Shown here: one piece after another, positions 1 through 64,000 of the stretch
Layout of the letters: every line of letters begins with the position of its first letter
Position numbering within the stretch: the first letter of the stretch is position 1
NCBI GenBank assembly: GCA_003141835.1
Contig: PLNR01000002.1
Location: 14,026 to 78,025, forward strand
DNA length: 64,000 nt
Direction: 5' to 3'
Origin: Candidatus Omnitrophota bacterium
GTDB lineage: Bacteria > Omnitrophota > Gorgyraeia > Pluralincolimonadales > Pluralincolimonadaceae
Notes under the pieces: generated by a model
The model's database searches: none
Seen by the model: the letters and a program-made list of their open reading frames with translations, nothing else
What the model was told of the DNA's origin: nothing
Position numbers and translations under genes: made by a program

Positions 1-186
1 GCCTTTTGCGATAGCTTCTTTTACCCTGCCGTATACAGCGGTTTCTTTGTCATAATCCCTCTGTATCTCGTCCATGCTCCCGCCGACCTGCATAAGCGTC
101 CCAATGTTATAGGCGCGGCATGGTAGTTGTGGGTCAACTACCACCAAAAATACCGCCAAACCCAAAAGGATAAAATATCTTTTCAT
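1..186 (-). CDS. partial (C-terminal part beyond window start) secreted hypothetical protein; starts MKRYFILLGLAVFLVVV...
   Basis: Minus-strand ATG at 184-186 followed by a hydrophobic signal-peptide-like N-terminus. The ORF runs off the window start. It sits directly downstream of the Cache protein on the same strand. Confidence 0.35.
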   Translation of the reverse strand, partial: MKRYFILLGLAVFLVVVDPQLPCRAYNIGTLMQVGGSMDEIQRDYDKETAVYGRVKEAIAKG

Positions 187-189
187 GTC

Positions 190-1428
190 TTAGTCCGGAT
201 AATAGCCTGTGCCTACGACCCACCCGAAAGGCTTGAAGAGAAGGCTGTATCCCCTCTTTTTCAAGGGTTCGGCCGAGCCGGGCTTCGGGAACCAGTAATC
301 GGTATAACCGCCGCCCGGCTGCTTGCCGTGCGTGATTATCTCGCGGACATAATTTACGCCGTTTATGTTCGCGTCCAACCGGTTCTTGCCTTCGACTTTC
401 TTGTCACCGTACAAGACAACGTTGACGCCGGCGACCGTATCGGCCCAGAAATACCCCTTGCCGTCGTCGCCGTAGCGCATCTCCCTCAACAGGTTCGCGC
501 CCGTCTCCTTCGCCTGGTCAAGGGTCATGTTATCTTTTTTGGACCTGTCATATACCGCCTGGAGCGTGCTGACCGCCTGCTGCGTGGCGTTCTTTATGAC
601 CGCGTCCTGTTTATCGTTCGCCGAGAACTCTTTTGTCGCCACGACCAGCCGCCACTCGGTGCCGTGCAGGGCAATGGTAGTCCAGACTGCATTCTTCTTG
701 ACGGGTTTAGTGGTCCCCAGGTCGTAAAAATTGTACGAGCCCGAACCTGTCCTGTCCGCGGCGATCTTCCTGCCGAACGCTACCGTATCCGGGAACGGCT
801 CATAAAGAGGATCGCTGAATAACATCCTTCCTATCTGGTCCGGGTCCGGATCATAAAGAATGCGCCCGTCCTTCTGCATCACCCATACATACAGGGAGGA
901 GTCATTCGTCACCGACTTTATCACGGCCGAGAGCAGGTCTTCCGGCTTAAAAAGCAGGCTGACCGACCCGGCGAAATCTCCCCGGGCCGAAAAGACCGGC
1001 TCTTCTATGTCCGAGGCGTAAAAACCCTCGACCGACTTGAATGCGTCGCCCATGACAGGCCTGCGGGTCTTCTGGAGGCGGATCATCTGTTCCTGGCCGC
1101 TGACGTCCGAACCTTCGTATTTTTTGTATTCCCCCGGCTCGACGATCATCATTATCCCCTTGGCGTCGATGAACGAGCAATCGACCGTATAAGGGCTCGA
1201 TGCGGCGAGGCCGGCGATCGCCTTGCGCGCGTAATCGCCTCCGGCGCCTTCCTTCTGGACCTCCCTGACGGCGAAAAGGGCGTCGGAATCCATTTTAGCG
1301 AGGGTGTCGTTTATCTTGTCCTGGAGTTTCAGGATGATCTTCAGCGAAGCGTCATTTTCTGCGGCCTGCGCGGCGGCCAAAAGGAAGAATAAGAACACAA
1401 AACTGCACGCTAATATTGTCTTTTTCAT
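190..1428 (-). CDS. secreted single-Cache (sCache_2-like) ligand-binding protein with no output domain
   Basis: Signal peptide MKKTILACSFVFLFFLLAAAQA. The C-terminal block GYFWADT..NVVLYGD..GKN..D.NG..Y..EII..GKQPGGGYTDYWFPKPG...KRGYSLLFKPFGWVVGTGYY is typical of a Cache sensor fold. The likely start is the MKK codon at 1428 rather than the track start at 1479. Confidence 0.6.
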   Translation of the reverse strand: MKKTILACSFVFLFFLLAAAQAAENDASLKIILKLQDKINDTLAKMDSDALFAVREVQKEGAGGDYARKAIAGLAASSPYTVDCSFIDAKGIMMIVEPGEYKKYEGSDVSGQEQMIRLQKTRRPVMGDAFKSVEGFYASDIEEPVFSARGDFAGSVSLLFKPEDLLSAVIKSVTNDSSLYVWVMQKDGRILYDPDPDQIGRMLFSDPLYEPFPDTVAFGRKIAADRTGSGSYNFYDLGTTKPVKKNAVWTTIALHGTEWRLVVATKEFSANDKQDAVIKNATQQAVSTLQAVYDRSKKDNMTLDQAKETGANLLREMRYGDDGKGYFWADTVAGVNVVLYGDKKVEGKNRLDANINGVNYVREIITHGKQPGGGYTDYWFPKPGSAEPLKKRGYSLLFKPFGWVVGTGYYPD

Positions 1429-1501
1429 TTTTACCTCCGGGATATTAAGAAGTTTACCACCGTCGAAATGGATAGTCAATGGTAGAGCGGGATCTCTACC
1501 G

Positions 1502-1870
1502 CTAATAAGTGCCGGACCTTTTCATGTGCTCGTCCGAGATGCCGAAATAATGGGCGATCTCATGGATCACCGTGCGCCTGATAGCTTCTTTTATGTCGTC
1601 ATCGGTGCGGCAGGCGCGCTCGATGTTGTTCCTGAATATCGTTATCTTGTCGGGAAGGACGCTGCCGTAATAATGCGTCCTCTTCGATAGCGGGACGCCC
1701 TGGTACAGCCCCAGGAGGAATACGCTCTTCTTTTCGCCGGAACTCCTTATCTGCTCGATCGTCGGCTCTTCCTCTATGACTATGTCTATATTCTCGAGTT
1801 TTACCTGGAATTCCTCAGGCAGGCTCTCGGCCGCCTCGACGACAAGGGCCTCAAAGGATTTCGCGTCCAT
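1502..1870 (-). CDS. minimal zinc metallopeptidase-like protein (Zincin_1/DUF1025-type, HEIAHYFG motif)
   Basis: 122 aa with a single HExxH motif (VIHEIAHYFGISDEHM) in a small acidic protein. Confidence 0.55.
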   Translation of the reverse strand: MDAKSFEALVVEAAESLPEEFQVKLENIDIVIEEEPTIEQIRSSGEKKSVFLLGLYQGVPLSKRTHYYGSVLPDKITIFRNNIERACRTDDDIKEAIRRTVIHEIAHYFGISDEHMKRSGTY

Positions 1871-1873
1871 ATC

Positions 1874-2281
1874 TTACTTGCCGCTTTCCTTTTGGCTCAT
1901 TGCCTTCAACTCGTTCACTTCTTTCTTGAGCTCGTTGATCGATTCCGCGGTCTCCTTAGCGAGCTTATCGAGCGTTTCGGCCAGTTTAGCGATGCGCGCT
2001 TCCAATTCGTCAAATCTCCTCGCCGCATACGAATCCAATCCCTCGGTGATGACGGTCCCGTCCATCTTGTAGACCCTCATCCCCTGCGGCACCATCAGGT
2101 CCATCCCGCCGACCTTTATGTTCTGCATCCCCGGGTTGCCTGACGGAGCGCCGGTGATCGGATGCGACTGGTAAAAATCATAAGACCCTACGTGCTGGGA
2201 ATCGTAAGTTTCCTGGGCATAAATATGTCCCGCCGGTAAAACTAAAAATAAAACCGCGGCGAACGCGTATATTAGCTTCAT
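1874..2281 (-). CDS. small secreted protein with C-terminal coiled-coil (hypothetical)
   Basis: Only the C-terminal 135 aa of the track ORF 1874..2854 look genuine: signal peptide MKLIYAFAAVLFLVLPAGHIYAQ and a KLAETLDKLAKETAESINELKKEVNELK coiled-coil. The start ATG at 2279-2281 overlaps the upstream gene's TGA (ATGA). Confidence 0.5.
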   Translation of the reverse strand: MKLIYAFAAVLFLVLPAGHIYAQETYDSQHVGSYDFYQSHPITGAPSGNPGMQNIKVGGMDLMVPQGMRVYKMDGTVITEGLDSYAARRFDELEARIAKLAETLDKLAKETAESINELKKEVNELKAMSQKESGK

Positions 2282-2991
2282 TTGGCCTCTCCCTGCGGAT
2301 GCAGCTTCTTCCATCTGTCGAGGAACAGGAAGTATACGCCCGGGCCGAAGGAAAGGAGCATTACTGAGATCCCAAGCGCTATGCCTATGAAAGTCGAAAA
2401 TCCCGCGCAGCAGTAATCCCTGCTCCTGGCGATGATATGCGTCGGGACCGCGACGAGTAATTCGAGGATGCTCCCCTTGAACATAAGCCTGCATTTCCGC
2501 TCCACGAAATTCCCGGGTTCGTATTTCTTGCTCCACCTGTAAAAGACCGCACCCCAGAGAAACCATACGGCAATAAACGAGATTATATATATCTGGACCG
2601 GCAGTATGGTCATCCACTTTTTGGCCTCGGAAATGTTTAAGCCGAGGATGAGCCAGGAGTAACCCTCCGGGCCTTTCATCACGGTTTCGGCGATAGCCGC
2701 ATAAATGCCGACGGCAAGCCCGGTCATTACAAAACTTATCGCAATAATAGAATAGATCACGGAGCGTTTCCTTACCGGGCGGCCGCTCCCCGTCTCGATC
2801 GGGATGCCCAATAACGCCGCCTGGCAGATGAGCATTACCGCGAACAACACCCAATACCTCAAGGATTCGATCACCTCAACCGCATTATTATAGGTAAGCG
2901 CGGGATAAAAAGCCGCGAGGATGACCGGCACGGTCAGGATGAATAGGATAACGCCGTAAAGCAGGACAACGATGATCGCGAAACGCTTCAT
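2278..2991 (-). CDS. polytopic membrane protein (hypothetical)
   Basis: Multiple hydrophobic helices. The start MKRFAIIVVLLYG at 2989-2991 overlaps the SemiSWEET stop (ATGA). Confidence 0.55.
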   Translation of the reverse strand: MKRFAIIVVLLYGVILFILTVPVILAAFYPALTYNNAVEVIESLRYWVLFAVMLICQAALLGIPIETGSGRPVRKRSVIYSIIAISFVMTGLAVGIYAAIAETVMKGPEGYSWLILGLNISEAKKWMTILPVQIYIISFIAVWFLWGAVFYRWSKKYEPGNFVERKCRLMFKGSILELLVAVPTHIIARSRDYCCAGFSTFIGIALGISVMLLSFGPGVYFLFLDRWKKLHPQGEAK

Positions 2992-3254
2992 GTCTTGCCT
3001 CCTCTGTTTTTTACCATCACCGCCAGAATATATATGCAAAAAACAATGGTCACTGCGTTCGCGCAGATTATCGGGAGATTATTTATAATGATACCATAAA
3101 CCAGCCACAATAATATACCGATTGAAAATATCACATACATCGGCATCGACAGGTCGCGCGTATGGTGAGTCTTGTAGACCTTATACGCCTGCGGAAAGAA
3201 TGCGAATGTTGTGCACGCGGCGGCAGCGAGGCCGAGTATGGTTACGGTGTCCAT
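2988..3254 (-). CDS. SemiSWEET / PQ-loop sugar transporter (bacterial 3-TM half-SWEET)
   Basis: 88 aa with FFPQAYKVYKTHHTRDLS...MY...LWLVYGI...LPIICANAVT, matching the SemiSWEET PQ-loop signature and triple-helix-bundle size. Confidence 0.8.
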   Translation of the reverse strand: MDTVTILGLAAAACTTFAFFPQAYKVYKTHHTRDLSMPMYVIFSIGILLWLVYGIIINNLPIICANAVTIVFCIYILAVMVKNRGGKT

Positions 3255-3260
3255 AGATTC

Positions 3261-3920
3261 TTATTCCTGATTTTTGTTCCCCACTGCAAACCGAGCACCT
3301 ATCTTAAAGGCTTTTTGGCAATCTTTGGAAAATACTTCTTTCCGTCTTTTTAGCTTCGCTTCAGGGTCGAACCGCGTCGCGACATACTTGGAATAGTCGT
3401 CGAACTGGTAGGTGTCAAAGCTCAAGAGCGTCTCGCTTGAACCGAAGATCCTTGTTAGGAAGTTTTCCGTGATCGCGAAACGCTGTTTATAACCTACTTC
3501 GTTCATCACCTTTTCGGTAACGCCCATCGTATAAATGAACCCTGTAGGGATCTTTTTGGGAAAAAGTGACTGCGGGGGATTGGTATACGTCAGGTACGGA
3601 AAGACCAGCCGCTCCATGAATGACTGCATCTCTCCGGTAATGCTTCCCAGGTATATGGGCGAGCCGAAGATAACGGCATCGGACTCCTCGACCCTTTTGA
3701 AGACGGGCTTAAGGACGTCATTAATTACGCATCTGCCGTAGCTTTTCCCGCCCTTTTCTTTGCAGGCAAAACAACTGATGCAGCCCTTATAGTCCAGGTC
3801 GTAGAGATGTATGAGCTCGGTCCCGGCGCCTTTCGATGCCGCGCCCTCAAGCGCCTTCTTAAGCAAGGTCGCCGTGTTCCATTCTTTTCTCGGGCTGCCG
3901 TTAAATGCGATAATTTTCAT
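3261..3920 (-). CDS. flavodoxin-fold NAD(P)H-dependent FMN reductase-like protein with a compact Cys cluster (iron-sulfur flavoprotein-like)
   Basis: MKIIAFNGSPRKEWNT..., a flavodoxin-like N-terminus. Cys motif CISCFACKEKGGKSYGRC. The start is chosen at MKII (index 43 of the track ORF). Confidence 0.6.
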   Translation of the reverse strand: MKIIAFNGSPRKEWNTATLLKKALEGAASKGAGTELIHLYDLDYKGCISCFACKEKGGKSYGRCVINDVLKPVFKRVEESDAVIFGSPIYLGSITGEMQSFMERLVFPYLTYTNPPQSLFPKKIPTGFIYTMGVTEKVMNEVGYKQRFAITENFLTRIFGSSETLLSFDTYQFDDYSKYVATRFDPEAKLKRRKEVFSKDCQKAFKIGARFAVGNKNQE

Positions 3921-3928
3921 AGATATTA

Positions 3929-4144
3929 TTAGTCCCTCCAGAAATACAGCGCCGCGGTGAGGACGATACCGATAAGGTATGTGGCCAGCGATCCCGAGAA
4001 GAAATACGGATACGCCATTAGCGCGATCCCGATAGTCATTGTGCGCCACAGCGTATTCTTTTTGCCGTAAACGAACGCGACAAAACCTATCGCGCCGAAG
4101 ATAGAACAGGCGGCAATTTTGGCGAAATTAAAATCTCCGAACAT
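3929..4144 (-). CDS. small 2-TM membrane protein (hypothetical)
   Basis: 71-aa hydrophobic ORF immediately upstream of the flavoprotein gene on the same strand. Confidence 0.4.
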   Translation of the reverse strand: MFGDFNFAKIAACSIFGAIGFVAFVYGKKNTLWRTMTIGIALMAYPYFFSGSLATYLIGIVLTAALYFWRD

Positions 4145-4257
4145 AGCAATGCCTCTATCTCGTTCTACCTACATAACTTTAGCATCATCCTATAATTATA
4201 ATAGTACACTACTTACAGGATGGCATCTTTTAAGCCTCTAACTAATAGATTGAAAAA

Positions 4258-4968
4258 TTATATTGGCGTCGATACTTTCCAACGGCCATTAAACATTGCT
4301 AACATGCTCTGTCTAACGTCTTCTCCGAGCAACACTATAAAACTTTCTTTATTACCTAAAAAATTTAAACTATTTCCAGATAACCAAAAATGTTTCTCAT
4401 CAATTATATAACGATCATGCAATTCGCTACAATTATATATTTTGATTTCCACATTAAAACCCTCGGAATTAATATGGGCTAACTGTCTTTTAATTATCCC
4501 TGGAGGTTTATTATCGAGTCGCGCTGTAAGTAGTCTAATAGAGGCGGCCTTTTTAAAATTCCTGAAAATAACATCAAGTGTACCTATATCTACGTAAGGA
4601 TCGCATATAGAAACTTCTTTATACTTATCATCCAATATTTCTTTAATATTGTTTTTGGCAGAAAAAGGCTGATTGGCAGTAATAAATTGGATTTTCTTTT
4701 TTTGAATGACCTTTGCCAGTTCGTCTCTCCCCTTCTCCATTAATTTCCAACCGTCCTTATTCTTGTTACACATACCCTTATTTTTTTGAAGGACATAATC
4801 AACGGCCTGACGTGAAGTATCAAAATGAGCTTTTTCTATAAGGAAAGACGCGATTTCGGCAGATGAATATCTATCTTTTTTAGGGGTGGCTAAATACTCA
4901 ATAGCTTTATAAGCCTTCAGAGCTAACTCATCTATTCCATTAATTATACGTACTACATTATCTTCCAT
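4258..4968 (-). CDS. island protein: N-terminal winged-helix-like region + C-terminal domain with degenerate PLD/HKD-like motif (HDRYIIDEKHFWLSGNSLN); putative nuclease-like effector
   Basis: AT-rich coding sequence. The motif HxRxxxD(x6-7)G-N-S-x-N resembles the PLD-family HxKxxxxD...GSxN but is not canonical. There is one copy only, so it would need to dimerise. Confidence 0.5.
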   Translation of the reverse strand: MEDNVVRIINGIDELALKAYKAIEYLATPKKDRYSSAEIASFLIEKAHFDTSRQAVDYVLQKNKGMCNKNKDGWKLMEKGRDELAKVIQKKKIQFITANQPFSAKNNIKEILDDKYKEVSICDPYVDIGTLDVIFRNFKKAASIRLLTARLDNKPPGIIKRQLAHINSEGFNVEIKIYNCSELHDRYIIDEKHFWLSGNSLNFLGNKESFIVLLGEDVRQSMLAMFNGRWKVSTPI

Positions 4969-4998
4969 AGCTCTATTGATACCCCAATGTTCCTCTTA

Positions 4999-5370
4999 TT
5001 ATTTTAAATTGTTAATGACTTCCCGAATCTTTAGATTAGGAATTTCATATTTAACCTTACCTATAAGTAGCCCTCTGTCTCGAAGCTTCTTAAAAAGAGG
5101 ATCTATGGTCCCTTTTTTTATGCGCGTTGCTTCATGAAACTCCTGAGCAGTGATCATTTCATCCTTAATCAGATTTTTAGCCTTAAGGAGTTTTTTTGCT
5201 AATCCATAAACCAATATTTTCTGCTCCGCTGTTAACTTTGTATCCTTAAAATAAATACTATTGTTCGCCTTCTGAATAGTTATATGAGGCCGAAGCGCCT
5301 CAACCACCTCGGATTCACTAAAGGGACCGTTATCAGAGAATAAATCAGTTATCGTTAGTTTTTCAGCCAT
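4999..5370 (-). CDS. island small winged-helix-like protein, paralog 3 of 3
   Basis: Start MAEKLT is preceded by GGAGGAGG. The C-terminal ~85 aa align with the two neighbouring genes (LAKKLL...ITAQEFHEATRIKKGTIDPLFKKLRDRGLL). Confidence 0.6.
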   Translation of the reverse strand: MAEKLTITDLFSDNGPFSESEVVEALRPHITIQKANNSIYFKDTKLTAEQKILVYGLAKKLLKAKNLIKDEMITAQEFHEATRIKKGTIDPLFKKLRDRGLLIGKVKYEIPNLKIREVINNLK

Positions 5371-5473
5371 GACCTCCTCCTTAAATTTATTATTAATTTT
5401 TTCATATATCATTGCACTTAATCAACGCCATCCCATTTGCTATAGCCCTCTAATTAAAGAATTATCTTGCGAG

Positions 5474-5860
5474 CTATTCATTTATTTTTAGTAACTGTAT
5501 TGCTTTAGTTACTGCTTCTAAGGGAATAAAGTATTCTTTGCTATCTTTTAAAACAATATATTCCTTTCCCAGTGTCGTAAGCTGAGAAGCAACGGAAACC
5601 TGTTTTGCTGAAATCATCCTGGCTAATTCTTTATAATCAATAGTTTCTTTTTCTATGAGCCCCAAAATTAGGGAGGCTTTCTTGGCAAGCAAAGAGGCTA
5701 TTATTTTCTTTTTTATGTCTAACTTATTGCCTATTTCCGTCCATTGAATTCGACCTGTTTTTTCCTCAATTTGTAATAAGGGTTGAAGTGTCTTAGTCAA
5801 AAGCTCTTTATTCAAATCTTCTGTTTTTACTAAAAGTTTCTTTAAAGGCTCATTTTCCAT
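5474..5860 (-). CDS. island small winged-helix-like protein, paralog 2 of 3
   Basis: 128 aa. The conserved core LLAKKASLILGLIEKETIDYKELARMISAKQVSVASQLTTLGKEYIVL aligns with paralogs 1 and 3. Confidence 0.6.
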   Translation of the reverse strand: MENEPLKKLLVKTEDLNKELLTKTLQPLLQIEEKTGRIQWTEIGNKLDIKKKIIASLLAKKASLILGLIEKETIDYKELARMISAKQVSVASQLTTLGKEYIVLKDSKEYFIPLEAVTKAIQLLKINE

Positions 5861-5880
5861 TTCGATTTTCCTTTCATTAT

Positions 5881-6288
5881 TTAAATTTTTAATTTTCCTC
5901 TAATTGCTCTCACAAAATCTTGCATTTTCGCCAAACGGACTTTGTAAGAGCCGCGCGTCGTAGACTCTAATAATCCTTCATCTTTTAAAACAGAGGCATA
6001 GGCGGAAATTTTTTTAGCTTCAATTCCTAATCTTTTTTCCAATTCTTTCCAAGATACCTCAGAAGAAACATTCTCGTCAATATGCGCTAATAGAAATTGG
6101 CCTAGGCAATAAAGCGCTATTTGTTCTTTATCTGTTAATCTCGAGGTAAATTCGATTCGCACTTCTCTATTCTCCGGATCTATTTTTAGAACTCCCCGGC
6201 ATAGCTGTATTAGTTCTTTTGTAAGCGCCCCCCCTGTTTCCACTAAAGTAGACTCGATTAAATTCCTAATTTCATCTTTATTATCCAT
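5881..6288 (-). CDS. island small winged-helix-like protein, paralog 1 of 3
   Basis: Start MDNKDE is preceded by AGGGAG. Core LGQFLLAHIDENVSSEVSWKELEKRLGIEAKKISAYASVLKDEGLLE. Confidence 0.6.
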   Translation of the reverse strand: MDNKDEIRNLIESTLVETGGALTKELIQLCRGVLKIDPENREVRIEFTSRLTDKEQIALYCLGQFLLAHIDENVSSEVSWKELEKRLGIEAKKISAYASVLKDEGLLESTTRGSYKVRLAKMQDFVRAIRGKLKI

Positions 6289-6507
6289 TTTCCACTCCCT
6301 TTTAAAATTAACTATACCACATATAATCAATTTGTCAAGAAAATTTTTTAAAACTACTTTCTTCGACTAAGAGTTGTTAAATTGTAAGTTGAAAAAATTT
6401 ATACTAGGGTAACAAAAAATGCCCCTCAGAAATGGTTTAGTGCCGTCTTATTTGACATCCCCTCGTGATTAAAACGGGCTATCACCTTGCAGGATGCATA
6501 GCTATTT

Positions 6508-7104
6508 TTATTTCTTTCTCCTTTTCATAAAAGCATCGAATTTCTTACTCAAAACAAATACATAATCACAAATTGCATTTGTAAAATCCAGGAGATCGCG
6601 AGAGTCTTCTCGGGATATCTTCTCTTCGGTTGCATGCGCTCCTATGTTTCTATGCAATCTTAGGGCATCTGACCACTCAAAGATCTTCTTATCAATAATT
6701 CCTTTTTTAAGTAACTCCTTTAGTCCTCCATGCAGCGCTTTTTCTTTAGTTTTATATTCTGAGCATATACATTCTAACGCCCTGCCGCACATTACAGCAC
6801 AAGCATTATATGCCTTTGATTTATAGCATAGATTTGCTTCTTCTATGGCCGCCTGAACAGGACCAGGGATACTCCAATCTAAGTATTTTTTGGGATCTGG
6901 CCATACTCTAGTTGCATCATCCCACTCCCATTTTTCTGAACTGATCTGAACAAATTCTTGACAACCAATTAAAGAACGTTTACAAGCAGGACATTCTACA
7001 AATGATATTTTATATCGAAACTCATCTTGCGGATCAACTTCTTCGTGCTGAGCTAATATTTTTGCATCTACTTTTGCTTCGCAATAATTGCATTCTATAA
7101 TCAT
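6508..7104 (-). CDS. zinc-ribbon + DUF4145 (HEPN-superfamily-like, Rx4H motif) protein; putative RNase-type toxin/abortive-infection effector
   Basis: N-terminal CNYC...CPAC zinc ribbon. The C-terminal ...ALECICSEY...LRLHRNIGAHATEEK...NAICDYVF matches the DUF4145 pattern with R-N-I-G-A-H (Rx4H). The start MIIECNYC is preceded by GGAGGG, and a TATAAT-like -10 lies upstream. Confidence 0.6.
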   Translation of the reverse strand: MIIECNYCEAKVDAKILAQHEEVDPQDEFRYKISFVECPACKRSLIGCQEFVQISSEKWEWDDATRVWPDPKKYLDWSIPGPVQAAIEEANLCYKSKAYNACAVMCGRALECICSEYKTKEKALHGGLKELLKKGIIDKKIFEWSDALRLHRNIGAHATEEKISREDSRDLLDFTNAICDYVFVLSKKFDAFMKRRKK

Positions 7105-7122
7105 ATTTCCCTCCGTTACATT

Positions 7123-7151
7123 ATTATACTCTTTGTGCACTTATCTGCGAA
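7123..7151 (-). promoter_or_regulatory. candidate sigma70-type promoter for the DUF4145 gene (-35 TTCGCA, 17-nt spacer, -10 TATAAT)
   Basis: The minus-strand sequence TTCGCAgataagtgcacaaagagTATAATaatgtaacGGAGGGaaatATG was read directly. Confidence 0.3.
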
Positions 7152-7344
7152 TCGAGAATACGTTATTCTTCCCCATTTAAAGACAATAAAAAGCCATAAC
7201 TGATTATTTATCAAGTTATGGCTTCATCTGGTGCGTAACCAGTCGTTTTGATGCTTCATTCCTTGTCTAGACGCTCGAAATTAATATAATAATTTCGAGC
7301 AGACAAGGGATGATTCATTACTCCCTAAAATATTGAGGAATTCA

Positions 7345-7423
7345 TGGCGAGCCCGGAGGGATTTGAACCCTCGGTCTTCAGATCGACAATCTGACGTGCT
7401 AGACCAGACTGCACCACGGGCCC
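7345..7423 (-). tRNA. tRNA-Asp (anticodon GUC), CCA encoded
   Basis: The reverse complement folds as a cloverleaf: acceptor GGGCCCG/CGGGCUC (one G-U pair), D-stem GUGC/GCAC, anticodon stem UCAGA/UCUGA with loop UUGUCGA, T-arm GAGGG-UUCAAAU-CCCUC, discriminator G, then CCA. Confidence 0.8.
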
Positions 7424-7438
7424 GCGTATATTTCAGAA

Positions 7439-7515
7439 TGGTGGGCGCTAGAGGACTTGAACCTCTGACCTGTAGAATGTAAATCTACCGCTCTAACCAG
7501 CTGAGCCAAGCGCCC
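7439..7515 (-). tRNA. tRNA-Val (anticodon UAC), CCA encoded
   Basis: The reverse complement folds as acceptor GGGCGCU/AGCGCCC, D-arm GCUC-AGCUGGUUA-GAGC, anticodon stem GUAGA/UCUAC with loop UUUACAU, and T-arm AGAGG-UUCAAGU-CCUCU, then ACCA. Confidence 0.8.
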
Positions 7516-8185
7516 CTATATCCGACCACTTCTTCATGCCTTCGATCCAACCTTTTATCCTGCATTGAAGACGTGTATCGGAAATCACTATCTTAAATGT
7601 TCCTAGCGGCAGTGTATCTCTTTTGTTTTTGCTTGCCCTGCTGACGGCTAGATGCGCTTTATGAAATTGGTCTAAAGGTATGCCGCTGATTTGTGACCAA
7701 AATTTTTCGGCTTTTTCTTTATTTAAGTGCGGATGGATATGAACTCCACCGCGAAATTTAGCATCGTTTACTTTACAGATATCTTTAAAAAATTTCATCA
7801 TCAAGCGCACCATATGCGGGTCTGAATTAGTGAAAATTACCGTATTATTTCCTGCTTTCGACCCTTCTCCCCAATATAGCGCGCTGCCGACCGCTTTTAA
7901 GAGAGTATTCGAACATTCCGATGGGATTTCCTTGGTCGCGGAATTTTTAATATCTTTCCGGATTTTTCCCCACTTTTGCTTGGGGCTATTCGGGTGGTTC
8001 GCCGCAACTGCTCTTCCCTTATCCTGGTTCGATTTAAGCTTAGCTATCTGATCTTCGGTAAGGGGGATATCTTCAATCCACCTGCTGACAGCACCTTTCG
8101 AGCATTTGACGCGTTTCGTTATGGCTCGAAGCGACCAACCTTGCCTGCGAAGCTCTCTTGCAAGCTTTCTTTCTTCTGCTTTCAT
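7493..8185 (-). CDS. HTH-domain protein with LAGLIDADG-like motif (ALYWGEGSK); possible homing-endonuclease-like or DNA-binding protein
   Basis: N-terminal helix-turn-helix (LARELRRQGWSLRAITKRVKCSKGAVSRWI). The motif LLKAVGSALYWGEGSKAGNNTVIFTNSD resembles a LAGLIDADG block. The 3' end overlaps tRNA-Val by 23 nt. Confidence 0.4.
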   Translation of the reverse strand: MKAEERKLARELRRQGWSLRAITKRVKCSKGAVSRWIEDIPLTEDQIAKLKSNQDKGRAVAANHPNSPKQKWGKIRKDIKNSATKEIPSECSNTLLKAVGSALYWGEGSKAGNNTVIFTNSDPHMVRLMMKFFKDICKVNDAKFRGGVHIHPHLNKEKAEKFWSQISGIPLDQFHKAHLAVSRASKNKRDTLPLGTFKIVISDTRLQCRIKGWIEGMKKWSDIGALGSAG

Positions 8186-8343
8186 TAGCGAACCTCAATG
8201 TTTTGAACTAATTACCAACATTACACCGGTTCGCTATTGTCAAGGAGCTATCCGTCTGGAAAGCCAAGCGGTGAGTGTATAAATTACCATAATTCCCAGG
8301 GGGTGTCAACCCCGCACTTTTGACAAAGTGCGGGACTTCGGCG

Positions 8344-9480
8344 CTACGCGCCTTGCCGCAATATCTTGTATGATTCCGCCGCCTTCAAACGCTTGCCTAT
8401 CGGCGGGTGGTCGTAGAGGAATATCTCGATGAGCCGGTTCGGCTCCCTGTCGGCGAGGTTCTGGTCGCCGAGCTTGCCCATCATCGAGATGAAAGCATCC
8501 GGATTACCTATCATTTCGAGGGCAAAACGGTCCGCCTCCCGCTCGAATTTCCTGCTCAGGCCGTTCTGGACCGGCATCATTATTAGCGCGAAGAAGAAAA
8601 ATATCAGTAAAAGGAACGGGAACCCCGCCAGGTCGGATACCCCGCGCAGGTTCAGGCGCCACGAGAGGGCGTTGAAGACCAGGCTCGCTATATAGAACCC
8701 GATGAAGTTCGCCGCCGCGCCGAATACAAGCAGCTTCATTATATGGCCCTTCTTGTGGTGCCCCAGCTCGTGGGCGAGGACCGCTTCTATCTCGTCGTGG
8801 CTGTATTCCTTGAGCATCGTATCGCCCAAGAGTACCCTCCTCGTCTTCCCGAGGCCTGCCAAAGCCGCGTTCGCCTTGACCGTCTTCTTGCTCAGGTCTA
8901 TTTCGAAGACGCCGTTGACCTTCGAGCCGCATTTCTCCGCGAGGTTCATCAGGCGCGCGCGCAGGTCATCGTCGGCAAGCGGTTTTACCTTGAAAAAAAG
9001 CGGCAGGATGACGACCGGGGCTACCCTGCTCAAGACTATCGTGAAGATTATCCAGAAGATGGCGGTCCATATCCACCACGTCGCGGCGAAATTCCGCAGG
9101 AAGAGGTAAAGCACCTGGATGAGGATGAAGAATATCGTCCCGCCGACTAGCAATTTCTTGGAATAATCGAGGAGCCACCCGGAGAACGCCTGCGTCGAGA
9201 GCGAGAATTTTTTTTCCAGCGAGAAACCCTGGTACATATCAAGGGTGAACGTCACGGCCGCGTATACCGCCGCGAATACGAGGAAATAGACGGTAGTTTG
9301 GACCCACGGGTTGCGCGAGGAAGCCTCGGCAAAATTGCGTATCCACACGGACGGGCCCTGCGTGGCCATTATATAGAGGAACAAAAGCGTCAGGACCAGC
9401 TCGACGCCGAACAGGATGTTCTTTATCTGCGAGTATTTTTTCGCCTCGCCTGACCCGCTTCCTGAAAACCGTTCTATCAT
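8344..9480 (-). CDS. M48-family zinc metalloprotease (Ste24/HtpX-like membrane protease)
   Basis: Multi-TM N-terminus, HELGHH (HExxH), and a C-terminal EREADRFA region typical of M48. Confidence 0.75.
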   Translation of the reverse strand: MIERFSGSGSGEAKKYSQIKNILFGVELVLTLLFLYIMATQGPSVWIRNFAEASSRNPWVQTTVYFLVFAAVYAAVTFTLDMYQGFSLEKKFSLSTQAFSGWLLDYSKKLLVGGTIFFILIQVLYLFLRNFAATWWIWTAIFWIIFTIVLSRVAPVVILPLFFKVKPLADDDLRARLMNLAEKCGSKVNGVFEIDLSKKTVKANAALAGLGKTRRVLLGDTMLKEYSHDEIEAVLAHELGHHKKGHIMKLLVFGAAANFIGFYIASLVFNALSWRLNLRGVSDLAGFPFLLLIFFFFALIMMPVQNGLSRKFEREADRFALEMIGNPDAFISMMGKLGDQNLADREPNRLIEIFLYDHPPIGKRLKAAESYKILRQGA

Positions 9481-10007
9481 TTCGAATGCTGCAGGTATAT
9501 CTTGCGGATCTCGTTAAAGATGTCGACGTATTCCTTCGTCTGGTAATCGCGGTACGTCCATTCCCACGGCTGGAACGACCTGTCGATGAAGCGGAGGGTT
9601 ATCTCGGCGAAGACGCCTCCGTAGAGGTATACCCTGTGCGCGTTGTCCTTGGTCGTGGCGAGGATAAGTTTCGCGTCGGTGATGTATCCGGGGTCGATGT
9701 TTATCCTGCGCGACGGCTTGCCGCGCTCCCTGCTCTTCCCCAGCTCAAGCTTGTTCGTGTAATGTTTTATCTTCGGCAGGACCTCGGGATTGACGAGTTT
9801 CCTGAAGGAAATGAACTGCCTCTTCAAATTCTGCCCCATCTCAGGCGCGTAATAATCCGTATACGCGAAATCCAGCAATGAGGTCCTGAAATCTATCTTC
9901 CCGAATTTCCACTCCAGTGTCTTCTCCATCTTCATTATCAGGTCCGGGTCGTTCGATATCATCCCGATGATGAGCTTGACCGGCTTATGCTGCTTTGCTA
10001 CTCCCAT
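9477..10007 (-). CDS. conserved hypothetical protein (possibly DUF4416-like)
   Basis: 176-aa ORF overlapping the M48 start, with a GGAGG RBS. There are no recognisable catalytic motifs. The family assignment is from memory only. Confidence 0.4.
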   Translation of the reverse strand: MGVAKQHKPVKLIIGMISNDPDLIMKMEKTLEWKFGKIDFRTSLLDFAYTDYYAPEMGQNLKRQFISFRKLVNPEVLPKIKHYTNKLELGKSRERGKPSRRINIDPGYITDAKLILATTKDNAHRVYLYGGVFAEITLRFIDRSFQPWEWTYRDYQTKEYVDIFNEIRKIYLQHSK

Positions 10008-10051
10008 TTAATCCTCCTGAATTAGATTCCCGCTTGCGCGGGAATGACAAA

Positions 10052-10732
10052 TTATTTACCTTTGCACGTCTTTACGCAGATCCCGCAGATCGAATGGCCT
10101 ATTCCCGCCTTGTTGGCAAAGGCTTTCAACAGTTCGCGGCAGGCTTCCAGGTCCATATCTTTCGCGTCTTTTTTTATGGCTTTGGCCGGGCAGGCGGCGA
10201 CGCACGCGGCGCACTCGCCGCAGGTAATATCCACCGGCTTGTCTAATTTGAGGGGCATATCGGTGAGGACCGTCGCGTACCTTACCGCCGCGCCGTATTC
10301 CGGGTTGATGAGCAGGCCCGAGCGGCCTATGAACCCGTTCCCTGCAAGGCGGCCGATCTCCTTGTGCGAGAGCGCCCCGCGCATCATGCCCCAATCCTCG
10401 ACGTAGCTCGCCGGGATCGGCAGCGCGGAATAGCCGCCCTTCTGGATATGATTTGACAGCTTAAGGGCTATCTCGTCGACCAGCGAGTTGACCCTTTTGT
10501 AATGGAAGGCGTAGATCTTTGACGGCTTATTCGCGATAGTCTCGATTATCCTGCCTGCGAGGCGCACGCCTATCGAGACGCCGTAATCGAGCCCGCTAAG
10601 GACGGATTTCGGCTCGACAAAAAATCCGTCTTTTATCAACGACACGTCGGCAACGCCGAAGAGCGAAGCGCCTTCGGCCTCGGCGGCTGCTTTCAATTTT
10701 TCGTAATTACTTAAAGAGTCTGTTGCCTGCAT
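10052..10732 (-). CDS. short QueG-like (epoxyqueuosine reductase family) protein with two 4Fe-4S motifs
   Basis: HKEIGRLAGNGFIGRSGLLINPEYGAAVRYATVLTDMPL...CGECAACVAACPAKAI resembles the QueG core. There is a second Cys cluster, CGICVKTC. At about 225 aa it is shorter than canonical QueG. Confidence 0.45.
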   Translation of the reverse strand: MQATDSLSNYEKLKAAAEAEGASLFGVADVSLIKDGFFVEPKSVLSGLDYGVSIGVRLAGRIIETIANKPSKIYAFHYKRVNSLVDEIALKLSNHIQKGGYSALPIPASYVEDWGMMRGALSHKEIGRLAGNGFIGRSGLLINPEYGAAVRYATVLTDMPLKLDKPVDITCGECAACVAACPAKAIKKDAKDMDLEACRELLKAFANKAGIGHSICGICVKTCKGK

Positions 10733-11480
10733 CTGATAATATCTCAAGGTCCTTATAATCGGTCATGTCATAGTGCAGCGGCGTTATCGAGATGTAGCCG
10801 TCGCGGACCGCGACCGCGTCTACGAGCCCGTCGCCTTTTACCTGCGCCCTGTAACTGCACAGCCAGTAATACAGGTGCCCGTTCGGGTCCTCGCGCCTGT
10901 CGTAATCTTCCTTGTAAAAGGTAGACATCCCCTGCCGCGTTATCTTTACGCCCTTTATCTTCGCCTTCGGCAGCGCCGGGACGTTGACGTTGAGCAGCGT
11001 ATTGACCGGAAGCTTCTTTTCGAGCATGAGTTTTGCCAACTTATGCGAAAAATCGACCGCCGCCTCGAACTTCTCCCATCTAAACGACGCCAGCGACACG
11101 GCGAACGACGGCACGCCGAGTATCGCCCCCTCTGTCGCGCCTGAGACCGTCCCGGAATATAAGACGTTTATCCCGAGGTTAGGCCCGCGGTTGATGCCTG
11201 ATATGATGAGGTCCGGCTTTTTCTTCTTCATTATGTTCATCAGCCCGATCTTTACGCAGTCGGCAGGCGTACCGGATATTGCGTATCCGAAATATTTCCC
11301 GTCGCGGCGCGCCTCGTTCACTCGGAGCGGCACAGAGAGTGTTATCGCGTGCCCCTGCGCCGAGCGCTCGGCGTCAGGCGCCACGACAGTCACTTCAGCT
11401 ATCGACCTTAATTTCTTGTACAGGGCCGATATCCCGGCTGAATATGTCCCGTCATCGTTGGTAAGCAGTATTCTCTTCAT
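10707..11480 (-). CDS. surE: 5'/3'-nucleotidase SurE
   Basis: MKRILLTNDDGTYSAGI...ISGINRGPNLG...YSGTVSGA, hallmark SurE motifs. Confidence 0.85.
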   Translation of the reverse strand: MKRILLTNDDGTYSAGISALYKKLRSIAEVTVVAPDAERSAQGHAITLSVPLRVNEARRDGKYFGYAISGTPADCVKIGLMNIMKKKKPDLIISGINRGPNLGINVLYSGTVSGATEGAILGVPSFAVSLASFRWEKFEAAVDFSHKLAKLMLEKKLPVNTLLNVNVPALPKAKIKGVKITRQGMSTFYKEDYDRREDPNGHLYYWLCSYRAQVKGDGLVDAVAVRDGYISITPLHYDMTDYKDLEILSDAGNRLFK

Positions 11481-12550
11481 TTCATCTCTACCAATTCGTA
11501 ATCCATGCTCCCGAGGCCTATCTTCTTGCCGTACCTGAGCTGCGCCTCCCAATCGATATGCGGCCATATCTTTTTGAAAGCATCAGCTTTGAAGGCGCCG
11601 TTCACGACGTCGGCTGAGGCTTTGTCTATCGCGACCGGGTCTGTCGAGGCGAATATCCCGACGTCAGGCGCTACTGCCGGGTCGTCCTGGGCGAGGCAGT
11701 CGCATTCCTTCGTTATCTTCATCGCGTAACTCAGGAATAATATCTTCCCCTCTTTATCCTTCATCACGCCGAGCGCGAATTCGGCCATCTTCTCCTGCAC
11801 GTTATTGCTCGATTCGCCCCATGATATGTCGATGGCATCGCTTCTGCATGCCACGAGGCAGTCGGCGCAGCCGATGCATTTTTTTTCGTCTATATATGCG
11901 GTCCCGCCTTTCATCTCTATCGCCCCGGTCGGGCAATGGATGACGCACAATCCGCAGCCGATGCAGGCTTTCGCGTTGATAGTCGGCTTTATCGCAGAAT
12001 GCTGCATCAGTTTCCCGGCGCGCGTCGCGAAGCCCATTCCTATATTTTTCACCGCAGAGGCGAAACCCGTGACCATATGGCCCGTGACGTGCGAGAGGAC
12101 AACGACAGCGTCCGCGTCTGCGCACGCCTTCGCTATCTTCACGGATTTAAAATGTTTCCCGTTTATCTTCACCTCAAAATCTTCGCCCGACCTCAGCCCG
12201 TCCGCGATGACGACCGGCGCGCCGCAGATCTCCCGGGTATACCCGTGATCGAAAGCGATATTCGTGTGGTCGACCGCGTTCGACCTCGACCCTTTATACA
12301 GCGTATTCGAGTCGGTAAAGAACGGTTTGCCTTTGAGCGCCGATATCTCGTCGACGACAAACCTCGCGTGGCGCGCGTCGACGTGTCCGGTGTTGCCTTT
12401 GTCGCCGAAAGTCAATTTTATTGCGGTGAGCGCGTCTTTTTTGACTATATTCCTTAGGCCGGCCCTCTCCAGCAGCCAGCACGTCTTTTCGCGCATCGAA
12501 TCGAGCGGTTCGTCCCTTTTAGCTTTTACAAAAAATACCTTGGATTTCAC
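11477..12550 (-). CDS. DUF362-domain protein with two 4Fe-4S ferredoxin motifs
   Basis: CIGCGLCVIHCP and CIGCADCLVAC motifs. The overall layout is like DUF362/ferredoxin fusion proteins. Confidence 0.65.
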   Translation of the reverse strand: MKSKVFFVKAKRDEPLDSMREKTCWLLERAGLRNIVKKDALTAIKLTFGDKGNTGHVDARHARFVVDEISALKGKPFFTDSNTLYKGSRSNAVDHTNIAFDHGYTREICGAPVVIADGLRSGEDFEVKINGKHFKSVKIAKACADADAVVVLSHVTGHMVTGFASAVKNIGMGFATRAGKLMQHSAIKPTINAKACIGCGLCVIHCPTGAIEMKGGTAYIDEKKCIGCADCLVACRSDAIDISWGESSNNVQEKMAEFALGVMKDKEGKILFLSYAMKITKECDCLAQDDPAVAPDVGIFASTDPVAIDKASADVVNGAFKADAFKKIWPHIDWEAQLRYGKKIGLGSMDYELVEMK

Positions 12551-13038
12551 ACGAGCTCCACTATTTTCGCTTCCATCGTCTTCAAGTCTACTATCGCGAC
12601 CGTCGATTTGCCGGTCGTCCAGCCGCCGGTCTCGCCGGGGTTGACCAAAAGGGCGTTTCCTACCTTCTTTATCTCGGGCTTGTGCGTGTGGCCGTAGATA
12701 AGGAGATGCAATTCCTGGTTCTCTATCAGGCCCATGATACCGGGGACGTCCTCTATCTCATGGGTAATTATCATCTTTATGTTCGAAAGGTCATACCTGT
12801 AAGGATGGTCTACTATCAGGCCGTTCGACTTGATGGACAGGGCCTTTTTGTCGCCGTCGTTATTCCCGTAGACTCCCAGCCATTTGCATTTCAATTTGTC
12901 GAGTGGCGTGAGCGCGAACGGCGCGCAATAGTCGCCGGCATGGATGACCAGGTCGCATCCTTCCGCGTTGAATACCTCTACCGCCTTCCTCACCATAGGC
13001 ACGTTGTCATGCGAATCAGCCATCACTCCGAGCTTCAT
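12547..13038 (-). CDS. YfcE/MJ0936-family metallophosphoesterase
   Basis: MKLGVMADSHDN...HAGD...GNND...GHTH, calcineurin-like phosphoesterase motifs. Confidence 0.8.
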   Translation of the reverse strand: MKLGVMADSHDNVPMVRKAVEVFNAEGCDLVIHAGDYCAPFALTPLDKLKCKWLGVYGNNDGDKKALSIKSNGLIVDHPYRYDLSNIKMIITHEIEDVPGIMGLIENQELHLLIYGHTHKPEIKKVGNALLVNPGETGGWTTGKSTVAIVDLKTMEAKIVELV

Positions 13039-13051
13039 CCATTCCTCCGTA

Positions 13052-13714
13052 TTATTTTAACATTATCACCGAGAGCATCCTCCCGGCCTTTTCTTTTTCT
13101 TTCCTGAATGAGAAGAATTCGCCGTTCCTGCAGGCGGTGCATATCCCGCAGTCGAAAATATTTTTCGCGCTTATGCCGGCAGCTATAAGCTGCATGGCAT
13201 TCTCACCTACCAGGTCAAAATAATGCTTATGCGCCATTTTAACAACCGAATCGGGAAAATGCACCAAAAATTCGCTGTTCACTTCGTAACAGCACTGCCT
13301 GAGCGCCGGCCCCATCCCGACAAGCAGCCTTGACGGGGCTGACTTGTAATTCGCCTTCATCGCTTCGACGACGTTATTGGATATCCTCTCCTTCGTGCTC
13401 TTCCATCCCGCGTGTGCGATGCCACAGCAATGGTGCTCGGGGTCGTAGAAGAGTATCGGCAGGCAATCCGCCGTCCTGACGGACAACGCTATCCCTTTCA
13501 CGTTCGTTATCGCCCCGTCGGCCCCGGCGATCTCCCCTGACAAGTCGGTCTTTGCGTCTATCTTCACGACCTTCCCGCCGTGCACCTGTTCAAGGCGCGC
13601 GAGTCCCTCGGGGACGATCCCCAGCCTCTTGAGGAAATCCCCATGGCTTATCTTCCGGTCGGAGATGCCGTGCAAGACAGGAAAATTTTCCAGTTCCTTA
13701 AGCGCTATTATCAT
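13052..13714 (-). CDS. pgeF: PgeF/YfiH family (laccase-domain, purine nucleoside phosphorylase-like) protein
   Basis: VRTADCLPILFYDP...CCGIAHAGW...GPALRQCCYEV motifs of DUF152/YfiH. Confidence 0.75.
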   Translation of the reverse strand: MIIALKELENFPVLHGISDRKISHGDFLKRLGIVPEGLARLEQVHGGKVVKIDAKTDLSGEIAGADGAITNVKGIALSVRTADCLPILFYDPEHHCCGIAHAGWKSTKERISNNVVEAMKANYKSAPSRLLVGMGPALRQCCYEVNSEFLVHFPDSVVKMAHKHYFDLVGENAMQLIAAGISAKNIFDCGICTACRNGEFFSFRKEKEKAGRMLSVIMLK

Positions 13715-15672
13715 CAGAACGGCAGTCCCACGTCGAACATGAATCTCGGCACCTGGCTCTCCTTGTTCGTATTAAGCGGATAGGCGAGGTCGAAGCGCAG
13801 GACGGTCCATTTCGTCCTGAAGCGGATCCCGCCGCCGATGGAATTCTGGAGCTCGGCCGGGAAGCGCACTTTGTTAAAGCTTCTCCAATCCCCGCCCACA
13901 TCATAAAATATTGCGCCGTTGAACCATCTGTATATTGGGAACCTCATCTCCGCGTTGCCCAGCAGCATCACCGTGCCCCACAACGGCCTGTTGTCAGCGT
14001 CCTTGGGCCCTATTGAGTTGACTTTATACCCGCGCACCGTATCTATGCCTCCCAGCATGAACCTTTCGAAGAACGGGACGTCTTTCGCTTCGCCGTACGT
14101 GTCCATCCATCCGCCCATGCCCCTGAGCGCGAAAGTTATCTTCGGGTAAGGCAGGGTGAAATACCATCTCCCCTCGCCTGTGGCCCTCATGAAATTATAA
14201 TCGCCTCCGAGGCCCTTCGCTGCGACGCCGAAGCCGGCGTGGTAATACGAGCCGTCCGTAGGGTAGAGCTTATCGTCAAATGTATTCCTCTCCCAATGGA
14301 AAGAGAGCGTCGATACGCTGCTTTTGCCTTTGTTGAGCTGGAATTCCTGGGGAGCCGAAACAGGCACCTCATCGACATTCACGGCCTCGTATGTATATTT
14401 TAGGAACCCGTGGGTATGCTCGGTAATGCGGCCCCCGAATATGATGTCCCCGCCGGCATCGCGCATGCGGTGGCGGTCATCCTCGGATGCGCGCCAGAGC
14501 GCCTCGGCCCCGCCGAAATATCCCGTGCCGAGAAGGTCTTCCCTGATGACGCCTGCGCTGATGTCCCTGTACCTGTTGTTAGTGCCGACCTTTATCTTGT
14601 AGTTTGTCTCATTGCCGATGTATTTCCCCGCGTCTATCGAAAAATTCGATACCGGGGATTCGGGATAGTACGACGGCCCGATCCTTTTGGCTTTTTCCCT
14701 GTCTACCAGCTCGGCGTAAAAGAATTGGAATGTCTTTATTTTAGCGTAGCCCATCGTGAAGAGCGAAGTGAAATGGCCCGACGGTATCCAGATTATCTCC
14801 GGTTTGTTAAGCGCCTGCCACAACTGGTCGGTGCTCTCGCGCGGGATCGCGGTATCGAAATACGCGTTCACCATCAGGACGGGCTTTCCCTTGCACCTGT
14901 CCGCGAAAGCCAGCGGGTCTATTATCCATAACCTCTTCTCCAGTTCCTGCTCTGAAGCTATTCCTTCCTCTTCCAGGCATTTCTTGAAAGTCTTTGTCGT
15001 GAAGCTGTTCCATACTATCTTGCCCATATTGCCGCCGCCGAGGATTATGGCCATCGAGCACGGCCTTTGGTCCACCCCTGTGACGATCGGCACCATTATC
15101 CCGCCCAGGCTCAGGCCCATTATGCCGATCTTGTCCTTTTCCACTTTGGGTTGCGCCTCAAGCCAGTCTATCCCGCGCCGCGCCTCGATGACTATCTGCC
15201 GGAATAGCTGGACTATCGCGTCCGAGCCGCATTGTTTGATATTCGCGTCGAGCCATTCGCGGCTGAATTTATAATCCTTCTGATACGCGGTCTGGACCAG
15301 CAATACCGCTATGCCGTTGGAGGCGAGGTCGCGGCAAAAATCCCCTTCGATCTGCGGCACTCCCCCGGCTATATGGCTCAGGAATATTACCGCCGGATAT
15401 TTTTCCTTGCCCTTCGGCTCATAAAAATCCAGGTATACCGTATTGTTAGGGTAATCGGTCTGCAGGGCCGAGGGATAACTGAAAGAGTAATGCTCGTATT
15501 CGCCGGTCTTCTCTTTCGATTCGAGCGTGCAAACAGGTACGCCTTTTGGATAATCGTAGAATTTGGCCGGATCAGCCTCTTCTCCGCGTGCCGGGGTGGA
15601 AAAAACCGGGCTCCCGGTGAAAAACATCACGAGAAAGAACGCGAACCGCCATTTCATCTTTTTTTCATCCAC
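13714..15672 (-). CDS. secreted alpha/beta-hydrolase (GLSLGG) fused to C-terminal Omp85/BamA-type (Bac_surface_Ag) beta-barrel
   Basis: Signal peptide. Dienelactone-hydrolase/esterase-like N-terminal half with GxSxG. The C-terminus has ERFMLGGIDTVRGY, GAIFYDVGG, GGGIRFRT..LRFDLAYPL and a terminal F, as in Omp85 barrels. Confidence 0.7.
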   Translation of the reverse strand: MDEKKMKWRFAFFLVMFFTGSPVFSTPARGEEADPAKFYDYPKGVPVCTLESKEKTGEYEHYSFSYPSALQTDYPNNTVYLDFYEPKGKEKYPAVIFLSHIAGGVPQIEGDFCRDLASNGIAVLLVQTAYQKDYKFSREWLDANIKQCGSDAIVQLFRQIVIEARRGIDWLEAQPKVEKDKIGIMGLSLGGIMVPIVTGVDQRPCSMAIILGGGNMGKIVWNSFTTKTFKKCLEEEGIASEQELEKRLWIIDPLAFADRCKGKPVLMVNAYFDTAIPRESTDQLWQALNKPEIIWIPSGHFTSLFTMGYAKIKTFQFFYAELVDREKAKRIGPSYYPESPVSNFSIDAGKYIGNETNYKIKVGTNNRYRDISAGVIREDLLGTGYFGGAEALWRASEDDRHRMRDAGGDIIFGGRITEHTHGFLKYTYEAVNVDEVPVSAPQEFQLNKGKSSVSTLSFHWERNTFDDKLYPTDGSYYHAGFGVAAKGLGGDYNFMRATGEGRWYFTLPYPKITFALRGMGGWMDTYGEAKDVPFFERFMLGGIDTVRGYKVNSIGPKDADNRPLWGTVMLLGNAEMRFPIYRWFNGAIFYDVGGDWRSFNKVRFPAELQNSIGGGIRFRTKWTVLRFDLAYPLNTNKESQVPRFMFDVGLPF

Positions 15673-16448
15673 TTACTGTCTTTTGAGGCGCCCCATTTAG
15701 TACTTTCATTCCGGTCCGGCGCGGCCTCCTTCGTCTCCGACGGCATATCGCCCAGGACCGGCGTGACAAGCGTCGCGGCTATATCGTAGCTGTTGCCCTT
15801 CGGGGTCTTGGTCAGCACGATCAGCTTCTTCCCCCAGTATTCGCGGAGCGGCATAATTATCCTGCCGTTCGGCAGGAGTTGGTTGACCGCCTGCTGCGGC
15901 GCGAAATCTATCGGATTGGTTATAACGATGACATCATAAGGCGCGAATTCCGCCCACCCGGCATCTATCCTGCCGGTCTTTACCTTTATGTTCTTATAAC
16001 CGAGCGCCTTAAGCCTTTCTTCGGCCTGCAGGGCGACCCCTTGCGACGGCTCGACGCAATATACTTCCTTGGAGAGTTCCGCCAGGACAGCGGCCTGGTA
16101 ACCGGATTCTACGCCCAATTCCAGGACCCTCTCTCCCCCTTTAAGCCCGGCCAGTTGGGCGACCAGCGAGACGAAATACGCCGGCGGGACCGCCTCGTCT
16201 CCGCCTATGGGCAGCGATATGTCATCGTAGGCGTATTGCCTCATGCCTTCCGGGACGAACTGGTGCCGCTCTATCCTGCCTATGACATCGAGGATCTTTT
16301 TGTCCTTGATACCGCGCGCTGCGACCTGGGAATCGACCATCATCTGCCGTTGGCGGGCATAATCGGTCCCTTCCGCGGCGCAAACGGAGGACGATACCAG
16401 AAAAACAGAAAGGAAGAACGCGCAGGGCCTTGGCAAACTCATCTTCAC
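15654..16448 (-). CDS. pcm: protein-L-isoaspartate O-methyltransferase with predicted signal peptide
   Basis: VLELGVESGYQAAVLAEL (AdoMet motif I) and AYDDISLPIGGDEAV, in the PCMT family. The N-terminus MKMSLPRPCAFFLSVFLVSSSVCAA is signal-like. Confidence 0.8.
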   Translation of the reverse strand: MKMSLPRPCAFFLSVFLVSSSVCAAEGTDYARQRQMMVDSQVAARGIKDKKILDVIGRIERHQFVPEGMRQYAYDDISLPIGGDEAVPPAYFVSLVAQLAGLKGGERVLELGVESGYQAAVLAELSKEVYCVEPSQGVALQAEERLKALGYKNIKVKTGRIDAGWAEFAPYDVIVITNPIDFAPQQAVNQLLPNGRIIMPLREYWGKKLIVLTKTPKGNSYDIAATLVTPVLGDMPSETKEAAPDRNESTKWGASKDSKWMKKR

Positions 16449-17272
16449 GCCCTCTTGGCTATCCAGTCGAGGATGTAATCCGTTATCTCATGCCTCTTCG
16501 TCTCGCGCAATAACTCGTGATAGAGGCCGTCGTACAATTTGATCTCTTTGTCCGCGAAAGTAACTTTTTGAAAAAATTCTTTTGCCCCGGAAGGCGCCAC
16601 GACTTTATCGTCCGTGCCTTGCAGCAACAGGAGCGGCACTTTTACCGCCGCCGCGTTCTCGAGGACATACGCCGAGGCCCTTTTCGATTCACTGAAGAGC
16701 CTGAAAGATATCACCCTCTGGGAGTGCTTGTCGTCCTTCGTCTTGCTGATCAGCTCCCTGTCATGCGAGAGGTATTCGAAAGGCACGTGGTTCGGCGTCG
16801 TGATCTTAGGGCACAAAAATGACAATATCTCGGCTATGCCGGTCACTATACCGCTGGGCGGGCTTGCGAAACGCAGCGCCGGCGCGCAGACGGCCGTGCC
16901 TTTTATCATGCCGCCGTACTTTAAGGAAAAAAGCAGCGAGGTCAACCCTCCCATGCTGAGTCCCACGATAAAGGCCTCATCGCATAATGATCCTATCTTG
17001 GCTATCTCGACAAATTGGCGCAGGTCTTCCACGAAATCGTCGAAGGCGTCGACATGGCACCTGGGGCCGTCGGAGTGGCCGTGTCCGCGCTGGTCATGCG
17101 CGAAGAAAGCCATCCCTCTCTTGAAAATATCGTCGCCGAAATGGCTGTATTTTGCAGAATGTTCCCCGAGCCCGTGGACGAGGATCACGGCGGCCTTCGG
17201 TTTTTCCGGGATGAACGCCCTGTAGAATATGTTTTGGGCGTCTTTATTCTTGAACGAACCTTCCGTCTTCAT
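16445..17272 (-). CDS. alpha/beta hydrolase (lysophospholipase / monoacylglycerol-lipase-like)
   Basis: HGLGEHS...GHGHSDG...VGLSMGG nucleophile elbow; the C-terminal histidine region is consistent. Confidence 0.7.
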   Translation of the reverse strand: MKTEGSFKNKDAQNIFYRAFIPEKPKAAVILVHGLGEHSAKYSHFGDDIFKRGMAFFAHDQRGHGHSDGPRCHVDAFDDFVEDLRQFVEIAKIGSLCDEAFIVGLSMGGLTSLLFSLKYGGMIKGTAVCAPALRFASPPSGIVTGIAEILSFLCPKITTPNHVPFEYLSHDRELISKTKDDKHSQRVISFRLFSESKRASAYVLENAAAVKVPLLLLQGTDDKVVAPSGAKEFFQKVTFADKEIKLYDGLYHELLRETKRHEITDYILDWIAKRA

Positions 17273-17281
17273 GGCACCGCC

Positions 17282-19078
17282 TTAAGATTGGTACATCCCG
17301 TCGAAAATGCTCTTGTACTTCTCCGCGACGACCTTACGCTTGACCTTCAACGTCGGCGTTATCTCGCCGCCCTCTATCGTCAGCTTATTTTCCAGCAGGG
17401 TGAACTTCTTGATCTTCTCGTAACTGGACAGGTCCTTCTGCCTTTGCTCTATCCTCTCAGTGATGAATTCCAGCACGCGCGGATGCCTGACCAGCTCCTC
17501 GGGCTTTATATACGGTATGCCCTGCCTCATCGCCAGGCCTTTAAGCGCGTCGAAGTTCGGGACTATGAGGGCTGTCAGGTAAGGCCTCCTGTCGCCGTGC
17601 AGGATGACTTCGAGTATATAGGAATCGGCCTTGATAAGGTTCTCTATGTTCTGCGGCGCGATATTCTTGCCGCCGGCGGTTATTATGATATCCTTCTTGC
17701 GGTCGGTAATATAGAGGAACCCTTCCTCGTCGAGATAACCGATATCCCCGGTGCGGAACCGCCCGTCGGCGTCAAAGGCCTCTTTTGTCGCGTCCTCTTT
17801 TCTGTAATATTCCTTCATCACGCCGGGGCCGCTGACAAGTATCTCCCCATCCGGGGCTATCACGACCTCTGTATTATGGATGGGCTTGCCTACCGAACCG
17901 AACTTGAACGCCTTAAAAGTATTGACGGTGACGACCGGTGAGGTCTCGGTCAGGCCGTATCCCTCGAATATGAGTATGCCGACGGAATAGAAAAATTCCC
18001 CGAGTTCTTTCGAAAGCGGCGCGCCGCCGGATATGAAAAATTTTATCCTGCCTCCGACAGCGTTCCTGAGTTTCGATAAGATGAAGGCCTTCATCAATTG
18101 GTACCTGAGCCAGATGACCGGCCCGACGTCGAGCTTGTTCAGCCTGGCATCGGCATATCTTTTTGCCAGCGTGACGGACCTTTCCAGGATCTTTTTCTTG
18201 ATTTCGGAGCTGTGCGCTATCGAATCCGTTATTGTCTCCTGCATCTTTTCGTAAAACCGCGGTACGGCGCAGGCGTAAGTCGGCCTTATCTCCTTGAGGT
18301 CCTGCGCCACGGATTCGATGCTGTCCGCATAGGCGATCGTCCCGCCGATAAACATCGTAAAATAATAACTGGCCATCCTCTCGAAGACGTGCGAAAGCGG
18401 AAGGAACGAGAGGCATGTGTCGTCTTCCCCGAGAGGCAGCAGGTCGACCGAAGACCTGCAGTTAGAAAGGAAATTGTCGTGCGTCAGGCATACGCCCTTC
18501 GCAGGGCCGGTCGTGCCTGACGTGTAGATTATCGAGGCTAGATCATCCTTGCCCGCGGAATTGAGCCGCGATTCGAATTCGGCCCTTGTCTCCGCGGCTT
18601 TATCCGCTCCGGTTTTCAGGACAGATTCGAATGAAATGACATCGGCGCCTTTTATCTTCCCGGGCGGGTCCATGATTATTATCTTCCTTAACGCCGGAAG
18701 TTTCGGTTTTATCGAGATTATTTTGTCCAGCTGCTCCTGCGTCGAGACTATCACCATCGCGGAACCGGAATCCTGGAGGATATATTCCATCTGGTGCGGG
18801 ACGTCGGTGGGATAAAGCGGGACATCGGCGCATCCTAAGGAAAGGACGGCGAGGTCTGAATAGGCCCATTCAGGGCGGTTCTCCGAAAGCAGGCCGACCC
18901 TCTCTCCCGGCTTAAGCCCGAGCGATATAAGCCCGGAAGCGAGGTCTTTTACCCTGCCTTCGGCCTCGGCCCAGCTTATGTCGCGATATTTTCCTCCGGA
19001 CTTAGCCCTGAGGGCGCACTTTCCGCCGTACTTGTTCGCCCTTGAGAAAAACATTAAAGGAACAGTCTCTTCGCGCAT
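17282..19078 (-). CDS. long-chain fatty-acid--CoA ligase (AMP-binding enzyme)
   Basis: YTSGTTGPAKGV AMP-binding motif. About 600 aa, with ...GYGLTETSP... and a C-terminal GEITPTLKVKR. Confidence 0.85.
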   Translation of the reverse strand: MREETVPLMFFSRANKYGGKCALRAKSGGKYRDISWAEAEGRVKDLASGLISLGLKPGERVGLLSENRPEWAYSDLAVLSLGCADVPLYPTDVPHQMEYILQDSGSAMVIVSTQEQLDKIISIKPKLPALRKIIIMDPPGKIKGADVISFESVLKTGADKAAETRAEFESRLNSAGKDDLASIIYTSGTTGPAKGVCLTHDNFLSNCRSSVDLLPLGEDDTCLSFLPLSHVFERMASYYFTMFIGGTIAYADSIESVAQDLKEIRPTYACAVPRFYEKMQETITDSIAHSSEIKKKILERSVTLAKRYADARLNKLDVGPVIWLRYQLMKAFILSKLRNAVGGRIKFFISGGAPLSKELGEFFYSVGILIFEGYGLTETSPVVTVNTFKAFKFGSVGKPIHNTEVVIAPDGEILVSGPGVMKEYYRKEDATKEAFDADGRFRTGDIGYLDEEGFLYITDRKKDIIITAGGKNIAPQNIENLIKADSYILEVILHGDRRPYLTALIVPNFDALKGLAMRQGIPYIKPEELVRHPRVLEFITERIEQRQKDLSSYEKIKKFTLLENKLTIEGGEITPTLKVKRKVVAEKYKSIFDGMYQS

Positions 19079-19090
19079 TAAAATATCTTT

Positions 19091-20401
19091 CTAGAACATC
19101 ACTTTGCGCGCGCGATTCATCCCGATAGCCAGCTTGAGGAGATTCACCCTCTTGAGGCCCTTCCCTATCACAGCCATCCTCGACTTGCCTTTCGGCGTCT
19201 CGGATACGGTGAAGAAGTCCTCGGCCAGTTCCACCAGCAGCTCCGGATATTCCTTGAAAAATTCGGGATGCTTCGTCGCGAAATTTGAAATGCCCTTGTA
19301 ACGCTTCAGGTCCTTGAATACGAAAGAATTTTCCAGGCGCTCGCGGTATCCCGCAAGCCCTTTCTCGGAGAAATCGTTATTCTTCTTCGCATCTATTATC
19401 GCCTCGGCCGCGTACAGGCCCGACGCCATCGCCAGGTTGGAACCCTCATGGAACATCGGGTTCATGTTGACGAAACCGGCCGCGTCGCCGGCGATCAAAA
19501 GCCCGTCCATCGTGAGCTTCGGGAGATGGTCGTAACCGAACTCCGGTATCAAATGCGCCGCATATTCCAGGAGCTTGCCGCCTTTTACCAGGCGCCTTAT
19601 CGACGGGTGTTCCTTGAAATTCTCGATGAGGTCGTTCGGCGTCAATTTGTTGTATTTGAGGTCCCTGGTCGAGACGCCGATGCCGACGGAGAGCGTATCC
19701 TTATTGGTATAGATAAAGGCTGAGCCGACCATCCCCTTTACCGAGCCCCCGAAATATTCCAGCGAGACGCCTTCTTCGCCTTCGAGGTTGAACCTCTCCT
19801 CGATGACTTCCTTCGGCAGCGAGATCACTTCCTTGCAGCAGGTGACCATATGCTCCGGGACGTGCCTTTCCCTTAATCCAAGCCTTTCGGACAGGAGCGA
19901 ACCGACCCCTTCCGCTATGACGATAGTGTCCGCGAAGAGGTCCCCGTCCTCGAGGCGCGTCTTTACCCCGACCGCCTTTTTGCCTTCGGTGATCACCTTA
20001 TCCACGACAGCCTGGTTCAATACCATTACGCCCGCTTCTTCCGCCTTCTTGGCGTACCAGGCGTCGAATTTCCCGCGCAGGACCGTGAAAGTGTTATTGA
20101 ACGGCGGTTTATTGAAACCTTCGAACCTCATGCCCATCTGCAATTCCGAATCGGCGGACAATACGGAAAATACTTTTTTCACGACGCGCCGTTCCACAGG
20201 CGCCTCTTCCCAGAAATTCGGTATGACCTTATTGAGTATCGTCGAATATAATATCCCGCCCATCACGTTCTTCGAGCCGGGCGCTTCCCCGCGCTCGAGC
20301 AATACGACGCTCAGGCCCGCCTTCGCCAGCGTATACGCGCACGTCGTCCCTGCCGGGCCGGCGCCCACTACAATACAATCGAACTTCTCGCCGCTTGCCA
20401 T
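19091..20401 (-). CDS. fixC: FixC-family FAD-dependent oxidoreductase (ETF-quinone oxidoreductase-like)
   Basis: FDCIVVGAGPAGTTCAYTLAKAG...SKNVMGG...VLRGKFDAW...IAGDAAGFVNM. Strong overall resemblance to FixC. Confidence 0.75.
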   Translation of the reverse strand: MASGEKFDCIVVGAGPAGTTCAYTLAKAGLSVVLLERGEAPGSKNVMGGILYSTILNKVIPNFWEEAPVERRVVKKVFSVLSADSELQMGMRFEGFNKPPFNNTFTVLRGKFDAWYAKKAEEAGVMVLNQAVVDKVITEGKKAVGVKTRLEDGDLFADTIVIAEGVGSLLSERLGLRERHVPEHMVTCCKEVISLPKEVIEERFNLEGEEGVSLEYFGGSVKGMVGSAFIYTNKDTLSVGIGVSTRDLKYNKLTPNDLIENFKEHPSIRRLVKGGKLLEYAAHLIPEFGYDHLPKLTMDGLLIAGDAAGFVNMNPMFHEGSNLAMASGLYAAEAIIDAKKNNDFSEKGLAGYRERLENSFVFKDLKRYKGISNFATKHPEFFKEYPELLVELAEDFFTVSETPKGKSRMAVIGKGLKRVNLLKLAIGMNRARKVMF

Positions 20402-20425
20402 CAGTTCATCTCCTTGTCCGGATCA

Positions 20426-22531
20426 TTATTCCTCTATCAATGCCTTTATCTGCGGGAGCATCCTCTCGGTTTCCTGCTCCCCGCGCCTTATCAGCGCCTC
20501 TACCTTATACAATTCGAACCACGCCGCGTTCGGCAGGACCGGGTGTATGACGCAATCCGCGTCCTTGGACGAGGCCTCGGCGAATACATACTGCATCGCC
20601 AGCGAGGTGCTCATTATCACGTCGAATACGTTAGGCGCGAATGTCCGGCGGGCCCATCTGCGGAATTTATAGGCGAGCCGCGAAAATACCGTGCGCTGCG
20701 ACAGCCTTATCTCTTCGCTCCTTCGCATCTCCTCGAATTCCTTGAAAGCCTTCATCATCTCTTCCTGGCTGGGCAGGCAATTTACGGCTATTATCTTCTT
20801 TGCGCCGTATTTCGCCAGGACGTCTATCGGGACAGGGTCGAGGGTGCCGCCGTCTATGAGGAAGTCATCCCCGTATCTTACGGGTTTTATAAATGCCGGG
20901 ATAGAACATGAAGCCCTGAGCGCGTCGACAAGGCTGCCCTCCTCAAGAATTATGTTCTCGCGGGAACGGAGCGTATTCGCGACGATCTTTAGCGGTATAT
21001 GCGTATCGTGGAATGTTTTCCTGCCGAGGTATTCGCGGAAAAACCTCTTGAAGTTATTACCGTTCATGAAGCCGCGCAGCGGCAGGAGCGAGAAATCCGC
21101 CAGCGAAAAGACCACGTCTTTCCTCTTGAACCTTAGCGCTATCTTTTCGAGCTCCTCGGCCTCTATTCCGGTCACCCAGAAAGCGGCGACGACAGCGCCG
21201 ATCGACGTGCCGGCGATAAAATCTATCGGAATCTTCTCCCTCTCAAGGACCTTCAGCACGCCGATATGCACCAGCCCGAGGGCCGCTCCTGAGCCGAGCG
21301 CGAGGCCGACGAGGATCTTCCCGATCTCGCGGGCGATCCTCCTTACCGACCTCGAATAGAGGCTCTCCGGTACGGCCAATACCGGCGGCAATCCCGCGGA
21401 CATCATCCCGGCCAATAACCCCAGGTCCGGCAGGACCGCGTAAGCCTTGTGGCCCAGCAATTTGACCTCTTCTTCGAAAGTATCGGTCTGCACGAATTCG
21501 TTTATTATCGCCTTGACCGTGTTGTCGGGATCCGGCACCACTTTTTTGAGTTCGTTGATCAGTTTACCGGTGGCTTTCAGGTTATGCGCATTGCAGTCGC
21601 TGACGACATGTATGAGGTCGGACTGCGCGAGAAGCGAATAGGTCGGTTTGTCTATCTCCGGCGGCATGTCGACAACGATATAATTGAACTCCGACGCCAG
21701 GGAACTCAGGAATGAGATGATGTGCGCGGGTTCGATCTTGCTGTGGTCGTCGCAGCCCAGGTTAAGCAGGTATATGCCCCCGGCTTCGTATTTCGTTATG
21801 AGGGGCTTGGCCTCTTCGTAATTCATGCTGTGGCGCTTCAGGTCGATGCATTTGAGCTCTCCCATCTGCAGCATCGCGGAACATTCGTTCCCTGAGTGGC
21901 TCATATCGAGGAGTATGACCTTCTTGCGCGTCTCGTAGGAGAGCGCTATCGCAAGGTTGACCGCGTACATCGTCCGCCCGGATTTCTTGGCGAGCCCGAA
22001 GACGGATATTATCGAGGACTCGAAGATCGTCCTCTGTTTCGACTGTTCCTTCTGCAGGCGGCGCGAGAGGGCCTCGGTGAGCTTCAAGGCAAGCTGCGGC
22101 ACTTCCTTGAGCAGGCTATCGAAATTCTTTTTGTCTATGCGGAGGATAAGCGAATCGTTTATTATGCGGACAGATGCGGAATGCGGCTCGTTGGTAAGAA
22201 GCGAGATTATGCCTACGTAATCGCCGCGGTGCAGGTGGACAAGCGTCTTCTCTTCCCCGGACGGCGTCCTGACGAATACCTTCGCCCTGCCGGTTATCAT
22301 GCAATAAAAAGAATCTCCCTTCGCGCCTTCGCGGTAGAGGATATGGTTCTTCCTATATTCGGCCACGTAGGAATTATCCTCTATCAGCTTTTGGGCCGCG
22401 CCGGGGAGGCCCGAGAAGATAGGTATCCTTCTTATTATAGACGCTTTATCGATGCTTGGGTTGGCAGGGTTCATCCCTTGTATTATATAGACTTGGGATG
22501 AAAAAGTCAAAAAAAACGCCAACGGCTCCAA
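20426..22531 (-). CDS. tri-domain protein: cyclic-nucleotide-binding domain + ParA/MinD-like domain with degenerate Walker A + patatin-like phospholipase
   Basis: cNMP-binding beta-barrel (GDSFYCMITGRAKV...GDYVGIISLL). Middle domain VFGLAKKSGRTMYAVNLAIAL in place of KGGVGKT. C-terminus has GLALGSGAALGLVHIGVL (Gly-rich), GTSIGA (GxSxG) and DGG. The true start is probably MNPANPSID (~22474). Confidence 0.7.
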   Translation of the reverse strand: MEPLAFFLTFSSQVYIIQGMNPANPSIDKASIIRRIPIFSGLPGAAQKLIEDNSYVAEYRKNHILYREGAKGDSFYCMITGRAKVFVRTPSGEEKTLVHLHRGDYVGIISLLTNEPHSASVRIINDSLILRIDKKNFDSLLKEVPQLALKLTEALSRRLQKEQSKQRTIFESSIISVFGLAKKSGRTMYAVNLAIALSYETRKKVILLDMSHSGNECSAMLQMGELKCIDLKRHSMNYEEAKPLITKYEAGGIYLLNLGCDDHSKIEPAHIISFLSSLASEFNYIVVDMPPEIDKPTYSLLAQSDLIHVVSDCNAHNLKATGKLINELKKVVPDPDNTVKAIINEFVQTDTFEEEVKLLGHKAYAVLPDLGLLAGMMSAGLPPVLAVPESLYSRSVRRIAREIGKILVGLALGSGAALGLVHIGVLKVLEREKIPIDFIAGTSIGAVVAAFWVTGIEAEELEKIALRFKRKDVVFSLADFSLLPLRGFMNGNNFKRFFREYLGRKTFHDTHIPLKIVANTLRSRENIILEEGSLVDALRASCSIPAFIKPVRYGDDFLIDGGTLDPVPIDVLAKYGAKKIIAVNCLPSQEEMMKAFKEFEEMRRSEEIRLSQRTVFSRLAYKFRRWARRTFAPNVFDVIMSTSLAMQYVFAEASSKDADCVIHPVLPNAAWFELYKVEALIRRGEQETERMLPQIKALIEE

Positions 22532-22864
22532 ACCATTTCACTGCTGCTTGCTGCGGTGCTGCCGCTTGTTTCTCGGATCCAACTAGCCGTTGGCAATCAT
22601 TATCAGTTGACCGATAAGGGGGCAACCTACGCCTTTGACCTTTTCTCCAGTTTCGGCAACCTGTCGGCCTTGTCCCATGACCTCGGGATTTAGGCTTGAG
22701 GTTTTGCGTCCCGCCCTTTCGGTGCCGACTGATGCGGCATCAGTGTGCTTTGGCTTATTCACACTGAGCGGCTTTGCCCTCTTCGGTCGATTGAAGTATG
22801 CCATATTCCGGGTAAAATACAAGGGGCAAAATTACGCATGGATAGCGCCGATGCGCTACCATTG

Positions 22865-23761
22865 TTACGCATAGCCGAGCATTTTCAGCGCATTCGGGTC
22901 CTTGCGCCAGTTCTCATGGACCTTGACCCACAGCTCGATGTAGGCGTGGCGGTTCAGGAATTTCTGGATGTCCCTTCTCGCGGATTCGCCGATGGATTTC
23001 AGCATCTGGCCCCTATGGCCGACCAGTATCTTCTTCTGCGAATGGCGCTCGACGTATATCACCGCCCTTATATAGACAAGTTTCTTCGGGCGGTCGGTAA
23101 ATTCCTCTATAAGCACAGCCAGGGAATGCGGCACCTCCTCATGCGTCAGCTCGAGGGCCTTCTCGCGGATCATTTCTGCGACCATGAACTTTTCGGTCTT
23201 GTCGGTAAATTGGCTGTCGGGGAAATGCTTCGGCCCTTCGGGAAGGTACTCGATGACCTTCTTAAGCAGGGCGTCCATGTTGTCGCCGTTTGACGCGGAC
23301 GTCGGTATTATATCCCTGAAAGCGTAGAGCCTGGCCCCCTCTTCGATAAGCGGCAGGGCGAGCGACTTGCTCCTTAGGTCTATCTTGTTTATCAATAATA
23401 TGGCCGGCTTGTTCGCGGCCTTCACCAGGTTGAATATCAGCATGTCTTCGTGGGTTATGCCTTTTGTCACGTCCAGGACGAACACGATAAGGTCCACTTC
23501 AAGCAGGACGTCCTTCGCGACCTGGGTTATCTGTTTCCCGAGCAGGTTCTTGGGCTTATGTATCCCGGGCGTGTCGACGAATACCACCTGGGCGTCGTCG
23601 CGCGTCAGGATGCCCTGGATCTTGTTGCGGGTGGTCTCGGGTTTTTGCGTCACGATGGCGACCTTCTCGCCGACAAGGCGGTTGAGGACCGTCGACTTGC
23701 CGACGTTCGGCCTGCCTATTATCGCCACAAACCCGGATTTGAATGTTTTTTTATCCGCCAT
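22865..23761 (-). CDS. era: GTPase Era
   Basis: GFVAIIGRPNVGKSTVLN (G1), DTPG (G3), NKID (G4), and a C-terminal KH domain. Confidence 0.9.
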   Translation of the reverse strand: MADKKTFKSGFVAIIGRPNVGKSTVLNRLVGEKVAIVTQKPETTRNKIQGILTRDDAQVVFVDTPGIHKPKNLLGKQITQVAKDVLLEVDLIVFVLDVTKGITHEDMLIFNLVKAANKPAILLINKIDLRSKSLALPLIEEGARLYAFRDIIPTSASNGDNMDALLKKVIEYLPEGPKHFPDSQFTDKTEKFMVAEMIREKALELTHEEVPHSLAVLIEEFTDRPKKLVYIRAVIYVERHSQKKILVGHRGQMLKSIGESARRDIQKFLNRHAYIELWVKVHENWRKDPNALKMLGYA

Positions 23762-23762
23762 A

Positions 23763-24932
23763 TCAGTAGAGGCTGCCTTTATTTAATTCGCTGAGCCAGC
23801 GTTTTTCGAATTCTTTCATGGATACGTTAAATTTCCTTTTCATGACCTGCTCGAACGTTTCCCCCTCGCCGATGTCTTTCAGTATCTCGCGGATAGTGTA
23901 TTTGTTATACCTCTTCATCATGTAAGCCCCGATGGTATACGACTCCTCGCACGCGAGCCAGTATTGGTTCTGGCCGCCGGACGACTGCAGCACCGGATCG
24001 ATGCCGTCGAGCGGTATCAATCGGTTCTTATTTACCGCGGCCTTCAGCAAACCCATATTCTTCTTCATATACCTGAATCCTTCGTAATATGCAAGACCTT
24101 CGTTCAGCCATGCCGGCGCCCTCCCCTTCGAAAGGTCCTCCACCAGCAGGTGCGTATATTCATGCCAGACGATCCCGCGTATATGGTCAGGCGTGTAATC
24201 CGCGCCTATGAGCGGAAGCCGTATCTTGCCGTCGTATACCCCCTGCGTCCCGGCCGGCCATTTGTCCAGCGAGTCGAACTGCTCCCTGTTGGATATCAGC
24301 ACGACCATCTTGTAATCCGGGCGGCAATCGAAATCCTGCCCGAGCAGCCTGTAGGCTTCCTGCAGGTAATACCTTACATTATAGCTTAACCTCGCCCCCT
24401 CGTGCGCGTATTTTATCTCGAACCGGTCCATCCCCGTCGAGCCGTAATCATCCTCGAACTTCGCTTCCTTGTTCAGTTTCGCTATTTTTCCCTCGATGTC
24501 CTTTTTATATTCATAATCCGGGGCTACCGCCAGCACTTTTTCCCAAAGCGATTTCGCTTCAGCCATCTTTTGCGACAGGTATTTAATATCGCCCAGCAGG
24601 ACGAGCGAATTCAGGTTATCCGGATCGAGCTTAAGCGCCGCCTCGAAATACCCCTCCGCGCCGGAAAGGTCTTTCTTGTTGTAACTTATCTCGCCCTGTT
24701 TAGCATAAGCGGCGGCAAGATTCTTCTTGATCACCTTATCCGAGGGGTTAAGGTTATAAGCCTCTTCGAGGTAGGATATCGAGGCTGCCATCGCGCTGTC
24801 ATTATAGGCCTTGACGCCCATCTCGTTATACATCGCGGCACCCGTGGGGTCGTTCCTCGCGCTGCAATGCGCCGGCGCCGCCGCGGTGATGACTAAAATG
24901 GCCACAAAAATTTTGAGGATCTTCGATTTCAT
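23763..24932 (-). CDS. secreted TPR-repeat protein with C-terminal peptidase-MA-like domain (HEYTH ... NEGLA)
   Basis: Signal peptide MKSKILKIFVAILVITAAAPA. TPR-like repeats (AYNLNP, ALKLDPDN, VLAVAPD). HExxH plus a downstream NEGLAYYEG. Confidence 0.6.
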   Translation of the reverse strand: MKSKILKIFVAILVITAAAPAHCSARNDPTGAAMYNEMGVKAYNDSAMAASISYLEEAYNLNPSDKVIKKNLAAAYAKQGEISYNKKDLSGAEGYFEAALKLDPDNLNSLVLLGDIKYLSQKMAEAKSLWEKVLAVAPDYEYKKDIEGKIAKLNKEAKFEDDYGSTGMDRFEIKYAHEGARLSYNVRYYLQEAYRLLGQDFDCRPDYKMVVLISNREQFDSLDKWPAGTQGVYDGKIRLPLIGADYTPDHIRGIVWHEYTHLLVEDLSKGRAPAWLNEGLAYYEGFRYMKKNMGLLKAAVNKNRLIPLDGIDPVLQSSGGQNQYWLACEESYTIGAYMMKRYNKYTIREILKDIGEGETFEQVMKRKFNVSMKEFEKRWLSELNKGSLY

Positions 24933-24971
24933 GTTATAATCAGTATACCTTAACCGGAAACGCATGTCCAT

Positions 24972-25742
24972 ATGAGCATAAAATCATTCGAAAAACTTGT
25001 CGGGATAATGGCGCGCCTGCGCGCAAAGGACGGCTGTCCGTGGGACAAAGCACAGACGCACGCCTCTTTGAAAAAACACATCATCGAGGAGGCTTACGAG
25101 CTTTGCGACGCGATAGATTCCAGGGACCCTGAAAAATTAAAGGACGAGCTCGGGGATTTCCTCTTCCAGGTCATCTTCCAGGCCCAGATCGCGAAAGAAC
25201 GCGGAGCCTTCGACATCGACGATGTCCTGCGTACGTCTGCGAAAAAGATGCTCAACCGCCATCCTCACGTCTTCGGGAAACACAGGGCCAAGGACGAGGA
25301 CGACGCATATAAGCACTGGCAGTCGCGCAAAGAACGGGAAAAGTCCTATAAGGACAGGAAGAGCATCTTAGACGGCGTCCCGAAAACCCTTCCGGCTCTG
25401 ATAAAAGCCCAGAAGGTCTCTAAGCGGGCGGCCCACCGGGGATTTGACTGGCCGGACGTGAAATTCGTCGTAGATAAGGTCCACGAAGAGCTTGAAGAAG
25501 TGAAAGCGGAGATAAAAAGCGGCAACAAGCGCCGCCTCGCCGAGGAGATCGGCGATCTTTTGTTCGTTATCGTGATACTCTCCCGCTTCGGCGGCATCGA
25601 CGCCGAGGAATCTCTCCATAACGCCACCAAAAAATTCGCCAAGCGGTTCGGGAATATGGAGCGCGCGTTAAAAAAGCGGAATAAAAAATTTACTGAATGC
25701 ACTTTCGAAGAACTATACAGGTTGTGGCGGAAAAACCGTTAA
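24972..25742 (+). CDS. mazG: nucleoside triphosphate pyrophosphohydrolase MazG
   Basis: RLRAKDGCPWDKAQTHASLKKHIIEEAYEL...ELGDFLFQV and a duplicated EEIGDLLFVIV motif. Confidence 0.85.
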   Translation: MSIKSFEKLVGIMARLRAKDGCPWDKAQTHASLKKHIIEEAYELCDAIDSRDPEKLKDELGDFLFQVIFQAQIAKERGAFDIDDVLRTSAKKMLNRHPHVFGKHRAKDEDDAYKHWQSRKEREKSYKDRKSILDGVPKTLPALIKAQKVSKRAAHRGFDWPDVKFVVDKVHEELEEVKAEIKSGNKRRLAEEIGDLLFVIVILSRFGGIDAEESLHNATKKFAKRFGNMERALKKRNKKFTECTFEELYRLWRKNR

Positions 25743-26851
25743 TATTTATAGCGTTGCGGTTTAAATACGAATAGAAGAACCAGCCCGGCGATCCACAAGA
25801 TGACAAGGAACGGCGTAGATCCGGCCAGTGAGTCTAAGTAATTAGGGATCCGGCTTTCAGCGGGGTGGAATTTCGCCGCTAGCAACACCGCCTGCGAAAC
25901 TCCTATCCCGAACAACATCCCGAATATTCCGGCAATGTTTATGATGTTGCCTTGTCCTGCCTTCCAAAGGCTTCCGATAAAACACCCGTCTGCAAAGATA
26001 AAACCGAAACCCATTAAAAATGACCCGGCCATCAGATAACCCGCCCCGGAGATATTTTTTTCGACTTCGATCGGGCCGAACAGGGACATCTTCATCCCTA
26101 TCTGGTAGAATAAAGCGAGGCACATGACGGTAAATAAAACGCTGCGCCAGACATACGAGGAACGCGAGATGAACCATTCCTTAAGCATGCTCGACATGCA
26201 TATCGTCCCTCTTTCAGCGACCGCGCCGAATACGAGAAGGAATAATACGGCGAAAACAAAACTTATCTTTCCCTGTGCGCCCAATTTTGAGAATGCCAGT
26301 ATCGCGGCGACAAAAAAAGCGAATAACCCTAAAGCCGCGTAAAAAACGGCCCTTTGGACGCCCTTATCCGCCAGCTCTCCGGGAATGAAAAAATCCTTCT
26401 TTACCATTGCCGTCTTCAAGGTGAGGAATTTCAACAGTTTTGACCCGAAAAATCCGCCCATCACCATGAAAACGGCGTATATCCAGCCCTTTGTTATCAT
26501 GAACGCCGTCAGGTTGAATATCCCGGCGAGGTTGAACAGCACGATCGAATAGACCGACATCGCGGCGACGGTCGCCCCGACGCCCATTATGAGCCCTCCG
26601 GCCAGCCCGTATATCAACGGCTCATAGGTAAGCGGCGTCTTTATCCCGAATTCGCCGAAGATAAAAGCGCTTACGAACGCGCCGAGAATGACAAACCCGA
26701 ATGTCAGGATCGGGTTTTCCAGCAATAAAACGACTGCGCTTTTCTTGTCGGCCAGGTAACTCTGGTTGAAATACCAGAAGACGATAAGCAATACCGCCAA
26801 TACGGGCCCGGTTATTGCATACGGCCAATGCCTAGCGTGATTTTTTCTCAT
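25739..26851 (-). CDS. YeeE/YedE-family membrane protein (thiosulfate/sulfur-compound transporter-like)
   Basis: Two internal repeats, each with a conserved Cys in a Gly-rich loop (AERGTICMSS; FADGCFIGSLWKAG). About 10 TM. Confidence 0.6.
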   Translation of the reverse strand: MRKNHARHWPYAITGPVLAVLLIVFWYFNQSYLADKKSAVVLLLENPILTFGFVILGAFVSAFIFGEFGIKTPLTYEPLIYGLAGGLIMGVGATVAAMSVYSIVLFNLAGIFNLTAFMITKGWIYAVFMVMGGFFGSKLLKFLTLKTAMVKKDFFIPGELADKGVQRAVFYAALGLFAFFVAAILAFSKLGAQGKISFVFAVLFLLVFGAVAERGTICMSSMLKEWFISRSSYVWRSVLFTVMCLALFYQIGMKMSLFGPIEVEKNISGAGYLMAGSFLMGFGFIFADGCFIGSLWKAGQGNIINIAGIFGMLFGIGVSQAVLLAAKFHPAESRIPNYLDSLAGSTPFLVILWIAGLVLLFVFKPQRYKY

Positions 26852-27686
26852 ATTCCTCTACGGCCTCCGGAATGGCCTTTATGAATTCCGAGATCTGGGT
26901 AGCCGGCGTACACCCGATCCTCTCCCCGATAAGGCGGTTGATCGTAAGCGCCTTAAGATCAGCGTCCGGGTCGCCTTTAAACCTCAGGGCCGAGAGCATC
27001 CCTGTTATGGTATCGCCTGTCCCGCCTATCGCTTCCATTGCCGGTATGTTAGGGCCGGTAACTTCATTTACCTTCGCGCCATCGCGATAAATGTAATCAA
27101 TGGCCCCTTTTATCACAGTCGTCTTTGCGGTATTTTTGTTATTATACGCCAGTCCGGCCAGTGATGCGACCGTCAAATTCTTATTTGCGATCTCTTCCCT
27201 TACGTAAAGCGGGTGGGGAGCCATTTCATCCGCGAGAAAATACAATTCACCCTGGTCCGGGGTAAATACGTCGAACTTATCCGCCAGTTTCGTGGTCTTC
27301 ATCAAATACATCCCGCCGGCATCGGCGATAAGCTGCGGCCTCTTCTTAAGCGAGTCGACTTTGGCAATAAACGGCCCGCCGTATCCCACTTTCGGGAACA
27401 TATAATGCAGGGTCACGACATCCGGGTCGTACTTATCGAGATTTTCGAAGACCTCATGGAACATCATGTTGGTGCCGACGCCATCTCCCGAATCCGCGCC
27501 GAATATGCATAGCGGCTTTTGGAGGCCGTAGAATTCGCATATCATGGCTGCAGATGCAGCCATCGCGGCCGTCCCTCTTTCTACGGGAAACTCAGTATCC
27601 CCTATCTTCAGGTTACCGCCGACGGCAGACGCGCTGCCGATATGCAGGCCTGATTTATTAGGTACGGTGCCGATGAGGACGAGCAT
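26832..27686 (-). CDS. YjeF_C-like carbohydrate-kinase-fold protein (NAD(P)HX-dehydratase family-like)
   Basis: VFTPDQGELYFL (compare TPHxGE) and KGAIDYIY.DG...AIGGTGDTITGMLSAL (compare GGSGDvLtG). Confidence 0.45.
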   Translation of the reverse strand: MLVLIGTVPNKSGLHIGSASAVGGNLKIGDTEFPVERGTAAMAASAAMICEFYGLQKPLCIFGADSGDGVGTNMMFHEVFENLDKYDPDVVTLHYMFPKVGYGGPFIAKVDSLKKRPQLIADAGGMYLMKTTKLADKFDVFTPDQGELYFLADEMAPHPLYVREEIANKNLTVASLAGLAYNNKNTAKTTVIKGAIDYIYRDGAKVNEVTGPNIPAMEAIGGTGDTITGMLSALRFKGDPDADLKALTINRLIGERIGCTPATQISEFIKAIPEAVEEYEKKSR

Positions 27687-28226
27687 CTATCCTTTTACCT
27701 TATTTTTTAACGCGTCGAAAGATATCTGAAGCATGTAAGAACAAAGGCTGTTGCCTAATTTTATCGGGTCTTCCGCCTCTTCGATCCTCCGGCCGTAGAG
27801 CTTTTCGGCCACATATGGGATATCAGGGCATCCCCCGCCCGAGATATTGACGATCTTGTGGCCCTTCTTCTCTATGGTTATCTTCATGTTGCCGGCCTTG
27901 CACATTACATATCCGTCGATTTCCGTAAAAGTCGACCTCTTCAGGATATCCGGCAGCATCTCTTTCGCGGAAACGATATTGTAATTCTGCGCTACAGGCT
28001 GCACTTTTATCGTGTTCTCGACCGCCTCCTGTTCGATAAGGTCGAACTCGACGGCGAGGTCGCAGCCTATCCTGAATTCCGGCGGCGGGGCGACAAGCCT
28101 GACAAGGAATCCTTTATCTTCGAGCATCTTATGGGTCTGGATGACCGCCTGGACGCTCCCGTAAAGGATGATCCCCTTAGGCTTGACGTAATTGGGTTCA
28201 AATATTTTTTTCAGCCAATTTGCCAT
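27687..28226 (-). CDS. DUF3343-domain (putative S/Se carrier-like) protein with C-terminal extension
   Basis: GIILYGSVQAVIQTHKMLEDKGFLVRLVAPPPEFRIGCDLAVEF resembles DUF3343. The pairing with YeeE is typical of this family. Confidence 0.5.
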   Translation of the reverse strand: MANWLKKIFEPNYVKPKGIILYGSVQAVIQTHKMLEDKGFLVRLVAPPPEFRIGCDLAVEFDLIEQEAVENTIKVQPVAQNYNIVSAKEMLPDILKRSTFTEIDGYVMCKAGNMKITIEKKGHKIVNISGGGCPDIPYVAEKLYGRRIEEAEDPIKLGNSLCSYMLQISFDALKNKVKG

Positions 28227-28228
28227 AT

Positions 28229-29089
28229 TTACCTGACCAGGTTAAAACCGAGACCTATTATACAATAAGCCAGGAAGGTATACCCCAGATAATAAAGGTA
28301 AAGCCTCCGCTTCAGGATCCTGTTTAATACCAACGCCGAAGGAAAACTTATCCCAGCGCCGGACATCATGAACGTCATCACGACCGCGCTGTTCATTCCC
28401 TTATCCGCCAGCGAGAAGCATATCGGCGCCAGGACGAGTATGTTCGAATATAACGGGAACCCGATAAGCGCGACCAGGGGTATCGCCAGCCATACGGGAA
28501 ACCCGTTGAAGCGCTCAATGAATTTTACCGGTACATAATTATGGATAAAACCGGCGATCACTGCGCCTAATACAAGCGGGACTATCAGGTTCTTCAATAA
28601 AGTGACGGAAAATTTCGCGGCATCCTTGCAGGCATTGCCGCTTTCGAGGCTGCCTTCTTTTGCCTTCTCCCTTATCCCGTCCTCCATCCCCAGCTTCGGG
28701 ACCAGGATGCCCCCCAACGTAGCGGCGAACAGTATCGAGGCCGTAAAATACACGGCGAATTTCCACCCGAAGAGAAAATATATCAATATTACCGCCGAAA
28801 TGTTGAGCAGGGGCGACGAAAAAAGGAACGCCATGGCCGGCCCGGTCTTGAGGCCCGTCTGTACCATGCCGGTAAAGACCGGTATCGTCGTGCAGACGCA
28901 GAAAGGCGTCACCGCCCCGATGACCGCCGAAATGAAATTGCTCACGACCGTCCCGCTCCCCTGCAGCCTGATAAATAACCTGTCCAGCGGCATCTTTCTC
29001 ATCGCGATCCGCGAGACGAACGAGACCGCGAAGAACATCACCACCAGGACCGCGAGAAACTCTATCATATTCTTCAGGATGCTGCTCAT
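28229..29089 (-). CDS. ArsP/DUF318-type permease (TPFCxC motif)
   Basis: GAVTPFCVCTTIP motif. About 8 TM. A two-repeat permease architecture. Confidence 0.55.
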   Translation of the reverse strand: MSSILKNMIEFLAVLVVMFFAVSFVSRIAMRKMPLDRLFIRLQGSGTVVSNFISAVIGAVTPFCVCTTIPVFTGMVQTGLKTGPAMAFLFSSPLLNISAVILIYFLFGWKFAVYFTASILFAATLGGILVPKLGMEDGIREKAKEGSLESGNACKDAAKFSVTLLKNLIVPLVLGAVIAGFIHNYVPVKFIERFNGFPVWLAIPLVALIGFPLYSNILVLAPICFSLADKGMNSAVVMTFMMSGAGISFPSALVLNRILKRRLYLYYLGYTFLAYCIIGLGFNLVR

Positions 29090-30471
29090 TTGCGCCTGTC
29101 CCGGTATATATTATTATAAACGCAGAAAGGGATAAGCTTGCCGTCGGGCTGTATGACGTGTATGCAGCACTTCATCGCCCTTTTTACGTCGAAAGTATAA
29201 GCGTCCATGAACGGTTTTACGACGATCCTGAAGACGTTGTCCTTGAGATGTTCAAGGGCGTCTTTATTGAACGGTATCCCGCAGACGCAGACAAAGTCCT
29301 TTAAGACGCTTGCCGAGTTAAAAGTCGCCGATGCCGACCACAGGCCTTCCAGGGCTTTCCTTAAAACAGGCGCCGGCGTGGTGATCAGCGTATTGCTGAA
29401 ATAATCCAGGTATTTTTCTATGTCAACCTTCCTTGTTATCGGCGTGACTCTACCGTCTTTTATAAATGCGTAGGTCAGGCTGCAGCACGTCGGATAAGGG
29501 CACGGCAGCGGTATGAAATCTGATACTTTAAAGAGCGACTTCGTCTGCTTATCTATCTCCTTGATGACATCCGGCAGCGTCAACCTGTCCATCGGGTCGA
29601 ATTCGATCTTTTCGTTCACGTATATCATCGGCTGGAATGTCACGCCCTTGACGAACTTGTTTTTCAGGCCGTAATTTATTATCTCCCCGACCTGGTTTTC
29701 GTTCAATCCCTTGGCGAGCGTCGCGACAAGCGTCGTCGGGATATTGTATTTTGAAATGTTCTCCAGGGCGCGCTGTTTCAACTTAAAGACTTCCTTGCTG
29801 CCGCGCAGGACCTCGTATATGCGCGGCTCAAAACCGTCAAATTGGAAATAAAGTTCAACGTTGCAATCGGCCAGTCTCCTTGCCAGATCCTCATCTTCGG
29901 CCAGCCTCACTCCGTTAGTGTTGATCATGAGGTGCTTTATCTTCTTGGAATGGGCCATCTCGATTATCTTGAACAGGTCGGGGTGGAGCGTCGGCTCTCC
30001 GCCGCTTATCTGCAGGACCTCAGGGCTCCCCTCGCACCTGACATAGCTATCGAGCATGAAATCTATCGTTTTCAGGTCGAGGTATTTGCTTCCGGTCGCT
30101 TTAGCGAAACAGGATGTGCAGCAGAGGTTGCAGCCGTCGGTTATCTCGAGAAGCGCCACGCAGGTATGCTGCTGGTGGTCCGGGCAGAGCCCGCAATCCT
30201 CAGGACAACCGTGCTTTACTTCGGAACCGTATTCGAGCGGCACCCTTCCCGGCTTATTGAATGCCAGGCTGTGCCTGTACATATTGACGTCGGAAGATAT
30301 CAACCCCTCGAACTCTCCGTGCTCGGCGCAGCGCTTGAACATATACACCTTCTCACCCCTGACCCTCACCTGCGCGTCCACGGTCTTCTTGCATACCGGG
30401 CAGATGCTCCGCGTCAGCTCGAGGAAGATGTAATCTTTTTCAAGTCGGCTTGTTTTCAGAAAATTTTTCAT
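29086..30471 (-). CDS. radical SAM protein with N-terminal zinc-ribbon and Cys-rich C-terminal (auxiliary-cluster-like) extension
   Basis: CNLCCTSC (CxxxCxxC), ISGGEPTLHPD and NTNG. N-terminal CPVCKK...C..HG. C-terminal PCPYPTCC, CVCG and CCIHV cysteines. Confidence 0.7.
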   Translation of the reverse strand: MKNFLKTSRLEKDYIFLELTRSICPVCKKTVDAQVRVRGEKVYMFKRCAEHGEFEGLISSDVNMYRHSLAFNKPGRVPLEYGSEVKHGCPEDCGLCPDHQQHTCVALLEITDGCNLCCTSCFAKATGSKYLDLKTIDFMLDSYVRCEGSPEVLQISGGEPTLHPDLFKIIEMAHSKKIKHLMINTNGVRLAEDEDLARRLADCNVELYFQFDGFEPRIYEVLRGSKEVFKLKQRALENISKYNIPTTLVATLAKGLNENQVGEIINYGLKNKFVKGVTFQPMIYVNEKIEFDPMDRLTLPDVIKEIDKQTKSLFKVSDFIPLPCPYPTCCSLTYAFIKDGRVTPITRKVDIEKYLDYFSNTLITTPAPVLRKALEGLWSASATFNSASVLKDFVCVCGIPFNKDALEHLKDNVFRIVVKPFMDAYTFDVKRAMKCCIHVIQPDGKLIPFCVYNNIYRDRRK

Positions 30472-30758
30472 TATCTAAAAAACATTCCTCTTAGTTGCAT
30501 GCCGAAAGCCGTTAACCCGCAGCCTCCGAAGACAGAAACCGGTATCAGGACTATAATCAATAAAAGGGCTATCATGACCCCTTTCAGCCCTTTGCCCCTG
30601 GCGGACCTAACGACCATGACAAGCCCTATCAGGAAGAATGCGCCGACAGATAACCACGAAAGAAGCATGGCGGCGCTTGAGTTCAAAAATCCGACAATGA
30701 ACGCAAATATCATAAAAATTGGGGCAATCTTTAAAACGAAGTTTTTGTCCATCTCCAT
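30471..30758 (-). CDS. small membrane protein (hypothetical)
   Basis: 95-aa ORF with three hydrophobic helices, wedged between the ICMT-like and radical SAM genes. Confidence 0.4.
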   Translation of the reverse strand: MEMDKNFVLKIAPIFMIFAFIVGFLNSSAAMLLSWLSVGAFFLIGLVMVVRSARGKGLKGVMIALLLIIVLIPVSVFGGCGLTAFGMQLRGMFFR

Positions 30759-30766
30759 CCTCCTTT

Positions 30767-31324
30767 TTAGAATATCCCCGGTACCAGCATTTTTACGCTT
30801 TTTATGTAACCGATATATTGCGGGAATTCTTCCTCCAACATCTCCTCTTCCTTCTTCGCCCTGAAATAATACGCAATGCCTACAACGGGTGAAAACAGCA
30901 GTATCATGTAATTAGATATAAGAAGTCCGGAGCCGACCAGGACGAGCATCATGAAGAAATACATCGGATGCCTGACGAACCTGTAAGGGCCGTTCATGAC
31001 CAGGGTGTGCCCCTCTTTTATCTCCGCCGAAATGGACCAGTTGCGCCGGAGAGTGAGCAAAGCCCATACATAGCCCGCGACCCCGGTAAACATGAGGATC
31101 GCACCGGCAGTTTCGCTGATGGCATTACCCTCGTACGTCCCTATGCGGCCCCTTACAAAGAACCACCCTAAGGCCACGGCGAAAGCCGCGATGACAAATA
31201 TGTTGTTGCCCGGGCCCGCCTTCTTCTTCGCTTTCCCGGAAAAAATTATCTGCGCCAATACGGCGGCGCCGAGGAGGAAACCCCAGCAAAATTCAAATAT
31301 CATTAACGGTATTTTGTTTGCCAT
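30767..31324 (-). CDS. ICMT/PEMT-family membrane methyltransferase
   Basis: The C-terminal region with RHPMY and a following E-rich segment is typical of the isoprenylcysteine carboxyl / phospholipid methyltransferase family. Confidence 0.6.
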   Translation of the reverse strand: MANKIPLMIFEFCWGFLLGAAVLAQIIFSGKAKKKAGPGNNIFVIAAFAVALGWFFVRGRIGTYEGNAISETAGAILMFTGVAGYVWALLTLRRNWSISAEIKEGHTLVMNGPYRFVRHPMYFFMMLVLVGSGLLISNYMILLFSPVVGIAYYFRAKKEEEMLEEEFPQYIGYIKSVKMLVPGIF

Positions 31325-31401
31325 GATATTTAATTAATGGATCACACCTTTTAATACCAAAATGCACGCGCCGAATAACAACAAGCCGGCTATGGGGATC
31401 G

Positions 31402-31725
31402 CTAGTGCGGTAAAAGTAAACCGCATGCTCCCATAATTAACAATATGGGTATTCCGATCGTGCCGATTATGCCGGAAGCGGCCGCCAACCCGGTAGCAAT
31501 AAATGCCCGCCTTTTACCCGCGTAGACCAGGATCAAGGCGTCGATCACGATCATTACTATTGCGATCACCGCTATGACCATTATTTTATTCCAAAAAGCG
31601 AAATACCAATCCATGGTGATCTTGAGCAAGAACGCAATAAGGGCGATCGCAGCCGGTATGGCTATGAAGCCTATTAGGAAATCTGCGGCTTTTTCTTTCC
31701 AGCTATTATAAATTTTCTTTTCCAT
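31402..31725 (-). CDS. small membrane protein (hypothetical)
   Basis: 107-aa hydrophobic ORF. Confidence 0.4.
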   Translation of the reverse strand: MEKKIYNSWKEKAADFLIGFIAIPAAIALIAFLLKITMDWYFAFWNKIMVIAVIAIVMIVIDALILVYAGKRRAFIATGLAAASGIIGTIGIPILLIMGACGLLLPH

Positions 31726-31798
31726 GTATACACCCTTTCAAATGATACGGCAGCTTCCCAGGATAACAATAAACTCAATAATTTTTCTTATTCCTGAT

Positions 31799-32476
31799 TT
31801 ATGGGTTCCGTTGCTCATCTCTAATAAACCTCCTTTTTAAAAGATATACCGCAACCCAACCAAAAACAACCGCCGATATGATCTGCGCCGAGTCGAGGCC
31901 AAAATAACCGCCCGTAGCGTCGGCGCGGAAAAACTCTATCCAGAACCTGAAGAACGTGTACGCCAGCAAGAAAATCCTGAATAAATCCCCTTCCGTTTTA
32001 ATGCCTGCCCGGATAGACCACAGGTAAAGAAAAAGTCCGAAACAAAACGCCGACTCAATCAACTGCGTCGGAAGGCCGTTTATCCCGTAGCAGCAGCCGT
32101 TAAAATAACAGCCTATCCTCCCTATCGCGATGCCAATAGCCAGGGCCGGGGCAAAGAGGTCACCTGTCGAACGGGTAAACTTAATTATCCTCTTGGTTAT
32201 CACTACTCCGAGATAACCGCCTATCAAGCCGCCGACAAGCGTCTTCCCGCCGATCTGGGGTATGAAAATATGGGACAGGTGCTTGGAAAAATAATCCCAA
32301 TACACAAAAAATACCGAACCCAGCTTGCTGCCTATCAACCCGCCGACAAGCGCCCCGAAGAAGATATAAAGGAGCGGCTCGAGGGATACCTTCTTCCGCC
32401 TTATCTCAAGAAAATACAGGCACAGTCCTGTCGCATACGCTATCGCGCTGAATAAACTATACGCCGGTAGATGCAT
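31799..32476 (-). CDS. Lgt-family (prolipoprotein diacylglyceryl transferase-like) membrane protein
   Basis: LAIGIAIGRIGCYFNGCCYG resembles the Lgt GRIGNFINGELWG signature but with Cys substitutions. 225 aa, polytopic. Confidence 0.5.
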   Translation of the reverse strand: MHLPAYSLFSAIAYATGLCLYFLEIRRKKVSLEPLLYIFFGALVGGLIGSKLGSVFFVYWDYFSKHLSHIFIPQIGGKTLVGGLIGGYLGVVITKRIIKFTRSTGDLFAPALAIGIAIGRIGCYFNGCCYGINGLPTQLIESAFCFGLFLYLWSIRAGIKTEGDLFRIFLLAYTFFRFWIEFFRADATGGYFGLDSAQIISAVVFGWVAVYLLKRRFIRDEQRNP

Positions 32477-34175
32477 CGCCTGTCAGCTCCTTGACCGCAT
32501 TCCTCTTTATCTTCCTCGTCGACGTCTTCGGCAGCTCGTCGAAATAAAGCATAAAATCCGGGATCTTCTTGTATTCGGCCAGGTCGTTACCCAGGCGGCT
32601 GAGTTCCGCCCCGATTTTTTTCTTAATAAGCTCTTTGTCCTTCTTCTCTTCCCCTTCAAACCGCTCGAGGTTTGGGACTATCACTGCAAACACTTCCTCA
32701 GTCCCGGCCTTAAGCCCCTCGGTCGCCTTCTTGCCGAGCACGCAGATCTCTTTAATGTACGGGCTGGCCGACATCACCTCTTCTATCTCCTCGGGAAAAA
32801 CCTTCTTGCCCCCGCCGAGGACTATCAGGTTCCTGATGCGGCCGGTAATATACAAAAACCCGTCTTTATCAAGCCTCCCGATGTCGCCCGTGTGCAGCCA
32901 CCCGTTTTTTATCATTTCGGACGTCTTCCCGGGATTTTTGTAGTATCCTTTCATGATGTGGTCACCGCGGGTCACTATCTCTCCTTCGTCCGTGGAAAAA
33001 GTCCCGTCCGGTTTCATGAGTTTTACTTCCACTCCGGGCAGCGGTTTGCCGACCGAGCCGTATTTGAGTTCTTCTAAAGTGTTTACCGTGATGACCGGGG
33101 ACGTCTCCGTGAGCCCGTAACCCTGGAGGATGTTAAATCCCATTGCGTTGAAATCTATCTCTACCGCCGGGTCGAGCGGCGCCCCGCCCGAGACAAAACC
33201 CCTGAGCATTCCCCCGAACTGGTCGTGCACTTTCCGGAAAAATAATTTCCCCGCCTTGATCTTGAACCGGAGCAAAAACCTGCACAGGTGGAGCATCCCG
33301 AAGAAGAGCTGTTTCCCCGGGAACGGCAATGATTGCGCTTTCTTTATTATCCCGCCGTGGAATATCTTCAGCACGAGCGGCACGGTTATCACGACTGTGG
33401 TGCGCGTTTCGTTCATGAGGGCCATGATATTTGCCGGCTTAAGGCTGTCGCAATAAGTGACCGTGGCGCCGACATAAAGCGGGGAAAGGAGCCCGCCGGT
33501 CATCTCGAGCATGTGGTTCAGCGGCAGCATCGAAAGGAAATTGTCCTCCTCGGAATAATGAACGATCCTGTTCAGCTCCTTCGCCTGGAATATGAGGTTT
33601 TTGTAAGTCAGTTCCACGCCTTTAGCTATGCCGGTCGTGCCCGACGTATACACGATAAGCGCGGTGTCCTCGAGGCCGATGGGAAGATATTTTTTATCCC
33701 CGTACCTTATCTTAAGGTCTTTAAGCTTTATTACGTCTTTACGGTCGGCATCATCCAGGAGAAATATGTGTTTTAGGCCGGGCAGTTTAGGTTTAATAGC
33801 GTCTATGACAGGCAGGTGTTTTTCCGAAACAAATATGAATTTTGCGCCGCTGTCGCTTAGTATGAATTCTATCTCCTTCTCGCTTAGTTTCGCGTCCATC
33901 GGCACCACTATCCCGCCGCATGAGATCACCCCAAAAAGCGCGATCGCCCATTCAGGCCTCGACTCCGAAAGTATCGCGGCCCTGTCACTCTTTTCGATCC
34001 CGAGCTTCAAAAGCGTCGACGAGACATCTACCGCCCTCTCGCCGAGCGGTACATACGACAGGCTGTTCCACCCATCCTTGGTCTTTATCTGGAGGGCGGT
34101 CTTCGAGAACCATCTCCTGTTTATGGATTCCATTATTTCATGTATGGAAAGATCTTCGAAATTAGGTCTGGGCAT
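32457..34175 (-). CDS. second long-chain acyl-CoA ligase (AMP-binding enzyme)
   Basis: YTSGTTGIAKGV, GYGLTETSP and a C-terminal PKTSTRKIKR. Confidence 0.85.
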   Translation of the reverse strand: MPRPNFEDLSIHEIMESINRRWFSKTALQIKTKDGWNSLSYVPLGERAVDVSSTLLKLGIEKSDRAAILSESRPEWAIALFGVISCGGIVVPMDAKLSEKEIEFILSDSGAKFIFVSEKHLPVIDAIKPKLPGLKHIFLLDDADRKDVIKLKDLKIRYGDKKYLPIGLEDTALIVYTSGTTGIAKGVELTYKNLIFQAKELNRIVHYSEEDNFLSMLPLNHMLEMTGGLLSPLYVGATVTYCDSLKPANIMALMNETRTTVVITVPLVLKIFHGGIIKKAQSLPFPGKQLFFGMLHLCRFLLRFKIKAGKLFFRKVHDQFGGMLRGFVSGGAPLDPAVEIDFNAMGFNILQGYGLTETSPVITVNTLEELKYGSVGKPLPGVEVKLMKPDGTFSTDEGEIVTRGDHIMKGYYKNPGKTSEMIKNGWLHTGDIGRLDKDGFLYITGRIRNLIVLGGGKKVFPEEIEEVMSASPYIKEICVLGKKATEGLKAGTEEVFAVIVPNLERFEGEEKKDKELIKKKIGAELSRLGNDLAEYKKIPDFMLYFDELPKTSTRKIKRNAVKELTGDASTGV

Positions 34176-34902
34176 CTTCTTTCGCCTCTTTATGCCTGTT
34201 CCTCACCGATTCCGCCGGTATGCCGTAATATATGTCGCGCGGCTCTACTTTAGTCCCTTTTCTCAATACGGCGCTCGCCCCGATTATGGCACTATCCCCG
34301 ATCTCGCATCCCGGCATTATGGTCGAATGGGAGCCTATGGTAACGTTCTTGCCTATCTTCACTTTCCTTAATTTCAATACTCCACGCTCGACGATGTGGC
34401 CGATGATTATCGCCCCTCCCCCGATTACTGTATTGTCCCCGATCTCAAGAAGGGTAGCGTCGAAAACAAATTTCGAATTTATCTGGACATTCTTGCCCAG
34501 TTTTGCGCCGAGCAGCCGCAAAAAAATGTTCGAGAAAGGCGTGAGGAGGATGAAATCTATGAAAGTAAAATTAACGAGAAGGTAGAGCGCGCTGACGAAC
34601 GCCCATTTGAAAGCCTCGGCTGAAAATAGCGGGTAATTGCCTTCCTTTAGCCGGATAAAAAATACCGTGCGGAAAAGCCCGACCAATAAAATAAGCGTCA
34701 ACCCGAAAAGGAAATATCCGCCGGCCAGAGAAAGTCCCAACAGCAAGTATTTGACGGCCAAGGGCATATTCTGGGCGAATGACCAGGTCTTAAAGAACAG
34801 CGCGATCCCGGGAATAAGCGCTAAACCAAAAAAAACAGTGCCTATCAAATACATTACGACTGAACTCAGCAGTTGGACCAATGACACAAACAACCATTTC
34901 AT
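34162..34902 (-). CDS. membrane-anchored hexapeptide-repeat (left-handed beta-helix) acyl/acetyltransferase
   Basis: N-terminal TM helices. C-terminal IGDNTVIGGGAIIIGHIV...IGKNVTIGSHSTIMPGCEIGDSAIIGASAV hexapeptide repeats. Confidence 0.7.
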   Translation of the reverse strand: MKWLFVSLVQLLSSVVMYLIGTVFFGLALIPGIALFFKTWSFAQNMPLAVKYLLLGLSLAGGYFLFGLTLILLVGLFRTVFFIRLKEGNYPLFSAEAFKWAFVSALYLLVNFTFIDFILLTPFSNIFLRLLGAKLGKNVQINSKFVFDATLLEIGDNTVIGGGAIIIGHIVERGVLKLRKVKIGKNVTIGSHSTIMPGCEIGDSAIIGASAVLRKGTKVEPRDIYYGIPAESVRNRHKEAKEDAQT

Positions 34903-34915
34903 AGGCGATCTCCTT

Positions 34916-35659
34916 TTACAGGGTCTCTTTAAACCAATTCGAGACCAGCTCTTTCATCCTCTCCGGGTACTCCTCGATAAGCCGTTCTGCGTGAAGGCCT
35001 TTGGGAATTATGGCCAGCTTCTTGTCCTTGGCCGTCGCGGCATCATAAAGTTTTTTTGAATGGTAATCCTTTATGACCCAGTCCCTGTCGCCGTGTATGA
35101 ATAACATGGGCACTTTAATACCGGCGATGCGGTCTATCGGCCTGACCTTAGGCAAAAAGATGCTGCCGGGCCTCACGCCTTTGCCTTCCCACTTGCATTC
35201 TAAATTAGCTTTAAGGTCGGAAAGCATGCCGGGTTCCCAAAAATTATAATCCATCCTCCAAAAACCGGTCGGCGCGCTGACAAGTACCAGGCTTTTTACC
35301 TCCGGCCGCCTGGCCGCGATGATTATCGATATCGCCGCGCCTAACGAAAACCCCATCAGGCCGATCTTTTTATACCCCTGGCTTACCGCATAATCCAGTA
35401 CCGCTTCGAGATCTAACGGCTCTTTCGCCGTCCAGGCGAATTTACCGCCGCTCTCGCCGTGCCCGCGGAAATCGAAGATCATCACGTCATGCGAATCCGC
35501 GACAAGCCCGATCGACAGCCTTATGGCGCTGTTACTCTTGCTGTTGAAAAATCCCGGGCAGATGATAACGAGTGAATCGCGGCCGTTCTTGAAATGCTCG
35601 TAGGCGATTTCCACGCCGTCGACCGTAGTCAGCCTGCCGGATAATACGTGGTTCGTCAT
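34916..35659 (-). CDS. alpha/beta hydrolase (GFSLGA nucleophile elbow)
   Basis: RGHGESGG...GFSLGAAISI...HGDRD. Start overlaps the upstream stop (ATGA). Confidence 0.7.
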   Translation of the reverse strand: MTNHVLSGRLTTVDGVEIAYEHFKNGRDSLVIICPGFFNSKSNSAIRLSIGLVADSHDVMIFDFRGHGESGGKFAWTAKEPLDLEAVLDYAVSQGYKKIGLMGFSLGAAISIIIAARRPEVKSLVLVSAPTGFWRMDYNFWEPGMLSDLKANLECKWEGKGVRPGSIFLPKVRPIDRIAGIKVPMLFIHGDRDWVIKDYHSKKLYDAATAKDKKLAIIPKGLHAERLIEEYPERMKELVSNWFKETL

Positions 35660-38469
35660 TTGTCTTTACCTACGTTGTACTTATTATAAAGGAACGAGGT
35701 GACCAGGAATATCGCGCCCAGCGCCATGAAGCTTATGATCTTATAAATTACCGCGACATGCGCCATATCAACCAATATGATCCTGGCAAGGGTGAGGCCG
35801 AAGACCGAGAACCCGCCGATCCTGAAGACTTTATCCTTAGCCGCAATTCCTATCGCGAACATCACCGCGCCTTCGGCGCCCAGGGCAAGGCTGATGAAGT
35901 TCCTGCCGACTTCCCTGAAAAGGATGAACGTTGCGACAAAAGCCGCGATGGCGAAAATGAACGGCGGGATGAGCTTCTCGGATTCCGGCGCTTCTTCCAG
36001 GCCCTTGTACATGAAATATAAGGCCGCGAATAACGCCGTTTCGACGCCGAAAACAAGCCAGTTCGCCGTATCGAAACCCCAGTTTGCGTCGATAAATACC
36101 ATCCGGACCGAGACCATCACCAGCAGGACAAGCGAATAGGCGCGGAAATACACGTCCTTTACCGCGCGGCCCGCAAAGAATAACGCGGCCATCTCAAAAG
36201 CCCACGCCAGGCTGAGCCAGCGCAGCGGTACGCAGTCCCAGAGGAAGAGGGTAAGATACGCGGCCCCTAACGCAGAATAAGCCTTGGCCAGCGAATATTC
36301 ACCGGGGAACTCATCCTTTCCCTTGAGGCGCCTGTTAAAATAATCGCATAGGAACATGGCGGCGAGGCCGGCAAACAGGATTATCCTCTTCCATGTTATC
36401 GTGCTCTCGAAAAACGTTACCGTGTAATAAAGATGGTAATCGAATACCATGGCCTTGATGAATATGACGGCGCTTCCTATAAGCGCGATTATGCGGACCG
36501 GCCTTATCTTATAACCCAGGCCCAGGACCAGTAATACCGGCAGCTGCGCCATGACCCAGATGAAATTGTGGCCGTTCTGCGTAAATACCAAGGCGAACGA
36601 GGCGACGGCCAAAAGTATGTACGAGTATATGCGGAAAGCCGTGTCCTTAAGCCAGAACGCAATAAAAGCGAGGATGAAGACCTCCTCAAAGAGCGCCACC
36701 CCGAGCCACTCTTCCGAGGCCACGCTCCACAGGAACGTGGTCAGGTATATTGTTCCGAAAAACGAATAGGCGTTCGTAAGTAATCTTTCTCCTTCGAACC
36801 GCGCACCGTCGTTTATCCTCCTGGCGATGAGGACCGATAAGAACGAGGAGGCAGCCCCGATGAAGAACATGATATCCTTCCACGCGAAGTAATGGCCGAA
36901 GACCGTAACAACCCTGAAAGTGGAGAAGTCTATCGTTACCATCCTCACGAAAACTACGGCCGCCAGTATAAGGCCGAAGACCCTGAAAGACTTCTTGCCG
37001 AAACGCTGGCCTATATAAATTATGCACGGAAGCTCGACCAGCCATATGACCGTCGTGCTTAACGGGAAGGTCCTGAGCGGCACGGCAAATGTGATAAGCG
37101 AAAGCGCTATGAGCGTATTTACGGTGGATAATACCCCGTTCTTCATCCGTGATGAGACGAGGGCCAGCACGGCATATATGACGCCGAGGCCGAGGACGAA
37201 CGGGAACTTGAAGCCGGGATATTGCGCATATATCCTCGAATAAGCCAGCACGAAGAACAGGAGGAAATTGGAAAAGTTCGCTACTGCGAGCTGTTTCTTT
37301 TCATTCTCGTTCTGGTCCTTGATCAAATATATAGATACGGTGAAGACAAGCCAGTAGAGCGCGACAAAACCGTTATCCAGCCAGAACTGGACCTGCCCCA
37401 CGTCCAGGGCCCCTGCCGGGACGAAAGAAGCGTGCACCTGTTTCACTACCCAGAATATATGCGTAAGGTACGTCAGGGCAATGCCGACGAATATCATCCT
37501 GAGCCACCGCATCCTGTAGACGAGCACCATCGATATGACCGCCAGGAAGAGGCAGCTGGCCAGCGTGAAATAATTGATGTCGCCGAGCGTCGCGGTGAAA
37601 TATCCCACGAAAAGAGCCACCGACGAGACCTCCTGCGACTTGTACTTCAGCGTGTGCACCAGTATCGCTACCGCAACCGCCGCAAGCAATACCAGGTCTA
37701 CGAGCTGGCTCTGGATGATCCGGGATGCCTGGAAATGGTACATCGCGTAAGTGGTAAAATACGTTATCGCCCATCCACCACCCAAAAGGCTGCGCCCGTA
37801 ATAAGTGAGCCCTGCTTTCTTTTCCAGTTTGACGCCTAAGACAAGCAAGCCGGCGCCTATGATATAGCCGGTGAGTATTTTCGCGAACGGGCCAAAATAC
37901 TTAAACGTATAACTTATAAGGAAGGTAACGCCCATAGCCAGGACCAGAATGCCGATTTTATTAAGCCAGTATTTACCCATTTTCTGTTCGAGCCCGACGG
38001 ATCTTTCTGGCGGAACTTCTAGAGCAGGATGCGCGATCAATGGGGCGGGTACCGGCGCTGCCGGCGCCTCTTCCGGTTCAGCGGCTCTTTCCGGCTCAAC
38101 AGGCGCTTCCGGAGGCGCTGCAGGTTCTTGGACGGAAGATTCTTTTAGCATATTTTCTAGGGTTTTTATCCGATAGATGAGATCCGAATAGAGAGTCTTG
38201 ATGCGGTCTAGCTCTATTTTTATCTCCTCTAGCGATAGCGGGCTGCCCGTGATCCGGGCCGAAGGCGCTTCGCTTTTATTGGCCTCGACTTTCGGTAATA
38301 ATGAAATAACGAGCAGGGCGACCGGTCCTCCGATGCATCCCAGGAGGATCCACACTATCGCGCTCCTGTTTTTGGCGGTAGCGGCGATGATAGGACAGGC
38401 AATTATCGAAACTACCCACAAAAAAGAGAATAGTTTAAAGATCGTTTCGATCGTATCAAAGTAATACAT
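35656..38469 (-). CDS. large (937 aa) polytopic membrane protein with N-terminal coiled-coil and Pro/Ala/Glu-rich linker (DUF2339-like)
   Basis: More than 20 hydrophobic segments. EAPVEPERAAEPEEAPAAPVPAP low-complexity linker. Co-operonic with marR. Confidence 0.65.
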   Translation of the reverse strand: MYYFDTIETIFKLFSFLWVVSIIACPIIAATAKNRSAIVWILLGCIGGPVALLVISLLPKVEANKSEAPSARITGSPLSLEEIKIELDRIKTLYSDLIYRIKTLENMLKESSVQEPAAPPEAPVEPERAAEPEEAPAAPVPAPLIAHPALEVPPERSVGLEQKMGKYWLNKIGILVLAMGVTFLISYTFKYFGPFAKILTGYIIGAGLLVLGVKLEKKAGLTYYGRSLLGGGWAITYFTTYAMYHFQASRIIQSQLVDLVLLAAVAVAILVHTLKYKSQEVSSVALFVGYFTATLGDINYFTLASCLFLAVISMVLVYRMRWLRMIFVGIALTYLTHIFWVVKQVHASFVPAGALDVGQVQFWLDNGFVALYWLVFTVSIYLIKDQNENEKKQLAVANFSNFLLFFVLAYSRIYAQYPGFKFPFVLGLGVIYAVLALVSSRMKNGVLSTVNTLIALSLITFAVPLRTFPLSTTVIWLVELPCIIYIGQRFGKKSFRVFGLILAAVVFVRMVTIDFSTFRVVTVFGHYFAWKDIMFFIGAASSFLSVLIARRINDGARFEGERLLTNAYSFFGTIYLTTFLWSVASEEWLGVALFEEVFILAFIAFWLKDTAFRIYSYILLAVASFALVFTQNGHNFIWVMAQLPVLLVLGLGYKIRPVRIIALIGSAVIFIKAMVFDYHLYYTVTFFESTITWKRIILFAGLAAMFLCDYFNRRLKGKDEFPGEYSLAKAYSALGAAYLTLFLWDCVPLRWLSLAWAFEMAALFFAGRAVKDVYFRAYSLVLLVMVSVRMVFIDANWGFDTANWLVFGVETALFAALYFMYKGLEEAPESEKLIPPFIFAIAAFVATFILFREVGRNFISLALGAEGAVMFAIGIAAKDKVFRIGGFSVFGLTLARIILVDMAHVAVIYKIISFMALGAIFLVTSFLYNKYNVGKDK

Positions 38470-38914
38470 CTTCGGCCCTCCTTAAGCCCTTTTCGATCCT
38501 GCTTATTATTTCGGTGAGGTCGCCCTTATCCTTTTCATCCAGGAACCATACGAGCTGCTTGAGGTTATCGAAATATTTCTCCTCGACCCTCTTAATGAGA
38601 TCCTTCCCCTTCTGCGTTATGGCGATGTACTTTACCCTGCGGTCGTCGGTACTGCCTTCCCTTTTCACGAGCCCGAGTTTCTCGAGCCTGTCGATAATGC
38701 CGGTAATGTTCGAGCGGGAAACGACGCGATGGCCGCCCAGGTCGCTCTGCGTCAACCTCTTTTCCGAATACTTAAGTATGACCAGGACGTCGTATTGGGC
38801 GGTCGTGACGCCGTATTTGCTGAAAAACCTGTCGCCTGCCTTGACAAGCGCTTCGGAAATACGCACCACTTTCAGCATAGTGTCGTTATTTAGCATGTCC
38901 AGTTCGGTAGCCAT
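38456..38914 (-). CDS. MarR-family transcriptional regulator
   Basis: LTTAQYDVLVIL...LTQSDLGGHRVVSRSNITGIIDRLEKLGLVKRE...DRR, a MarR wHTH. The start is chosen at MATELD, 7 nt after GGAG. Confidence 0.8.
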   Translation of the reverse strand: MATELDMLNNDTMLKVVRISEALVKAGDRFFSKYGVTTAQYDVLVILKYSEKRLTQSDLGGHRVVSRSNITGIIDRLEKLGLVKREGSTDDRRVKYIAITQKGKDLIKRVEEKYFDNLKQLVWFLDEKDKGDLTEIISRIEKGLRRAEDVLL

Positions 38915-38941
38915 GACCATCTCCTCACATTTGTTATTATG

Positions 38942-38967
38942 ATAATAGTTTATACCATAACTATTAT
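38942..38967 (-). promoter_or_regulatory. palindromic candidate MarR operator (ATAATAGTT-N8-AACTATTAT) overlapping a TTGACA-N17-TAAACT promoter
   Basis: Perfect 9-bp inverted repeat immediately upstream of marR. On the minus strand the -35 and -10 elements bracket it. Confidence 0.35.
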
Positions 38968-39010
38968 GTTGTCAAGTATATTTTTAAAAAAATTTGGTTA
39001 GTTAAAACGG

Positions 39011-39388
39011 CTACTCTATCTTGTATTCCACCGGGCGGGTAAATGCCTTCTTAAAATCAAAAACGTCCTTAAAGTCTCCTATCGAATCCGCCTCTGTCTT
39101 GGCAAGGAGCTTCACTTCTATGAGGTTAAATACGATATTGCCGAAGTCCCCTGTCTTGGTGATGCCCCAGTGTTCGAGGACGTCTTTGGCCATTGGGCCG
39201 AACTGCTCTACCGCGTAAAGCCGCATCCCGTCGGAAAGCTCCTGCCCGGTCACGTGCCGCGGTTTGTCGAGTTTGGCCACCGTAAAATTAAGCCCCCTGA
39301 GGACGAAGAAATACGCCTCCTCGGGATACCCGGGGTCTTTTTTCGCCAGGTCCTCTATTATCCGGATCAGGTTGAATTCGTCTTTCAT
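39011..39388 (-). CDS. hypothetical protein
   Basis: 125-aa ORF overlapping the nudix stop. No motif recognised. Confidence 0.45.
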   Translation of the reverse strand: MKDEFNLIRIIEDLAKKDPGYPEEAYFFVLRGLNFTVAKLDKPRHVTGQELSDGMRLYAVEQFGPMAKDVLEHWGITKTGDFGNIVFNLIEVKLLAKTEADSIGDFKDVFDFKKAFTRPVEYKIE

Positions 39389-39909
39389 CTCTTGCCCGTA
39401 ACAAGCAGGAGCGCGATTATCGTCTTCGCGTCCTTTATCTTGCCTTCCTTTATATACCTTAACGCGTCCGGGAGCTTGACCACCTTTACTTTTATATCTT
39501 CGTCAAAATCAGCCGCAAGCTTTGAAGGCCTGAGGCCCGTCGCCTTGTAGATATCCACGAATTCATCGGTAACGCCGGGCGAAGGATAAAATATGCTGAT
39601 TTTTTCGAATTTCCCGGCGGCGTAACCTATCTCTTCCCGTATCTCCCTCTTCGCGGCAGAGAGCGGCGCTTCGCCTTTGTGCAGCGTGCCGGCAGGTATC
39701 TCAAGGAGCCTTTCGCCGACAGCGTAACGGAATTGCTCGACCAGCACGACCTTGTCTTTAGTGAGGAACGGGATGATCCCGACCGAGCCGATATGGTGGA
39801 CCACCTCCCACCTCGCCTTGCGGCCCCTTATCAGCCCGTCGCTTACTACGAGCCGGACTATCCTGCCGTCGTAGACGAGCGTCTTCTTCTGGAGTTTGAA
39901 TCTTGCCAT
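39385..39909 (-). CDS. NUDIX hydrolase (ADP-ribose pyrophosphatase-like)
   Basis: Nudix box GTLHKGEAPLSAAKREIREEIGY. Confidence 0.8.
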   Translation of the reverse strand: MARFKLQKKTLVYDGRIVRLVVSDGLIRGRKARWEVVHHIGSVGIIPFLTKDKVVLVEQFRYAVGERLLEIPAGTLHKGEAPLSAAKREIREEIGYAAGKFEKISIFYPSPGVTDEFVDIYKATGLRPSKLAADFDEDIKVKVVKLPDALRYIKEGKIKDAKTIIALLLVTGKR

Positions 39910-39949
39910 GGCCGTATTCTACACGTTTATCGGGCAAAAAACAACCCCC

Positions 39950-39993
39950 GGCAATAAGAAAAGGGGCATCTCACTTTTCAGTAAGATGCCCCC
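39950..39993 (-). terminator. candidate intrinsic terminator downstream of cspA
   Basis: On the minus strand, GGGGCATCT-(14-nt loop)-AGATGCCCC is followed by TTTTTCTTATT. Confidence 0.5.
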
Positions 39994-40015
39994 AATTCTT
40001 CTGGTTTCTCTAGGA

Positions 40016-40216
40016 TTAGAGCTTTACTACTTTCGTAGCCTGCTCACCCTTGGGACCTTTTTCGATCTCGAACTCGACTTCCTGTCCCTCGGTTAAAGAT
40101 TTATAACCTTCACCCTGGATCGAGCTGTGATGTACGAATACATCCTTGCCGTTCTCAGGAGTAATGAATCCGTAACCTTTCTGGTCGCTGAACCACTTAA
40201 CTTTACCTTTTGCCAT
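40016..40216 (-). CDS. cspA: cold-shock protein (CspA family)
   Basis: [34 protein letters not shown]1/RNP2 motifs. 66 aa. Confidence 0.9.
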
Positions 40217-40338
40217 TATTTACTAACCTCCTTTCCTCTTGGATTATAGTAAATAATGACAGAAAAAACCCGCAAGGCTAGAATTATCATCAACCGTTGC
40301 GGTATAGGATTTCTAATCTTTTATTTACTACGGAGTTA

Positions 40339-40366
40339 AGTATAACATATATCCGCTTCTTGTCAA
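40339..40366 (-). promoter_or_regulatory. candidate cspA promoter (TTGACA-N16-TATACT) with ~115-nt 5'UTR
   Basis: Read on the minus strand. The long 5'UTR with internal stem-loops is typical of csp genes. Confidence 0.35.
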
Positions 40367-40400
40367 GAATTATTTATGGTTGTTACCAGTATTTATACCT

Positions 40401-40430
40401 TTGACATCTTGGCCATGTATTTTGTATAAT
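40401..40430 (+). promoter_or_regulatory. candidate sigma70 promoter of the nuo operon (TTGACA-N18-TATAAT, TG immediately upstream of -10)
   Basis: tttgacatcttggccatgtattttgTATAAT lies ~60 nt upstream of nuoA. It is divergent from the cspA promoter. Confidence 0.5.
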
Positions 40431-40488
40431 CATACAAGCCAACCATTATCATGGCCAGCAAGACAGTCCAGGAGCCTAAGACCAAATT

Positions 40489-40845
40489 ATGATAGCGGAT
40501 TACGGATACGTAGGGTTATTCCTCCTCTTCGGGATCGCTTTTGTGGCCGGGGCATTTGTCGTATCCTGGTTCCTGCGCCCGCGCGACCCCAATCCCGCCA
40601 AAAAATCATGTTACGAGTGCGGCGAAGTGGTAAAGGGCAGTTCGTGGATACAGTTTAACGTCCGGTACTACCTTATAGCCCTTATATTCGTCGTCTTCGA
40701 CGTCGAAGTCCTCTTCCTCGTGCCCTGGGCGGTCGTCCTCCGCGAGCTGGGGATCGTCGCCTTCGTTGAGATGATTGTCTTCATAGCCATCCTTATGGCC
40801 GGCCTAGCATACGCCTGGAAGAAAGGAGCCCTCGAATGGCAGTGA
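40489..40845 (+). CDS. nuoA: NADH-quinone oxidoreductase subunit A
   Basis: 118-aa 3-TM protein with a CYECG motif, at the head of the nuo cluster. Confidence 0.8.
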
Positions 40846-41348
40846 TCGAGAAGATCCCGGCTTCGGGGCTTATCGAGAAGTTCCCGGGCGGCGGGATCAT
40901 CCTAACTACCGGGGAGAGCGTCCTTAAATGGAGCAAGGCCTCCTCGCTCTGGCCGCTTACCTTCGGCCTCGCCTGCTGCGCCATCGAGATGATAAGCACG
41001 GGCGCCCCCAGGTTCGACATAGACAGGTTCGGCGCAGGGGTATTCCGCGCCTCCCCGAGGCAATGCGACGTGATGATCGTTGCCGGGACTATCTGCGTCA
41101 AGATGGGCGATTGCATGAAACGCCTCTACGCTCAGATGCCCGAGCCGAAATACGTCATCGCGATGGGCAATTGCGCTGTCTCAGGCGGGATCTTCTACCA
41201 TGATACCTATTCTGTCGTCAAAGGCACCGAGGCGCTCGGGATACCGGTCGATGTCCATATACCGGGCTGCCCGCCGCGTCCCGAGAATCTCCTCTTCGGC
41301 CTGATGAAACTCCAGGAAAAAATAAGGAACGAAAAACGTGGCAGTTGA
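40836..41348 (+). CDS. nuoB: NADH-quinone oxidoreductase subunit B
   Basis: LACCAIEM...GTICVKMG...PGCPP, the N2-cluster Cys motifs. Confidence 0.9.
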
Positions 41349-41736
41349 CGCTCCCGAAAAACAGGTAGAGATACAAAAAGAAGCCCTGTTGGAGGCGGCG
41401 CGCCGCCTTTTTAGCGAAGGATTCGATAACCTCCATTGCGTTACCGCGGTAGATAAGAACGATAGCATCGAGCTTGTCTACATCTTCTATTCTATGGGCA
41501 GTCGCGCCTGCACGATATTAAAGACACGGCTTGCGCTTAACGACCTTGCCGTAGAGAGCCTGGCAAATATCTGGAGATCAGCAGACTGGCTCGAGCGCGA
41601 AGTATACGACCTCTTCGGAGTGAAATTCCTGAACCACCCGAATTTAAAAAGAATATTAAATCCGGACGATTGGGACGTCCATCCGCTAAGAAAGAGCTTC
41701 GAGAGGCCGGATATCGTAAAGAAGACGAGATATTGA
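41338..41736 (+). CDS. nuoC: NADH-quinone oxidoreductase subunit C (30-kDa subunit), GTG start
   Basis: ERE.YDLFG..F..HP.L.R.L motif. 132 aa. Confidence 0.8.
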
Positions 41737-41737
41737 T

Positions 41738-42856
41738 ATGGAAGCCGTAAAAGAAAACCTGCAAACCGAAGAATTCTGGGTTAATATGGGCCCGCAGCAT
41801 CCGTCGACGCACGGCGTCCTCTACCTTGAGGTCAAGCTGAGCGGCGAGACTGTCGTCGACCTTATCACCCACATCGGATACCTCCATCGCGGCATGGAGA
41901 AGATCGCCGAGAACCGCACATATACGCAGTTCATACCTTTTACCGACAGGCTGGATTATATCGCCTCTATGGGAAATAACCTCGGCTATGTCCTCGCGGT
42001 CGAAAAATTAATGAAAACTGAAGTTAACGACCGCGCGAAATACATCCGCGTGATAATCGCCGAGCTGCAGAGGGTCGCAAGCCATCTCGTAGGCATCACG
42101 ACCTTCGCGCAGGACCTCGGCGCGTTCGCGACTCCCCTATTTTACGGGTTCCGCGAGCGCGAGAAGATAGTCGAGCTCTTTGACGAGATATGCGGCAACC
42201 GGCTTACCTATAATTACATGAGGATAGGCGGCCTGCAGTTCGACCTTCCGAAAGGCGCGGACGAAAAGATCAGGGCTATAGTCAAATATATGAGGCCGAA
42301 GATAGACGACCTGGAGAGCTTATTCAGCTCGAACGTGATATTTACCGCAAGGACAAAGGGCGTCGGAGTCCTCACTAAAGAAAAAGCAATAAATTACAGT
42401 GTGACCGGCCCGAACCTGCGCGCCTCAGGCGTCAAATGGGACCTGCGCAAGGATGAACCATACCTCTGTTATGACAGGTTCAATTTCGATATCCCGACAG
42501 GCGCCAACGGCGACTCTTGGGACAGGTATAAGGTGAGGATCGAGGAGATGAGGCAAAGTTTGCGCATCGTGGAACAGGCGATAGGCGGCCTGCCGGATGG
42601 CGATCCGACGGTCAAGATAGGCCGTATCATCAAGCCGGAGGCTGGTGCATCATATATGAGAACCGAAGCACCGCGCGGAGAATTAGGCTTCTACATCGTA
42701 AGCGACGGGTCGGCGTATCCTTACCGGATGAAGATCCGCTCCCCTTCTTTTTCAAACCTCGCGGTACTTTCGGAGCTGTCGAAAGGGATAAAGGTCGCCG
42801 ATGTCGTCTGCGTTCTCGGCAGCCTCGATATAGTCATGGGAGACATAGACAGGTGA
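41738..42856 (+). CDS. nuoD: NADH-quinone oxidoreductase subunit D (49-kDa subunit)
   Basis: MGPQHPSTHGVL...RPKIDDLE, ending in ...GSLDIVMGDIDR. Confidence 0.9.
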   Translation: MEAVKENLQTEEFWVNMGPQHPSTHGVLYLEVKLSGETVVDLITHIGYLHRGMEKIAENRTYTQFIPFTDRLDYIASMGNNLGYVLAVEKLMKTEVNDRAKYIRVIIAELQRVASHLVGITTFAQDLGAFATPLFYGFREREKIVELFDEICGNRLTYNYMRIGGLQFDLPKGADEKIRAIVKYMRPKIDDLESLFSSNVIFTARTKGVGVLTKEKAINYSVTGPNLRASGVKWDLRKDEPYLCYDRFNFDIPTGANGDSWDRYKVRIEEMRQSLRIVEQAIGGLPDGDPTVKIGRIIKPEAGASYMRTEAPRGELGFYIVSDGSAYPYRMKIRSPSFSNLAVLSELSKGIKVADVVCVLGSLDIVMGDIDR

Positions 42857-43830
42857 TGGTCTCTATCCTTACTTTCATAGTCATGATAGTCGTCGGCGCG
42901 GTAGTCCTCGGGTTTATCGCGGTATCGGCGATGTTCCTTATATGGTGGGAGCGGAAGGTATCGGCCCATATCCAGACCAGGTACGGCCCGATGCGAGTGG
43001 GCTGGCATGGCGTGCTCCAGTCGGTAGCGGATGTCGTGAAATTGCTCCTTAAGGAAAATATCACCCCGGAGGGGGTAGATAAGCCGGTCTGGTGGCTTGC
43101 GCCGTTCTTCGCCGTCGTCCCGTCGGTCATGGTCTTCGTCTGCATCCCGTTCGGAAACTTGTTCGGGATCAATTTAATAGCGCGCGACCTGAACATCGGC
43201 ATCCTTTATATAATGGCTCTTACCTCTATCTGCGTCCTGGGGATATTCATGGCCGGATGGGGCTCGAATAACAAATATTCGCTGCTCGGCGGCATGCGTT
43301 CGGCCGCGCAGATAGTCAGCTACGAAGTGCCGTTGATAATTTCGATGGTGACCGCGGCCATGTTCGCCGGCACCCTTTCCATGCAGAAGATCGTAGAGGC
43401 GCAAAAGGGAATGTGGTTCGTATTCCAGCCGAATATGGCGCTGGCATTCGTCATATTCGTCATCTCGGCGACGGCGGAGATAAACCGCACGCCGTTCGAT
43501 ATCCCTGAGGCCGAGTCGGAGCTGGTCGCCGGGTTCCATACGGAATATTCCGGGATGAAATTCGCGATGTTCTTCCTCGGAGAATATACGAATCTTTTTA
43601 TTGTATCCGCGTTAGCGGCGACATTATTCTTAGGCGGCTGGCAGGGGCCGTTCTTGTCGCCGGTATTATGGTTTTTGATAAAGACGTACGGCATCATAAC
43701 CGTGCTGATGTGGGTGAGGTGGACTTTCCCGAGGGTGCGCGTAGACCAGTTGATGGGCTTCGCCTGGAAAGTTCTCACGCCGATAGCGTTCGCGAACCTC
43801 GTTGTTGCGGGATGGGTACTACTAAGATGA
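42853..43830 (+). CDS. nuoH: NADH-quinone oxidoreductase subunit H (start GTG 42853 or ATG 42856)
   Basis: WWERKVSAHIQTRYGP... and ...EAESELVAGFHTEYSG motifs. nuoH directly follows nuoD, with no nuoE/F/G between them. Confidence 0.9.
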   Translation: MMVSILTFIVMIVVGAVVLGFIAVSAMFLIWWERKVSAHIQTRYGPMRVGWHGVLQSVADVVKLLLKENITPEGVDKPVWWLAPFFAVVPSVMVFVCIPFGNLFGINLIARDLNIGILYIMALTSICVLGIFMAGWGSNNKYSLLGGMRSAAQIVSYEVPLIISMVTAAMFAGTLSMQKIVEAQKGMWFVFQPNMALAFVIFVISATAEINRTPFDIPEAESELVAGFHTEYSGMKFAMFFLGEYTNLFIVSALAATLFLGGWQGPFLSPVLWFLIKTYGIITVLMWVRWTFPRVRVDQLMGFAWKVLTPIAFANLVVAGWVLLR

Positions 43831-44270
43831 TAAGATACTTTAAAGACATAATCACCGGCGCCTGGAGCCTGATAAAGGGACTCTTCGTCACATTCAAGAA
43901 TTTGTTCTCAAAAGCGGTGACCATACAATACCCGACGCAGAAATTACAGATGACCGAGAGGTATCGCGGCCTCGCGGACCTGCGCGTCGAGAAATGCATC
44001 AAATGTTACATGTGCGTCAAGATATGCCCGACCGGATGCCTGTCGCTGGCGCACAAGGAGAACGCCGAGAAGAAAAAGGAGTTCGAGCATTTCAAGTACA
44101 ACATGGAGCTCTGCTGTTTCTGCGGCATGTGCGAACAGGTATGCCCGACGCAGGCGATATATATGAACAAGATATACGAGATAGCGGTATACGACCGCGA
44201 TAAGATAACGCACATAGACCTTTTAAATGCGGGGAAGTATGATGAGTGGGCCCATCCAACTGTTAAATAA
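43827..44270 (+). CDS. nuoI: NADH-quinone oxidoreductase subunit I (2x[4Fe-4S])
   Basis: CIKCYMCVKICP and CCFCGMCEQVCP. The start ATG at 43827 overlaps the nuoH stop (ATGA). Confidence 0.85.
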   Translation: MIRYFKDIITGAWSLIKGLFVTFKNLFSKAVTIQYPTQKLQMTERYRGLADLRVEKCIKCYMCVKICPTGCLSLAHKENAEKKKEFEHFKYNMELCCFCGMCEQVCPTQAIYMNKIYEIAVYDRDKITHIDLLNAGKYDEWAHPTVK

Positions 44271-44796
44271 CCTGCTTAATAATTACGGGATGCCGCAGGG
44301 CTTCATCGTCCAGGCGTCGTTCTATGTAATCGCGGCGTTCGCGGTCATATCCGCGCTCGGCGTCGTGGTTTCGCGTAATATCTTCCATTGCGCCATATTT
44401 CTGGCCCTCTCCCTCTTCTGTGTCGCCGGTATCTATTTATTCCTTAGCGCGGAATTCCTGGCAGTTGTCCAGGTCCTTATATACGTAGGCGCGATAGTGA
44501 CCCTGTTCCTCTTCGCGATAATGCTGACAGCGAACATCGGCGACAGGTCGATCAGGCACACGAACAGGCAGGTCCTGGCAGGCGGCGTGGTCGCGATAAT
44601 AATATCTATCTTCTTCATATTCGTGATAATAGGCGAGCCGTGGAAGAAAGCGCTCGTACAGGCCCGGCCGTTGACCCTCCAGGAGATCGGCAAGTCGCTC
44701 ATGTCGGCGTACGCGTTGCCGTTCGAGGTCATATCGCTTATCCTGCTAGCCGCCCTCGTCGGGGCGATAGTGATAGGAAAGGTGAGGAAAGAATGA
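44227..44796 (+). CDS. nuoJ: NADH-quinone oxidoreductase subunit J
   Basis: Hydrophobic, about 180 aa, in the position between I and K. Confidence 0.75.
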   Translation: MRGSMMSGPIQLLNNLLNNYGMPQGFIVQASFYVIAAFAVISALGVVVSRNIFHCAIFLALSLFCVAGIYLFLSAEFLAVVQVLIYVGAIVTLFLFAIMLTANIGDRSIRHTNRQVLAGGVVAIIISIFFIFVIIGEPWKKALVQARPLTLQEIGKSLMSAYALPFEVISLILLAALVGAIVIGKVRKE

Positions 44797-45101
44797 TACC
44801 CCAGAGCCATTTTCTTATATTGGGCGCCGTACTCTTCGCGATAGGGCTTTACGGCGCGCTGACCCGCAGGACCGCCATCGGCATACTGATGTCGATCGAG
44901 CTCATCCTTAACGCGGCGAACATAAACCTTATCACCTTCAATAAATTCCTGGGCAGCCCCGACGGGCTCGGCCAGATATTCGCGTTATTCGTCATCGCTA
45001 TTGCCGCCGCATCGGCCGTGGTCGGCCTTGTGCTCGTCATAGCCGTATACAGGAACATGAAGACAATATTCACCGAAAAGATGAACATGCTCAAATGGTA
45101 A
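44793..45101 (+). CDS. nuoK: NADH-quinone oxidoreductase subunit K
   Basis: MIPQSHFLILGAVLFAIGLYGALTRR...SIELILNAANINL. 102 aa. Confidence 0.85.
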   Translation: MIPQSHFLILGAVLFAIGLYGALTRRTAIGILMSIELILNAANINLITFNKFLGSPDGLGQIFALFVIAIAAASAVVGLVLVIAVYRNMKTIFTEKMNMLKW

Positions 45102-46975
45102 AATACGCGCACCTTATACCGCTATTCCCGTTCATGGCTTTCGCCATAAACATCTTCTTCGGGCGCAGGCTCAAAAAGGCGAGCGCGTTCGTTTCCATAG
45201 CCGCTTCCTCTATTGCCCTGCTTATTGCGGCCGTAACCTTCATCGGGAATTCAAACGGCGAGGGCTCATACAGCGTAGTGAAATGGGTATTCTTAAACGG
45301 CGTCCCGCTCGATTTCGGGGTCACGATAGATCCGCTCACCTGCATGATGCTGCTGGTCGTCACTATCGTAGGGACGCTGATACAGATATATTCCATGGGG
45401 TATATGCATGACGACGCGAGGTTCTCGAGGTTCTTCGCGTACATGTCGCTCTTTATGGGCTCGATGCTCGGCTTATTGCTGGCCGATAATTTCGTCATGC
45501 TCTATATATTCTGGGAGGGCGTCGGCCTTTGCTCATATCTTTTGATATCGTTCTGGTTCGAGAAGCCGGCGGCAGCGAAGGCCGGCATGAAAGCGTTCAT
45601 AACGACCAGGATAGGCGACACCGGGCTCCTGATAGGCATACTGCTCCTCTTCTTCTCGACAAAAACCCTGTATTTCAGGGACTTGGCAGGCCTCGCGATA
45701 AACGATACCACGATCACGGCCGTCGGCATCCTCATATTCTGCGGCGCAATAGGAAAATCTGCGCAATTCCCCCTGCATGTCTGGCTGCCTGACGCGATGG
45801 AAGGCCCGACGCCGGTCTCGGCGTTGATACACGCGGCTACGATGGTCGCGGCAGGCGTATACCTTATCGCGCGCTGCTACGGGCTGTTCATCTCCCACCA
45901 CGCCGCCCTTGTTACGGTCGCCTATGTCGGCGCGATAACCGCATTCATGGCCGCCTCGATCGCATTGGTAAACAACGACATAAAACGCATACTCGCTTAC
46001 TCGACGATAAGCCAATTAGGGCTCATGATGCTGGGCCTCGGCGTCGGCGGTCTCGAGGCAGGCACTTTCCATCTAATGACGCACGCGTTCTTCAAGGCCC
46101 TGCTCTTCCTTTGCGCCGGAAGCATCATACATTCGATACACGTGGATGATGACCCGGCGATACATACCCAGGACATACGCAAGATGGGCGGGCTCTTCCC
46201 GAAAATGAGGATAACGGGCACGACGTTTATAATCGCCGGCCTGGCTATCGCAGGAATACCTCCGTTATCCGGCTTCTGGTCTAAGGATGAACTCCTCTCC
46301 GAGATAATAAATACCGGCCATCCGGTGTTGTTTGCCGTCGCATCGCTTACAAGCCTGATGACGGCGTTCTATATCTTCCGCCTTATCTTCCTCGTCCTCT
46401 TCGGTAAGATGAGGCCCGGCGTGCGCGTCCATGAATCGCCGTATGTGATGACGGTCCCCTTAAGCGTCCTCGCGGTATTTTCCGTGGTTGCCGGATTTTT
46501 CAGGCCGATGCGCCCTGACTTCCTCACTATGGGAGTATCAACGGCGGTAGCCGTCATCGGGATAGGCCTCGCCTATTCTTTTTACATACTCAACAACAAG
46601 ATACTCTCGGCCGACATACGCTCCAGGTTCGCTTTCCTTTACAGGCTGCTCTCTAATAAATATTATATAGACGAGATATACGAGGCGGTATTCATAAAAC
46701 CCTGCTTCCGGATCGCGGAGTCGGCCGCCAGGTTCGACCTGGGCGTGGTGGACGGGGCGGTGAACCTCACGGCGCGCATCTCCGTCGTCGCGAGCAAGAT
46801 ACAGTCCTGGTTCGACCTCTATATCGTCGACGGGATAGTGAACATGATCGCGAATATCACGTGGCTCTGCTCCGCAATATTCCGCAGGCTCCAGACCGGC
46901 CTCGTGCAAAATTACATACTGATAGCGTTCTTCGGACTGGCAATAATAATACTGATAAAATTGATAGGAGGTTAG
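45095..46975 (+). CDS. nuoL: NADH-quinone oxidoreductase subunit L
   Basis: 626 aa, antiporter-like, with a C-terminal amphipathic arm. Confidence 0.85.
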   Translation: MVKYAHLIPLFPFMAFAINIFFGRRLKKASAFVSIAASSIALLIAAVTFIGNSNGEGSYSVVKWVFLNGVPLDFGVTIDPLTCMMLLVVTIVGTLIQIYSMGYMHDDARFSRFFAYMSLFMGSMLGLLLADNFVMLYIFWEGVGLCSYLLISFWFEKPAAAKAGMKAFITTRIGDTGLLIGILLLFFSTKTLYFRDLAGLAINDTTITAVGILIFCGAIGKSAQFPLHVWLPDAMEGPTPVSALIHAATMVAAGVYLIARCYGLFISHHAALVTVAYVGAITAFMAASIALVNNDIKRILAYSTISQLGLMMLGLGVGGLEAGTFHLMTHAFFKALLFLCAGSIIHSIHVDDDPAIHTQDIRKMGGLFPKMRITGTTFIIAGLAIAGIPPLSGFWSKDELLSEIINTGHPVLFAVASLTSLMTAFYIFRLIFLVLFGKMRPGVRVHESPYVMTVPLSVLAVFSVVAGFFRPMRPDFLTMGVSTAVAVIGIGLAYSFYILNNKILSADIRSRFAFLYRLLSNKYYIDEIYEAVFIKPCFRIAESAARFDLGVVDGAVNLTARISVVASKIQSWFDLYIVDGIVNMIANITWLCSAIFRRLQTGLVQNYILIAFFGLAIIILIKLIGG

Positions 46976-46976
46976 A

Positions 46977-48461
46977 ATGCCCTTTCCCTTATTGACGTCG
47001 ATAATCTTCCTGCCGCTCCTCGGCGGCCTGCTCATACTATTTACGCCGAAAGAGAGGACCGGGACGATCAAGGCGATAGCCACGGCTGCCACGGGACTGG
47101 CCCTGCTTTTGGCCGTTGCCCTGGTCCTGAAATTCGATTGCGGGAATACGGCTATGCAGTTTTCCGAGAAGATGCCATGGATAAATGCTGGACAGATGAA
47201 CGTAAATTACCACCTCGGCGTCGACGGGATAAGCATCGGCCTTGTATTCCTGTCCGCGCTCCTGGGTTTCTTCGCCTGCATCGGCTCCTACGGGATAAAA
47301 GAACGCCAGAAGGAATACTATTTCCTGTACCTCCTGCTGAATACCGGCCTGCTCGGGACGTTTTTGGCGCTCGACCTCTTCCTCTTCTATGTATTCTGGG
47401 AGATAGTCCTGGTGCCGATGTATTTCCTGATAGGGATATGGGGAGGGCCGAGGAAAGAATACGCGGCGATCAAGTTCTTCATATATACCCTGGCCGGTTC
47501 GGTATTCATGCTCCTTTCGATACTGGCGCTTTATTTCACGTCGAACCCCCACACATTCAGCATGCTCGAGCTCGCAAATAGCGGAAGTACGCTGGCAAGG
47601 GGTTTCCAGATAGCGTTATTCGTCGGATTTTACCTGGCTTTTGCCATCAAGGTCCCGGTCTTCCCGTTCCATACGTGGTTGCCTGACGCGCATGTCGAGG
47701 CGCCTACGCCGATAAGCGTACTGCTTGCCGGCGTCCTCCTTAAGATGGGCGGGTACGGCTTTTTCAGGATAAGCTTCCCGATATTAAAGGACGCGGCGAT
47801 ATACTTCGCGCTTCCCTTTGCAATACTCGGGCTGATAAATATCGTTTACGGCGCGTTCGTGGCCATGGCGCAGACGGATTTCAAGAAGATGGTCGCGTAT
47901 TCGTCGGTAAGCCACATGGGTTTCGTGATGCTCGGCCTCGCAAGCATGACCGTTACCGGGTTTAACGGCGCGCTGATGCAGATGTTCAACCACGGCGTGA
48001 TAACCGGCGGCATGTTCCTCCTCGTCGGCGTCCTCTACGACCGGGCGCACACCAGGGACCTCGACAAGTTCGGCGGGCTAGGCGTAAAAATGCCGGTCTA
48101 CGCGGGCATCCTTACGGTCTTTACGCTCGCCTCGCTCGGCCTGCCCGGGTTGAGCGGTTTCGTGAGCGAGTTCATGTCGTTGATGGGCGGCTTCGCCGCG
48201 TTCAGGCTGATAACCATAATATCGGTCCTCGGGATGGTAATAACCGCCGGATATTTCCTCTATATGATACAGCGCGTATTATTGGGGCCGTTTAACCAGA
48301 AATGGTCGAATATAACCGACATAAGCAGGCGCGAGGTATTCACGCTCGCCCCGCTGATGACCTTGATGATAGCTATCGGCGTATATCCCCTGCTGATACT
48401 TAACTTCCAGTCCCCGGCGATAATCAATCTGATACAGCATATCGGAGGAAAGTTATTTTGA
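46977..48461 (+). CDS. nuoM: NADH-quinone oxidoreductase subunit M
   Basis: 494 aa, antiporter-like (FPFHTWLPDAH). Confidence 0.85.
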   Translation: MPFPLLTSIIFLPLLGGLLILFTPKERTGTIKAIATAATGLALLLAVALVLKFDCGNTAMQFSEKMPWINAGQMNVNYHLGVDGISIGLVFLSALLGFFACIGSYGIKERQKEYYFLYLLLNTGLLGTFLALDLFLFYVFWEIVLVPMYFLIGIWGGPRKEYAAIKFFIYTLAGSVFMLLSILALYFTSNPHTFSMLELANSGSTLARGFQIALFVGFYLAFAIKVPVFPFHTWLPDAHVEAPTPISVLLAGVLLKMGGYGFFRISFPILKDAAIYFALPFAILGLINIVYGAFVAMAQTDFKKMVAYSSVSHMGFVMLGLASMTVTGFNGALMQMFNHGVITGGMFLLVGVLYDRAHTRDLDKFGGLGVKMPVYAGILTVFTLASLGLPGLSGFVSEFMSLMGGFAAFRLITIISVLGMVITAGYFLYMIQRVLLGPFNQKWSNITDISRREVFTLAPLMTLMIAIGVYPLLILNFQSPAIINLIQHIGGKLF

Positions 48462-49903
48462 GCGTGTTACTCAGCGTAAAATATTTTTTGCCTGAAATAG
48501 CGTTGACCGGGTTCGCTGTCGCTGTCCTCCTCCTGGGTCTTTTTATAAAAAAGAGGATGGTCCTCGGCCCGTTCTGCCTGCTCGGGATATTGTGCGCGGT
48601 CCTGCTCATGCCGCAAAGCTACAAGGCGACATCGCCTCTCTTCTCAGGCATGCTCATCAACGACTCGTTCTCCGAGTTCTTCAAGGAGATCGTATTTCTC
48701 GTCGCCGGCCTCGTCATCCTCGTCTCGATGGGGTACAGGGTGTTTTCCGACGAGGACGCCGGAGAGTACTATTTCCTCCTCCTCGCCGTATCCGTGGCGA
48801 TGATGATAGCCGCCTCGTCGAATAACCTCATGATGATATATATCGCCCTCGAAGCGGTCTCGCTCATATCTTATATCCTCGTCGGCTTCCTGAAGAGGGA
48901 CCGGCATTCGAGCGAAGCGGGCCTGAAATATTTCCTCTTCGGCGCTCTCGCGACCGGCGTGATGCTTTACGGCATATCTTTCATATACGGCCTCTTCGGC
49001 ACGACCGACCTAGCGGTCATAAGCCAGCTCCTGGCAGCAGGAAATGTTAATATTTTCGCTTCGACGATATCTTTACTGTTGATACTCGCGGGGTTGAGTT
49101 TCAAATGCGCCCTCGTGCCGTTCCATATGTGGGTGCCGGACGCTTATCAGGGCGCGCCGACGCCCATAACCGCGTTCATATCAGCCGGGCCGAAGGCGAT
49201 AGGTTTCGCGATACTCATACGCGTATTCCTCAAGAATTTTTTCCCGCTATTCCCGGCATGGTCCGAGTTGGTCTCCGTCATCGCGATAATAACGATGACC
49301 GCGGGAAATATCCTCGCAATAAACCAGGAGGATATAAAGAGGATGCTGGCGTACTCGTCCATAGCCCAGGCCGGATACATATTGATCGGGTTTGTCGTCG
49401 GGACGGCTCTCGGCATACAGGGCATGATGTTCTACATACTCGCTTACGTATTGATGAACATCGGCGCGTTCGGCTGCGTGGTACTCATATCGAACGGCCT
49501 AAAGAGCGACCGTATCGAAGAATACTCCGGCCTCTCGAAACGGGAACCGGTCCTGGCATTCCTCCTGGCCGTCTTCCTCCTCTCGCTTGCAGGGATCCCG
49601 CCGCTGGCGGGCTTCTTCGGGAAATTCCTCGTTTTTGCGGCCGCGATACAATCCAGGTATTACATCCTGGCAATAGCGGCCGTGGCAAACAGCGTCCTGG
49701 CGGTCTATTATTACGTCAAAGTCATCAAATTCATGTATCTCGATGAGCCGCGCGCGGGAACACCCGTATCTGCACGGCCTGTTTTCGGCGCAACCGGGTC
49801 CATGGCCGTAAAACTCGCCCTGATAATAGCCCTTGCCGGGATACTTGTCGCAGGCCTATTCCCCGGCCTTTTCATCGGATGGATATCAGCGTCGTTACTT
49901 TAG
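48458..49903 (+). CDS. nuoN: NADH-quinone oxidoreductase subunit N (TTG/GTG start)
   Basis: 481 aa, antiporter-like (VPFHMWVPDAYQG). Confidence 0.8.
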   Translation: MSVLLSVKYFLPEIALTGFAVAVLLLGLFIKKRMVLGPFCLLGILCAVLLMPQSYKATSPLFSGMLINDSFSEFFKEIVFLVAGLVILVSMGYRVFSDEDAGEYYFLLLAVSVAMMIAASSNNLMMIYIALEAVSLISYILVGFLKRDRHSSEAGLKYFLFGALATGVMLYGISFIYGLFGTTDLAVISQLLAAGNVNIFASTISLLLILAGLSFKCALVPFHMWVPDAYQGAPTPITAFISAGPKAIGFAILIRVFLKNFFPLFPAWSELVSVIAIITMTAGNILAINQEDIKRMLAYSSIAQAGYILIGFVVGTALGIQGMMFYILAYVLMNIGAFGCVVLISNGLKSDRIEEYSGLSKREPVLAFLLAVFLLSLAGIPPLAGFFGKFLVFAAAIQSRYYILAIAAVANSVLAVYYYVKVIKFMYLDEPRAGTPVSARPVFGATGSMAVKLALIIALAGILVAGLFPGLFIGWISASLL

Positions 49904-49911
49904 GAGATGCA

Positions 49912-51042
49912 ATGAAGAAAGCGTGCCTTTTTGTCCTCCTTCTTCTCGCTACGGCCTGGCTTCCCCTGCCTGCGGGCGCGGATACCGTTAAACTTAAGAA
50001 AGACGGTAATCTCACCGGCATTATCAAGCAGGAAGACGAGACCTCGATCACCCTGCAAATAGGCATGGGCACGATGAGGATACAAAAAAGCGAAATAGAG
50101 TCTATCCATAAAGCCGGTGAAAAAGAGAACGATATCCTGGAAGGCTCCTTCAGGAAGGCCGCCATAGAAAGGGGGACTTTCGTGCCGCAGGGGCTGGAGG
50201 CAATGGCGGAAAAATTAAAGGATATAGCCGGCAACAGGAGGAGTGTCGACGGCGCCAAGTCCAGGCTCGAGTCCCTGAGGCAAAAGCTCGACGACGATAC
50301 CGATAAATTCAGGTCGCTCAGGGCCGATTTCGACAAAAAGAATGCGGAAGTGCACGGGATGGACCCGAAAAGCGACGTCACGCAGTATAACGGCCTTATT
50401 ACCGAGCTTAACATGGCGAGCGTCAGGATCTCTGCGCTCTCGGAAGAGCTGAACAAGATAAACCCGAAGGTCTCGGAATACCAGGCTGCATACTGGAAGG
50501 CGATAACCGAGTACGGCAACGAGATCGGGGACCTCGAAATATACATCGATAAGACGGATGAAACCCTCAAAAAGCGCGGGATGGCCGACGACGAATCCCT
50601 TTACATCGAAACCGTGAGGAAATCGCTCGCTGACCTGCAGAGGACCTTGAACAGGGACACGGTCGCGGTCTCAAAAACCGACCACGGCATGACGGTAAAA
50701 GCGGTGCTTAACGGCGAGGTCACGTGCCTTTTGGCCGTCGATACAGGCGCGGCCGTAGTTGTGATAACTAAATCGCTCGCAGACAGGCTTGAGATAAATC
50801 CCAACGATTCGCAGGAAGACGTGCAATTCATGCTTGCCGACGGCAGTATCATAAAAAGCAAGGTTGTCAAGATAAAGAGCGTAAGGGTCGGTAACTCCAC
50901 GATACATGATGTCGCGGCGGCTGTCACGGATAAGGCGCCCGGCGCGGGAGTGGACGGGCTCTTGGGCATGTCCTTCCTGGGCAACTTCAACATCAAGATG
51001 GATGTCGCGAACGGGCAGCTGGTGCTGGAAACGATAAAATAA
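49912..51042 (+). CDS. secreted protein with C-terminal retropepsin-like (clan AA, DTG) aspartyl protease domain
   Basis: Signal peptide MKKACLFVLLLLATAWLPLPAGA. A central coiled-coil. The C-terminus has LLAVDTGAAVVVI...GVDGLLGMSFLGNFNIKMD. Confidence 0.65.
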   Translation: MKKACLFVLLLLATAWLPLPAGADTVKLKKDGNLTGIIKQEDETSITLQIGMGTMRIQKSEIESIHKAGEKENDILEGSFRKAAIERGTFVPQGLEAMAEKLKDIAGNRRSVDGAKSRLESLRQKLDDDTDKFRSLRADFDKKNAEVHGMDPKSDVTQYNGLITELNMASVRISALSEELNKINPKVSEYQAAYWKAITEYGNEIGDLEIYIDKTDETLKKRGMADDESLYIETVRKSLADLQRTLNRDTVAVSKTDHGMTVKAVLNGEVTCLLAVDTGAAVVVITKSLADRLEINPNDSQEDVQFMLADGSIIKSKVVKIKSVRVGNSTIHDVAAAVTDKAPGAGVDGLLGMSFLGNFNIKMDVANGQLVLETIK

Positions 51043-51079
51043 CCGTCGGTTGAAAATGTCCTTTCCAATGTGATATAAT

Positions 51080-51346
51080 ATGCATACTGAAGACAGGAAA
51101 AAGGCGGATTTTTACAAGTGGACGAAGATATGGGGGCTTATTTCCTTTGTGCCCGTCGTCCTGGCCGCAGGACCTCTCGCAGGATACTTCCTGGGTGACT
51201 ATTTAGAGAAGAAGATCGGGCACGCGCCTTACCTGTCCCTCGTCTGCTTGGCGCTCGGTTTTTTCACGAGCATAAGGGAGATAATAAAAATATTGAAGCT
51301 CGTCCAGAAGACGGACGCGAAGCCGGATAAACCCGAAAAACCGTAA
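51080..51346 (+). CDS. atpZ: AtpZ/AtpI-like small membrane protein preceding the ATP synthase operon
   Basis: 88-aa, two-TM protein immediately upstream of atpB. Confidence 0.55.
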   Translation: MHTEDRKKADFYKWTKIWGLISFVPVVLAAGPLAGYFLGDYLEKKIGHAPYLSLVCLALGFFTSIREIIKILKLVQKTDAKPDKPEKP

Positions 51347-52098
51347 TGATAGAGACGCACGCAGCACAACCCGAACTGCAAAACTTCATCGGCCTTCTCG
51401 CGGAGAAGCTCGAGGGCACCCCTTTTGCGCATTTCCTCCTTATCTGGGAGAATGTGATATTCTCGCTGATAATAGTGGCGATCATATCCCTGCTCGCCTA
51501 TTTCGCCTCGAGAAAGAGCTCGATGATCCCGGGCAGGCTGCAGCTCTTCATGGAATTGCTCGTAGGCGGGCTCGATGATTTTGTCTGCGGAATACTCGGC
51601 CCCGACGGGAAAAGGTTCACCCCGTTCATCGGGACATTGTTTATATATATCCTCTTCATGAACCTCTTCGGGCTCATCCCGTTCTTCAAATCGTCGACGG
51701 CAAACCTTTCGACGACGGTCGCGCTCGCGCTCTGCGTATTCCTCTACGTCCAATATACCGCGGTAAAAGAGAACGGCGTGCTCGGGTATATAGACCACCT
51801 TATGGGCAACCCGCGCGGGATAATCGCCTTTACCGTCTTCATACCGGTGCTCCTCTTCTTTATTCATATAATATCCGAACTTGTAAAACCCTTGAGCCTG
51901 GCGTTACGTCTCCGCAGCAATATCTGGGCAGAGGATATGCTGCTTGCCGTATCGGCGCAATTCGGGATCGGCGGGGTGCCGTTATTCCTGTTCAACATGC
52001 TCTTAGTCATATTAAGCGGTATCATGCAGGCGGTAGTCTTCAGCCTCCTGACCACCGTTTATTTCGCGTTAGTACTGCCGCACCACGAAGAAACATAA
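51346..52098 (+). CDS. atpB: F0F1 ATP synthase subunit a
   Basis: ...LSLALRLRSNIWAEDML..., a conserved Arg-containing helix. 250 aa. Confidence 0.8.
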   Translation: MIETHAAQPELQNFIGLLAEKLEGTPFAHFLLIWENVIFSLIIVAIISLLAYFASRKSSMIPGRLQLFMELLVGGLDDFVCGILGPDGKRFTPFIGTLFIYILFMNLFGLIPFFKSSTANLSTTVALALCVFLYVQYTAVKENGVLGYIDHLMGNPRGIIAFTVFIPVLLFFIHIISELVKPLSLALRLRSNIWAEDMLLAVSAQFGIGGVPLFLFNMLLVILSGIMQAVVFSLLTTVYFALVLPHHEET

Positions 52099-52120
52099 TA
52101 CCTAAACAAGGAGGAAACAA

Positions 52121-52351
52121 ATGGACTACAAGGCAATGCTTTCGATCTCGGTCCCGATAGGGCTGGCGATCGCGGCATTCGGTTCCGCCATCGCGCTCGG
52201 AAGGGCCGTAGCTGCGGCCATGGAAGCGACTGCGAGGCAACCTGAGGCGTCGATGAAGATACTCATCAACATGATCGCGGGTTGCGCGCTTATAGAGGCC
52301 CTCACGATCTACGCTTTAGTGCTCTCTTTCTCTCTTCTCGGAAAGATATGA
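52121..52351 (+). CDS. atpE: F0F1 ATP synthase subunit c
   Basis: 76-aa hairpin with ...ALGRAVAAAMEATARQPE... and the carboxylate in MIAGCALIEALTIYAL. Confidence 0.85.
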   Translation: MDYKAMLSISVPIGLAIAAFGSAIALGRAVAAAMEATARQPEASMKILINMIAGCALIEALTIYALVLSFSLLGKI

Positions 52352-52362
52352 TAGATTAAGAG

Positions 52363-52872
52363 ATGGACCTACTAAAGCTGCTCACGACCAATGAGATAGT
52401 CGCGCAGATAATAAGCTTCCTTCTGCTTATGGCCCTTTTGCGCGTATTCGCCTGGAAGAAGCTCCTTAACCTGCTCGACGAAAGGCGGGCCAGGATAGCC
52501 TCGGAATTCAAGAAGATCGAGGATGCCCAGGCTGCGATCGAGCGGATGAGGGTTGACTACGACAAGAAACTCGCCGGTATCGAGGCTGAGTCCCGCGCCA
52601 GGATACAGGAGGCGATCAACGAGGGGAAACAGGTCTCGCAGGAGATCAGGGAGAACGCGCGGCAGGAAGCCCGCTCCATCCTCGATAAGGCGCAGGAGAA
52701 CATAGAGAACGAGCTCACCAAGGCCAAGCATGAGCTGAAACAAAGGGTCGTCGAACTGACTCTCGGCACGACCGAAAAACTCCTCAAAGAGAAGATATCC
52801 GGAGATAAGGACAAGCAGCTCGCCTCTGATTTCCTCGATGAGCTGGAGAAGGTCAAAGGAGGCGAAGGATGA
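52363..52872 (+). CDS. atpF: F0F1 ATP synthase subunit b
   Basis: N-terminal TM followed by a long charged helix. Confidence 0.75.
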   Translation: MDLLKLLTTNEIVAQIISFLLLMALLRVFAWKKLLNLLDERRARIASEFKKIEDAQAAIERMRVDYDKKLAGIEAESRARIQEAINEGKQVSQEIRENARQEARSILDKAQENIENELTKAKHELKQRVVELTLGTTEKLLKEKISGDKDKQLASDFLDELEKVKGGEG

Positions 52873-53417
52873 GCGACAGGGCCGTCGCGAGAAGATATGC
52901 CGAAGGGTTCCTGGCCTTCTCAAAAGAGACGATTGGCACGAAAAAAGGCCTCGAGGAGATAATCTCTTTCGGCGAGGCCCTGGATAAAAACCCGGAGCTT
53001 TTGAGGTTCATGGAGAATCCGGAGATAACCTATGCCGAAAAATCCGGGTTCGTGGATGCGGCCTTCAAGTCCATCCTCTCTGACGAGACGCGGGGATTCA
53101 TAAAATTGATAATCGAGAAACGCCGCAGCGAAGAAGCGCCCGACATCACGGATGAGGCGAAGATGCTGTACCGCCGCGAAATGGGGATAGAAAAGGCTAT
53201 CATAAAAAGCGCGAAACCGCTGCCGCAGGATATCCTGAAGATGATCAAGGATAAGCTCGAAAGCAAATCGGGCAAGAAGCTCGAATTCGAGATAGCGATA
53301 GACCCCGGCCTCCTCGGCGGCGTGCAGGCGACCGTAGGAAATGTCGTCATAGACGGCTCGGTAAAGAGGAAACTTTCGGAATTGAAGGAATATCTAATGG
53401 AGAGCAAGGTAGACTAA
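52869..53417 (+). CDS. atpH: F0F1 ATP synthase subunit delta (OSCP)
   Basis: Position and size (182 aa). OSCP-like C-terminus. Confidence 0.7.
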
Positions 53418-53418
53418 T

Positions 53419-54954
53419 ATGGCGCTGAGACCCGAAGAAGTCGCTTCAGTTATCAAACAGGAATTGGAAAAATTCAAGTCGAAGATGAAGATGGAGTCTG
53501 TCGGCACGGTCCTCCAGGTCGGCGACGGCATCGCCCGCGTATACGGCCTCGACGACGTGATGGCTGGCGAGCTCGTCGAGCTGCCCGGCGGGATCATGGG
53601 TATGGTCCTAAACCTCGAGGAAGAGAGCGTCGGCATGGTCATCTTCGGCTCGGACGAGAACATAAAGGACGGCGACACGGTCAAGAGGACCGGGAAGATC
53701 GTGCAGGTGCCGGTAGGCAAGGCCCTTATCGGGCGCGTCGTCGACGCATTGGGAAACCCCATAGACGATAAAGGCCCTGTCGTGACAGATAAATTCAGGC
53801 CCGTAGAAGGGCATTCCCCAAACGTCATCCAGCGCCAGCCGGTCAAGGAACCCCTGCAGACTGGGATAAAAGCCATCGATTCGATGATACCCATAGGCCG
53901 CGGCCAGCGCGAACTTATAATCGGAGACAGGCAGATCGGCAAGACCGCGATCGCCATCGATACGATAATCAACCAGAAGGGCAAGGACGTATACTGCATA
54001 TACGTCGCCATAGGGCAAAAGCTTTCCACTATAGTTTCGGTGGCTGAGACACTGGCTAAATACGGTGCCATGGATTATACGGTTATCGTAAGCGCGCCGG
54101 CCGAAGCCCCTGCCCCGCTGCAATACCTGGCCCCGTACGCCGGATGCGCGATGGGCGAGGAGTTCATGTATAATGGCAAACACGCGCTCGTGATATATGA
54201 CGACCTTTCAAAGCACGCGCAGGCGTACAGGCAGCTCTCGCTTTTGTTGAGGCGCCCGCCGGGCCGCGAGGCGTATCCCGGCGACATCTTCTACCTCCAC
54301 TCAAGGCTGCTCGAGCGCGCGGCAAAACTTTCGGATGAACTCGGCGGCGGTTCGCTTACGGCCCTGCCGTTCATCGAGACGCAGGCCGGAGACATAACCA
54401 GCTATATCCCGACGAACGTCATCTCCATCACCGACGGACAGATCTACCTTGAGACCGACCTCTTCTACGCCGGAGTAAGGCCTGCCATAAACGTCGGGCT
54501 TTCGGTATCGCGCGTCGGAGGCAAGGCGCAAACGAAGGCGATGAAAGGCGTCGCCGGAAGGCTGAGGATAGACCTCGCGCAATACCGCGAACTCGTGGCG
54601 TTCGCCCAGTTCGGCTCGGAACTCGACAAGGTGACCCAGGCGCAGCTCACGCGCGGGGAAAGGATGACCGAGATCCTGAAGCAGGGCCAGTACGAGCCCC
54701 TCCCCTTATCAAAGCAGGTCATGATAATCTACGCGGGGACAAAAGGCTATTTCGACGAGATGCCGCTCGACTGGCTGAAGAAATTCGAATCGGATTTCTA
54801 TAAGTTCATGGAACAGAAATACCCTGACGTCGAGCATGAGATAGAGACCAAGAAGGAACTTAGCGACGCGCTGACGAAAAAACTCGATAAGGCAATAATA
54901 GAGTTCAAGAACGAGTTCGTCGAGCCGCTGGTAAAAAATGATACTGTCACTTAG
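53419..54954 (+). CDS. atpA: F0F1 ATP synthase subunit alpha
   Basis: [16 protein letters not shown]-loop. 511 aa. Confidence 0.95.
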
Positions 54955-55843
54955 GCAGATAAAAAGACGGATAAAGAGCGTCGAGAGCACCAAGAAGATA
55001 ACGCGCGCGATGCAGATGGTCTCCACGGCCAAATTCAAGCGCAGTGAGGACGTGCTCTATGTCGGCAGGCCATATTACCTTAAGCTCGATTCGATACTCA
55101 AAAGGCTCATAACCAGCCTTAATCCGGAAGAGCTGAGCATGCATCCGCTCCTCGAGGAAAGGGCCGAGAAGAAAAATATCGCCGTCTGCGTCATAACATC
55201 GGACAGCGGGCTGTGCAGCGTATACAATAATAACATTATCCGCTTAACCGAAGATTTCATAGCGCAGCACGGGAAGGAAAAGGTAAAACTCGTCGCCATC
55301 GGGCGCAAGGGTTTCGCGTATTTCGCCAAACGGGGGGTGAAGATCGCGAAGAGTTACGTCGGGCTCCACGGCCGGTACTCCCCGGAGACCGCCGACGAGA
55401 TCGCCGACGCCCTCGTCGGGATGTTCCTGAGCGGCGAAATTGATGAGATATACATCGCGCATACGCATTTCGGCGCAACGATGAGGTATTACACGAGGGT
55501 GAGGAAATTCCTGAATATAGTCCCAGCCCCCGCCGGAGTCAGGACGGTGGAACCGAAGGAGCCCTCCGAAAAAGAAGGCGGCGTAGAGTTCATCGCCGAG
55601 CCGAGCATAGAAAGAATATTAAAAGACCTCATACCCCGGTATATTTCAGTCAAGATGAGGTTGATACTTCTCGACGCTTTTACTTCCGAGCATTCGGCGA
55701 GGATGATGGCCATGCAGACGGCGACCGATAATGCCGTCGAATTGATCGACAGCCTAACCATGCTGAGGAACAAGGCGCGGCAGGCCTCAATAACCGGCGA
55801 AGTTCTGCAGGTCGCCACGACAGCTGAAGCCTTGAAAGGCTGA
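54938..55843 (+). CDS. atpG: F0F1 ATP synthase subunit gamma
   Basis: [27 protein letters not shown]-terminal helix. Confidence 0.85.
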
Positions 55844-57274
<1,431 letters not shown>

Positions 57275-57280
57275 CGACCG

Positions 57281-57547
57281 ATGGCCGAAAGATTATTTAA
57301 AATAAGCATATCTACGCCTGAAAAAACGATATTCGAAGGCGAGATATCGTCGCTTGTGGCGCCGGGCGAGGAGGGTTATTTCGGGGTGCTGGTCGACCAC
57401 GCCCCGCTCATCGCTAACTTAGTACCCGGAAAGATAACTATCAAGGACGGGGGACTTCCTACTATATTCAAGTGTAAAAGTACCGGCATACTCGAAGTCC
57501 TCAAGAACAACGTCAATATCCTGGTGGATTCCGCGGAGCGCGCATGA
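57281..57547 (+). CDS. atpC: F0F1 ATP synthase subunit epsilon, short form (88 aa; beta-sandwich only)
   Basis: The N-terminal beta-sandwich motif is present, but the ORF ends after ~88 aa at a TGA that overlaps the next ATG. Confidence 0.75.
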   Translation: MAERLFKISISTPEKTIFEGEISSLVAPGEEGYFGVLVDHAPLIANLVPGKITIKDGGLPTIFKCKSTGILEVLKNNVNILVDSAERA

Positions 57548-58776
57548 ATACATTACTCCAACTATTCCTGGTTTTAAGCATTATAGTCGCTGTGGCGAAA
57601 ATAGCCGGACACCTGAGCACAAAGATCGGCCAGCCGCCGGTATTCGGAAAGATCCTCGCCGGGCTTATTTTGGGGCCGAGCCTCCTGAATATGCTCGGAT
57701 GGCCGGTATTCCGATCTTCCCAGGCAGAAACAGCCCTTTTATTACCTGAATTGGTCCATTATCTCGCCGAGATAGGCGTAATACTTCTTATGTTTATCGC
57801 AGGGCTCGAGACCGACATAAAAGGGATTATCAAGGTCGGTAATAACGCTTTCTGGGCCGCGGCAGGCGGCGTTATCCTCCCTATGGGCATCGGCACCTGG
57901 TTCTCGCGAAGCATGGGATTCTCGCTAAACGAATCCTTGTTCATAGGAACTATACTCACCGCGACATCGGTTTCTATAACCGCGCAGACGCTGATGGAGA
58001 TCGGGGCGCTTAAATCAAAAGAAGGCTCGACTATACTCGGCGCGGCCGTTATAGACGACGTGATGGGAATAATAGCCCTCTCCCTGGTAGTCGCCTTCTC
58101 CTTGAATCCGGCCTCGGGCCCGTCTTCTCAGTCCGGCTTCTCTTCCATAGGCCTGCTGCTTGTCCGGATAGCCGCATTTTTCGCGGTTTCGGTAATAATG
58201 GGTATCAAATTCTTTGAGCCGATCCTTAAATACGCCGAAAAACTCTCTACGACAAAGGCGGTGTTCGCGGCCGCGCTTGTAGTATGCTTCATCTACGCAT
58301 GGGCTGCCGAATACTTCGGAAAGGTCGCGGCGATAACCGGCTCTTACATGGCGGGCGTGCTTTTTACGAGGACGTCCTTTTTTAAAAAGATAGGGGAATC
58401 GGCAAAGACATTCGCTTACTCTTTTTTTGTCCCCATATTCCTCCTCGACATCGGATTAAGGGCGAATGCGCGCGAGCTCGGCGGCAATATTACGTTTACC
58501 GTAATAATAATTGCCATCGCGGTCCTGGCCAAGGTTGGAGGATGTCTGCTGGGTTCGCTGGCTACCGGCTTTAATATGAAAGAATCTGTCCGCGTAGGTA
58601 TCGGGATGATATCGCGGGGAGAGGTAGGATTGATAGTCGCTAGCTACGGGCTTACACATGCGATCATCAAAAGGGATATTTTTTCCGCAATGGTGCTCAT
58701 GGTCCTGGTCACTACCCTCATCACCCCGGTGCTCCTCCGTTTCGTATTTCCCAAGAAACATCTCATCGAAACTTAA
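57544..58776 (+). CDS. CPA2-family cation/proton antiporter (Kef/NapA-like)
   Basis: 410 aa, ~12 TM. The N-terminus is Na+/H+-exchanger-like. Translationally coupled to atpC (ATGA). Confidence 0.7.
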   Translation: MNTLLQLFLVLSIIVAVAKIAGHLSTKIGQPPVFGKILAGLILGPSLLNMLGWPVFRSSQAETALLLPELVHYLAEIGVILLMFIAGLETDIKGIIKVGNNAFWAAAGGVILPMGIGTWFSRSMGFSLNESLFIGTILTATSVSITAQTLMEIGALKSKEGSTILGAAVIDDVMGIIALSLVVAFSLNPASGPSSQSGFSSIGLLLVRIAAFFAVSVIMGIKFFEPILKYAEKLSTTKAVFAAALVVCFIYAWAAEYFGKVAAITGSYMAGVLFTRTSFFKKIGESAKTFAYSFFVPIFLLDIGLRANARELGGNITFTVIIIAIAVLAKVGGCLLGSLATGFNMKESVRVGIGMISRGEVGLIVASYGLTHAIIKRDIFSAMVLMVLVTTLITPVLLRFVFPKKHLIET

Positions 58777-58781
58777 AATAA

Positions 58782-59351
58782 TTATTTTTTGCTTCCCGGC
58801 TTGATGATGGGCTTTCCGGCCTTGCAGAGCGGGCAGTCTTCCGGCTGGAATGTCTCGATCTCCAATTGGGCGAGGGATTCGAAGGGTACGCTGAATTTTG
58901 CCTTGCCGCCTGACCTGTCTATTATCGCGCCGACCCCTATTATTTCCGCGCCGAGACTTTTCGCGAGGTCGACGACTTCCTGCGCAGAGCCGCCGGTAGT
59001 GGTGACATCTTCTATGACCAGGACTTTTTCTCCGGGCTCAAGTTTGAACCCGCGCCTCAATATCATCTTCCCGTCTTCCCTTTCGGAAAATATGCCCCTG
59101 GCGCCGAGGGCGCGCGCGACTTCGTAGGCCGCGGTGATCCCGCCGACCGCGGGCCCGATCACGACATCTATCTTTTCGCCCTTGAACTTGCCGCCAAGTT
59201 CTTTGCATAATATTGCGGCAATCTTTGGGTCGGCCAGGACGAGCGCGCACTGCAGGTAATATTCGCTGTGGAGCCCGCTGGATAGCTTGAAATGGCCTTT
59301 GTGGAACGCGCCCTGTTCCTCGAATATCTTCATTACCGATCCCTGGTTCAA
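58782..59351 (-). CDS. pyrE: orotate phosphoribosyltransferase
   Basis: PRPP-binding VLVIEDVTTTGGS motif. Confidence 0.9.
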   Translation of the reverse strand: MNQGSVMKIFEEQGAFHKGHFKLSSGLHSEYYLQCALVLADPKIAAILCKELGGKFKGEKIDVVIGPAVGGITAAYEVARALGARGIFSEREDGKMILRRGFKLEPGEKVLVIEDVTTTGGSAQEVVDLAKSLGAEIIGVGAIIDRSGGKAKFSVPFESLAQLEIETFQPEDCPLCKAGKPIIKPGSKK

Positions 59352-60058
59352 GCTTCCATCTCCTTTATTATCTTTTTCGCCGCCGCGAGCGGGTCTTTTG
59401 TCTCGGTTATAGGGCGGCCGACTACGATATAATCGGCCCCGGTCCTGACGGCATCTGCCGGGGTCATCACCCTCTTCTGGTCGCCCTTTTCCGCGCCTGC
59501 CGGGCGTATCCCCGGCGTCACGATGATGAAATCTTTTCCGAGATTTTTCCTTATAAGGCCGGTTTCGTTAGGCGAAACTACGACCCCGTCAAGTCCGGAC
59601 TCTTTTCCGAGACGCGCAAGCGTGACGACTTCTTCCTCTATCTTCTTTTCTATACCGACTTCTCCTATCGAAGATTGGTCCATGCTCGTAAGCACCGTAA
59701 CGCCCAGGAGTTTCGGTTTCTTATCCGATTCCCGCGCCGCCTCGACCGCTCTCATCATCATCTCCGAGCCGCCGAGCGCGTGCACATTCATCATGAATAC
59801 GCCCAGTTTCGCGGCCGACCTTACTGCGTGCGCGACCGTATTCGGGATGTCGTGGAATTTAAGGTCGAGGAATACCTTCGCGCCGTTGTCGTGGACGAGC
59901 TTTACCGCGTCAGGGCCGCACAGGGTGAAGAGGCCTATCCCGACCTTGAATATCCGCACCTCCGGGCTTAATTTCCTGACCATTTCTTTGGCGTCTGAAA
60001 ATGTTTTTATATCCAACGCCACTATAAGTCTTTCGGCCGCTTTTATGTCCTGAGGCAT
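59348..60058 (-). CDS. pyrF: orotidine-5'-phosphate decarboxylase
   Basis: LIVALD...FLDLKFHDIPNTV, OMPdecase motifs. Confidence 0.9.
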   Translation of the reverse strand: MPQDIKAAERLIVALDIKTFSDAKEMVRKLSPEVRIFKVGIGLFTLCGPDAVKLVHDNGAKVFLDLKFHDIPNTVAHAVRSAAKLGVFMMNVHALGGSEMMMRAVEAARESDKKPKLLGVTVLTSMDQSSIGEVGIEKKIEEEVVTLARLGKESGLDGVVVSPNETGLIRKNLGKDFIIVTPGIRPAGAEKGDQKRVMTPADAVRTGADYIVVGRPITETKDPLAAAKKIIKEMEA

Positions 60059-60957
60059 CCGGTGAGTTCCTTTATATTTTTTATCTTCTCCTGCAGCATA
60101 TATTTTTCTATTCCGGCGATAATATCCGCCGCGGCTTTCGGATTTACGAAATTTGCGGTCCCGATCTCGACGGCAGATGCGCCGGCTATAATAAATTCCA
60201 GGGCATCCTCATAGCCCATAATGCCGCCCATGCCGATAACCGGTATCTTGATTTTCTTAGCAGTCTCCCATACCATGCGCAGGGCGATCGGCTTGATCGC
60301 CGGTCCGCTCAGGCCTCCGACGATATTGCCCAGGACCGGCCGCTTCGCGCATATATCTATCGCCATCCCGGTAAAGGTATTGACGAGCGAGACCGCATCC
60401 GAGCCGGCGTCTTCCGCAGCCATGGCTATTTCGGTTATATCTTTTACGTTGGGGGATAATTTCGTTATTAACGGCTTCTTAGAGGCCGCCCTGACCTTCG
60501 CGACCACTGCGGCCGCAGACCCCGGCTCCCTGGCGAACTCAAGCCCGCCTTTTACGTTGGGGCAGGATATATTTATCTCTATCGCATCGACCTTTTTTAT
60601 CCTATCGAGCTTTCCGGCGATCTCCGCATAATCATTAACGCTGTGCGCGGCTATCGAAACAATGACTGCCGTCTTGACTTTGCTTAAGAACGGCATTTTA
60701 TCTTTTATAAAGGCGTCTACTCCGTCATTCTGCAGCCCGATGGAGTTGAGCATGCCTGACGGGGTCTCGACGACGCGCGGAGGCGGATTTCCCTCACTTG
60801 GCCTCAGGGTTACCGACTTGGTCACGATGGCCCCGAGGCTGCCAAGGTCTGTGAGATCCTTGTATTCCTCGCCTGAGCCGAACGTCCCGGAGGCAGCGAT
60901 CACGGGATTCCTCAGTTCGAGCCCGCCTATCTTCACTTTAAGGTTTGGTTTTACCAT
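60043..60957 (-). CDS. pyrD: dihydroorotate dehydrogenase catalytic subunit (class 1B)
   Basis: Start MVKPNLKVKIGGLELRNPVIAASGTFG. Paired with pyrK. Confidence 0.85.
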   Translation of the reverse strand: MVKPNLKVKIGGLELRNPVIAASGTFGSGEEYKDLTDLGSLGAIVTKSVTLRPSEGNPPPRVVETPSGMLNSIGLQNDGVDAFIKDKMPFLSKVKTAVIVSIAAHSVNDYAEIAGKLDRIKKVDAIEINISCPNVKGGLEFAREPGSAAAVVAKVRAASKKPLITKLSPNVKDITEIAMAAEDAGSDAVSLVNTFTGMAIDICAKRPVLGNIVGGLSGPAIKPIALRMVWETAKKIKIPVIGMGGIMGYEDALEFIIAGASAVEIGTANFVNPKAAADIIAGIEKYMLQEKIKNIKELTGCLRT

Positions 60958-61724
60958 ATTATCTCTTTTGCGTTGAATACGGGTCCGTCCTTGCAGACGA
61001 GCTTGTATCCCGACCTCGTCTTTATCGCGCATCCCAGGCACGCGCCGACCCCGCAGGCAATATTCTCCTCTAAAGAGACATGACATTCAAGCCCGCGTTT
61101 CTTCGAGATATGCGCGGCCGCCTTTAACATCGGCCCTGGCCCGCAGGCGAATATGACCGGACGCAACCGCTGTTTTGCCTCTAAAAAATCATTTAGAACA
61201 TCGGTTGCGAAGCACTTCTTCCCGCAGGTGCCGTCGTCGGTGGCGACGAGTGTCCTGATGCCGATATTTTTGAAGTGGCCTTCGCAGAGGAGGGCCTTTT
61301 CGCTCCTTGCGCCTATTATAGCGCAGACTTCCGCTTTCTTTATTCTTACCAGGGATTCGGCCAGGGATGCGAGCGGCGCCACGCCCATGCCGCCGGCTAA
61401 TATTACAAAATCCTTCTTCCCTCTGGGGATCGCGAACCCGTTGCCGAGCGGACCGAGGACGTCAATCTCATCACCGGGCTTCAACCCCGACAGGAAGGCC
61501 GTGCCTTTGCCTATCCTTTCGTATAAGATCTCGAACCCGGAAGCGCTTATCCTGTGGAAACCGAATGGTCTTCTAAGCAAAGGCGTCGTACCATTACCAC
61601 ACCTGATCGTCAGGAACTGCCCGGGTTTCGCTTTTTTCGCGACGGCCGGGCACTTCACCGCCATAAGGTAATAGCCGGGCTTGACACTCCTGTTGGATAT
61701 TACCTTTCCCGCGCTCTGTATCAT
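60951..61724 (-). CDS. pyrK: dihydroorotate dehydrogenase electron-transfer subunit (FAD/[2Fe-2S])
   Basis: Ferredoxin-reductase-like fold. C-terminal CGVGACLGC cluster motif. Confidence 0.8.
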   Translation of the reverse strand: MIQSAGKVISNRSVKPGYYLMAVKCPAVAKKAKPGQFLTIRCGNGTTPLLRRPFGFHRISASGFEILYERIGKGTAFLSGLKPGDEIDVLGPLGNGFAIPRGKKDFVILAGGMGVAPLASLAESLVRIKKAEVCAIIGARSEKALLCEGHFKNIGIRTLVATDDGTCGKKCFATDVLNDFLEAKQRLRPVIFACGPGPMLKAAAHISKKRGLECHVSLEENIACGVGACLGCAIKTRSGYKLVCKDGPVFNAKEIIW

Positions 61725-64000
61725 ATGGCGGCGTGCCATTCCTTTAATGGCCTGACCCCGATAGAATGTTTTTTTATCGCCTCTATCCCCTTGGTCGCGG
61801 CGTCCGCGCCCGGTATAGTCGTGACGCACGGGACGCCCAGCGAGACGGCCAGCGACCTTATCTTTATCTCGTCCTCCCTCGGCTTCTTGCCGGAAGGGGT
61901 GTTTATGATAAATTTAATCTTTCCTTCCCTCATGTGGTCGAGTATATTCGGCGTCCCTTCGCTTATCCTGTGGATGCCGGTAGCCGCGATCCCTGCTTCT
62001 TTGAGTATCATAGCGGTGCCTGCCGTGGCAATTATCTCGAACCCCAATTCCGTGAGTTTTTTCGCTATCGGGACTATTTTCGCCTTATGCGCGTCCTGGA
62101 CGCTCACGAAGACCGTGCCTTCGGTCGGGAGGGCGCTGTTTGCCGCCATCTGCGACTTCGCGAACGCGCGTCCGAAATCGACGTCTATACCCATCACCTC
62201 GCCGGTCGACCTCATCTCAGGCCCGAGGATTATGTCTATTCCCGGGAATTTTACGAACGGGAATACGGATTCCTTAACCGATATCTGCGGAGGAGTTATC
62301 TCTTTCGTGAAACCGAGGTCTTTTAATTTCTTCCCGGCCATGACTTTTGCCGCGAGCTTCGCGAGCGGCACCCCGATCGCCTTGCTGACGAACGGTATCG
62401 TCCTCGAGGCGCGCGGGTTTACCTCCAATATATAAACGACCCCTTTCTGGACGGCAAATTGCACGTTCATAAGGCCGATAACGTTCAGGTCCTTCGCCAT
62501 GGCGAACGTCGTCTGCCTGATCTCATCTATGACCTTCTTGTCCAACGTATGCGGGGGAAGGACCATCGCGGCGTCACCGGAATGGACCCCTGCCTCCTCT
62601 ATATGCTCCATTATCCCGCCTATCACGAACGTCTCGCCGTCGCCTATCATATCGACGTCGACCTCGATCGCGTCCTCGAGAAACTTATCTATCAACACGG
62701 GGAATTCCGGGGAGGCCTTGACCGCATGCGTCATATAATATTCGAGGGATTCGTCGTCATAGACTATCTCCATCGCGCGCCCGCCCAGCACATAAGAAGG
62801 CCTGACCATGATCGGGTAGCCTATCCGCTTCGATACTGCCACCGCACCTTTTACATCTATGGCAGTACCATTTATGGGCTGCCTCAACCCCAATCTCTCA
62901 ACAAGGAGTTTGAACTTCTCCCTGTCCTCGGCTATATCTATCGCCTCAGGGGTCGTCCCGATTATTTTAAGCCCGGCTTTCTTTAGCGCTACGGCAAGAT
63001 TTAAAGGCGTCTGGCCTCCGAACTGGACTATCGTGCCGTCAGGTTTCTCTTTATCGGCTATATTAAGGACGTCCTCTATGGTAAGCGGCTCGAAATATAA
63101 CTTGTCCGAGGTGTCGTAATCCGTAGAAACTGTCTCGGGGTTGGAATTCACCATTATCGTCTCGTAGCCGATCTCTTTGAGCGCGAAAGCTGCGTGGACA
63201 CAGCAATAATCGAATTCTATGCCCTGGCCTATCCTGTTCGGGCCGCCGCCGAGTATCATTATCTTCTTCCTGCCCGAGGACCTGGTCTCGTCCTCCTCTT
63301 CGTATGTCGAGTAGAAATAAGGCGTATACGCCTCGAATTCCGCGGCGCAGGTGTCGACCAGCTTATAGACTGCGCTTGTCCCGTCTTTTATCCTCGACTT
63401 CCTTACTCCCATCTCGTCGGACTTGCGCAGAAATGAGATCTGTTTATCCGAGAACCCGTACTGTTTGGCTTTCAGGAGGAGCCCGGCCGTCATCTCGGAG
63501 CTCCTTATCTCGTCCTCGACCGCGATTATCTCCTTTATGTTCTGGAGGAACCACGGGTCTATCTTCGTCAACTCATATATCTTCTCTATCGTAAATCCTT
63601 CTTTCAGGGCATACCTGATATAAAAGAGCCTGTCCTGGTTCGGCGTCCTTAATTTCTCGGTTATCTCCTCTTTGAAATCGGGGCTCTTCGACCTTGCCTC
63701 GTATTCATCCTTCGGGTCAGAGCCGAGGCCGAACCTCCCTATCTCAAGCGACCTTATCCCTTTCTGCAGCGCCTCTTTGAATGTCCTGCCTATCGCCATC
63801 GTCTCGCCGACCGATTTCATCTGTATGGTCAGCCTCTGGTCGGCCTTCGGGAATTTCTCGAAAGCCCACCTCGGTATCTTCACTACGCAATAATCTATCG
63901 TCGGCTCGAATGAGGCCGGGGTCTCTTTGGTTATGTCGTTGGGTATCTCATCGAGCGAGTAGCCGACCGCGAGTTTTGCCGCGATCTTGGCTATCGGGAA
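61721..64000 (-). CDS. carB: carbamoyl-phosphate synthase large subunit (partial; N-terminus beyond window end)
   Basis: ATP-grasp and MGS-like domain motifs. The ORF continues past position 64000. Confidence 0.9.
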   Translation of the reverse strand, partial: FPIAKIAAKLAVGYSLDEIPNDITKETPASFEPTIDYCVVKIPRWAFEKFPKADQRLTIQMKSVGETMAIGRTFKEALQKGIRSLEIGRFGLGSDPKDEYEARSKSPDFKEEITEKLRTPNQDRLFYIRYALKEGFTIEKIYELTKIDPWFLQNIKEIIAVEDEIRSSEMTAGLLLKAKQYGFSDKQISFLRKSDEMGVRKSRIKDGTSAVYKLVDTCAAEFEAYTPYFYSTYEEEDETRSSGRKKIMILGGGPNRIGQGIEFDYCCVHAAFALKEIGYETIMVNSNPETVSTDYDTSDKLYFEPLTIEDVLNIADKEKPDGTIVQFGGQTPLNLAVALKKAGLKIIGTTPEAIDIAEDREKFKLLVERLGLRQPINGTAIDVKGAVAVSKRIGYPIMVRPSYVLGGRAMEIVYDDESLEYYMTHAVKASPEFPVLIDKFLEDAIEVDVDMIGDGETFVIGGIMEHIEEAGVHSGDAAMVLPPHTLDKKVIDEIRQTTFAMAKDLNVIGLMNVQFAVQKGVVYILEVNPRASRTIPFVSKAIGVPLAKLAAKVMAGKKLKDLGFTKEITPPQISVKESVFPFVKFPGIDIILGPEMRSTGEVMGIDVDFGRAFAKSQMAANSALPTEGTVFVSVQDAHKAKIVPIAKKLTELGFEIIATAGTAMILKEAGIAATGIHRISEGTPNILDHMREGKIKFIINTPSGKKPREDEIKIRSLAVSLGVPCVTTIPGADAATKGIEAIKKHSIGVRPLKEWHAAI

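Follow-up and report, generated by a model that had tools for sequence, protein, structure and literature searches.

A low-GC islet beside tRNA-Asp in a Candidatus Omnitrophota bacterium, putatively composed of a RAZR-family gene and a winged-helix-PLD operon

In this study, we analysed a 64,000-nucleotide window from Candidatus Omnitrophota bacterium (GenBank assembly GCA_003141835.1, contig PLNR01000002.1), and describe here the architecture, homologies, folds, co-occurrence and neighbourhoods of five genes in a low-GC island at 4150-7340 (Table 1). By a modest preference, we regard this island as a small composite defence islet consisting of two independent modules, without recognisable mobility genes. 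The first module would be gene 1 by itself, a stand-alone RAZR-family protein, and the second would be an operon of genes 2-5 on its own promoter, with gene 5 as its core. The gene 5 product is predicted to fuse a winged-helix DNA-binding domain to a single PLD-type phosphodiesterase domain. A preliminary description of the same DNA had taken the five genes for a candidate undescribed system, and its overall interpretation is partly supported: the defence-type gene content and, in essence, the domain calls are borne out, but the unity of the five genes is not.

Table 1 Features of the low-GC island and its borders (positions in the window)
Feature	Position	Strand	Basis
AT-rich non-coding left edge of the island	4145..4257		composition, sequence
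Gene 5, 236 aa, N-terminal winged helix and C-terminal single PLD-fold domain	4258..4968	-	homology and fold
Gene 4, 123-aa canonical family-A protein	4999..5370	-	profile and fold prediction
Gene 3, 128-aa winged-helix protein, distant family-A paralog	5474..5860	-	hhalign, A-HMM
Gene 2, 135-aa winged-helix protein, distant family-A paralog	5881..6288	-	hhalign, A-HMM
Near-consensus sigma-70 promoter (predicted) and upstream inverted repeat, genes 2-5	6311..6400	-	consensus scan, I10
Gene 1, Cys4 zinc ribbon and DUF4145/HEPN, 198 aa	6508..7104	-	Pfam, PADLOC, profile searches
Promoter-like site upstream of gene 1, TTCGCA-17-TATAAT	7123..7151	-	consensus scan, 10/12 matches
Structured spacer downstream of tRNA-Asp	7185..7320	-	inverted repeats I7 and I11, RNA fold
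tRNA-Asp(GTC)	7345-7423	-	ARAGORN and Rfam tRNA
tRNA-Val(TAC)	7439-7515	-	ARAGORN and Rfam tRNA

The island has a GC content of 34.7%, compared with 52.9% in the rest of the window (z = -10.8 against the other 3.19-kb windows of the sequence, with mean GC 0.529, sd 0.017 and minimum 0.489), and this windowed calculation confirms the AT-rich island that had been judged by eye. In 400-bp windows, GC is 0.33-0.40 from about 4000 to 7400 and 0.45-0.60 in the flanks, and GC3 is 0.28-0.34 in the five island genes against 0.62-0.78 in the flanking genes. The earlier reading of a tRNA-adjacent, compositionally foreign islet thus holds, and the island lies on the 3' side of tRNA-Asp because this tRNA is encoded on the minus strand. 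The tRNA-Val/tRNA-Asp pair (7345..7515; Rfam tRNA scores of 71.3 and 67.2 bits) is a host landmark at the right edge of the island. The spacer downstream of it folds at -64.7 kcal/mol, compared with -33.4 for shuffled sequences (z = -7.4). Its hairpins are one of 72 nt (7249-7320), a small one at 7228-7242 and one at about 7190-7230; the last precedes a U-tract and probably acts as the intrinsic terminator for the tRNA operon. The left edge adjoins the gene of a 71-aa membrane protein (3929-4144). As observed before, neither an integrase nor an att repeat is present: repeat searches found no copy of the tRNA 3' end at the left edge and no att-like direct repeat at the island, and neither the ORFs nor the gene calls in the island or its flanks included a recombinase or integrase. 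All five ORFs are co-directional on the minus strand, and the gene calls of the source contig agree with them (198, 135, 128, 123 and 236 aa), as expected from the five-gene block first described. Shine-Dalgarno-like sequences precede the starts at 7104, 6288, 5860 and 5370; the ribosome-binding sites claimed earlier are therefore present for genes 2, 3 and 4, and only the one before gene 5 (4968) is weaker.

Judged from its sequence, gene 1 is probably a divergent member of the RAZR (PD-T7-4) family. It matches Pfam DUF4145 (PF13643) with E = 6.4e-20 (71.5 bits, cutoff 23.1) and phrog_1305 with 9e-22, and has full-length homologs in at least 2000 representative clusters. Its CxxC pairs at residues 5-8 and 38-41 are made of cysteines (C5, C8, C38 and C41) that are invariant in 40 family members, although the zinc-ribbon Pfam matches are weak, and an Rx4H motif lies within RLHRNIGAH, so that the zinc ribbon, DUF4145 and Rx4H calls of the preliminary description are all retained. 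The PADLOC PD-T7-4 model matches gene 1 over nearly its full length with weak scores (E = 6e-6 to 1.5e-5, 22-24 bits), and also matches 20 of the 40 sampled family members, the best at 2e-14. A single-sequence phmmer search with gene 1 gave no significant match to PD-T7-4/RAZR, and the gene-1 family profile aligned to the RAZR chain 9y9c_OA with E = 0.001, colinearly through the R...H motif. In this alignment, LRxxRNxAAH of the family falls on CRIVGNQAVH of RAZR, and R149 and H157 of gene 1 have the same spacing of 8 residues; H157 and N153 are nearly invariant in the family. R149/H157 is thus the predicted catalytic pair, equivalent to R146/H154 of RAZR.

The family assignment bears directly on the reading in which all five genes form one new defence or toxin system, with a HEPN RNase and a PLD nuclease under three winged-helix proteins, which we now find hardly credible. 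The genes are adjacent and co-directional and have low GC in common, and no convincing terminator was found between genes 1 and 2. However, stand-alone proteins of about 200 aa make up the large family of gene 1, to which the single-gene RAZR is homologous, and the remaining genes fall into modules that are also found apart from one another. In the 219 bp between genes 1 and 2, a near-consensus promoter is predicted at 6338-6311 (TTGACA, 16 nt with TG, TATAGT; 11/12 matches, extended -10), which may drive genes 2-5, and an inverted repeat just upstream of it (I10, 6341-6357/6384-6400) is a possible operator. Gene 1 has its own promoter-like site; sites of this kind are no more frequent in the region than chance would give, and it is position that singles this one out. 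Gene 1 and genes 2-5 would, from these predictions, appear to be under separate promoters. No ORF in about 95 other loci carrying relatives of genes 2-5 matched the gene-1 family profile, except for a marginal signal in one locus (L003), and none of the other cassette loci has a gene-1 relative next to it. The L003 protein, weakly DUF4145-like and 1.6 kb upstream of a gene 2/3 pair, might speak for one system, but it reaches only E = 0.007 to the profile and 31% identity over 89 residues with gene 1. A single five-gene system is thus not supported: gene 1 probably falls into a named family, the block is nowhere kept as a unit among those loci, and the promoters appear to be separate; assignment to a named single-gene system and lack of conservation of the block were the very outcomes that the preliminary description had named as speaking against it.

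By profile comparison, genes 2, 3 and 4 are genuine, though distant, paralogs within a single family of small winged-helix proteins, here called A. Compared directly in pairs they show little similarity (E = 8e-4, 0.008 and not significant), but hhalign places genes 2, 3 and 4 in family A over their full length (94%, 96% and 100%, respectively; E = 1e-7 for gene 2 and 3e-9 for gene 3), and the A-HMM gives E = 7e-54 for gene 4, 3e-11 for gene 3 and 1e-8 for gene 2, in line with the paralogy proposed before. The winged helix-turn-helix fold of MarR/ArsR-type regulators was found for genes 2-4, and the winged-helix reading is upheld by the fold predicted for gene 4, in which a small helix/beta-hairpin subdomain at the N-terminus precedes a MarR/ArsR-like winged helix at the C-terminus. 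Genes 2, 3 and 4 and a typical A protein belong to no Pfam, NCBIfam or PADLOC family at cutoff. Gene 4 shares 55-67% identity with A proteins elsewhere; gene 2 has only 4 homologs in 5.8 billion proteins. Genes 2 and 3 are conserved as a pair on four other contigs (L002-L005, 63-84% identity); a type II restriction-modification (R-M) pair lies directly upstream in L005, and L002, the only one long enough to judge context, has no relative of gene 1, 4 or 5.

Elsewhere, relatives of gene 5 form part of A-B-PLD, a gene cassette that is widespread but undescribed and in which B is a coiled-coil protein. We found 34 distinct cassettes in many phyla, tightly coupled with a median A-to-B gap of 4 bp and the B stop at the PLD start; among the hosts are Patescibacteria/Parcubacteria, Saccharibacteria, Omnitrophota, Planctomycetales, Gammaproteobacteria and Bacteriovorax. 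Relatives of genes 4 and 5 co-occur in about 45 loci, and B is the most constant partner of PLD, with 63 B ORFs in other loci; neither A nor B matches Pfam, NCBIfam or PADLOC families. The commonest neighbours (raw counts of 90 non-redundant ORFs) are large serine recombinases (9) and DNA methylases or R-M enzymes of types I, IIG and III, and about 15 loci have a recombinase at a distance of no more than about 5 kb. No copy of the cassette turned up in collections of phages, plasmids and viral contigs, and its mobility is therefore deduced only from the neighbouring recombinases. These recombinases of integrative elements would also fit an addiction module, in which genes 2-5 encode a PLD toxin and winged-helix antitoxins or autorepressors that stabilise the carrier element. 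Small winged-helix genes that precede the gene of a toxic enzyme and are tightly coupled to it in translation are a typical feature of toxin-antitoxin operons, gene 2 has weak similarity to AbiEi-type wHTH, and published PLD-wH enzymes were toxic in E. coli (PMC11037411). We nevertheless consider an addiction module quite unlikely, as such pairs do not typically have three or four components or a toxin that itself carries a DNA-binding domain, no significant homology to known antitoxin families was found, and R-M genes are the strongest neighbourhood signal. The toxin-antitoxin and defence readings of genes 2-5 are mutually compatible.

The PLD domain of gene 5 has the PLD fold and a conserved motif, H184-D-R186-Y-x-x-D...G198-N-S-x-N202...E208-S. 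Its H, R, N, S, N, E and S residues do not vary across the alignment, and HDRY is present in 64/64 complete homologs. Neither gene 5 nor any of these 64 has the canonical HxK(x)4D(x)6G(S/T)xN, the departures being Arg for Lys, Asp at +6 and one extra residue before S-x-N. What had been called a degenerate HKD-like motif is, on this alignment, an HxR variant that is conserved and not decayed. Gene 5 may well be a nuclease, for which the invariance of these residues speaks, but catalysis is not assured, given the Arg that all homologs have in the place of the canonical Lys and the altered Asp spacing. Its best full-length structural matches are TrmBL2 and TrmB, non-catalytic DNA-binding proteins with a winged helix and a PLD-like domain. 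These matches favour a regulator or chromatin protein of that type, with genes 2-5 and A-B-PLD in general as DNA-binding regulators or silencers that mobile elements carry; a PLD-like domain in such a protein could serve ligand binding or oligomerisation. We hold this to be rather unlikely. The likeness is structural alone, with no match of gene 5 to Pfam TrmB or Regulator_TrmB at E <= 1. To our knowledge, TrmB proteins have no HKD-type motif, unlike the relatives of gene 5 with their invariant His-x-Arg...N-S-x-N...E set, and the gene 5 type occurs in defence and mobile elements, whereas the context of TrmB is sugar metabolism.

The copy in the window is an atypical cassette. An A-family gene lies directly upstream of and co-directional with the wH-PLD gene (genes 4 and 5, gap of 30 bp), and gene 5 is 45-66% identical to cassette PLD proteins, but there is no B between them, the best B-profile match in the six-frame translation of the whole window having E = 0.14. 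The window has three diverged A paralogs, two of them a pair known elsewhere. Since B is the commonest partner elsewhere, this copy may be impaired or work differently. Could genes 2-5 be a decaying or chimeric remnant, in which A-B-PLD lost B and an unrelated gene 2/3 pair landed alongside, with no joint function? Besides the missing B, L002, where the gene 2/3 pair has no PLD gene, would agree with this, and so would the uniqueness of the arrangement: among about 100 loci the window is the sole A-A-A-PLD locus without B, which bears out the earlier remark that a triplicated winged-helix component is unusual. However, all four ORFs are intact and keep all the family-invariant residues, with good ribosome-binding sites (weaker at 4968), short gaps and a single strong predicted promoter. 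Furthermore, other B-less variants exist (L021 and L089), and the closest gene 5 relative (about 65% identity, L098-L100) is accompanied by a gene-2-like A protein and a non-B partner, which suggests partner turnover rather than decay. A remnant is thus very improbable.

We therefore return to the two-module reading. For genes 2-5, a role as a DNA-targeting nuclease defence module is likely. Its PLD domain, like Nuc and BfiI, presumably forms its single active site only as a dimer, and the PLD protein would act as a nuclease on invading DNA, while the small partners A and B may set its targeting or hold it in check; the settings of the cassette, R-M islands and integrative elements with serine recombinases, would be consistent with such a defence role. 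More tentatively, and with less confidence than doubt, we propose that A-B-wH-PLD is a previously unrecognised, widespread defence system and that genes 2-5 are a partner-swapped variant of it. If so, an HxR-type PLD nuclease would be targeted or licensed by small, rapidly diversifying winged-helix partners in a restriction-like, methyltransferase-independent and NTPase-free mechanism, especially common in genome-reduced Patescibacteria (CPR), and the triplicated A paralogs would be an expanded specificity or sensor component.

Compared with known systems, gene 1 is closest to RAZR (ring-activated zinc-finger RNase), which is PD-T7-4 of E. coli (Nature 2026, PMC13017515; PDB 9y9c), a single-gene abortive-infection RNase that is activated by assembly on ring-shaped phage proteins and cleaves ssRNA (PMC13017515). 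In both proteins (198 aa in gene 1 and 219 aa in RAZR), a linker joins a Cys4 zinc ribbon at the N-terminus to a DUF4145/HEPN domain at the C-terminus; they share the R...H pair described above, and gene 1, like RAZR, is a single gene with its own (candidate) promoter. By homology, gene 1 may rest as an inactive oligomer until its zinc-ribbon domains gather round phage proteins that form rings, for example portals, whereupon it would cleave single-stranded RNA and abort the infection. In contrast to this shared architecture, sequence similarity is low at the HMM and profile scores given above, the PD-T7-4 model picks up no more than half of the family members sampled, and the host is an uncultured bacterium of about 52% GC.

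Gene 5 was compared with the PLD-type nucleases and restriction enzymes Nuc, NucT, BfiI, NgoAVII, the SauUSI nuclease domain and DISARM DrmC. The motif of its family is HxR(x)3D...GNSxN instead of the HxK(x)4D(x)6GSxN of PLD nucleases, its DNA-binding module is an N-terminal winged helix instead of a B3-like, helicase or SRA-type one, and, unlike those nucleases, its type is encoded with the small partners A and B. TrmB and TrmBL2, with which gene 5 shares structure and no Pfam sequence match, are archaeal transcription and chromatin proteins. The tested PDC-S05 protein lowered the plating of T7 and T5 about 1000-fold and protected E. coli against T7, T5 and T4 (preprint 10.1101/2024.09.26.614923). 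Homology between PDC-S05 and gene 5 is confined to the C-terminal half of the former and the PLD-like domain of the latter (model positions 127-297/306, E = 5e-14, and 153-277/285, E = 3.5e-11), and three gene 5 relatives match this half likewise (E = 5e-14 to 4e-14 for gene 5 and its relatives); neither model is matched over its full length by gene 5. This homology speaks for the enzyme reading of gene 5. The tested protein has a RhuM-type N-terminal region and PDC-S05 is a single-gene candidate in PADLOC, whereas gene 5 has partner genes. For target selection, the nearest published concept, as compared by description, is that of Aba4572I and CbaI, PLD-wH fusion type IV (6mA-dependent) restriction enzymes whose activity has been shown only as Dam-dependent toxicity (Front Microbiol 2024, PMC11037411). 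They and gene 5 combine a PLD nuclease domain and a winged helix in one chain near R-M genes, but the order is PLD-wH in these enzymes and wH-PLD in gene 5, and Aba4572I and CbaI are single-chain enzymes without A or B partners, with reported motif variants HxDx4K and HxEx4K.

The five-gene block of the AT-rich island (4150-7340) resolves into gene 1, a pair of genes 2 and 3, and a pair of genes 4 and 5; these parts occur separately, and therefore the block is not a conserved unit. The island itself exists as it was described in the preliminary description. By windowed calculation, the GC content of 4150-7340 is 0.347, compared with a mean of 0.529 (sd 0.017, minimum 0.489) in the remaining 3.19-kb windows of the 64-kb sequence, which corresponds to z = -10.8. 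In 400-bp windows, the GC content is 0.33-0.40 at ~4000-7400 and 0.45-0.60 in the flanks, and GC3 is 0.28-0.34 in genes 1-5 compared with 0.62-0.78 in the neighbouring genes. From the position of tRNA-Asp(GTC), the island starts directly 3' of this tRNA, as had been stated, and it is filled by five co-directional ORFs, which are the same in the gene calls of the source record, a metagenome contig of 142 kb in ENA. Shine-Dalgarno-like sequences back the starts at 7104, 6288, 5860 and 5370, the last three being those of the small proteins for which matched starts had been claimed, and the start at 4968 has a weaker one. The reported lack of an integrase and an att repeat was also borne out, since a repeat search over 3800-7600 gave no direct-repeat copy of the tRNA 3' end, and none of the ORFs or gene calls within the island or beside it was seen to be a recombinase. 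In exact look-ups, both flanking proteins were matched from the same genome population only, on five contigs with identical neighbourhoods.

Features of the window and of the compared loci (L numbers: other loci carrying relatives of genes 2-5)
Feature	Sequence	Position	Strand	Remark
tRNA-Val(TAC)	Window	7439-7515	-	
tRNA-Asp(GTC)	Window	7345-7423	-	
tRNA-Asp/gene 1 spacer	Window	7170-7347	-	Three hairpins
Long hairpin	Window	7249-7320		72 nt, near-perfect
Stem, then U-tract	Window	~7190-7230		Probable tRNA operon terminator
Promoter-like site, gene 1	Window	7151-7123	-	
Gene 1	Window	6508-7104	-	198 aa
Inverted repeat	Window	6341-6400		17 nt, 82% complementary, 26-nt spacer; directly upstream of -35
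Promoter of genes 2-5	Window	6338-6311	-	Near-consensus: TTGACA, 16 nt with TG, TATAGT; 11/12 matches
Gene 2	Window	5881-6288	-	135 aa
Gene 3	Window	5474-5860	-	128 aa
Gene 4	Window	4999-5370	-	123 aa
Gene 5	Window	4258-4968	-	236 aa
HTH-containing ORF	Window	7493-8185	-	230 aa
AT-rich intergenic stretch	Window	~39950-40480		Roughly 570 bp
Interrupted gene 2/3 pair	L002	8001-9712		
256-aa protein and gene 2/3 pair	L003	786-3182		
Type II R-M pair and gene 2/3 pair	L005	2-2847		
Serine recombinase gene starting 17 nt within wH-PLD 3' end	L038	2016-3584		
Same	L044	1884-3431		
Same	L047	1923-3461		
Serine recombinase gene a few bases after wH-PLD gene	L042	1303-2028		
A or B domain in 236-313-aa protein	L006/L019	288-1130		Directly upstream of PLD gene
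Same	L021	5230-5940		Same
Same	L089	151-1092		Same
Same	L013	5139-5981		Same
Cassette with replaced partner	L098	900-2503		Adjoins aroB-like gene

By their promoter-like sites, genes 2-5 appear to be transcribed separately from gene 1. From the promoter of genes 2-5 to the start codon of gene 2 the distance is 23 nt, and the inverted repeat in front of this promoter could serve one of the winged-helix proteins as an operator. Promoter-like sites are no more numerous in the region than expected by chance, so it is the quality and position of the sites that carry the argument. Between gene 1 and gene 2, no terminator was evident, and the fold is no better than that of shuffles (z = +0.46). Strong folding is seen in the spacer that separates tRNA-Asp from gene 1 (-64.7 kcal/mol, z = -7.4), and the stem and U-tract at its end are probably the tRNA operon terminator; the 72-nt hairpin is unusually large for such a terminator. 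Rfam matches to structured RNAs in the island were limited to the tRNAs, and a sub-threshold 'mir-2363' match was rejected because it is the long hairpin. An ORF directly upstream of the tRNA pair, which overlaps tRNA-Val by its last 23 nt, is intermediate in composition (GC 0.444, GC3 0.442) and carries an N-terminal HTH that scores below cutoff (HTH_23, E = 2e-4). It gave no above-cutoff Pfam match, no PADLOC or PDB match and weak PHROG matches; possibly it encodes a regulator, or it was acquired separately and earlier than the island. The only other stretch of the window below 42% GC is intergenic, with a NUDIX-like gene on one side and nuoA/nuoB on the other, and is probably the nuo operon promoter region.

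Gene 1 encodes the zinc-ribbon and DUF4145 protein that had been described (Pfam DUF4145, E = 6e-20), and it was matched by phrog_1305 (9e-22) and, over nearly the full length, by the PADLOC model PD-T7-4 (E = 6e-6). PD-T7-4 is now a characterised protein under the name RAZR, which stands for ring-activated zinc-finger RNase (Nature 2026, PMC13017515). RAZR is an abortive-infection system of one gene; its N-terminal part is a Cys4 zinc ribbon and its C-terminal part a DUF4145 domain, a divergent HEPN RNase whose catalytic residues are R146 and H154; 24 copies assemble round ring-shaped phage proteins (Gp77, portal proteins), and the activated enzyme cuts single-stranded RNA (PMC13017515). A search of the PDB with the single gene 1 sequence missed RAZR, and a profile built from 40 aligned family members was needed. 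Using this profile, a colinear alignment (59-165 on 56-162, E = 0.001) was obtained with chain OA of the 24-chain entry 9y9c, a 219-aa 'DUF4145 domain-containing protein', in which R149 and H157 of gene 1 fall on R146 and H154 of RAZR; chains OA and OM are cited for the RAZR-Gp77 complex (PMC13017515). In the underlying alignment of 40 gene 1 relatives, the four zinc-ribbon Cys were invariant and the RNxAAH element nearly so, and half of the family members (20/40) were matched by the PD-T7-4 model, with a best value of 2e-14. From the PD-T7-4 matches and the RAZR alignment, we take gene 1 to be a divergent RAZR family member at the sequence level. The analysis shows its domain plan and its catalytic residues, and by homology to RAZR it would be an abortive-infection RNase that becomes active when it assembles on phage proteins of ring shape. 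In an exhaustive search, full-length relatives of gene 1 (each ~200-215 aa) formed at least 2000 representative clusters at 50% identity.

Genes 2, 3 and 4 belong to a small winged-helix family, which we call A. By BLASTP, gene 4 is similar to gene 2 (E = 8e-4) and gene 3 (0.008), and no significant similarity was found between gene 2 and gene 3. When the window was translated in six frames and searched with the A-family HMM, the matches were these three ORFs and no others (E = 7e-54, 3e-11 and 1e-8; next 1.8), and the gene 2 and gene 3 family profiles align with A at full length (hhalign 94% and 96%). Judged by these profiles, the three genes are real, though distant, paralogs, in agreement with the preliminary description. 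The family around gene 4 is well conserved (79 homologs, 55-67% identity). Gene 2 has four homologs only among 5.8 billion proteins, and in each of the four cases a gene 3 homolog comes after it, with 63-84% identity. One of these pairs (L002) is interrupted by two genes and has no PLD gene nearby; the inserted genes encode a protein of 153 aa that weakly resembles DUF3800 and an orphan of 82 aa, and the block is flanked by pyrimidine-biosynthesis genes and a BrnA-like antitoxin. Another (L005) lies directly downstream of genes for a DNA methyltransferase and for an endonuclease of the EcoRII-C type, which form a type II R-M pair, on a contig that stops before the downstream side of the gene pair. 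At L003, the gene 1.6 kb upstream of the pair, with no convincing ORF in between, encodes a protein of 256 aa that matches DUF4145 weakly (E = 6e-4).

Gene 5 consists of a winged helix and a PLD fold with a fixed variant motif (wH-PLD), and it has 196 full-length homologs (45-66% identity), whose source names include Parcubacteria/Patescibacteria, Bacteriovorax and Proteobacteria. We examined 90 loci with gene 5 relatives from reference genomes and metagenomes, whose ORFs were searched with the window proteins and family profiles. The dominant arrangement (~45 loci, 34 distinct sequence versions) is a tightly coupled cassette of three protein families, in the order A (~127-132 aa), a coiled-coil protein B (~133-144 aa) and wH-PLD. 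The median gap from A to B is 4 bp, and the PLD start coincides with the B stop. B has a conserved C-terminal domain, and its sole recognisable element is an N-terminal coiled coil, to which its PDB matches are limited; B is unrelated to the A family, and a relationship to gene 2 or gene 3 was rejected (hhalign probability <= 1%). B, or a longer B-containing protein, is the most constant PLD partner (63 ORFs) and occurs without A in some loci. In B-less variants (L021, L089), longer A-containing proteins adjoin the PLD gene. Several loci have A or B domains within longer proteins, so partner proteins carry variable, unannotated extra domains. The closest relatives of gene 5 (L098-L100, 65% identity) have as partners an A protein of 141 aa that resembles gene 2 and, after it, a coiled-coil orphan of 142 aa, which indicates partner replacement within the cassette; the orphan was rejected as A or B since similarity to either was not detectable. 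The next closest relative (L101, 62% identity) lies in a standard A-B-PLD cassette.

Compared with these loci, the window is unusual. B is absent across it (best match E = 0.14), and it is the only A-A-A-PLD locus found. We regard it as very unlikely that genes 2-5 are a non-functional chimera. The preliminary description had proposed a single HEPN, PLD and triple winged-helix system of all five genes. This proposal fails, as the gene 1 family profile matched no ORF of the cassette and gene 2/3 loci, apart from a marginal signal (E = 0.007) in L003, and gene 1 falls in the RAZR family; the five-gene system is now extremely improbable. HMM searches pointed to an already-named system for gene 1, and A and B had no match in Pfam, NCBIfam or PADLOC. 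Both are unannotated orphan families, and the cassette as such was found neither in these libraries nor in the literature searched. VPA1262 is a gene of a Vibrio GMT island and is without assigned function.

The neighbourhood of the cassette is as expected for a defence or inter-element competition module on integrative elements. When 90 non-redundant neighbour ORFs were scanned against Pfam and PADLOC, the commonest families by raw counts were large serine recombinases (9 ORFs) and DNA methyltransferases or R-M enzymes (N6_N4_Mtase 5, Eco57I 4, ResIII 4, N6_Mtase 3, C5 methylase 2), with clear assignments to R-M types I, IIG and III. A serine recombinase lies within ~5 kb in ~15 loci, and in four of the loci it overlaps or directly follows the wH-PLD gene, which suggests co-transcription of the cassette and a mobile-element integrase. 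Searches of GenBank phages and IMG/VR contigs gave no match to the cassette, and PLSDB plasmids gave one weak partial match only. An addiction module made of genes 2-5 is, in our judgement, distinctly unlikely.

We lean slightly towards genes 2-5 being a nuclease defence module. Gene 5 would most likely act as a dimeric PLD-type phosphodiesterase led to DNA by its winged helix, and the small partners would tune its targeting or restrain it. Substantial doubt attaches to this reading, since Lys is changed to Arg in the motif, the overall architecture resembles TrmB, and the window has no B. The best full-length Foldseek matches of gene 5 were TrmBL2 (3e-9) and TrmB, which are DNA-binding proteins with a winged helix and a PLD-like domain and without nuclease activity. 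These matches favour a non-catalytic regulator or chromatin-type module, which we consider unlikely on balance. No direct sequence match of gene 5 to solved PLD structures was obtained, even at E <= 10.

In conclusion, the RAZR family gains a distant member from an uncultured bacterium, and its very widespread zinc-ribbon/DUF4145 plan can be useful for comparing the evolution of trigger recognition. Of greater value is what emerged as a by-product: from the PLD gene we arrived at a widespread, undescribed three-gene cassette with two orphan partner families, which spans many phyla, CPR bacteria especially, beside R-M systems and serine-recombinase elements. The window holds an unusual version with rearranged partners, which shows that the nuclease-like core can stay while its partner genes are swapped or increase in number. 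Should the cassette prove to be a defence system, it would represent a compact nuclease module that works without ATP and has modular partners for reading DNA. As such it would bear on immunity in bacteria with reduced genomes, and nucleases that are programmable or sense modifications might be derived from it. Compared with known systems, the PLD domain of gene 5 matches the C-terminal half of the PADLOC candidate PDC-S05 (E = 5e-14), but the N-terminal part differs; one PDC-S05 representative lowered T7 and T5 plating ~1000-fold (preprint 10.1101/2024.09.26.614923). The closest published concept is that of the PLD-wH type IV restriction enzymes, whose winged helix reads 6mA, and their report was the only one found in a literature search for a three-gene winged-helix and PLD system; however, these enzymes have the reversed domain order and act alone (PMC11037411). 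Gene 1 thus adds a distant member to a system that is known and was recently solved, and genes 2-5 are a new form of a theme already known, in which winged-helix DNA readers are coupled to a PLD nuclease.

Follow-up and report, generated by a model that had tools for sequence, protein, structure and literature searches.

What does a short protein with an altered PLD-type motif do in a low-GC islet beside a tRNA gene, and is it likely to be an enzyme? The question is raised by gene C, a reading frame in the window (the whole 64-kb stretch of DNA analyzed here) that a preliminary description had presented as an island protein and a possible divergent PLD-type nuclease. The frame is real: it occupies exactly 4258-4968 on the reverse strand, starts with ATG, and encodes 236 aa, and gene calls on public contigs include the same protein (P0001). 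It also lies on an island as described, a stretch of ~3.2 kb with a GC content of 0.33-0.38 across ~4150-7340 vs. ~0.55 in the flanks. Gene C is the last gene of a four-gene operon, downstream of three paralogous MarR-like winged-helix genes (A1, A2, and A3), and the operon has a RAZR (PD-T7-4)-like gene as its neighbor within the islet. The features of this region are as follows.

4150..7340, no strand: low-GC islet with the A1-A2-A3-C operon and the RAZR-like gene (GC content)
4258..4968, reverse strand: gene C, a winged-helix plus PLD(HDR)-fold protein (reading frame, homologs, AF2 model)
4999..5370 (reading frame to 5412), reverse strand: gene A3, a 123-aa MarR-like winged-helix partner (AF2, Foldseek)
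5474..5860, reverse strand: gene A2, a 128-aa paralog of A3 (hhalign against the A-family profile)
5881..6288 (TTG-start reading frame to 6330), reverse strand: gene A1, a 135-aa divergent paralog of A3 (hhalign)
6311..6338, reverse strand: sigma-70-like promoter match, TTGACA-16-TATAGT with TG, 11/12 (consensus match only)
7345-7423, reverse strand: tRNA-Asp, with its 3' end abutting the islet

No integrase was found in the islet by the reading-frame list and domain search, a search of the far island border for att-type repeats of the 3' end of tRNA-Asp in direct orientation gave none of ≥10 nt, and the repeat families in 3800-8600 look like chance matches. IMG/VR contigs and GenBank phages contain no gene C homolog, and a phage origin was rejected on these grounds.

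The three upstream genes appear to belong to one family. Gene A3, 30 nt upstream of gene C, has 51 homologs, all of them unnamed, and its AF2 model (pLDDT 86.4) matches MarR/ZitR/AspA-type winged helices in Foldseek; members of its family are found upstream of gene C in most related loci. Against the A-family profile, hhalign gave a probability of 96.5% (E 9e-10) for A2 and 77% (E 2e-5) for A1, which also has weak MarR_2/ArsR winged-helix matches. The N-terminal peptide DLFSDxGPFxE of the A family is strongly conserved and is modeled with low confidence. The sequence at 6311-6338, just upstream of A1, is the best promoter match in a region whose promoter-like sites are no more numerous than in shuffled sequence, and this predicted promoter likely drives the operon. 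An inverted repeat is also located ahead of the operon, at 6341-6400. In related loci, a second family of partners (B) commonly accompanies A. In other loci, upstream partners have a C-terminal domain homologous to the gene C winged helix (hhalign probability 97.4%), and several B proteins match the HMM of the gene C N-domain (hmmsearch limit E 1e-3); the direct comparison of B with the gene C winged helix is weakly suggestive (hhalign E 0.004, probability 8.7%). No relationship was detected by hhalign between the A family and either the gene C winged helix or the B family.

The AF2 model of gene C (pLDDT 89.9) comprises two domains.

4705..4968, reverse strand: predicted winged-helix DNA-binding domain and linker helix, residues 1-88 (AF2/DSSP, Foldseek)
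4276..4692, reverse strand: PLD-fold domain, residues 93-231 (Foldseek, hhalign, PADLOC, NCBIfam)

The N-domain (~88 aa) has the topology α-β-α-α-β-β, with helices at residues 15-26, 36-45, 53-62, and 78-88, a strand at 34, and a hairpin at 67-70/73-76 in the DSSP assignment. This topology, together with TrmBL2 and TrmB as the best full-length Foldseek matches, agrees with the earlier impression that the N-terminal ~80 aa look winged-helix-like. The C-terminal ~140 aa adopt the PLD alpha/beta sandwich, the fold on which the nuclease proposal depended, with a Foldseek probability of 1.00 to Nuc, Zucchini, NucT, SauUSI, PLD3, Tdp1, NgoAVII, and MITD1 (including 1byr, 4ggj, 6ehi, and 7clg) as well as to viral PLD proteins; the match has E 1.1e-5 and a target-normalized TM of 0.65 for Nuc (1byr), and E 1.5e-6 for MITD1 (2ymb). 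Homology to PLD HMMs, also anticipated in the preliminary description, is present but weak, the two Pfam matches being below their gathering scores: PLDc_2 aligns over profile positions 10-132 of 132 with 14.7 bits (E 0.027, gathering score 27), and MIT_C (PF16565) scores 16.4 bits (E 0.009, gathering score 25). The DrmC model matches at E 1e-3. Among 50 relatives, eight reach PLDc_2 at E ≤ 0.01 (best 8e-5) and four match DrmC. A PDB sequence search with the single gene C protein gave no match, and the family profile (HMMER) retrieved only chance matches from PDB sequences, 2ymb not being among them; therefore, solved relatives are visible only through fold or profile-profile comparison.

Two short motifs in the PLD-fold domain form the predicted active site.

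4363..4419, reverse strand: motif H184-D-R186-Y…G198-N-S200-L-N202, an HDR variant of HKD (invariance, alignment with Nuc and MITD1)
4594..4605, reverse strand: C-D123-P-Y motif directly after β2, the second half of the predicted active site (conservation, alignment with MITD1)

The first motif contains the peptide that had drawn attention to the gene, HDRYIIDEKHFWLSGNSLN, which corresponds to residues 184-202. It reads LHDRY…GNSLN and is located just before and after β5/β6, with H184-D-R186 preceding the strand at 187-189 in the model; the codons for H184, D185, and R186 were checked directly in the window sequence. The β2 strand spans residues 118-122 and is followed by D123-P-Y. In the hhalign alignment with Nuc (1byr), H184 is equivalent to H94, R186 to K96, G198 to G108, S200 to S109 (with a one-residue insertion), N202 to N111, and E208 to E122, the last of these not being universal among the 50 relatives. 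The motif had been characterized as an HKD with K replaced by R and with one-residue shifts, and this is accurate. The HxK(x)4D(x)6G(G/S)xN pattern itself is absent, as the His and Gly are kept but the Lys is an invariant Arg, the HKD Asp position (+7) is variable in the family (often acidic, not conserved), and the motif ends in G-x-S-x-N with one residue inserted relative to the canonical form; gene C was rejected as a canonical HKD enzyme on this basis.

The motif had also been called degenerate, and here the conservation points the other way, to a fixed HDR variant accompanied by a conserved Asp that follows β2. Residues H184, R186, Y187, W195, G198, N199, S200, and N202 are invariant in 34 homologs of 45-66% identity, and H184, D185, R186, G198, and W230 are invariant in the 50 relatives, which extend down to 22% identity; D123 and Y125 are at least 90% conserved in the same set. 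Among 65 full-length, non-redundant gene C proteins from the fetched loci, H(D/E)RY and GxS(L/F/I)N are found in all and xDP(Y/F) in 64. With H, D, R, and G unchanged even in relatives of 22% identity, we rejected the degenerate-HKD reading, and with it a decayed pseudo-enzyme like FAM83.

By the positions of its motifs, we assign the domain to the “HDR” clade of PLD-superfamily proteins, the one that includes MIT_C. The signature of this MIT_C/PB-PLD1 clade combines an acidic residue following β2 with an HDR before β5 (PMC12065111), and gene C has an Asp directly after β2 and an HDR directly before β5. The gene C family profile matches the C-domain of MITD1 (hhalign E 1.1e-5, probability 82%), which also has the highest sequence identity to gene C among solved structures (18%, Foldseek). 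For the PB-PLD1 domain of Menshen NsnC, a role as nuclease effector in anti-phage systems has been predicted, the MIT_C-like C-termini of some BrxL proteins belong with the PB-PLD1 signature, and the enzymatic activity of the HDR-motif clade is a hypothesis (PMC12065111); in the literature searched, we found no demonstrated catalytic activity for any HDR-clade member.

Models of anti-phage defense families match the same domain. Two PADLOC PDC-S05 HMMs match gene C (PDLC04869, E 5.4e-14; PDLC04879, E 3.5e-11), and 49 of the 50 family members match PDC-S05 (best E 1e-25); on gene C the alignment runs from the end of the winged helix through the PLD domain, and on the HMM it takes in only positions 127-297 of 306. 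A PDC-S05 representative was reported to give ~1000-fold protection against T7 and T5 and to be protective in E. coli against T4 as well (preprint 10.1101/2024.09.26.614923). Given that this representative was reported with a Virulence_RhuM domain (10.1101/2024.09.26.614923), for which a Pfam search found no match in gene C or the 50 relatives, it and gene C may represent different subfamilies. The NCBIfam model VPA1262_N_dom (NF040700) aligns over its positions 293-465 of 478 with gene C residues 78-219 (E 2.3e-16) and is matched by 41/50 relatives; the score of 59.6 bits is below the cutoff of 80, and the full N-domain is missing in the 236-aa gene C, which places it outside VPA1262/“Juno,” a family reported to give >100-fold protection against four coliphages (preprint 10.64898/2026.08.01.741415). 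Gene C also matches the NsnC model of PADLOC (E 7.5e-5), as do 11 of the 50 relatives.

Gene C has at least 196 close homologs, and a further 1958 clusters (50% identity) match at E ≤ 1e-3; the family is abundant in metagenomes. Its distribution is sporadic (11 of 185,579 species genomes) and includes Gammaproteobacteria, Planctomycetales, Patescibacteria, and Bacteriovorax; a plasmid search gave one distant match only, flanked by an AIPR protein, a type I R-M system, and a RES-Xre pair. Among the 49 non-redundant related loci whose upstream sequence was long enough, the arrangement A+B+C is found in 26, B+C in seven, A+C in six, and a C-type winged-helix protein followed by C in three; the window locus alone has three A genes. 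The gene directly upstream lies within 40 nt of C in 44/49 loci, with a median gap of -1 nt, and the PLD domain is the sole candidate enzyme in the cassette. The proposal of a BfiI/Nuc-type nuclease needs amending here, as gene C does not stand alone and closes a conserved cassette of several winged-helix genes. Among 137 neighbor proteins, DNA methyltransferases form the largest group, with 21 members (N6_N4_Mtase, 12; N6_Mtase/Eco57I, six; D12 MTase domain, three), and the same set includes four ResIII proteins and four serine recombinases. A methyltransferase is located directly downstream in 10/49 loci, in six of them on the same strand with gaps of 2-106 nt, and one of these methyltransferases is a double N6_N4 fusion of a type typical of asymmetric sites. 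Most related loci have no methylase within 4 kb, and no DNA methyltransferase was detected in the 64-kb window (phmmer with 20 neighbor methylase seeds, and a motif-IV scan).

Overall, gene C is probably an uncharacterized restriction-like nuclease, its nuclease activity being inferred. More specifically, we give a probability of roughly 0.5 to the reading that it is a dimeric, DNA-targeted PLD-type phosphodiesterase, the restriction-like effector of a system controlled by its winged-helix partners. The N-terminal winged helix would bind DNA, and the C-terminal domain would carry an MIT_C-type site made of Asp123 after β2, His184-Asp-Arg186 before β5, and then GxSxN. As each chain has one motif, the active site would be dimeric: by analogy with the single-motif PLD nucleases Nuc, BfiI, and Zucchini, two C subunits might pair their PLD domains into one composite site with two His and two Arg, one His attacking the phosphodiester to form a phospho-histidine intermediate, with no need for a metal ion, and the Arg holding the phosphate where canonical enzymes use Lys. 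The C dimer would then be positioned on DNA by its pair of winged helices. Gene C might thus be the effector of a small, horizontally mobile, restriction-like defense or addiction cassette, in which the co-transcribed winged-helix partners (three A proteins here, usually A+B elsewhere) would control C in one of two ways, through the timing of its expression, in the manner of R-M controller proteins, or through direct contact with C or with its DNA sites. For a sizeable minority of the related loci, host protection could come from a DNA methyltransferase encoded next to the cassette, which would there contribute to a presumed discrimination between self and non-self.

Other readings of the cassette share parts of this evidence. 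Methylase linkage, with methyltransferases as the commonest neighbors and several directly downstream and co-oriented, would also be expected if C were the endonuclease of a classical type II/IIS-like R-M system of the PLD type (BfiI, NgoAVII), with A and B as controllers. The overlap of small DNA-binding genes with the beginning of the nuclease gene recalls C-protein/REase operons, a layout known from PvuII/Esp1396I-type systems, and NgoAVII and SauUSI are among the structural matches. The window copy would then be an orphan that has lost its methylase and is inactive or reliant on a distant one. With no methyltransferase in the window and more than half of the related loci lacking one, a classical restriction enzyme would be lethal. 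In addition, partner genes 86% identical to each other occur with a methylase (locus L012) and without (L019), the neighboring methylases fall into three or more unrelated classes, with several being self-contained MmeI or type III enzymes with their own nuclease, and gene C has a winged helix instead of the B3-like domain of BfiI/NgoAVII. We regard a classical R-M system as rather improbable. We rate somewhat lower still a toxin-antitoxin or addiction module that has no role in phage defense, with C as the toxin and the winged-helix proteins as antitoxins or auto-repressors. Small DNA-binding genes directly upstream of, and overlapping, a larger putative enzyme gene would suit such a module, as would the signs of mobility (serine recombinases, a Y1 transposase, and integration next to a tRNA gene), and the conserved A-family peptide could be a protein-binding segment. 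The enrichment near R-M and defense genes fits defense islands better, however, and a three-gene A+B+C layout is unusual for type II toxin-antitoxin systems, although toxin-antitoxin and abortive-infection roles overlap.

It is also conceivable, if unlikely, and slightly more probable than the two preceding readings, that C does no chemistry and is a TrmB/TrmBL2-like DNA-binding regulator or nucleoid protein, whose PLD-like domain serves only to oligomerize or to bind a ligand with a phosphate group, for instance a nucleotide signal. The cassette would then consist of transcription factors or work as a regulatory module without addiction. TrmBL2, a non-enzymatic chromatin protein, is a top Foldseek match (E 1e-8) together with TrmB, both domains being aligned, all cassette genes encode winged-helix proteins, and the HDR clade is without proven enzymology (PMC12065111), the MITD1 domain being a membrane binder and not catalytic. 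The TM-score to TrmBL2 is only 0.40 with an rmsd of ~21 Å, however, and the profiles reach PLDc_2, MIT_C, DrmC, NsnC, PDC-S05, and VPA1262 and not Pfam TrmB: TrmB and Regulator_TrmB have no match to gene C at E ≤ 1 and none at E ≤ 0.01 among the 50 relatives, so that TrmB-family membership was rejected on sequence and the likeness is structural only. Moreover, the invariant residues are located exactly at PLD catalytic positions, the sporadic, island-borne, and methylase-linked spread is unusual for a housekeeping regulator, and a regulator cassette would have no cargo to regulate. We see very little to recommend the last reading, in which the PLD-like domain, like that of MITD1, would bind membrane phospholipids and anchor a DNA-binding protein there. 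Among solved structures, MITD1 is nearest in sequence, and its PLD-like domain mediates membrane association, but we saw no membrane-related partner, signal, or context, the neighbors are DNA-modifying enzymes, and the residues common to gene C and MITD1 form the putative active site and not a described lipid-binding surface.

Returning to the nuclease reading, PLD-fold nucleases are established effectors of restriction and defense, while the HDR branch has been noted only computationally. The A+B+C cassette and its methylase linkage suggest a compact restriction-like system that is not so described in current defense-system catalogs. As gene C is short (236 aa) and abundant and has a clear conserved site, it is a tractable model for whether HDR PLD domains are enzymes, and the answer would bear on Menshen NsnC variants, PDC-S05, Juno/VPA1262, some BrxL proteins, and human MITD1. 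A broader proposal is more speculative, and we put it forward tentatively: A-B-C might be an undescribed multi-component restriction-like system with an active, Arg-substituted HDR nuclease, whose winged-helix partners set target choice or immunity, and, because human MITD1 keeps the same site, the MITD1 domain might have descended from a prokaryotic immune nuclease. If so, the “membrane-binding” domain of the interferon-inducible MITD1 would be an immune-nuclease descendant and possibly itself an enzyme.

Among known systems, TrmB and TrmBL2 (3qph, 5bpd) share with gene C the order of a winged helix followed by a PLD-like α/β domain, whereas the relative orientation of the domains in TrmBL2 differs, as the rmsd indicates. 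The TrmB domains serve in sugar binding or as a chromatin scaffold, and to our knowledge they lack the HDR/DPY residues. The single-HKD nucleases Nuc, BfiI, the NgoAVII R-protein, Zucchini, NucT, and the SauUSI nuclease domain have the same fold as gene C (target-normalized Foldseek TM of 0.53-0.65), and the His, Gly, Ser, Asn, and Glu positions align. BfiI, NgoAVII, and SauUSI likewise fuse the PLD domain to DNA-recognition modules and act in restriction. Gene C differs from this group in its invariant Arg in place of Lys, the lack of conservation of the +7 Asp, the insertion in GSxN, the extra conserved Asp after β2, and its multi-gene winged-helix partners.

Of the defense families, PDC-S05 proteins have ~120 extra N-terminal residues and are listed as a single-gene candidate, whereas gene C is always preceded by co-oriented partner genes; Juno (NF040700/NF040699) is much larger, acts as a single gene, and carries regions absent from gene C. 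NsnC shares the acidic residue after β2 and the HDR before β5 but has an inactive-PIN N-domain and works with NsnA (ParB-DUF262) and NsnB (ABC ATPase), whereas none of these three is present at the gene C locus, where the partners are winged-helix proteins. The likeness to MITD1 (2ymb/4a5z) includes the PLD fold, (E/C)DPY after β2, LLT at the end of β3, (I/L)HDR before β5, and GxGL/GxSL after β6 (EDPY, IHDRE, and GRGL in MITD1). In MITD1, this domain serves in membrane association and is joined to an MIT domain that binds ESCRT-III, whereas in gene C it is joined to a winged helix and encoded within a prokaryotic cassette with methylase linkage.

The PLD-like motif noticed in the preliminary description belongs to gene C, and the codons for His184, Asp185, and Arg186 were confirmed directly in the window sequence. 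A protein identical to C has also been gene-called on public metagenome contigs (P0001).

4258-4968, minus strand: gene C, a 236-aa ORF with an ATG start
4363-4419, minus strand: motif peptide, residues 184-202 of C

There are at least 196 close homologues of equal length, and an exhaustive profile search recovered 1958 clusters at 50% identity (E ≤ 1e-3), nearly all of 235-275 aa. Across 34 close homologues, D123, P124, T148, E169, H184, R186, Y187, W195, G198, N199, S200, N202, E208, and S209 are invariant; in 50 relatives, down to 22% identity, H184, D185, R186, G198, and W230 are still invariant, and D123, Y125, L147, T148, Y187, G205, and K207 are conserved in ≥90%. The combination of H(D/E)RY, xDP(Y/F), and GxS(L/F/I)N occurs in 65 of the 65 full-length non-redundant copies from the fetched loci. 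Judged from these alignments, the motif's resemblance to PLD is not a matter of chance. The family is rare, present in 11 of 185,579 species genomes, and its taxonomic distribution is patchy; no homologues were found in two phage collections.

An AlphaFold2 model of C, built on a 34-sequence alignment (mean pLDDT 89.9), predicts a winged-helix topology for residues 15-76 (α, β, α, α, β-hairpin), as had been supposed for the N-terminal ~80 aa, followed by a linker helix and, over residues 93-231, the PLD-domain order β-α-β-α-β-α-β-β-β-β-α. Foldseek matches in the PDB include TrmBL2/TrmB (E 1e-8, alignment across the two domains with TM 0.40 and rmsd ~21 Å), MITD1 (2ymb; E 1.5e-6, 18% identity, the highest of all matches), Zucchini (E 6.5e-6), FAM83 (E 1e-5), and Nuc (1byr; E 1.1e-5, TM 0.65 normalised on the target), as well as SauUSI, NucT, PLD3, Tdp1, and NgoAVII. 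In a viral structure library, the model matched a poxvirus envelope lipase, a NucT-like nuclease, and other PLD-like proteins. PLD HMMs match as well, though weakly: PLDc_2, along its full profile, with E 0.027, MIT_C with E 0.009, and DrmC with E 1e-3. The proposal of a PLD-type protein thus withstands both refutation tests set for it, since a PLD sandwich is predicted and HMM homology is detectable.

The site itself had been described as degenerate and HKD-like, with Lys changed to Arg and one-residue shifts; the substitution and a one-residue insertion are real, but they do not amount to decay of an HKD site. C departs from the canonical HKD motif in three respects: Arg stands in place of Lys, there is no conserved Asp at +7, and one residue is inserted. 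A weak alignment with Nuc (E 0.01) pairs H184 with H94, R186 with K96, G198 with G108, S200 with S109, N202 with N111, and E208 with E122. The C-family profile matches the MITD1 C-domain, whose query sequence was first verified against 2ymb, with E 1.1e-5 and a probability of 82%, and aligns ICDPY with IEDPY, LLT with LLT, LHDRY with IHDRE, and GxSL with GRGL. In the model, D123 comes after β2 and HDR before β5. An acidic residue after β2 and HDR before β5 are the signature reported for Menshen PB-PLD1, MIT_C, and some BrxL C-termini (PMC12065111), and C carries both features of this HDR clade. The decayed-HKD reading was rejected on the MITD1 alignment and this signature. Enzymatic activity of HDR-type domains was termed "an interesting hypothesis" (PMC12065111), and no further description of the clade was found in the searchable literature.

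C closes a series of four co-oriented genes, A1-A2-A3-C, with gaps of 20, 103, and 30 nt between them.

5881-6288, minus strand: A1, MarR-like winged-helix gene, 135 aa
5474-5860, minus strand: A2, MarR-like winged-helix gene, 128 aa
4999-5370, minus strand: A3, MarR-like winged-helix gene, 123 aa

The A3 model (pLDDT 86.4) matches MarR, ZitR, and AspA-type winged helices; the A3 family is unnamed and comprises 51 proteins, and A2 and A1 are divergent paralogues of A3 (hhalign probability 96.5% and 77%). The best promoter-like site of the region lies at 6338-6311 (11/12, with TG). Directly upstream of it is a 17-nt inverted repeat (6341-6357/6384-6400; arms 82% complementary, with 26 nt between them) that may serve the winged-helix proteins as an operator. 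The N-terminal peptide DLFSDxGPFxE of the A family is nearly invariant, yet modelled with low confidence (pLDDT ~68), a pattern typical of short protein-binding motifs, and it possibly contacts C; it is absent from A1 and A2 of the window.

For comparison, 101 related loci were collected, yielding 70 non-redundant C genes, and classified by HMMs of A, of the second partner B, and of the N- and C-terminal domains of C; gene calls are naive longest ORFs, with approximate starts.

Arrangements upstream of C in 49 loci with ≥900 nt of upstream sequence
A + B + C: 26
B-like + C: 7
A + C: 6
Partner with C's own winged helix + C: 3
Other co-oriented genes of 74-231 aa (four of 223-231 aa): 6
Three A genes without B: 1 (the window only)

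B proteins (~138 aa) read, from their sequences, as a putative N-terminal coiled coil plus winged helix, and several also match the HMM of C's N-terminal winged helix. A 185-aa partner in locus L012 has a C-terminal domain homologous to the same winged helix (probability 97.4%). The gene directly upstream of C is ≤40 nt away in 44 of the 49 loci (median gap -1 nt). In L014, L065, L076, L077, and L081, ~300-430 nt separate A and C at the usual position of B, perhaps with a B gene in them that is degraded or mis-called; all of these loci except L014 (259 aa) have a longer C ORF call (272-274 aa).

DNA methylases are strongly linked to the cassette. Among 137 neighbour proteins (≥150 aa, within 3 kb) scanned against Pfam, they account for ~15% (12 N6_N4_Mtase, 6 N6_Mtase/Eco57I, 3 D12), and methylases are well under 1% of prokaryotic genes; ResIII and serine recombinase domains were each found in 4. 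A methylase lies directly downstream of C in 10 of 49 loci with ≥800 nt of downstream sequence, on the same strand in 6 of these (gaps 2-106 nt). Several unrelated classes are represented among the neighbouring methylases, including self-contained MmeI-like or type III systems, and near-related cassettes occur with and without one (L012 versus L019, partner proteins 86% identical). A distant plasmid homologue of C is flanked by an AIPR gene, a type I R-M system, and a RES-Xre pair. Five loci have a same-strand methyltransferase 2-55 nt after C (L041, 1852-2868; L054, 2886-3869; L060, 1548-2534; L012, 6736-9381; L021, 1991-3952), the types being β-class N6_N4 with DPPY near the N-terminus, a fused double methylase, and an M+S pair. 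Such layouts resemble entire operons of the R-M type, which makes them the most suitable material on methylation dependence.

C was called an island protein, and it does lie in a genuine low-GC islet (0.33-0.38 over ~4150-7340, against ~0.55 on either side).

7345-7423, minus strand: tRNA-Asp(GTC), high-coordinate edge of the islet
7439-7515, minus strand: tRNA-Val(TAC), same edge
7493-8185, minus strand: 230-aa ORF, HTH_23/HTH_38-type helix-turn-helix at the N-terminus, C-terminal part unassigned
6508-7104, minus strand: RAZR-like gene (GTG-start ORF to 7140), 198 aa, N-terminal CxxC…CxxC zinc ribbon and DUF4145

A tRNA edge is a classic insertion position; the islet contains no integrase, and no tRNA 3'-end repeat of ≥10 nt turned up at its opposite border (3900-4400). 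The 230-aa ORF, of intermediate GC (0.43-0.45), overlaps tRNA-Val by 23 nt at its 3' end and has a segment (LYWGEGSK…) that is LAGLIDADG-like by eye, with no supporting Pfam match. Between tRNA-Asp and the RAZR-like gene are two hairpins (~7190-7228 and 7262-7309): one has an 11-bp stem (AAGCCATAACT/AGTTATGGCTT) with a T-run after it on the minus strand, which makes it the probable terminator of the tRNA operon, and the second, longer one is a near-perfect palindrome with its centre at 7286/7287. The gene at 6508-7104, which has its own promoter-like site (7151-7123, minus strand), is likely a RAZR homologue, given its zinc ribbon, DUF4145 (Pfam E 6e-20), Rx4H motif (HRNIGAH), and full-length match to PADLOC PD-T7-4 (E 5.9e-6), that is, RAZR, a ring-activated RNase anti-phage system characterised in 2026 (PMC13017515).

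Overall, the best-supported reading, to which we give about an even chance (roughly 0.5), is that C is a DNA-directed phosphodiesterase of the PLD type. The analysis shows its fold, the conserved site, the clade to which it belongs, the operon, and the linkage to methylases and defence genes; we infer that C would act catalytically on DNA as a dimer, with Arg in place of the canonical Lys, and that it would be the effector in a mobile, restriction-like cassette whose winged-helix partners would control or target it. This reading is weakened by an HDR clade without any biochemistry and by a best full-length structural match, TrmBL2, that is non-enzymatic; the same match favours a TrmB-like non-catalytic regulator or ligand sensor, which we consider unlikely. 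A further weakness is that no methylase is detectable across all 64 kb of the window, which leaves self-protection without explanation; the same absence argues against C as an orphaned nuclease of a classical R-M system, a reading slightly less probable again. That the cassette is a pure toxin-antitoxin module seems improbable, and that C binds membranes in the manner of MITD1 we hardly credit. The chief use of the C family is as a compact and abundant system in which to ask whether PLD domains of the HDR type, that of human MITD1 included, are enzymes.

Among annotated defence families, PADLOC PDC-S05 models match C over HMM positions 127-297 of 306 (E 5.4e-14) and also find 49 of 50 relatives (best E 1e-25), while NsnC and DrmC models match 11 and 4 of the 50. 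NCBIfam VPA1262_N_dom matches C (E 2.3e-16, 59.6 bits against a cutoff of 80) and 41 of the 50 relatives. VPA1262 proteins, renamed "Juno" in a 2026 preprint, are reported there to protect >100-fold against T4, BASEL_35, BASEL_45, and λ-vir (10.64898/2026.08.01.741415), and in another preprint a PDC-S05 representative said to carry a RhuM domain gave ~1000-fold protection (10.1101/2024.09.26.614923), whereas the C family has no RhuM match. C falls below the VPA1262 cutoff and is probably a member of neither family; they are sister families with a domain in common with C. Both this type of domain and a presumed role for it in defence have been described before, in the literature and, as a related candidate, in PADLOC. 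The 236-aa winged-helix fusion, the conserved A+B+C cassette, and its strong methylase linkage appear undescribed, as does the three-A-gene, B-less version in the window.

Follow-up and report, generated by a model that had tools for sequence, protein, structure and literature searches.

Three adjacent genes of one predicted winged-helix family precede a PLD-like effector gene in a Candidatus Omnitrophota genomic island

RESULTS

A probable four-gene operon in a low-GC island

The window analysed here is the whole 64-kb stretch (64,000 nt) of contig PLNR01000002.1, from a Candidatus Omnitrophota bacterium. The three small genes of interest are called A, B and C, and the family to which their products belong is referred to as the leader family. 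The features of the locus are as follows.

4150..7340, no strand: low-GC island, 33–40% GC in composition profiles against ∼54% for the contig; two tRNA genes adjoin it
4258..4968, minus strand: gene D, 236 aa; putative effector with an N-terminal winged helix followed by an MIT_C-type PLD-like domain
4999-5370, minus strand: gene C, 123 aa; canonical leader type of the C–X–effector cassettes
5474-5860, minus strand: gene B, 128 aa; predicted winged-helix protein of the leader family, conserved partner of A
5881-6288, minus strand: gene A, 135 aa; predicted winged-helix protein of a rare leader subfamily, first gene of the operon
6311..6339, minus strand: predicted sigma-70-type promoter of the operon (TTGACA, 16 nt with TG, TATAGT), from a promoter scan, with 11 of 12 consensus matches
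6374..6393, minus strand: degenerate upstream palindrome copy, from the alignment of five A-locus upstream regions
6508..7104, minus strand: zinc-ribbon plus DUF4145 (HEPN) gene (Pfam DUF4145 6e-20, PADLOC PD-T7-4 6e-6, PHROG 1305 9e-22)
7345-7423, minus strand: tRNA-Asp (ARAGORN, Rfam)
7439-7515, minus strand: tRNA-Val (ARAGORN, Rfam), which with tRNA-Asp (7345..7515) forms the right border of the island

The DUF4145 gene and the A-B-C-D operon both lie within the island. Neither an integrase nor an att-like direct repeat of a tRNA end was found in it, and an Rfam scan of the window returned the two tRNAs and nothing else. All four ORFs of the operon are intact, and Shine–Dalgarno-like sequences lie upstream of A, B and C. 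The start of C was placed at 5370 on the evidence of a ribosome-binding site (GGAGG) and of homologous N-termini; on the same grounds, a 137-aa ORF that would extend C to 5412 was rejected as the real gene. A is the first gene and has the promoter, and B and C are internal. A search of the B–C spacer for a promoter-like site, a terminator or a structured RNA found none, and neither a structured RNA nor a terminator was found downstream of D.

The DUF4145 gene matches PD-T7-4 over positions 3–191 of 211, its DUF4145 score is above the cut-off, and it has a promoter-like site of its own at 7151-7123. Judged from these features, it is a separate unit of the island, upstream of and outside the operon, resembling the single-gene PD-T7-4 system. 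Because it is a separate transcription unit of that kind, its protein was rejected as a partner of the triplet, and the link between the two raised in the initial annotation is unsupported. However, a DUF4145-like gene also lies upstream of A–B in another locus, L102, and for that reason we mention the idea and do not dismiss it altogether.

A, B and C are anciently diverged homologues

Direct BLASTP comparison gave E = 0.001 for A–C and E = 0.009 for B–C, and no match for A–B. Pairwise BLAST is thus nearly uninformative for these proteins and family profiles were needed. An HMM built from 79 C-type homologues scored 34.3 bits with B (HMM positions 7–125) and 23.2 bits with A (positions 8–124), whereas the best scores among 1000 composition-preserving shuffles of B and A were 15.6 and 6.6 bits. 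The comparison with shuffled controls, which the initial annotation had put forward as a check, therefore favours homology. Profile–profile comparison with hhalign related A to C at 89% (E 2e-6) and B to C at 95% (E 2e-8). A direct relationship between A and B was undetectable by this means too; the two are connected by intermediates, one of them being P0176 (matched by A at 1e-7 and by B at 2e-18). A superfamily HMM scored 76, 109 and 136 bits with A, B and C, its sole matches in the 64-kb window; the training set of this HMM included A, B and C, and homologues of A and B outside the training set scored 64–107 bits. All three proteins match the leader superfamily over its full length (∼120 of ∼127 profile positions), and A and B score well above their shuffles.

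A, B and C are homologues over almost their full length, and the paralogy first proposed for the three adjacent genes is borne out by the C-type HMM, by hhalign, by the intermediates and by the superfamily HMM. The C-terminal core of ∼85 aa described at the outset is indeed alignable; the similarity is not confined to it, however, as the N-terminal helix and β-hairpin align too. Identity to proteins elsewhere (58%, 39%, 31%) exceeds the identity among A, B and C (16–26%). They diverged long ago within a large family and do not stem from a recent triplication. A locally triplicated module is not supported, given this divergence and the apparent make-up of the array from a conserved A–B pair and a C–D remnant. 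The superfamily, defined by the profile of alignment A2, comprises at least 748 clusters at 50% identity. Its members usually occur singly, heading mobile cassettes in defence islands; among 99 C-anchored loci, extra leader copies are present in one, the window's own.

Predicted fold of the leaders

C and B were modelled with AlphaFold (pLDDT 81 and 86, respectively); the two models have their secondary-structure elements in identical order and show the helix, strand, helix, recognition helix and β-hairpin wing topology. Foldseek matches to the two models were mostly MarR, ArsR, Crp and IclR winged-helix regulators, with probabilities of 0.9–1.0 and E-values of only 0.01–0.1, and are generic fold matches. 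On these models C and B are predicted to be winged-helix proteins, in agreement with the winged-helix-like nature originally suggested. The layout of the leaders (∼125–140 aa) is an acidic N-terminal segment, then a helix and β-hairpin, then a basic winged helix. In A, B and C the C-terminal halves are basic (pI 9.1–10.0) and the N-terminal 45 residues acidic (pI 4.9–5.3). The acidic segment is conserved (DLFSDSGPFDE in the C-type, DPLxxLLVD across the family) and is modelled as disordered.

Several known families were considered for A and rejected. The MarR_2 match (E 0.018) reached 15.6 bits against a cut-off of 27, and the ArsR/SmtB match (E 0.002) reached 17.8 bits against a cut-off of 55. 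An AbiEi-type antitoxin was also rejected, since PADLOC AbiEi matched only at E 0.004–0.026 and with the winged-helix part alone, and the partner of A is PLD-like and not a nucleotidyltransferase. A further weak PADLOC match of A was to the Csa3 winged helix. B and C gave no relevant MarR/ArsR match in Pfam or NCBIfam, and PDB sequence profile searches with the leader family returned sub-threshold winged-helix matches only.

C-type genes head cassettes with repeats over their promoters

Besides C itself we found 78 C homologues, the full-length ones being 55–67% identical. A C-type gene is the first gene in all 98 other C-anchored loci. The order in these cassettes is the leader, then a small coiled-coil protein (X), then an interchangeable effector with a winged helix of its own. 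In the 51 non-redundant loci with enough downstream sequence, X is the next gene after the C-type gene in 40, and the effectors are D-like PLD proteins (26), a winged helix with Ymh HEPN (7), E3 (6) and others (3). The association with a downstream PLD-like gene, proposed from the window alone, thus recurs in 26 of the 51 informative loci. More distant family members head similar cassettes in L105 and L108. None of A, B, C, X, S2 and E3 had a significant family match in Pfam, NCBIfam, PHROGs or PADLOC. The window itself has no gene X anywhere.

Of 67 non-redundant C-type genes, 32 have the inverted repeat CAAGT-N(2-30)-ACTTG upstream, compared with a mean of 0.3 and a maximum of 3 in shuffles; the relaxed core is found at 55 of the 67, where shuffles average 10. 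In 25 of the 32 sites the right arm begins the -35 hexamer, with a -10-like box 16–18 nt further on. Inverted repeats so placed over the -35 box of leader promoters point towards autoregulation. The spacing of the two arms ranges from 3 to 25 nt, more variation than one would normally expect of a single dimeric repressor; the binder could equally be X or the effector's winged helix instead of the leader. The CAAGT/ACTTG motif is in part the same as the -35 consensus TTGACA. No CAAGT..ACTTG element was found anywhere in the 64-kb window.

Gene junctions in the cassettes are short or overlapping, and in some natural proteins the leader domain is fused to the type of winged helix that heads HEPN effectors. 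Both the tight spacing and the fusions could be explained no less readily by a protein complex, with the leader as antitoxin or adaptor, than by transcription control alone. Cassettes also contain the effector's winged helix in stand-alone copies. With hhalign we found no relationship of the leader family to X, X2, S2 or the effector N-termini, which are therefore not further copies of the leader module.

The surroundings of the cassettes are rich in restriction-modification genes. Pfam analysis of 140 flanking proteins showed DNA methyltransferases to be commonest (N6_N4_Mtase 9, N6_Mtase 5, Eco57I 4, D12 3); serine recombinases (4), integrases, RhuM and Tsp45I were also present, and the cassette in L096 lies between hsdM and hsdS. 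Viral contigs yielded no relatives.

The A–B pair and its promoter

A has four homologues (47–74% identity) and B has two, each of the latter sharing a contig with an A homologue. The pair is adjacent in L101, and a split DUF3800 lies between its members in L100. In L100–L103 the A and B homologues co-occur on contigs without C and D, and in L100 no recognisable effector follows A–B. An Rfam scan of a gene-less 1.6-kb stretch of L102 returned nothing. The dN/dS values of 0.12–0.23 for A and 0.06–0.09 for B show that both genes are under purifying selection.

The upstream regions of five A loci were aligned. The -35 box sits within CTTGACAAATTGA, which is identical in four of the loci and differs by one base in the distant L104. 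The exact half-site TTGACAAATTG has a single occurrence in the 64 kb, at the operon promoter. Further upstream, a palindrome, TTGTCAAATTG-C-AATTTGACAA, is conserved in A-type promoters; it is perfect in L101 and degenerate in the window, where positions 6374-6384 of the plus strand hold an inverted half-site with one mismatch. The A-type promoter element consists of CTTGACAAATTGA at -35 and the upstream palindrome. It differs from the C-type element, and has been kept across loci whose proteins are just 63–74% identical. At the most distant A locus there is a C-type palindrome, ACTTGACAAGT. In the window an inverted repeat over the gene's own -35 box is present for A, as a putative operator, and absent upstream of C.

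Gene D encodes an MIT_C-type PLD-like domain

D matches PADLOC PDC-S05 with E 5e-14 over model positions 127–297 of 306, and NCBIfam VPA1262_N_dom with 2e-16. As the former match is restricted to the C-terminal part of the model and the N-terminal domain is different, D was not accepted as PDC-S05 proper. The D-family profile matches the structure of MITD1 MIT_C (3e-4), and the HDR residues line up in the alignment; the match of D itself to Pfam MIT_C (E 0.009) is under the family cut-off. MIT_C-type PLD proteins are defined by an HDR motif before β-5 and a conserved acidic residue after β-2 (PMC12065111). Across 28 sequences of the D family H184-D185-R186 does not vary, and D123 is kept in at least 90%, so that D has both defining features. 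D is 49% identical to the third gene of L006 and L007.

The HDR-type PLD is the predicted effector in Menshen NsnC and BrxL (PMC12065111), and a PDC-S05 representative protected Escherichia coli against T7, T5 and T4, with T7 and T5 plating down ∼1000-fold (bioRxiv 10.1101/2024.09.26.614923). PDC-S05, Menshen NsnC PB-PLD1, the BrxL C-termini and MITD1 MIT_C all resemble D in the PLD-like fold, the HDR motif and the upstream acidic residue. However, the phage-tested PDC-S05 protein has a RhuM domain, whereas D has a winged helix and leader genes, and only the C-terminal domain of D is common to the two.

DISCUSSION

We give about an even chance to the view that the leaders are the heads of autoregulating cassettes, and that the window is a composite of an A–B pair and a C–D remnant. 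A leader would bind the inverted repeats over its own -35 box and so keep the whole cassette, effector included, under autoregulation. The composite would place the conserved A–B pair, with its operator-like promoter, in front of a C–D remnant that has lost X as well as C's own promoter and operator; with no promoter of its own left to the remnant, A, B, C and D are probably all read from the A promoter. A would then be the autorepressor of the operon, C and possibly B would act on the effector at the protein or DNA level, and D would be an MIT_C-type PLD enzyme that stays latent until phage attack or loss of the element sets it free. What we infer here is DNA binding at the repeats, repression, toxicity of D and a sharing of tasks among the three leaders; on the promoter comparisons, binding at the conserved repeats over their own promoters appears to be the leaders' best-supported activity.

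It is possible, but we think unlikely, that A, B and/or C are protein-level antitoxins or adaptors which bind and neutralise D, with DNA binding secondary or absent and three copies giving redundancy or graded neutralisation. C is the gene just ahead of D, and in most loci a C-type gene stands before a toxic-type effector, the junctions being short or overlapping; the conserved acidic N-terminal segment, modelled as disordered, would suit a docking peptide, and both the fusions of leader domains to the winged-helix type of effector N-termini and the weak AbiEi and Csa3 winged-helix matches of A point the same way. However, the AbiEi matches are non-significant, A–B stands without a recognisable downstream effector in L100, and the conserved promoter repeats require some DNA-binding protein. 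Since one leader subfamily accompanies unrelated effectors (PLD, two HEPN types, E3 and others), the catalytic domain itself cannot be the leader's target. A role as sensor or specificity subunits is distinctly unlikely in our judgement. Each winged helix would recognise something characteristic of foreign DNA, be it a sequence, a modification or a phage protein–DNA complex, and recruit or release the effector, three leaders widening the range of triggers. Winged helices have a sensor function in Menshen NsnA and in restriction enzymes of types IV and IIS (PMC12065111; PMC11037411), and the several different winged-helix proteins per cassette, the stand-alone copies of the effector's winged helix and the restriction-modification surroundings, including the site between hsdM and hsdS, would be in keeping with such a role. 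Yet sensors in an arms race usually diversify, whereas C-type leaders are 55–67% identical across phyla and A and B have low dN/dS; only one of 99 C-anchored loci has extra leader copies, and autoregulation explains the conserved repeats at the leaders' own promoters better.

We regard it as very unlikely that the locus is a partly decayed mosaic, an accidental fusion of cassettes in which A–B and C–D no longer cooperate and one or more genes are being lost. The loss of X and of the C-type promoter, the degenerate upstream palindrome in the window, the split DUF3800 between A and B in L100 and the lack of a detected integrase or att repeat in the island are consistent with decay, but all four ORFs are intact, Shine–Dalgarno-like sequences precede A, B and C, A and B are under purifying selection, D retains every invariant residue of its family and the promoter agrees with the consensus at 11 of 12 positions. 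The presence of AspA (pNOB8) and the DnaD N-terminal domain among the Foldseek matches, together with weak PHROG matches to replication-initiation families (E 0.025 or worse), might suggest DnaD-N- or AspA-type proteins that serve a mobile element in replication or partition. This is extremely improbable: the supporting matches are all non-significant, ParA, a helicase, Rep and origin-like repeats are absent from the adjacent sequence, no relatives turned up in viral contigs, and the genes around the leaders consistently encode toxin-type effectors or belong to restriction-modification systems.

The autoregulated-cassette reading invites comparison with known systems. The controller (C) proteins of restriction-modification systems, such as C.PvuII, C.AhdI and C.Esp1396I, are Xre-type helix-turn-helix proteins of ∼80 aa, encoded in an operon with the restriction endonuclease and acting at C-box operators. 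As with the leaders, a small DNA-binding protein (predicted to be so for the leaders) comes first in a mobile operon for a toxic effector, and palindromic operators (putative for the leaders) over its own promoter suggest delayed, autoregulated effector expression. The leaders were nevertheless rejected as controller proteins: they have a predicted winged helix and not an Xre domain, their effectors are PLD or HEPN proteins, and only the layout is analogous. They also differ in having an N-terminal extension, no sequence similarity and no methyltransferase partner in the cassettes, and in that between one and three other small winged-helix proteins intervene. AbiEi/AbiEii and omega-epsilon-zeta resemble the leader cassettes in their upstream winged-helix gene or genes, toxic enzyme, likely autoregulation and mobile or defence-island location, and the leader–X–effector layout recalls the regulator–antitoxin–toxin order of tripartite systems. 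However, AbiEi has 250–300 aa and a toxin-binding C-terminal domain, whereas the leaders have only ∼125–140 aa, and the effectors are PLD or HEPN proteins in place of a nucleotidyltransferase (AbiEii) or zeta kinase. With MarR, ArsR and IclR-type regulators the leaders share a fold class over their C-terminal ∼80 residues; unlike MarR they have no dimerisation helices, and have instead a distinct N-terminal helix and β-hairpin and an acidic motif. The sister cassettes with Ymh or DUF4145-like HEPN effectors among restriction-modification genes are reminiscent of PrrC/RloC, but have no ABC-ATPase sensor domain and are apparently controlled by small winged-helix proteins.

A bolder proposal, which we hold to be improbable and offer tentatively, is that the leader, X and effector cassettes are a widespread, modular and so far uncatalogued immune class in which the small winged-helix proteins are more than repressors and gate an effector as DNA- or trigger-recognition inputs. 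The class would have the layout of a leader winged helix, a coiled-coil winged helix and an effector with its own winged helix, and would be especially common in Patescibacteria and other uncultured lineages; the window would be a natural multi-input version, with three leaders controlling one MIT_C-type PLD enzyme.

The leader superfamily is uncatalogued: searches of Pfam (2025 copy), NCBIfam 20, PHROGs v4 and PADLOC 2.0 gave it no significant match. Leaders that did no more than autorepress a toxin–antitoxin-like module would extend a familiar theme in a routine way. Were the cassettes to prove defensive, they would be a new modular system, rich in the tiny-genome candidate phyla radiation, whose defence repertoires are poorly known, and would offer a handle on the HDR-type PLD chemistry common to Menshen NsnC, BrxL and human MITD1.

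Layout of the island

The window matches the 142-kb metagenome-assembled contig ENA ERZ27254250 k141_8629. Its GC content is ∼54% overall as against 33–40% in the island at ∼4150–7340, where every gene is carried on the minus strand.

4258–4968, minus: gene D, PLD-like effector
4999–5370, minus: gene C, leader family
5474–5860, minus: gene B, leader family
5881–6288, minus: gene A, leader family
6338–6311, minus: operon promoter (TTGACA, 16 nt, TATAGT; 11/12, the region's best promoter match)
6508–7104, minus: zinc-ribbon and DUF4145 (HEPN) gene (Pfam 6e-20, PADLOC PD-T7-4 6e-6, PHROG 1305 9e-22)
7345–7423: tRNA-Asp, adjoining the island
7439–7515: tRNA-Val, adjoining the island

The intergenic gaps are 20 nt (A–B), 103 nt (B–C) and 30 nt (C–D). 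A promoter scan found no consensus minus-strand promoter in these gaps; no terminator was found anywhere in the A-B-C-D operon, and none with a U-tract after D. A longer A reading frame (TTG at 6330) was excluded because the −10 box falls within it, and a longer C frame (ATG at 5412) because the ribosome-binding site and the N-termini of homologues set the start at 5370. The DUF4145 gene, with a promoter-like site of its own, is similar to PD-T7-4 (E 6e-6), a single-gene system against phage. Neither an integrase nor an att-like repeat was found in the island. Exactly on its left edge lies a gene for a 71-aa predicted membrane protein (3929–4144, minus). A 230-aa frame (7493–8185, minus; pI 10.1) with a weak N-terminal HTH_23, transposase-like helix-turn-helix has a GC content between island and host values, and its final ∼23 nt overlap the tRNA-Val.

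Homology and fold of A, B and C

Pairwise BLASTP matches are weak (A–C 0.001, B–C 0.009, none for A–B). A search with C gave 79 proteins, C included, from which an HMM was built; full-length homologues are 55–67% identical to C. This HMM scored B at 34.3 bits and A at 23.2 bits, in alignments spanning nearly the entire model, against maxima of 15.6 and 6.6 bits in 1000 shuffles of each. Profile–profile comparison joined B to C at 95% (E 2e-8) and A to C at 89% (E 2e-6), and A and B are linked through intermediates (for protein P0176, the match with A reached 1e-7 and that with B 2e-18). A superfamily HMM whose training set included all three gave 76 (A), 109 (B) and 136 bits (C), with no other match in the 64 kb; A and B homologues outside the training set scored 64–107 bits. 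The homology of the three adjacent genes, proposed in the initial annotation, is therefore solid. The annotation had confined it to a C-terminal core of ∼85 aa; the core is indeed homologous, but so are the N-terminal helix and hairpin. Its picture of a locally triplicated module is not supported. The three do not look like a recent triplication: A, B and C are only 16–26% identical and each has closer relatives elsewhere (C 58%, B 36–39%, A 31% identity).

An exhaustive HMMER search with a joint profile against 1.84 billion representatives returned 748 clusters at E ≤ 1e-3, of which 158 reached E ≤ 1e-10; almost all are of 120–145 aa and matched over their full length. Among 99 loci anchored on C-type genes (relatives of C), the window's own is the only one with more than one family member. 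At locus L094, the opposite strand (4023–4252, minus) carries another leader-family gene in two overlapping pieces, apparently a frameshifted or decayed copy.

C and B, modelled with AlphaFold (pLDDT 81 and 86), have a common layout. It runs from a floppy N-terminal segment with a conserved acidic motif through a helix and a β-hairpin to a long helix; the remainder is a helix-turn-helix with a β wing, followed by a last helix. Foldseek matched both mainly to winged-helix regulators in the PDB (MarR, NadR, Crp, IclR, ArsR, AspA, Sso10a), with high probability and weak E-values (0.01–0.1). Together, layout and matches support the earlier description 'winged-helix-like' as a fold class. All three proteins combine a basic C-terminal part (pI 9.1–10.0) with an acidic stretch of 45 residues at the N-terminus (pI 4.9–5.3). 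None reached a curated family in Pfam or NCBIfam.

Cassettes headed by the leader family

In 51 non-redundant loci with sufficient downstream sequence, the C-type gene is the first gene. It is followed in 40 of the 51 by X, a ∼138-aa protein with a coiled-coil-like N-terminal stretch, and next there is an effector of 230–285 aa. Effectors were D-like PLD proteins (26 loci), winged helix plus Ymh-type HEPN (7), a family that we term E3 (6) and others (3). Additional small genes are stand-alone versions of the effectors' N-terminal winged helix (S2 with effector type E2, 98%; S1 with D, 100%; profile comparison), and gene junctions are short or overlapping. Distant members head similar cassettes: P0176 precedes X, and downstream of P0165 come first an S2-type protein and next one of 287 aa. 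Some proteins (P0131, P0186, P0201, P0205, P0213, P0215) fuse the leader domain through a basic, lysine/arginine-rich linker to an S2-type winged helix, which also heads HEPN effectors; such natural fusions are Rosetta-stone evidence that the two types of winged helix work together.

DNA methyltransferases are the commonest Pfam families among 140 flanking proteins, alongside serine recombinases, integrases, RhuM and Tsp45I nuclease. At L096 (229–9267) a C-type leader, S1, X and a 246-aa effector interrupt a type I restriction-modification operon between its hsdM and hsdS genes, the position that PrrC occupies in the classical prr locus. At L004 (3825–9155) a C-type cassette lies in a dense conflict-system cluster, between a fusion of Schlafen-like helicase and S24 peptidase on one side and a RhuM-Fic protein on the other. 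PADLOC 2.0 has no entry for any small cassette protein; the effectors share domains with its Aga_HEPN, PD-Lambda-3_B and PDC-S05. Ymh and DUF4145 are HEPN families known in restriction-modification contexts (PMC3710099).

In 28 aligned D-like proteins H184-D185-R186, G198, F226 and W230 are invariant, and D123 and K207 nearly so. The family profile matches human MITD1 in its MIT_C domain (3e-4), where the HDR residues align, and D itself matches NCBIfam VPA1262_N_dom (2e-16) and PADLOC NsnC (7.5e-5) and PDC-S05 (5e-14). This HDR-type PLD domain is a predicted effector both in Menshen NsnC and at BrxL C-termini (PMC12065111), and a PDC-S05 representative with a RhuM N-terminus reduced T7 and T5 plating ∼1000-fold (bioRxiv 10.1101/2024.09.26.614923). 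As its match is confined to the C-terminal part of PDC-S05, D is related at the level of domains to a defence protein that has been tested; membership of the PDC-S05 system was rejected for this partial coverage.

The A-B pair elsewhere

Homologues of A (n=4) and B (n=2) are rare and travel together in surroundings that vary between loci. In L101 they are adjacent, downstream of a methyltransferase and an EcoRII-type nuclease. The contigs of L102 and L103 end within a B-like gene that follows A, leaving only its start. In L102 a winged-helix and DUF4145-like pair lies upstream of the two genes, so the co-location of the DUF4145 gene with A-B in our island may be non-accidental. In L100 A and B flank a split DUF3800 gene, and neither C nor D follows. 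Values of dN/dS (A 0.12–0.23, B 0.06–0.09) indicate that both are kept as proteins.

The DUF3800-like gene of L100 (8460–9166), split into frames of 153 and 82 aa, represents either an effector broken by a frameshift or a gene inserted into the A-B pair. An nhaA-I (Na+) riboswitch match at the same locus (10164–10221, plus; 51 bits, E 1e-7) precedes a mechanosensitive-channel gene and has no connection with the present finding. In L102 the A homologue and the DUF4145-like gene are separated by ∼1.6 kb (1560–3180) with no called gene, no convincing frame and no Rfam match at E ≤ 0.01.

Repeats at the leader promoters

Upstream of C-type genes we found the inverted repeat CAAGT-N(2–30)-ACTTG in 32 of 67 non-redundant regions (shuffles: mean 0.3, maximum 3), and a relaxed core in 55 of the 67 (shuffle mean 10). 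The repeat lies 77–116 nt before the start codon, L048 (−16) being the sole exception. In 25 of the 32 a −35 hexamer, either TTGACA or TTGCAT, begins with the right arm, and 16–18 nt beyond it comes a −10-like box. A-type genes carry another conserved element, CTTGACAAATTGA, at the −35 box; it is identical in four A loci and differs by one base in the distant L104. Upstream of it there is a palindrome, TTGTCAAATTG-C-AATTTGACAA, of which L101 has a perfect copy. In L104, the most distant of the A loci, the C-type palindrome ACTTGACAAGT takes its place. In the window, the exact A-type half-site occurs once, at the operon promoter, with its inverted partner at 6374–6384 (one mismatch); the C-type element is absent throughout.

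Discussion

The best reading, to which we give about an even chance, is that family members are cassette leaders: winged-helix proteins that would bind repeats at, and overlapping, the −35 box of their own promoter, thereby placing a cassette with a toxic effector under autoregulation. The window would then be a composite: a conserved A-B pair, equipped with an operator of its own, has been joined to a C-D remnant that lost X, absent from the whole window, and its own promoter. Given this loss, A-B-C-D is probably one operon under A's control, and C, perhaps B, would act on D. We infer repeat binding, repression, toxicity of D and separate roles for A, B and C.

A direct function as antitoxin, suggested in the initial annotation, or as adaptor would fit the order of the genes, their tight junctions, the acidic motif at the N-terminus and the fusions; we nevertheless think it unlikely, as the same leader subfamily occurs with effector domains that are unrelated to one another, and A-B is found without an effector. 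The many winged helices and the restriction-modification context would suit a sensor or specificity role, but the leaders are strongly conserved, which makes this a rather doubtful proposition. There is a slim chance that the locus is a decaying mosaic, against which stand intact reading frames, purifying selection and a near-consensus promoter, while a replication or partition role, whose sole basis is non-significant matches, is highly improbable.

The regulatory layout proposed for the leader cassettes would resemble that of restriction-modification controller proteins and of the DNA-binding antitoxins of tripartite toxin–antitoxin systems. Membership of known groups was rejected for MarR/ArsR (scores under the cut-offs), AbiEi (non-significant matches, wrong toxin) and controller proteins (wrong leader fold), and searches of Pfam, NCBIfam, PHROGs and PADLOC gave no significant match to the leader family. 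The likely logic of the locus, that of an autoregulated mobile toxic-effector cassette, is familiar; what is new is the leader family itself, large, unnamed and undescribed, and the unusual arrangement of three leaders at this locus.
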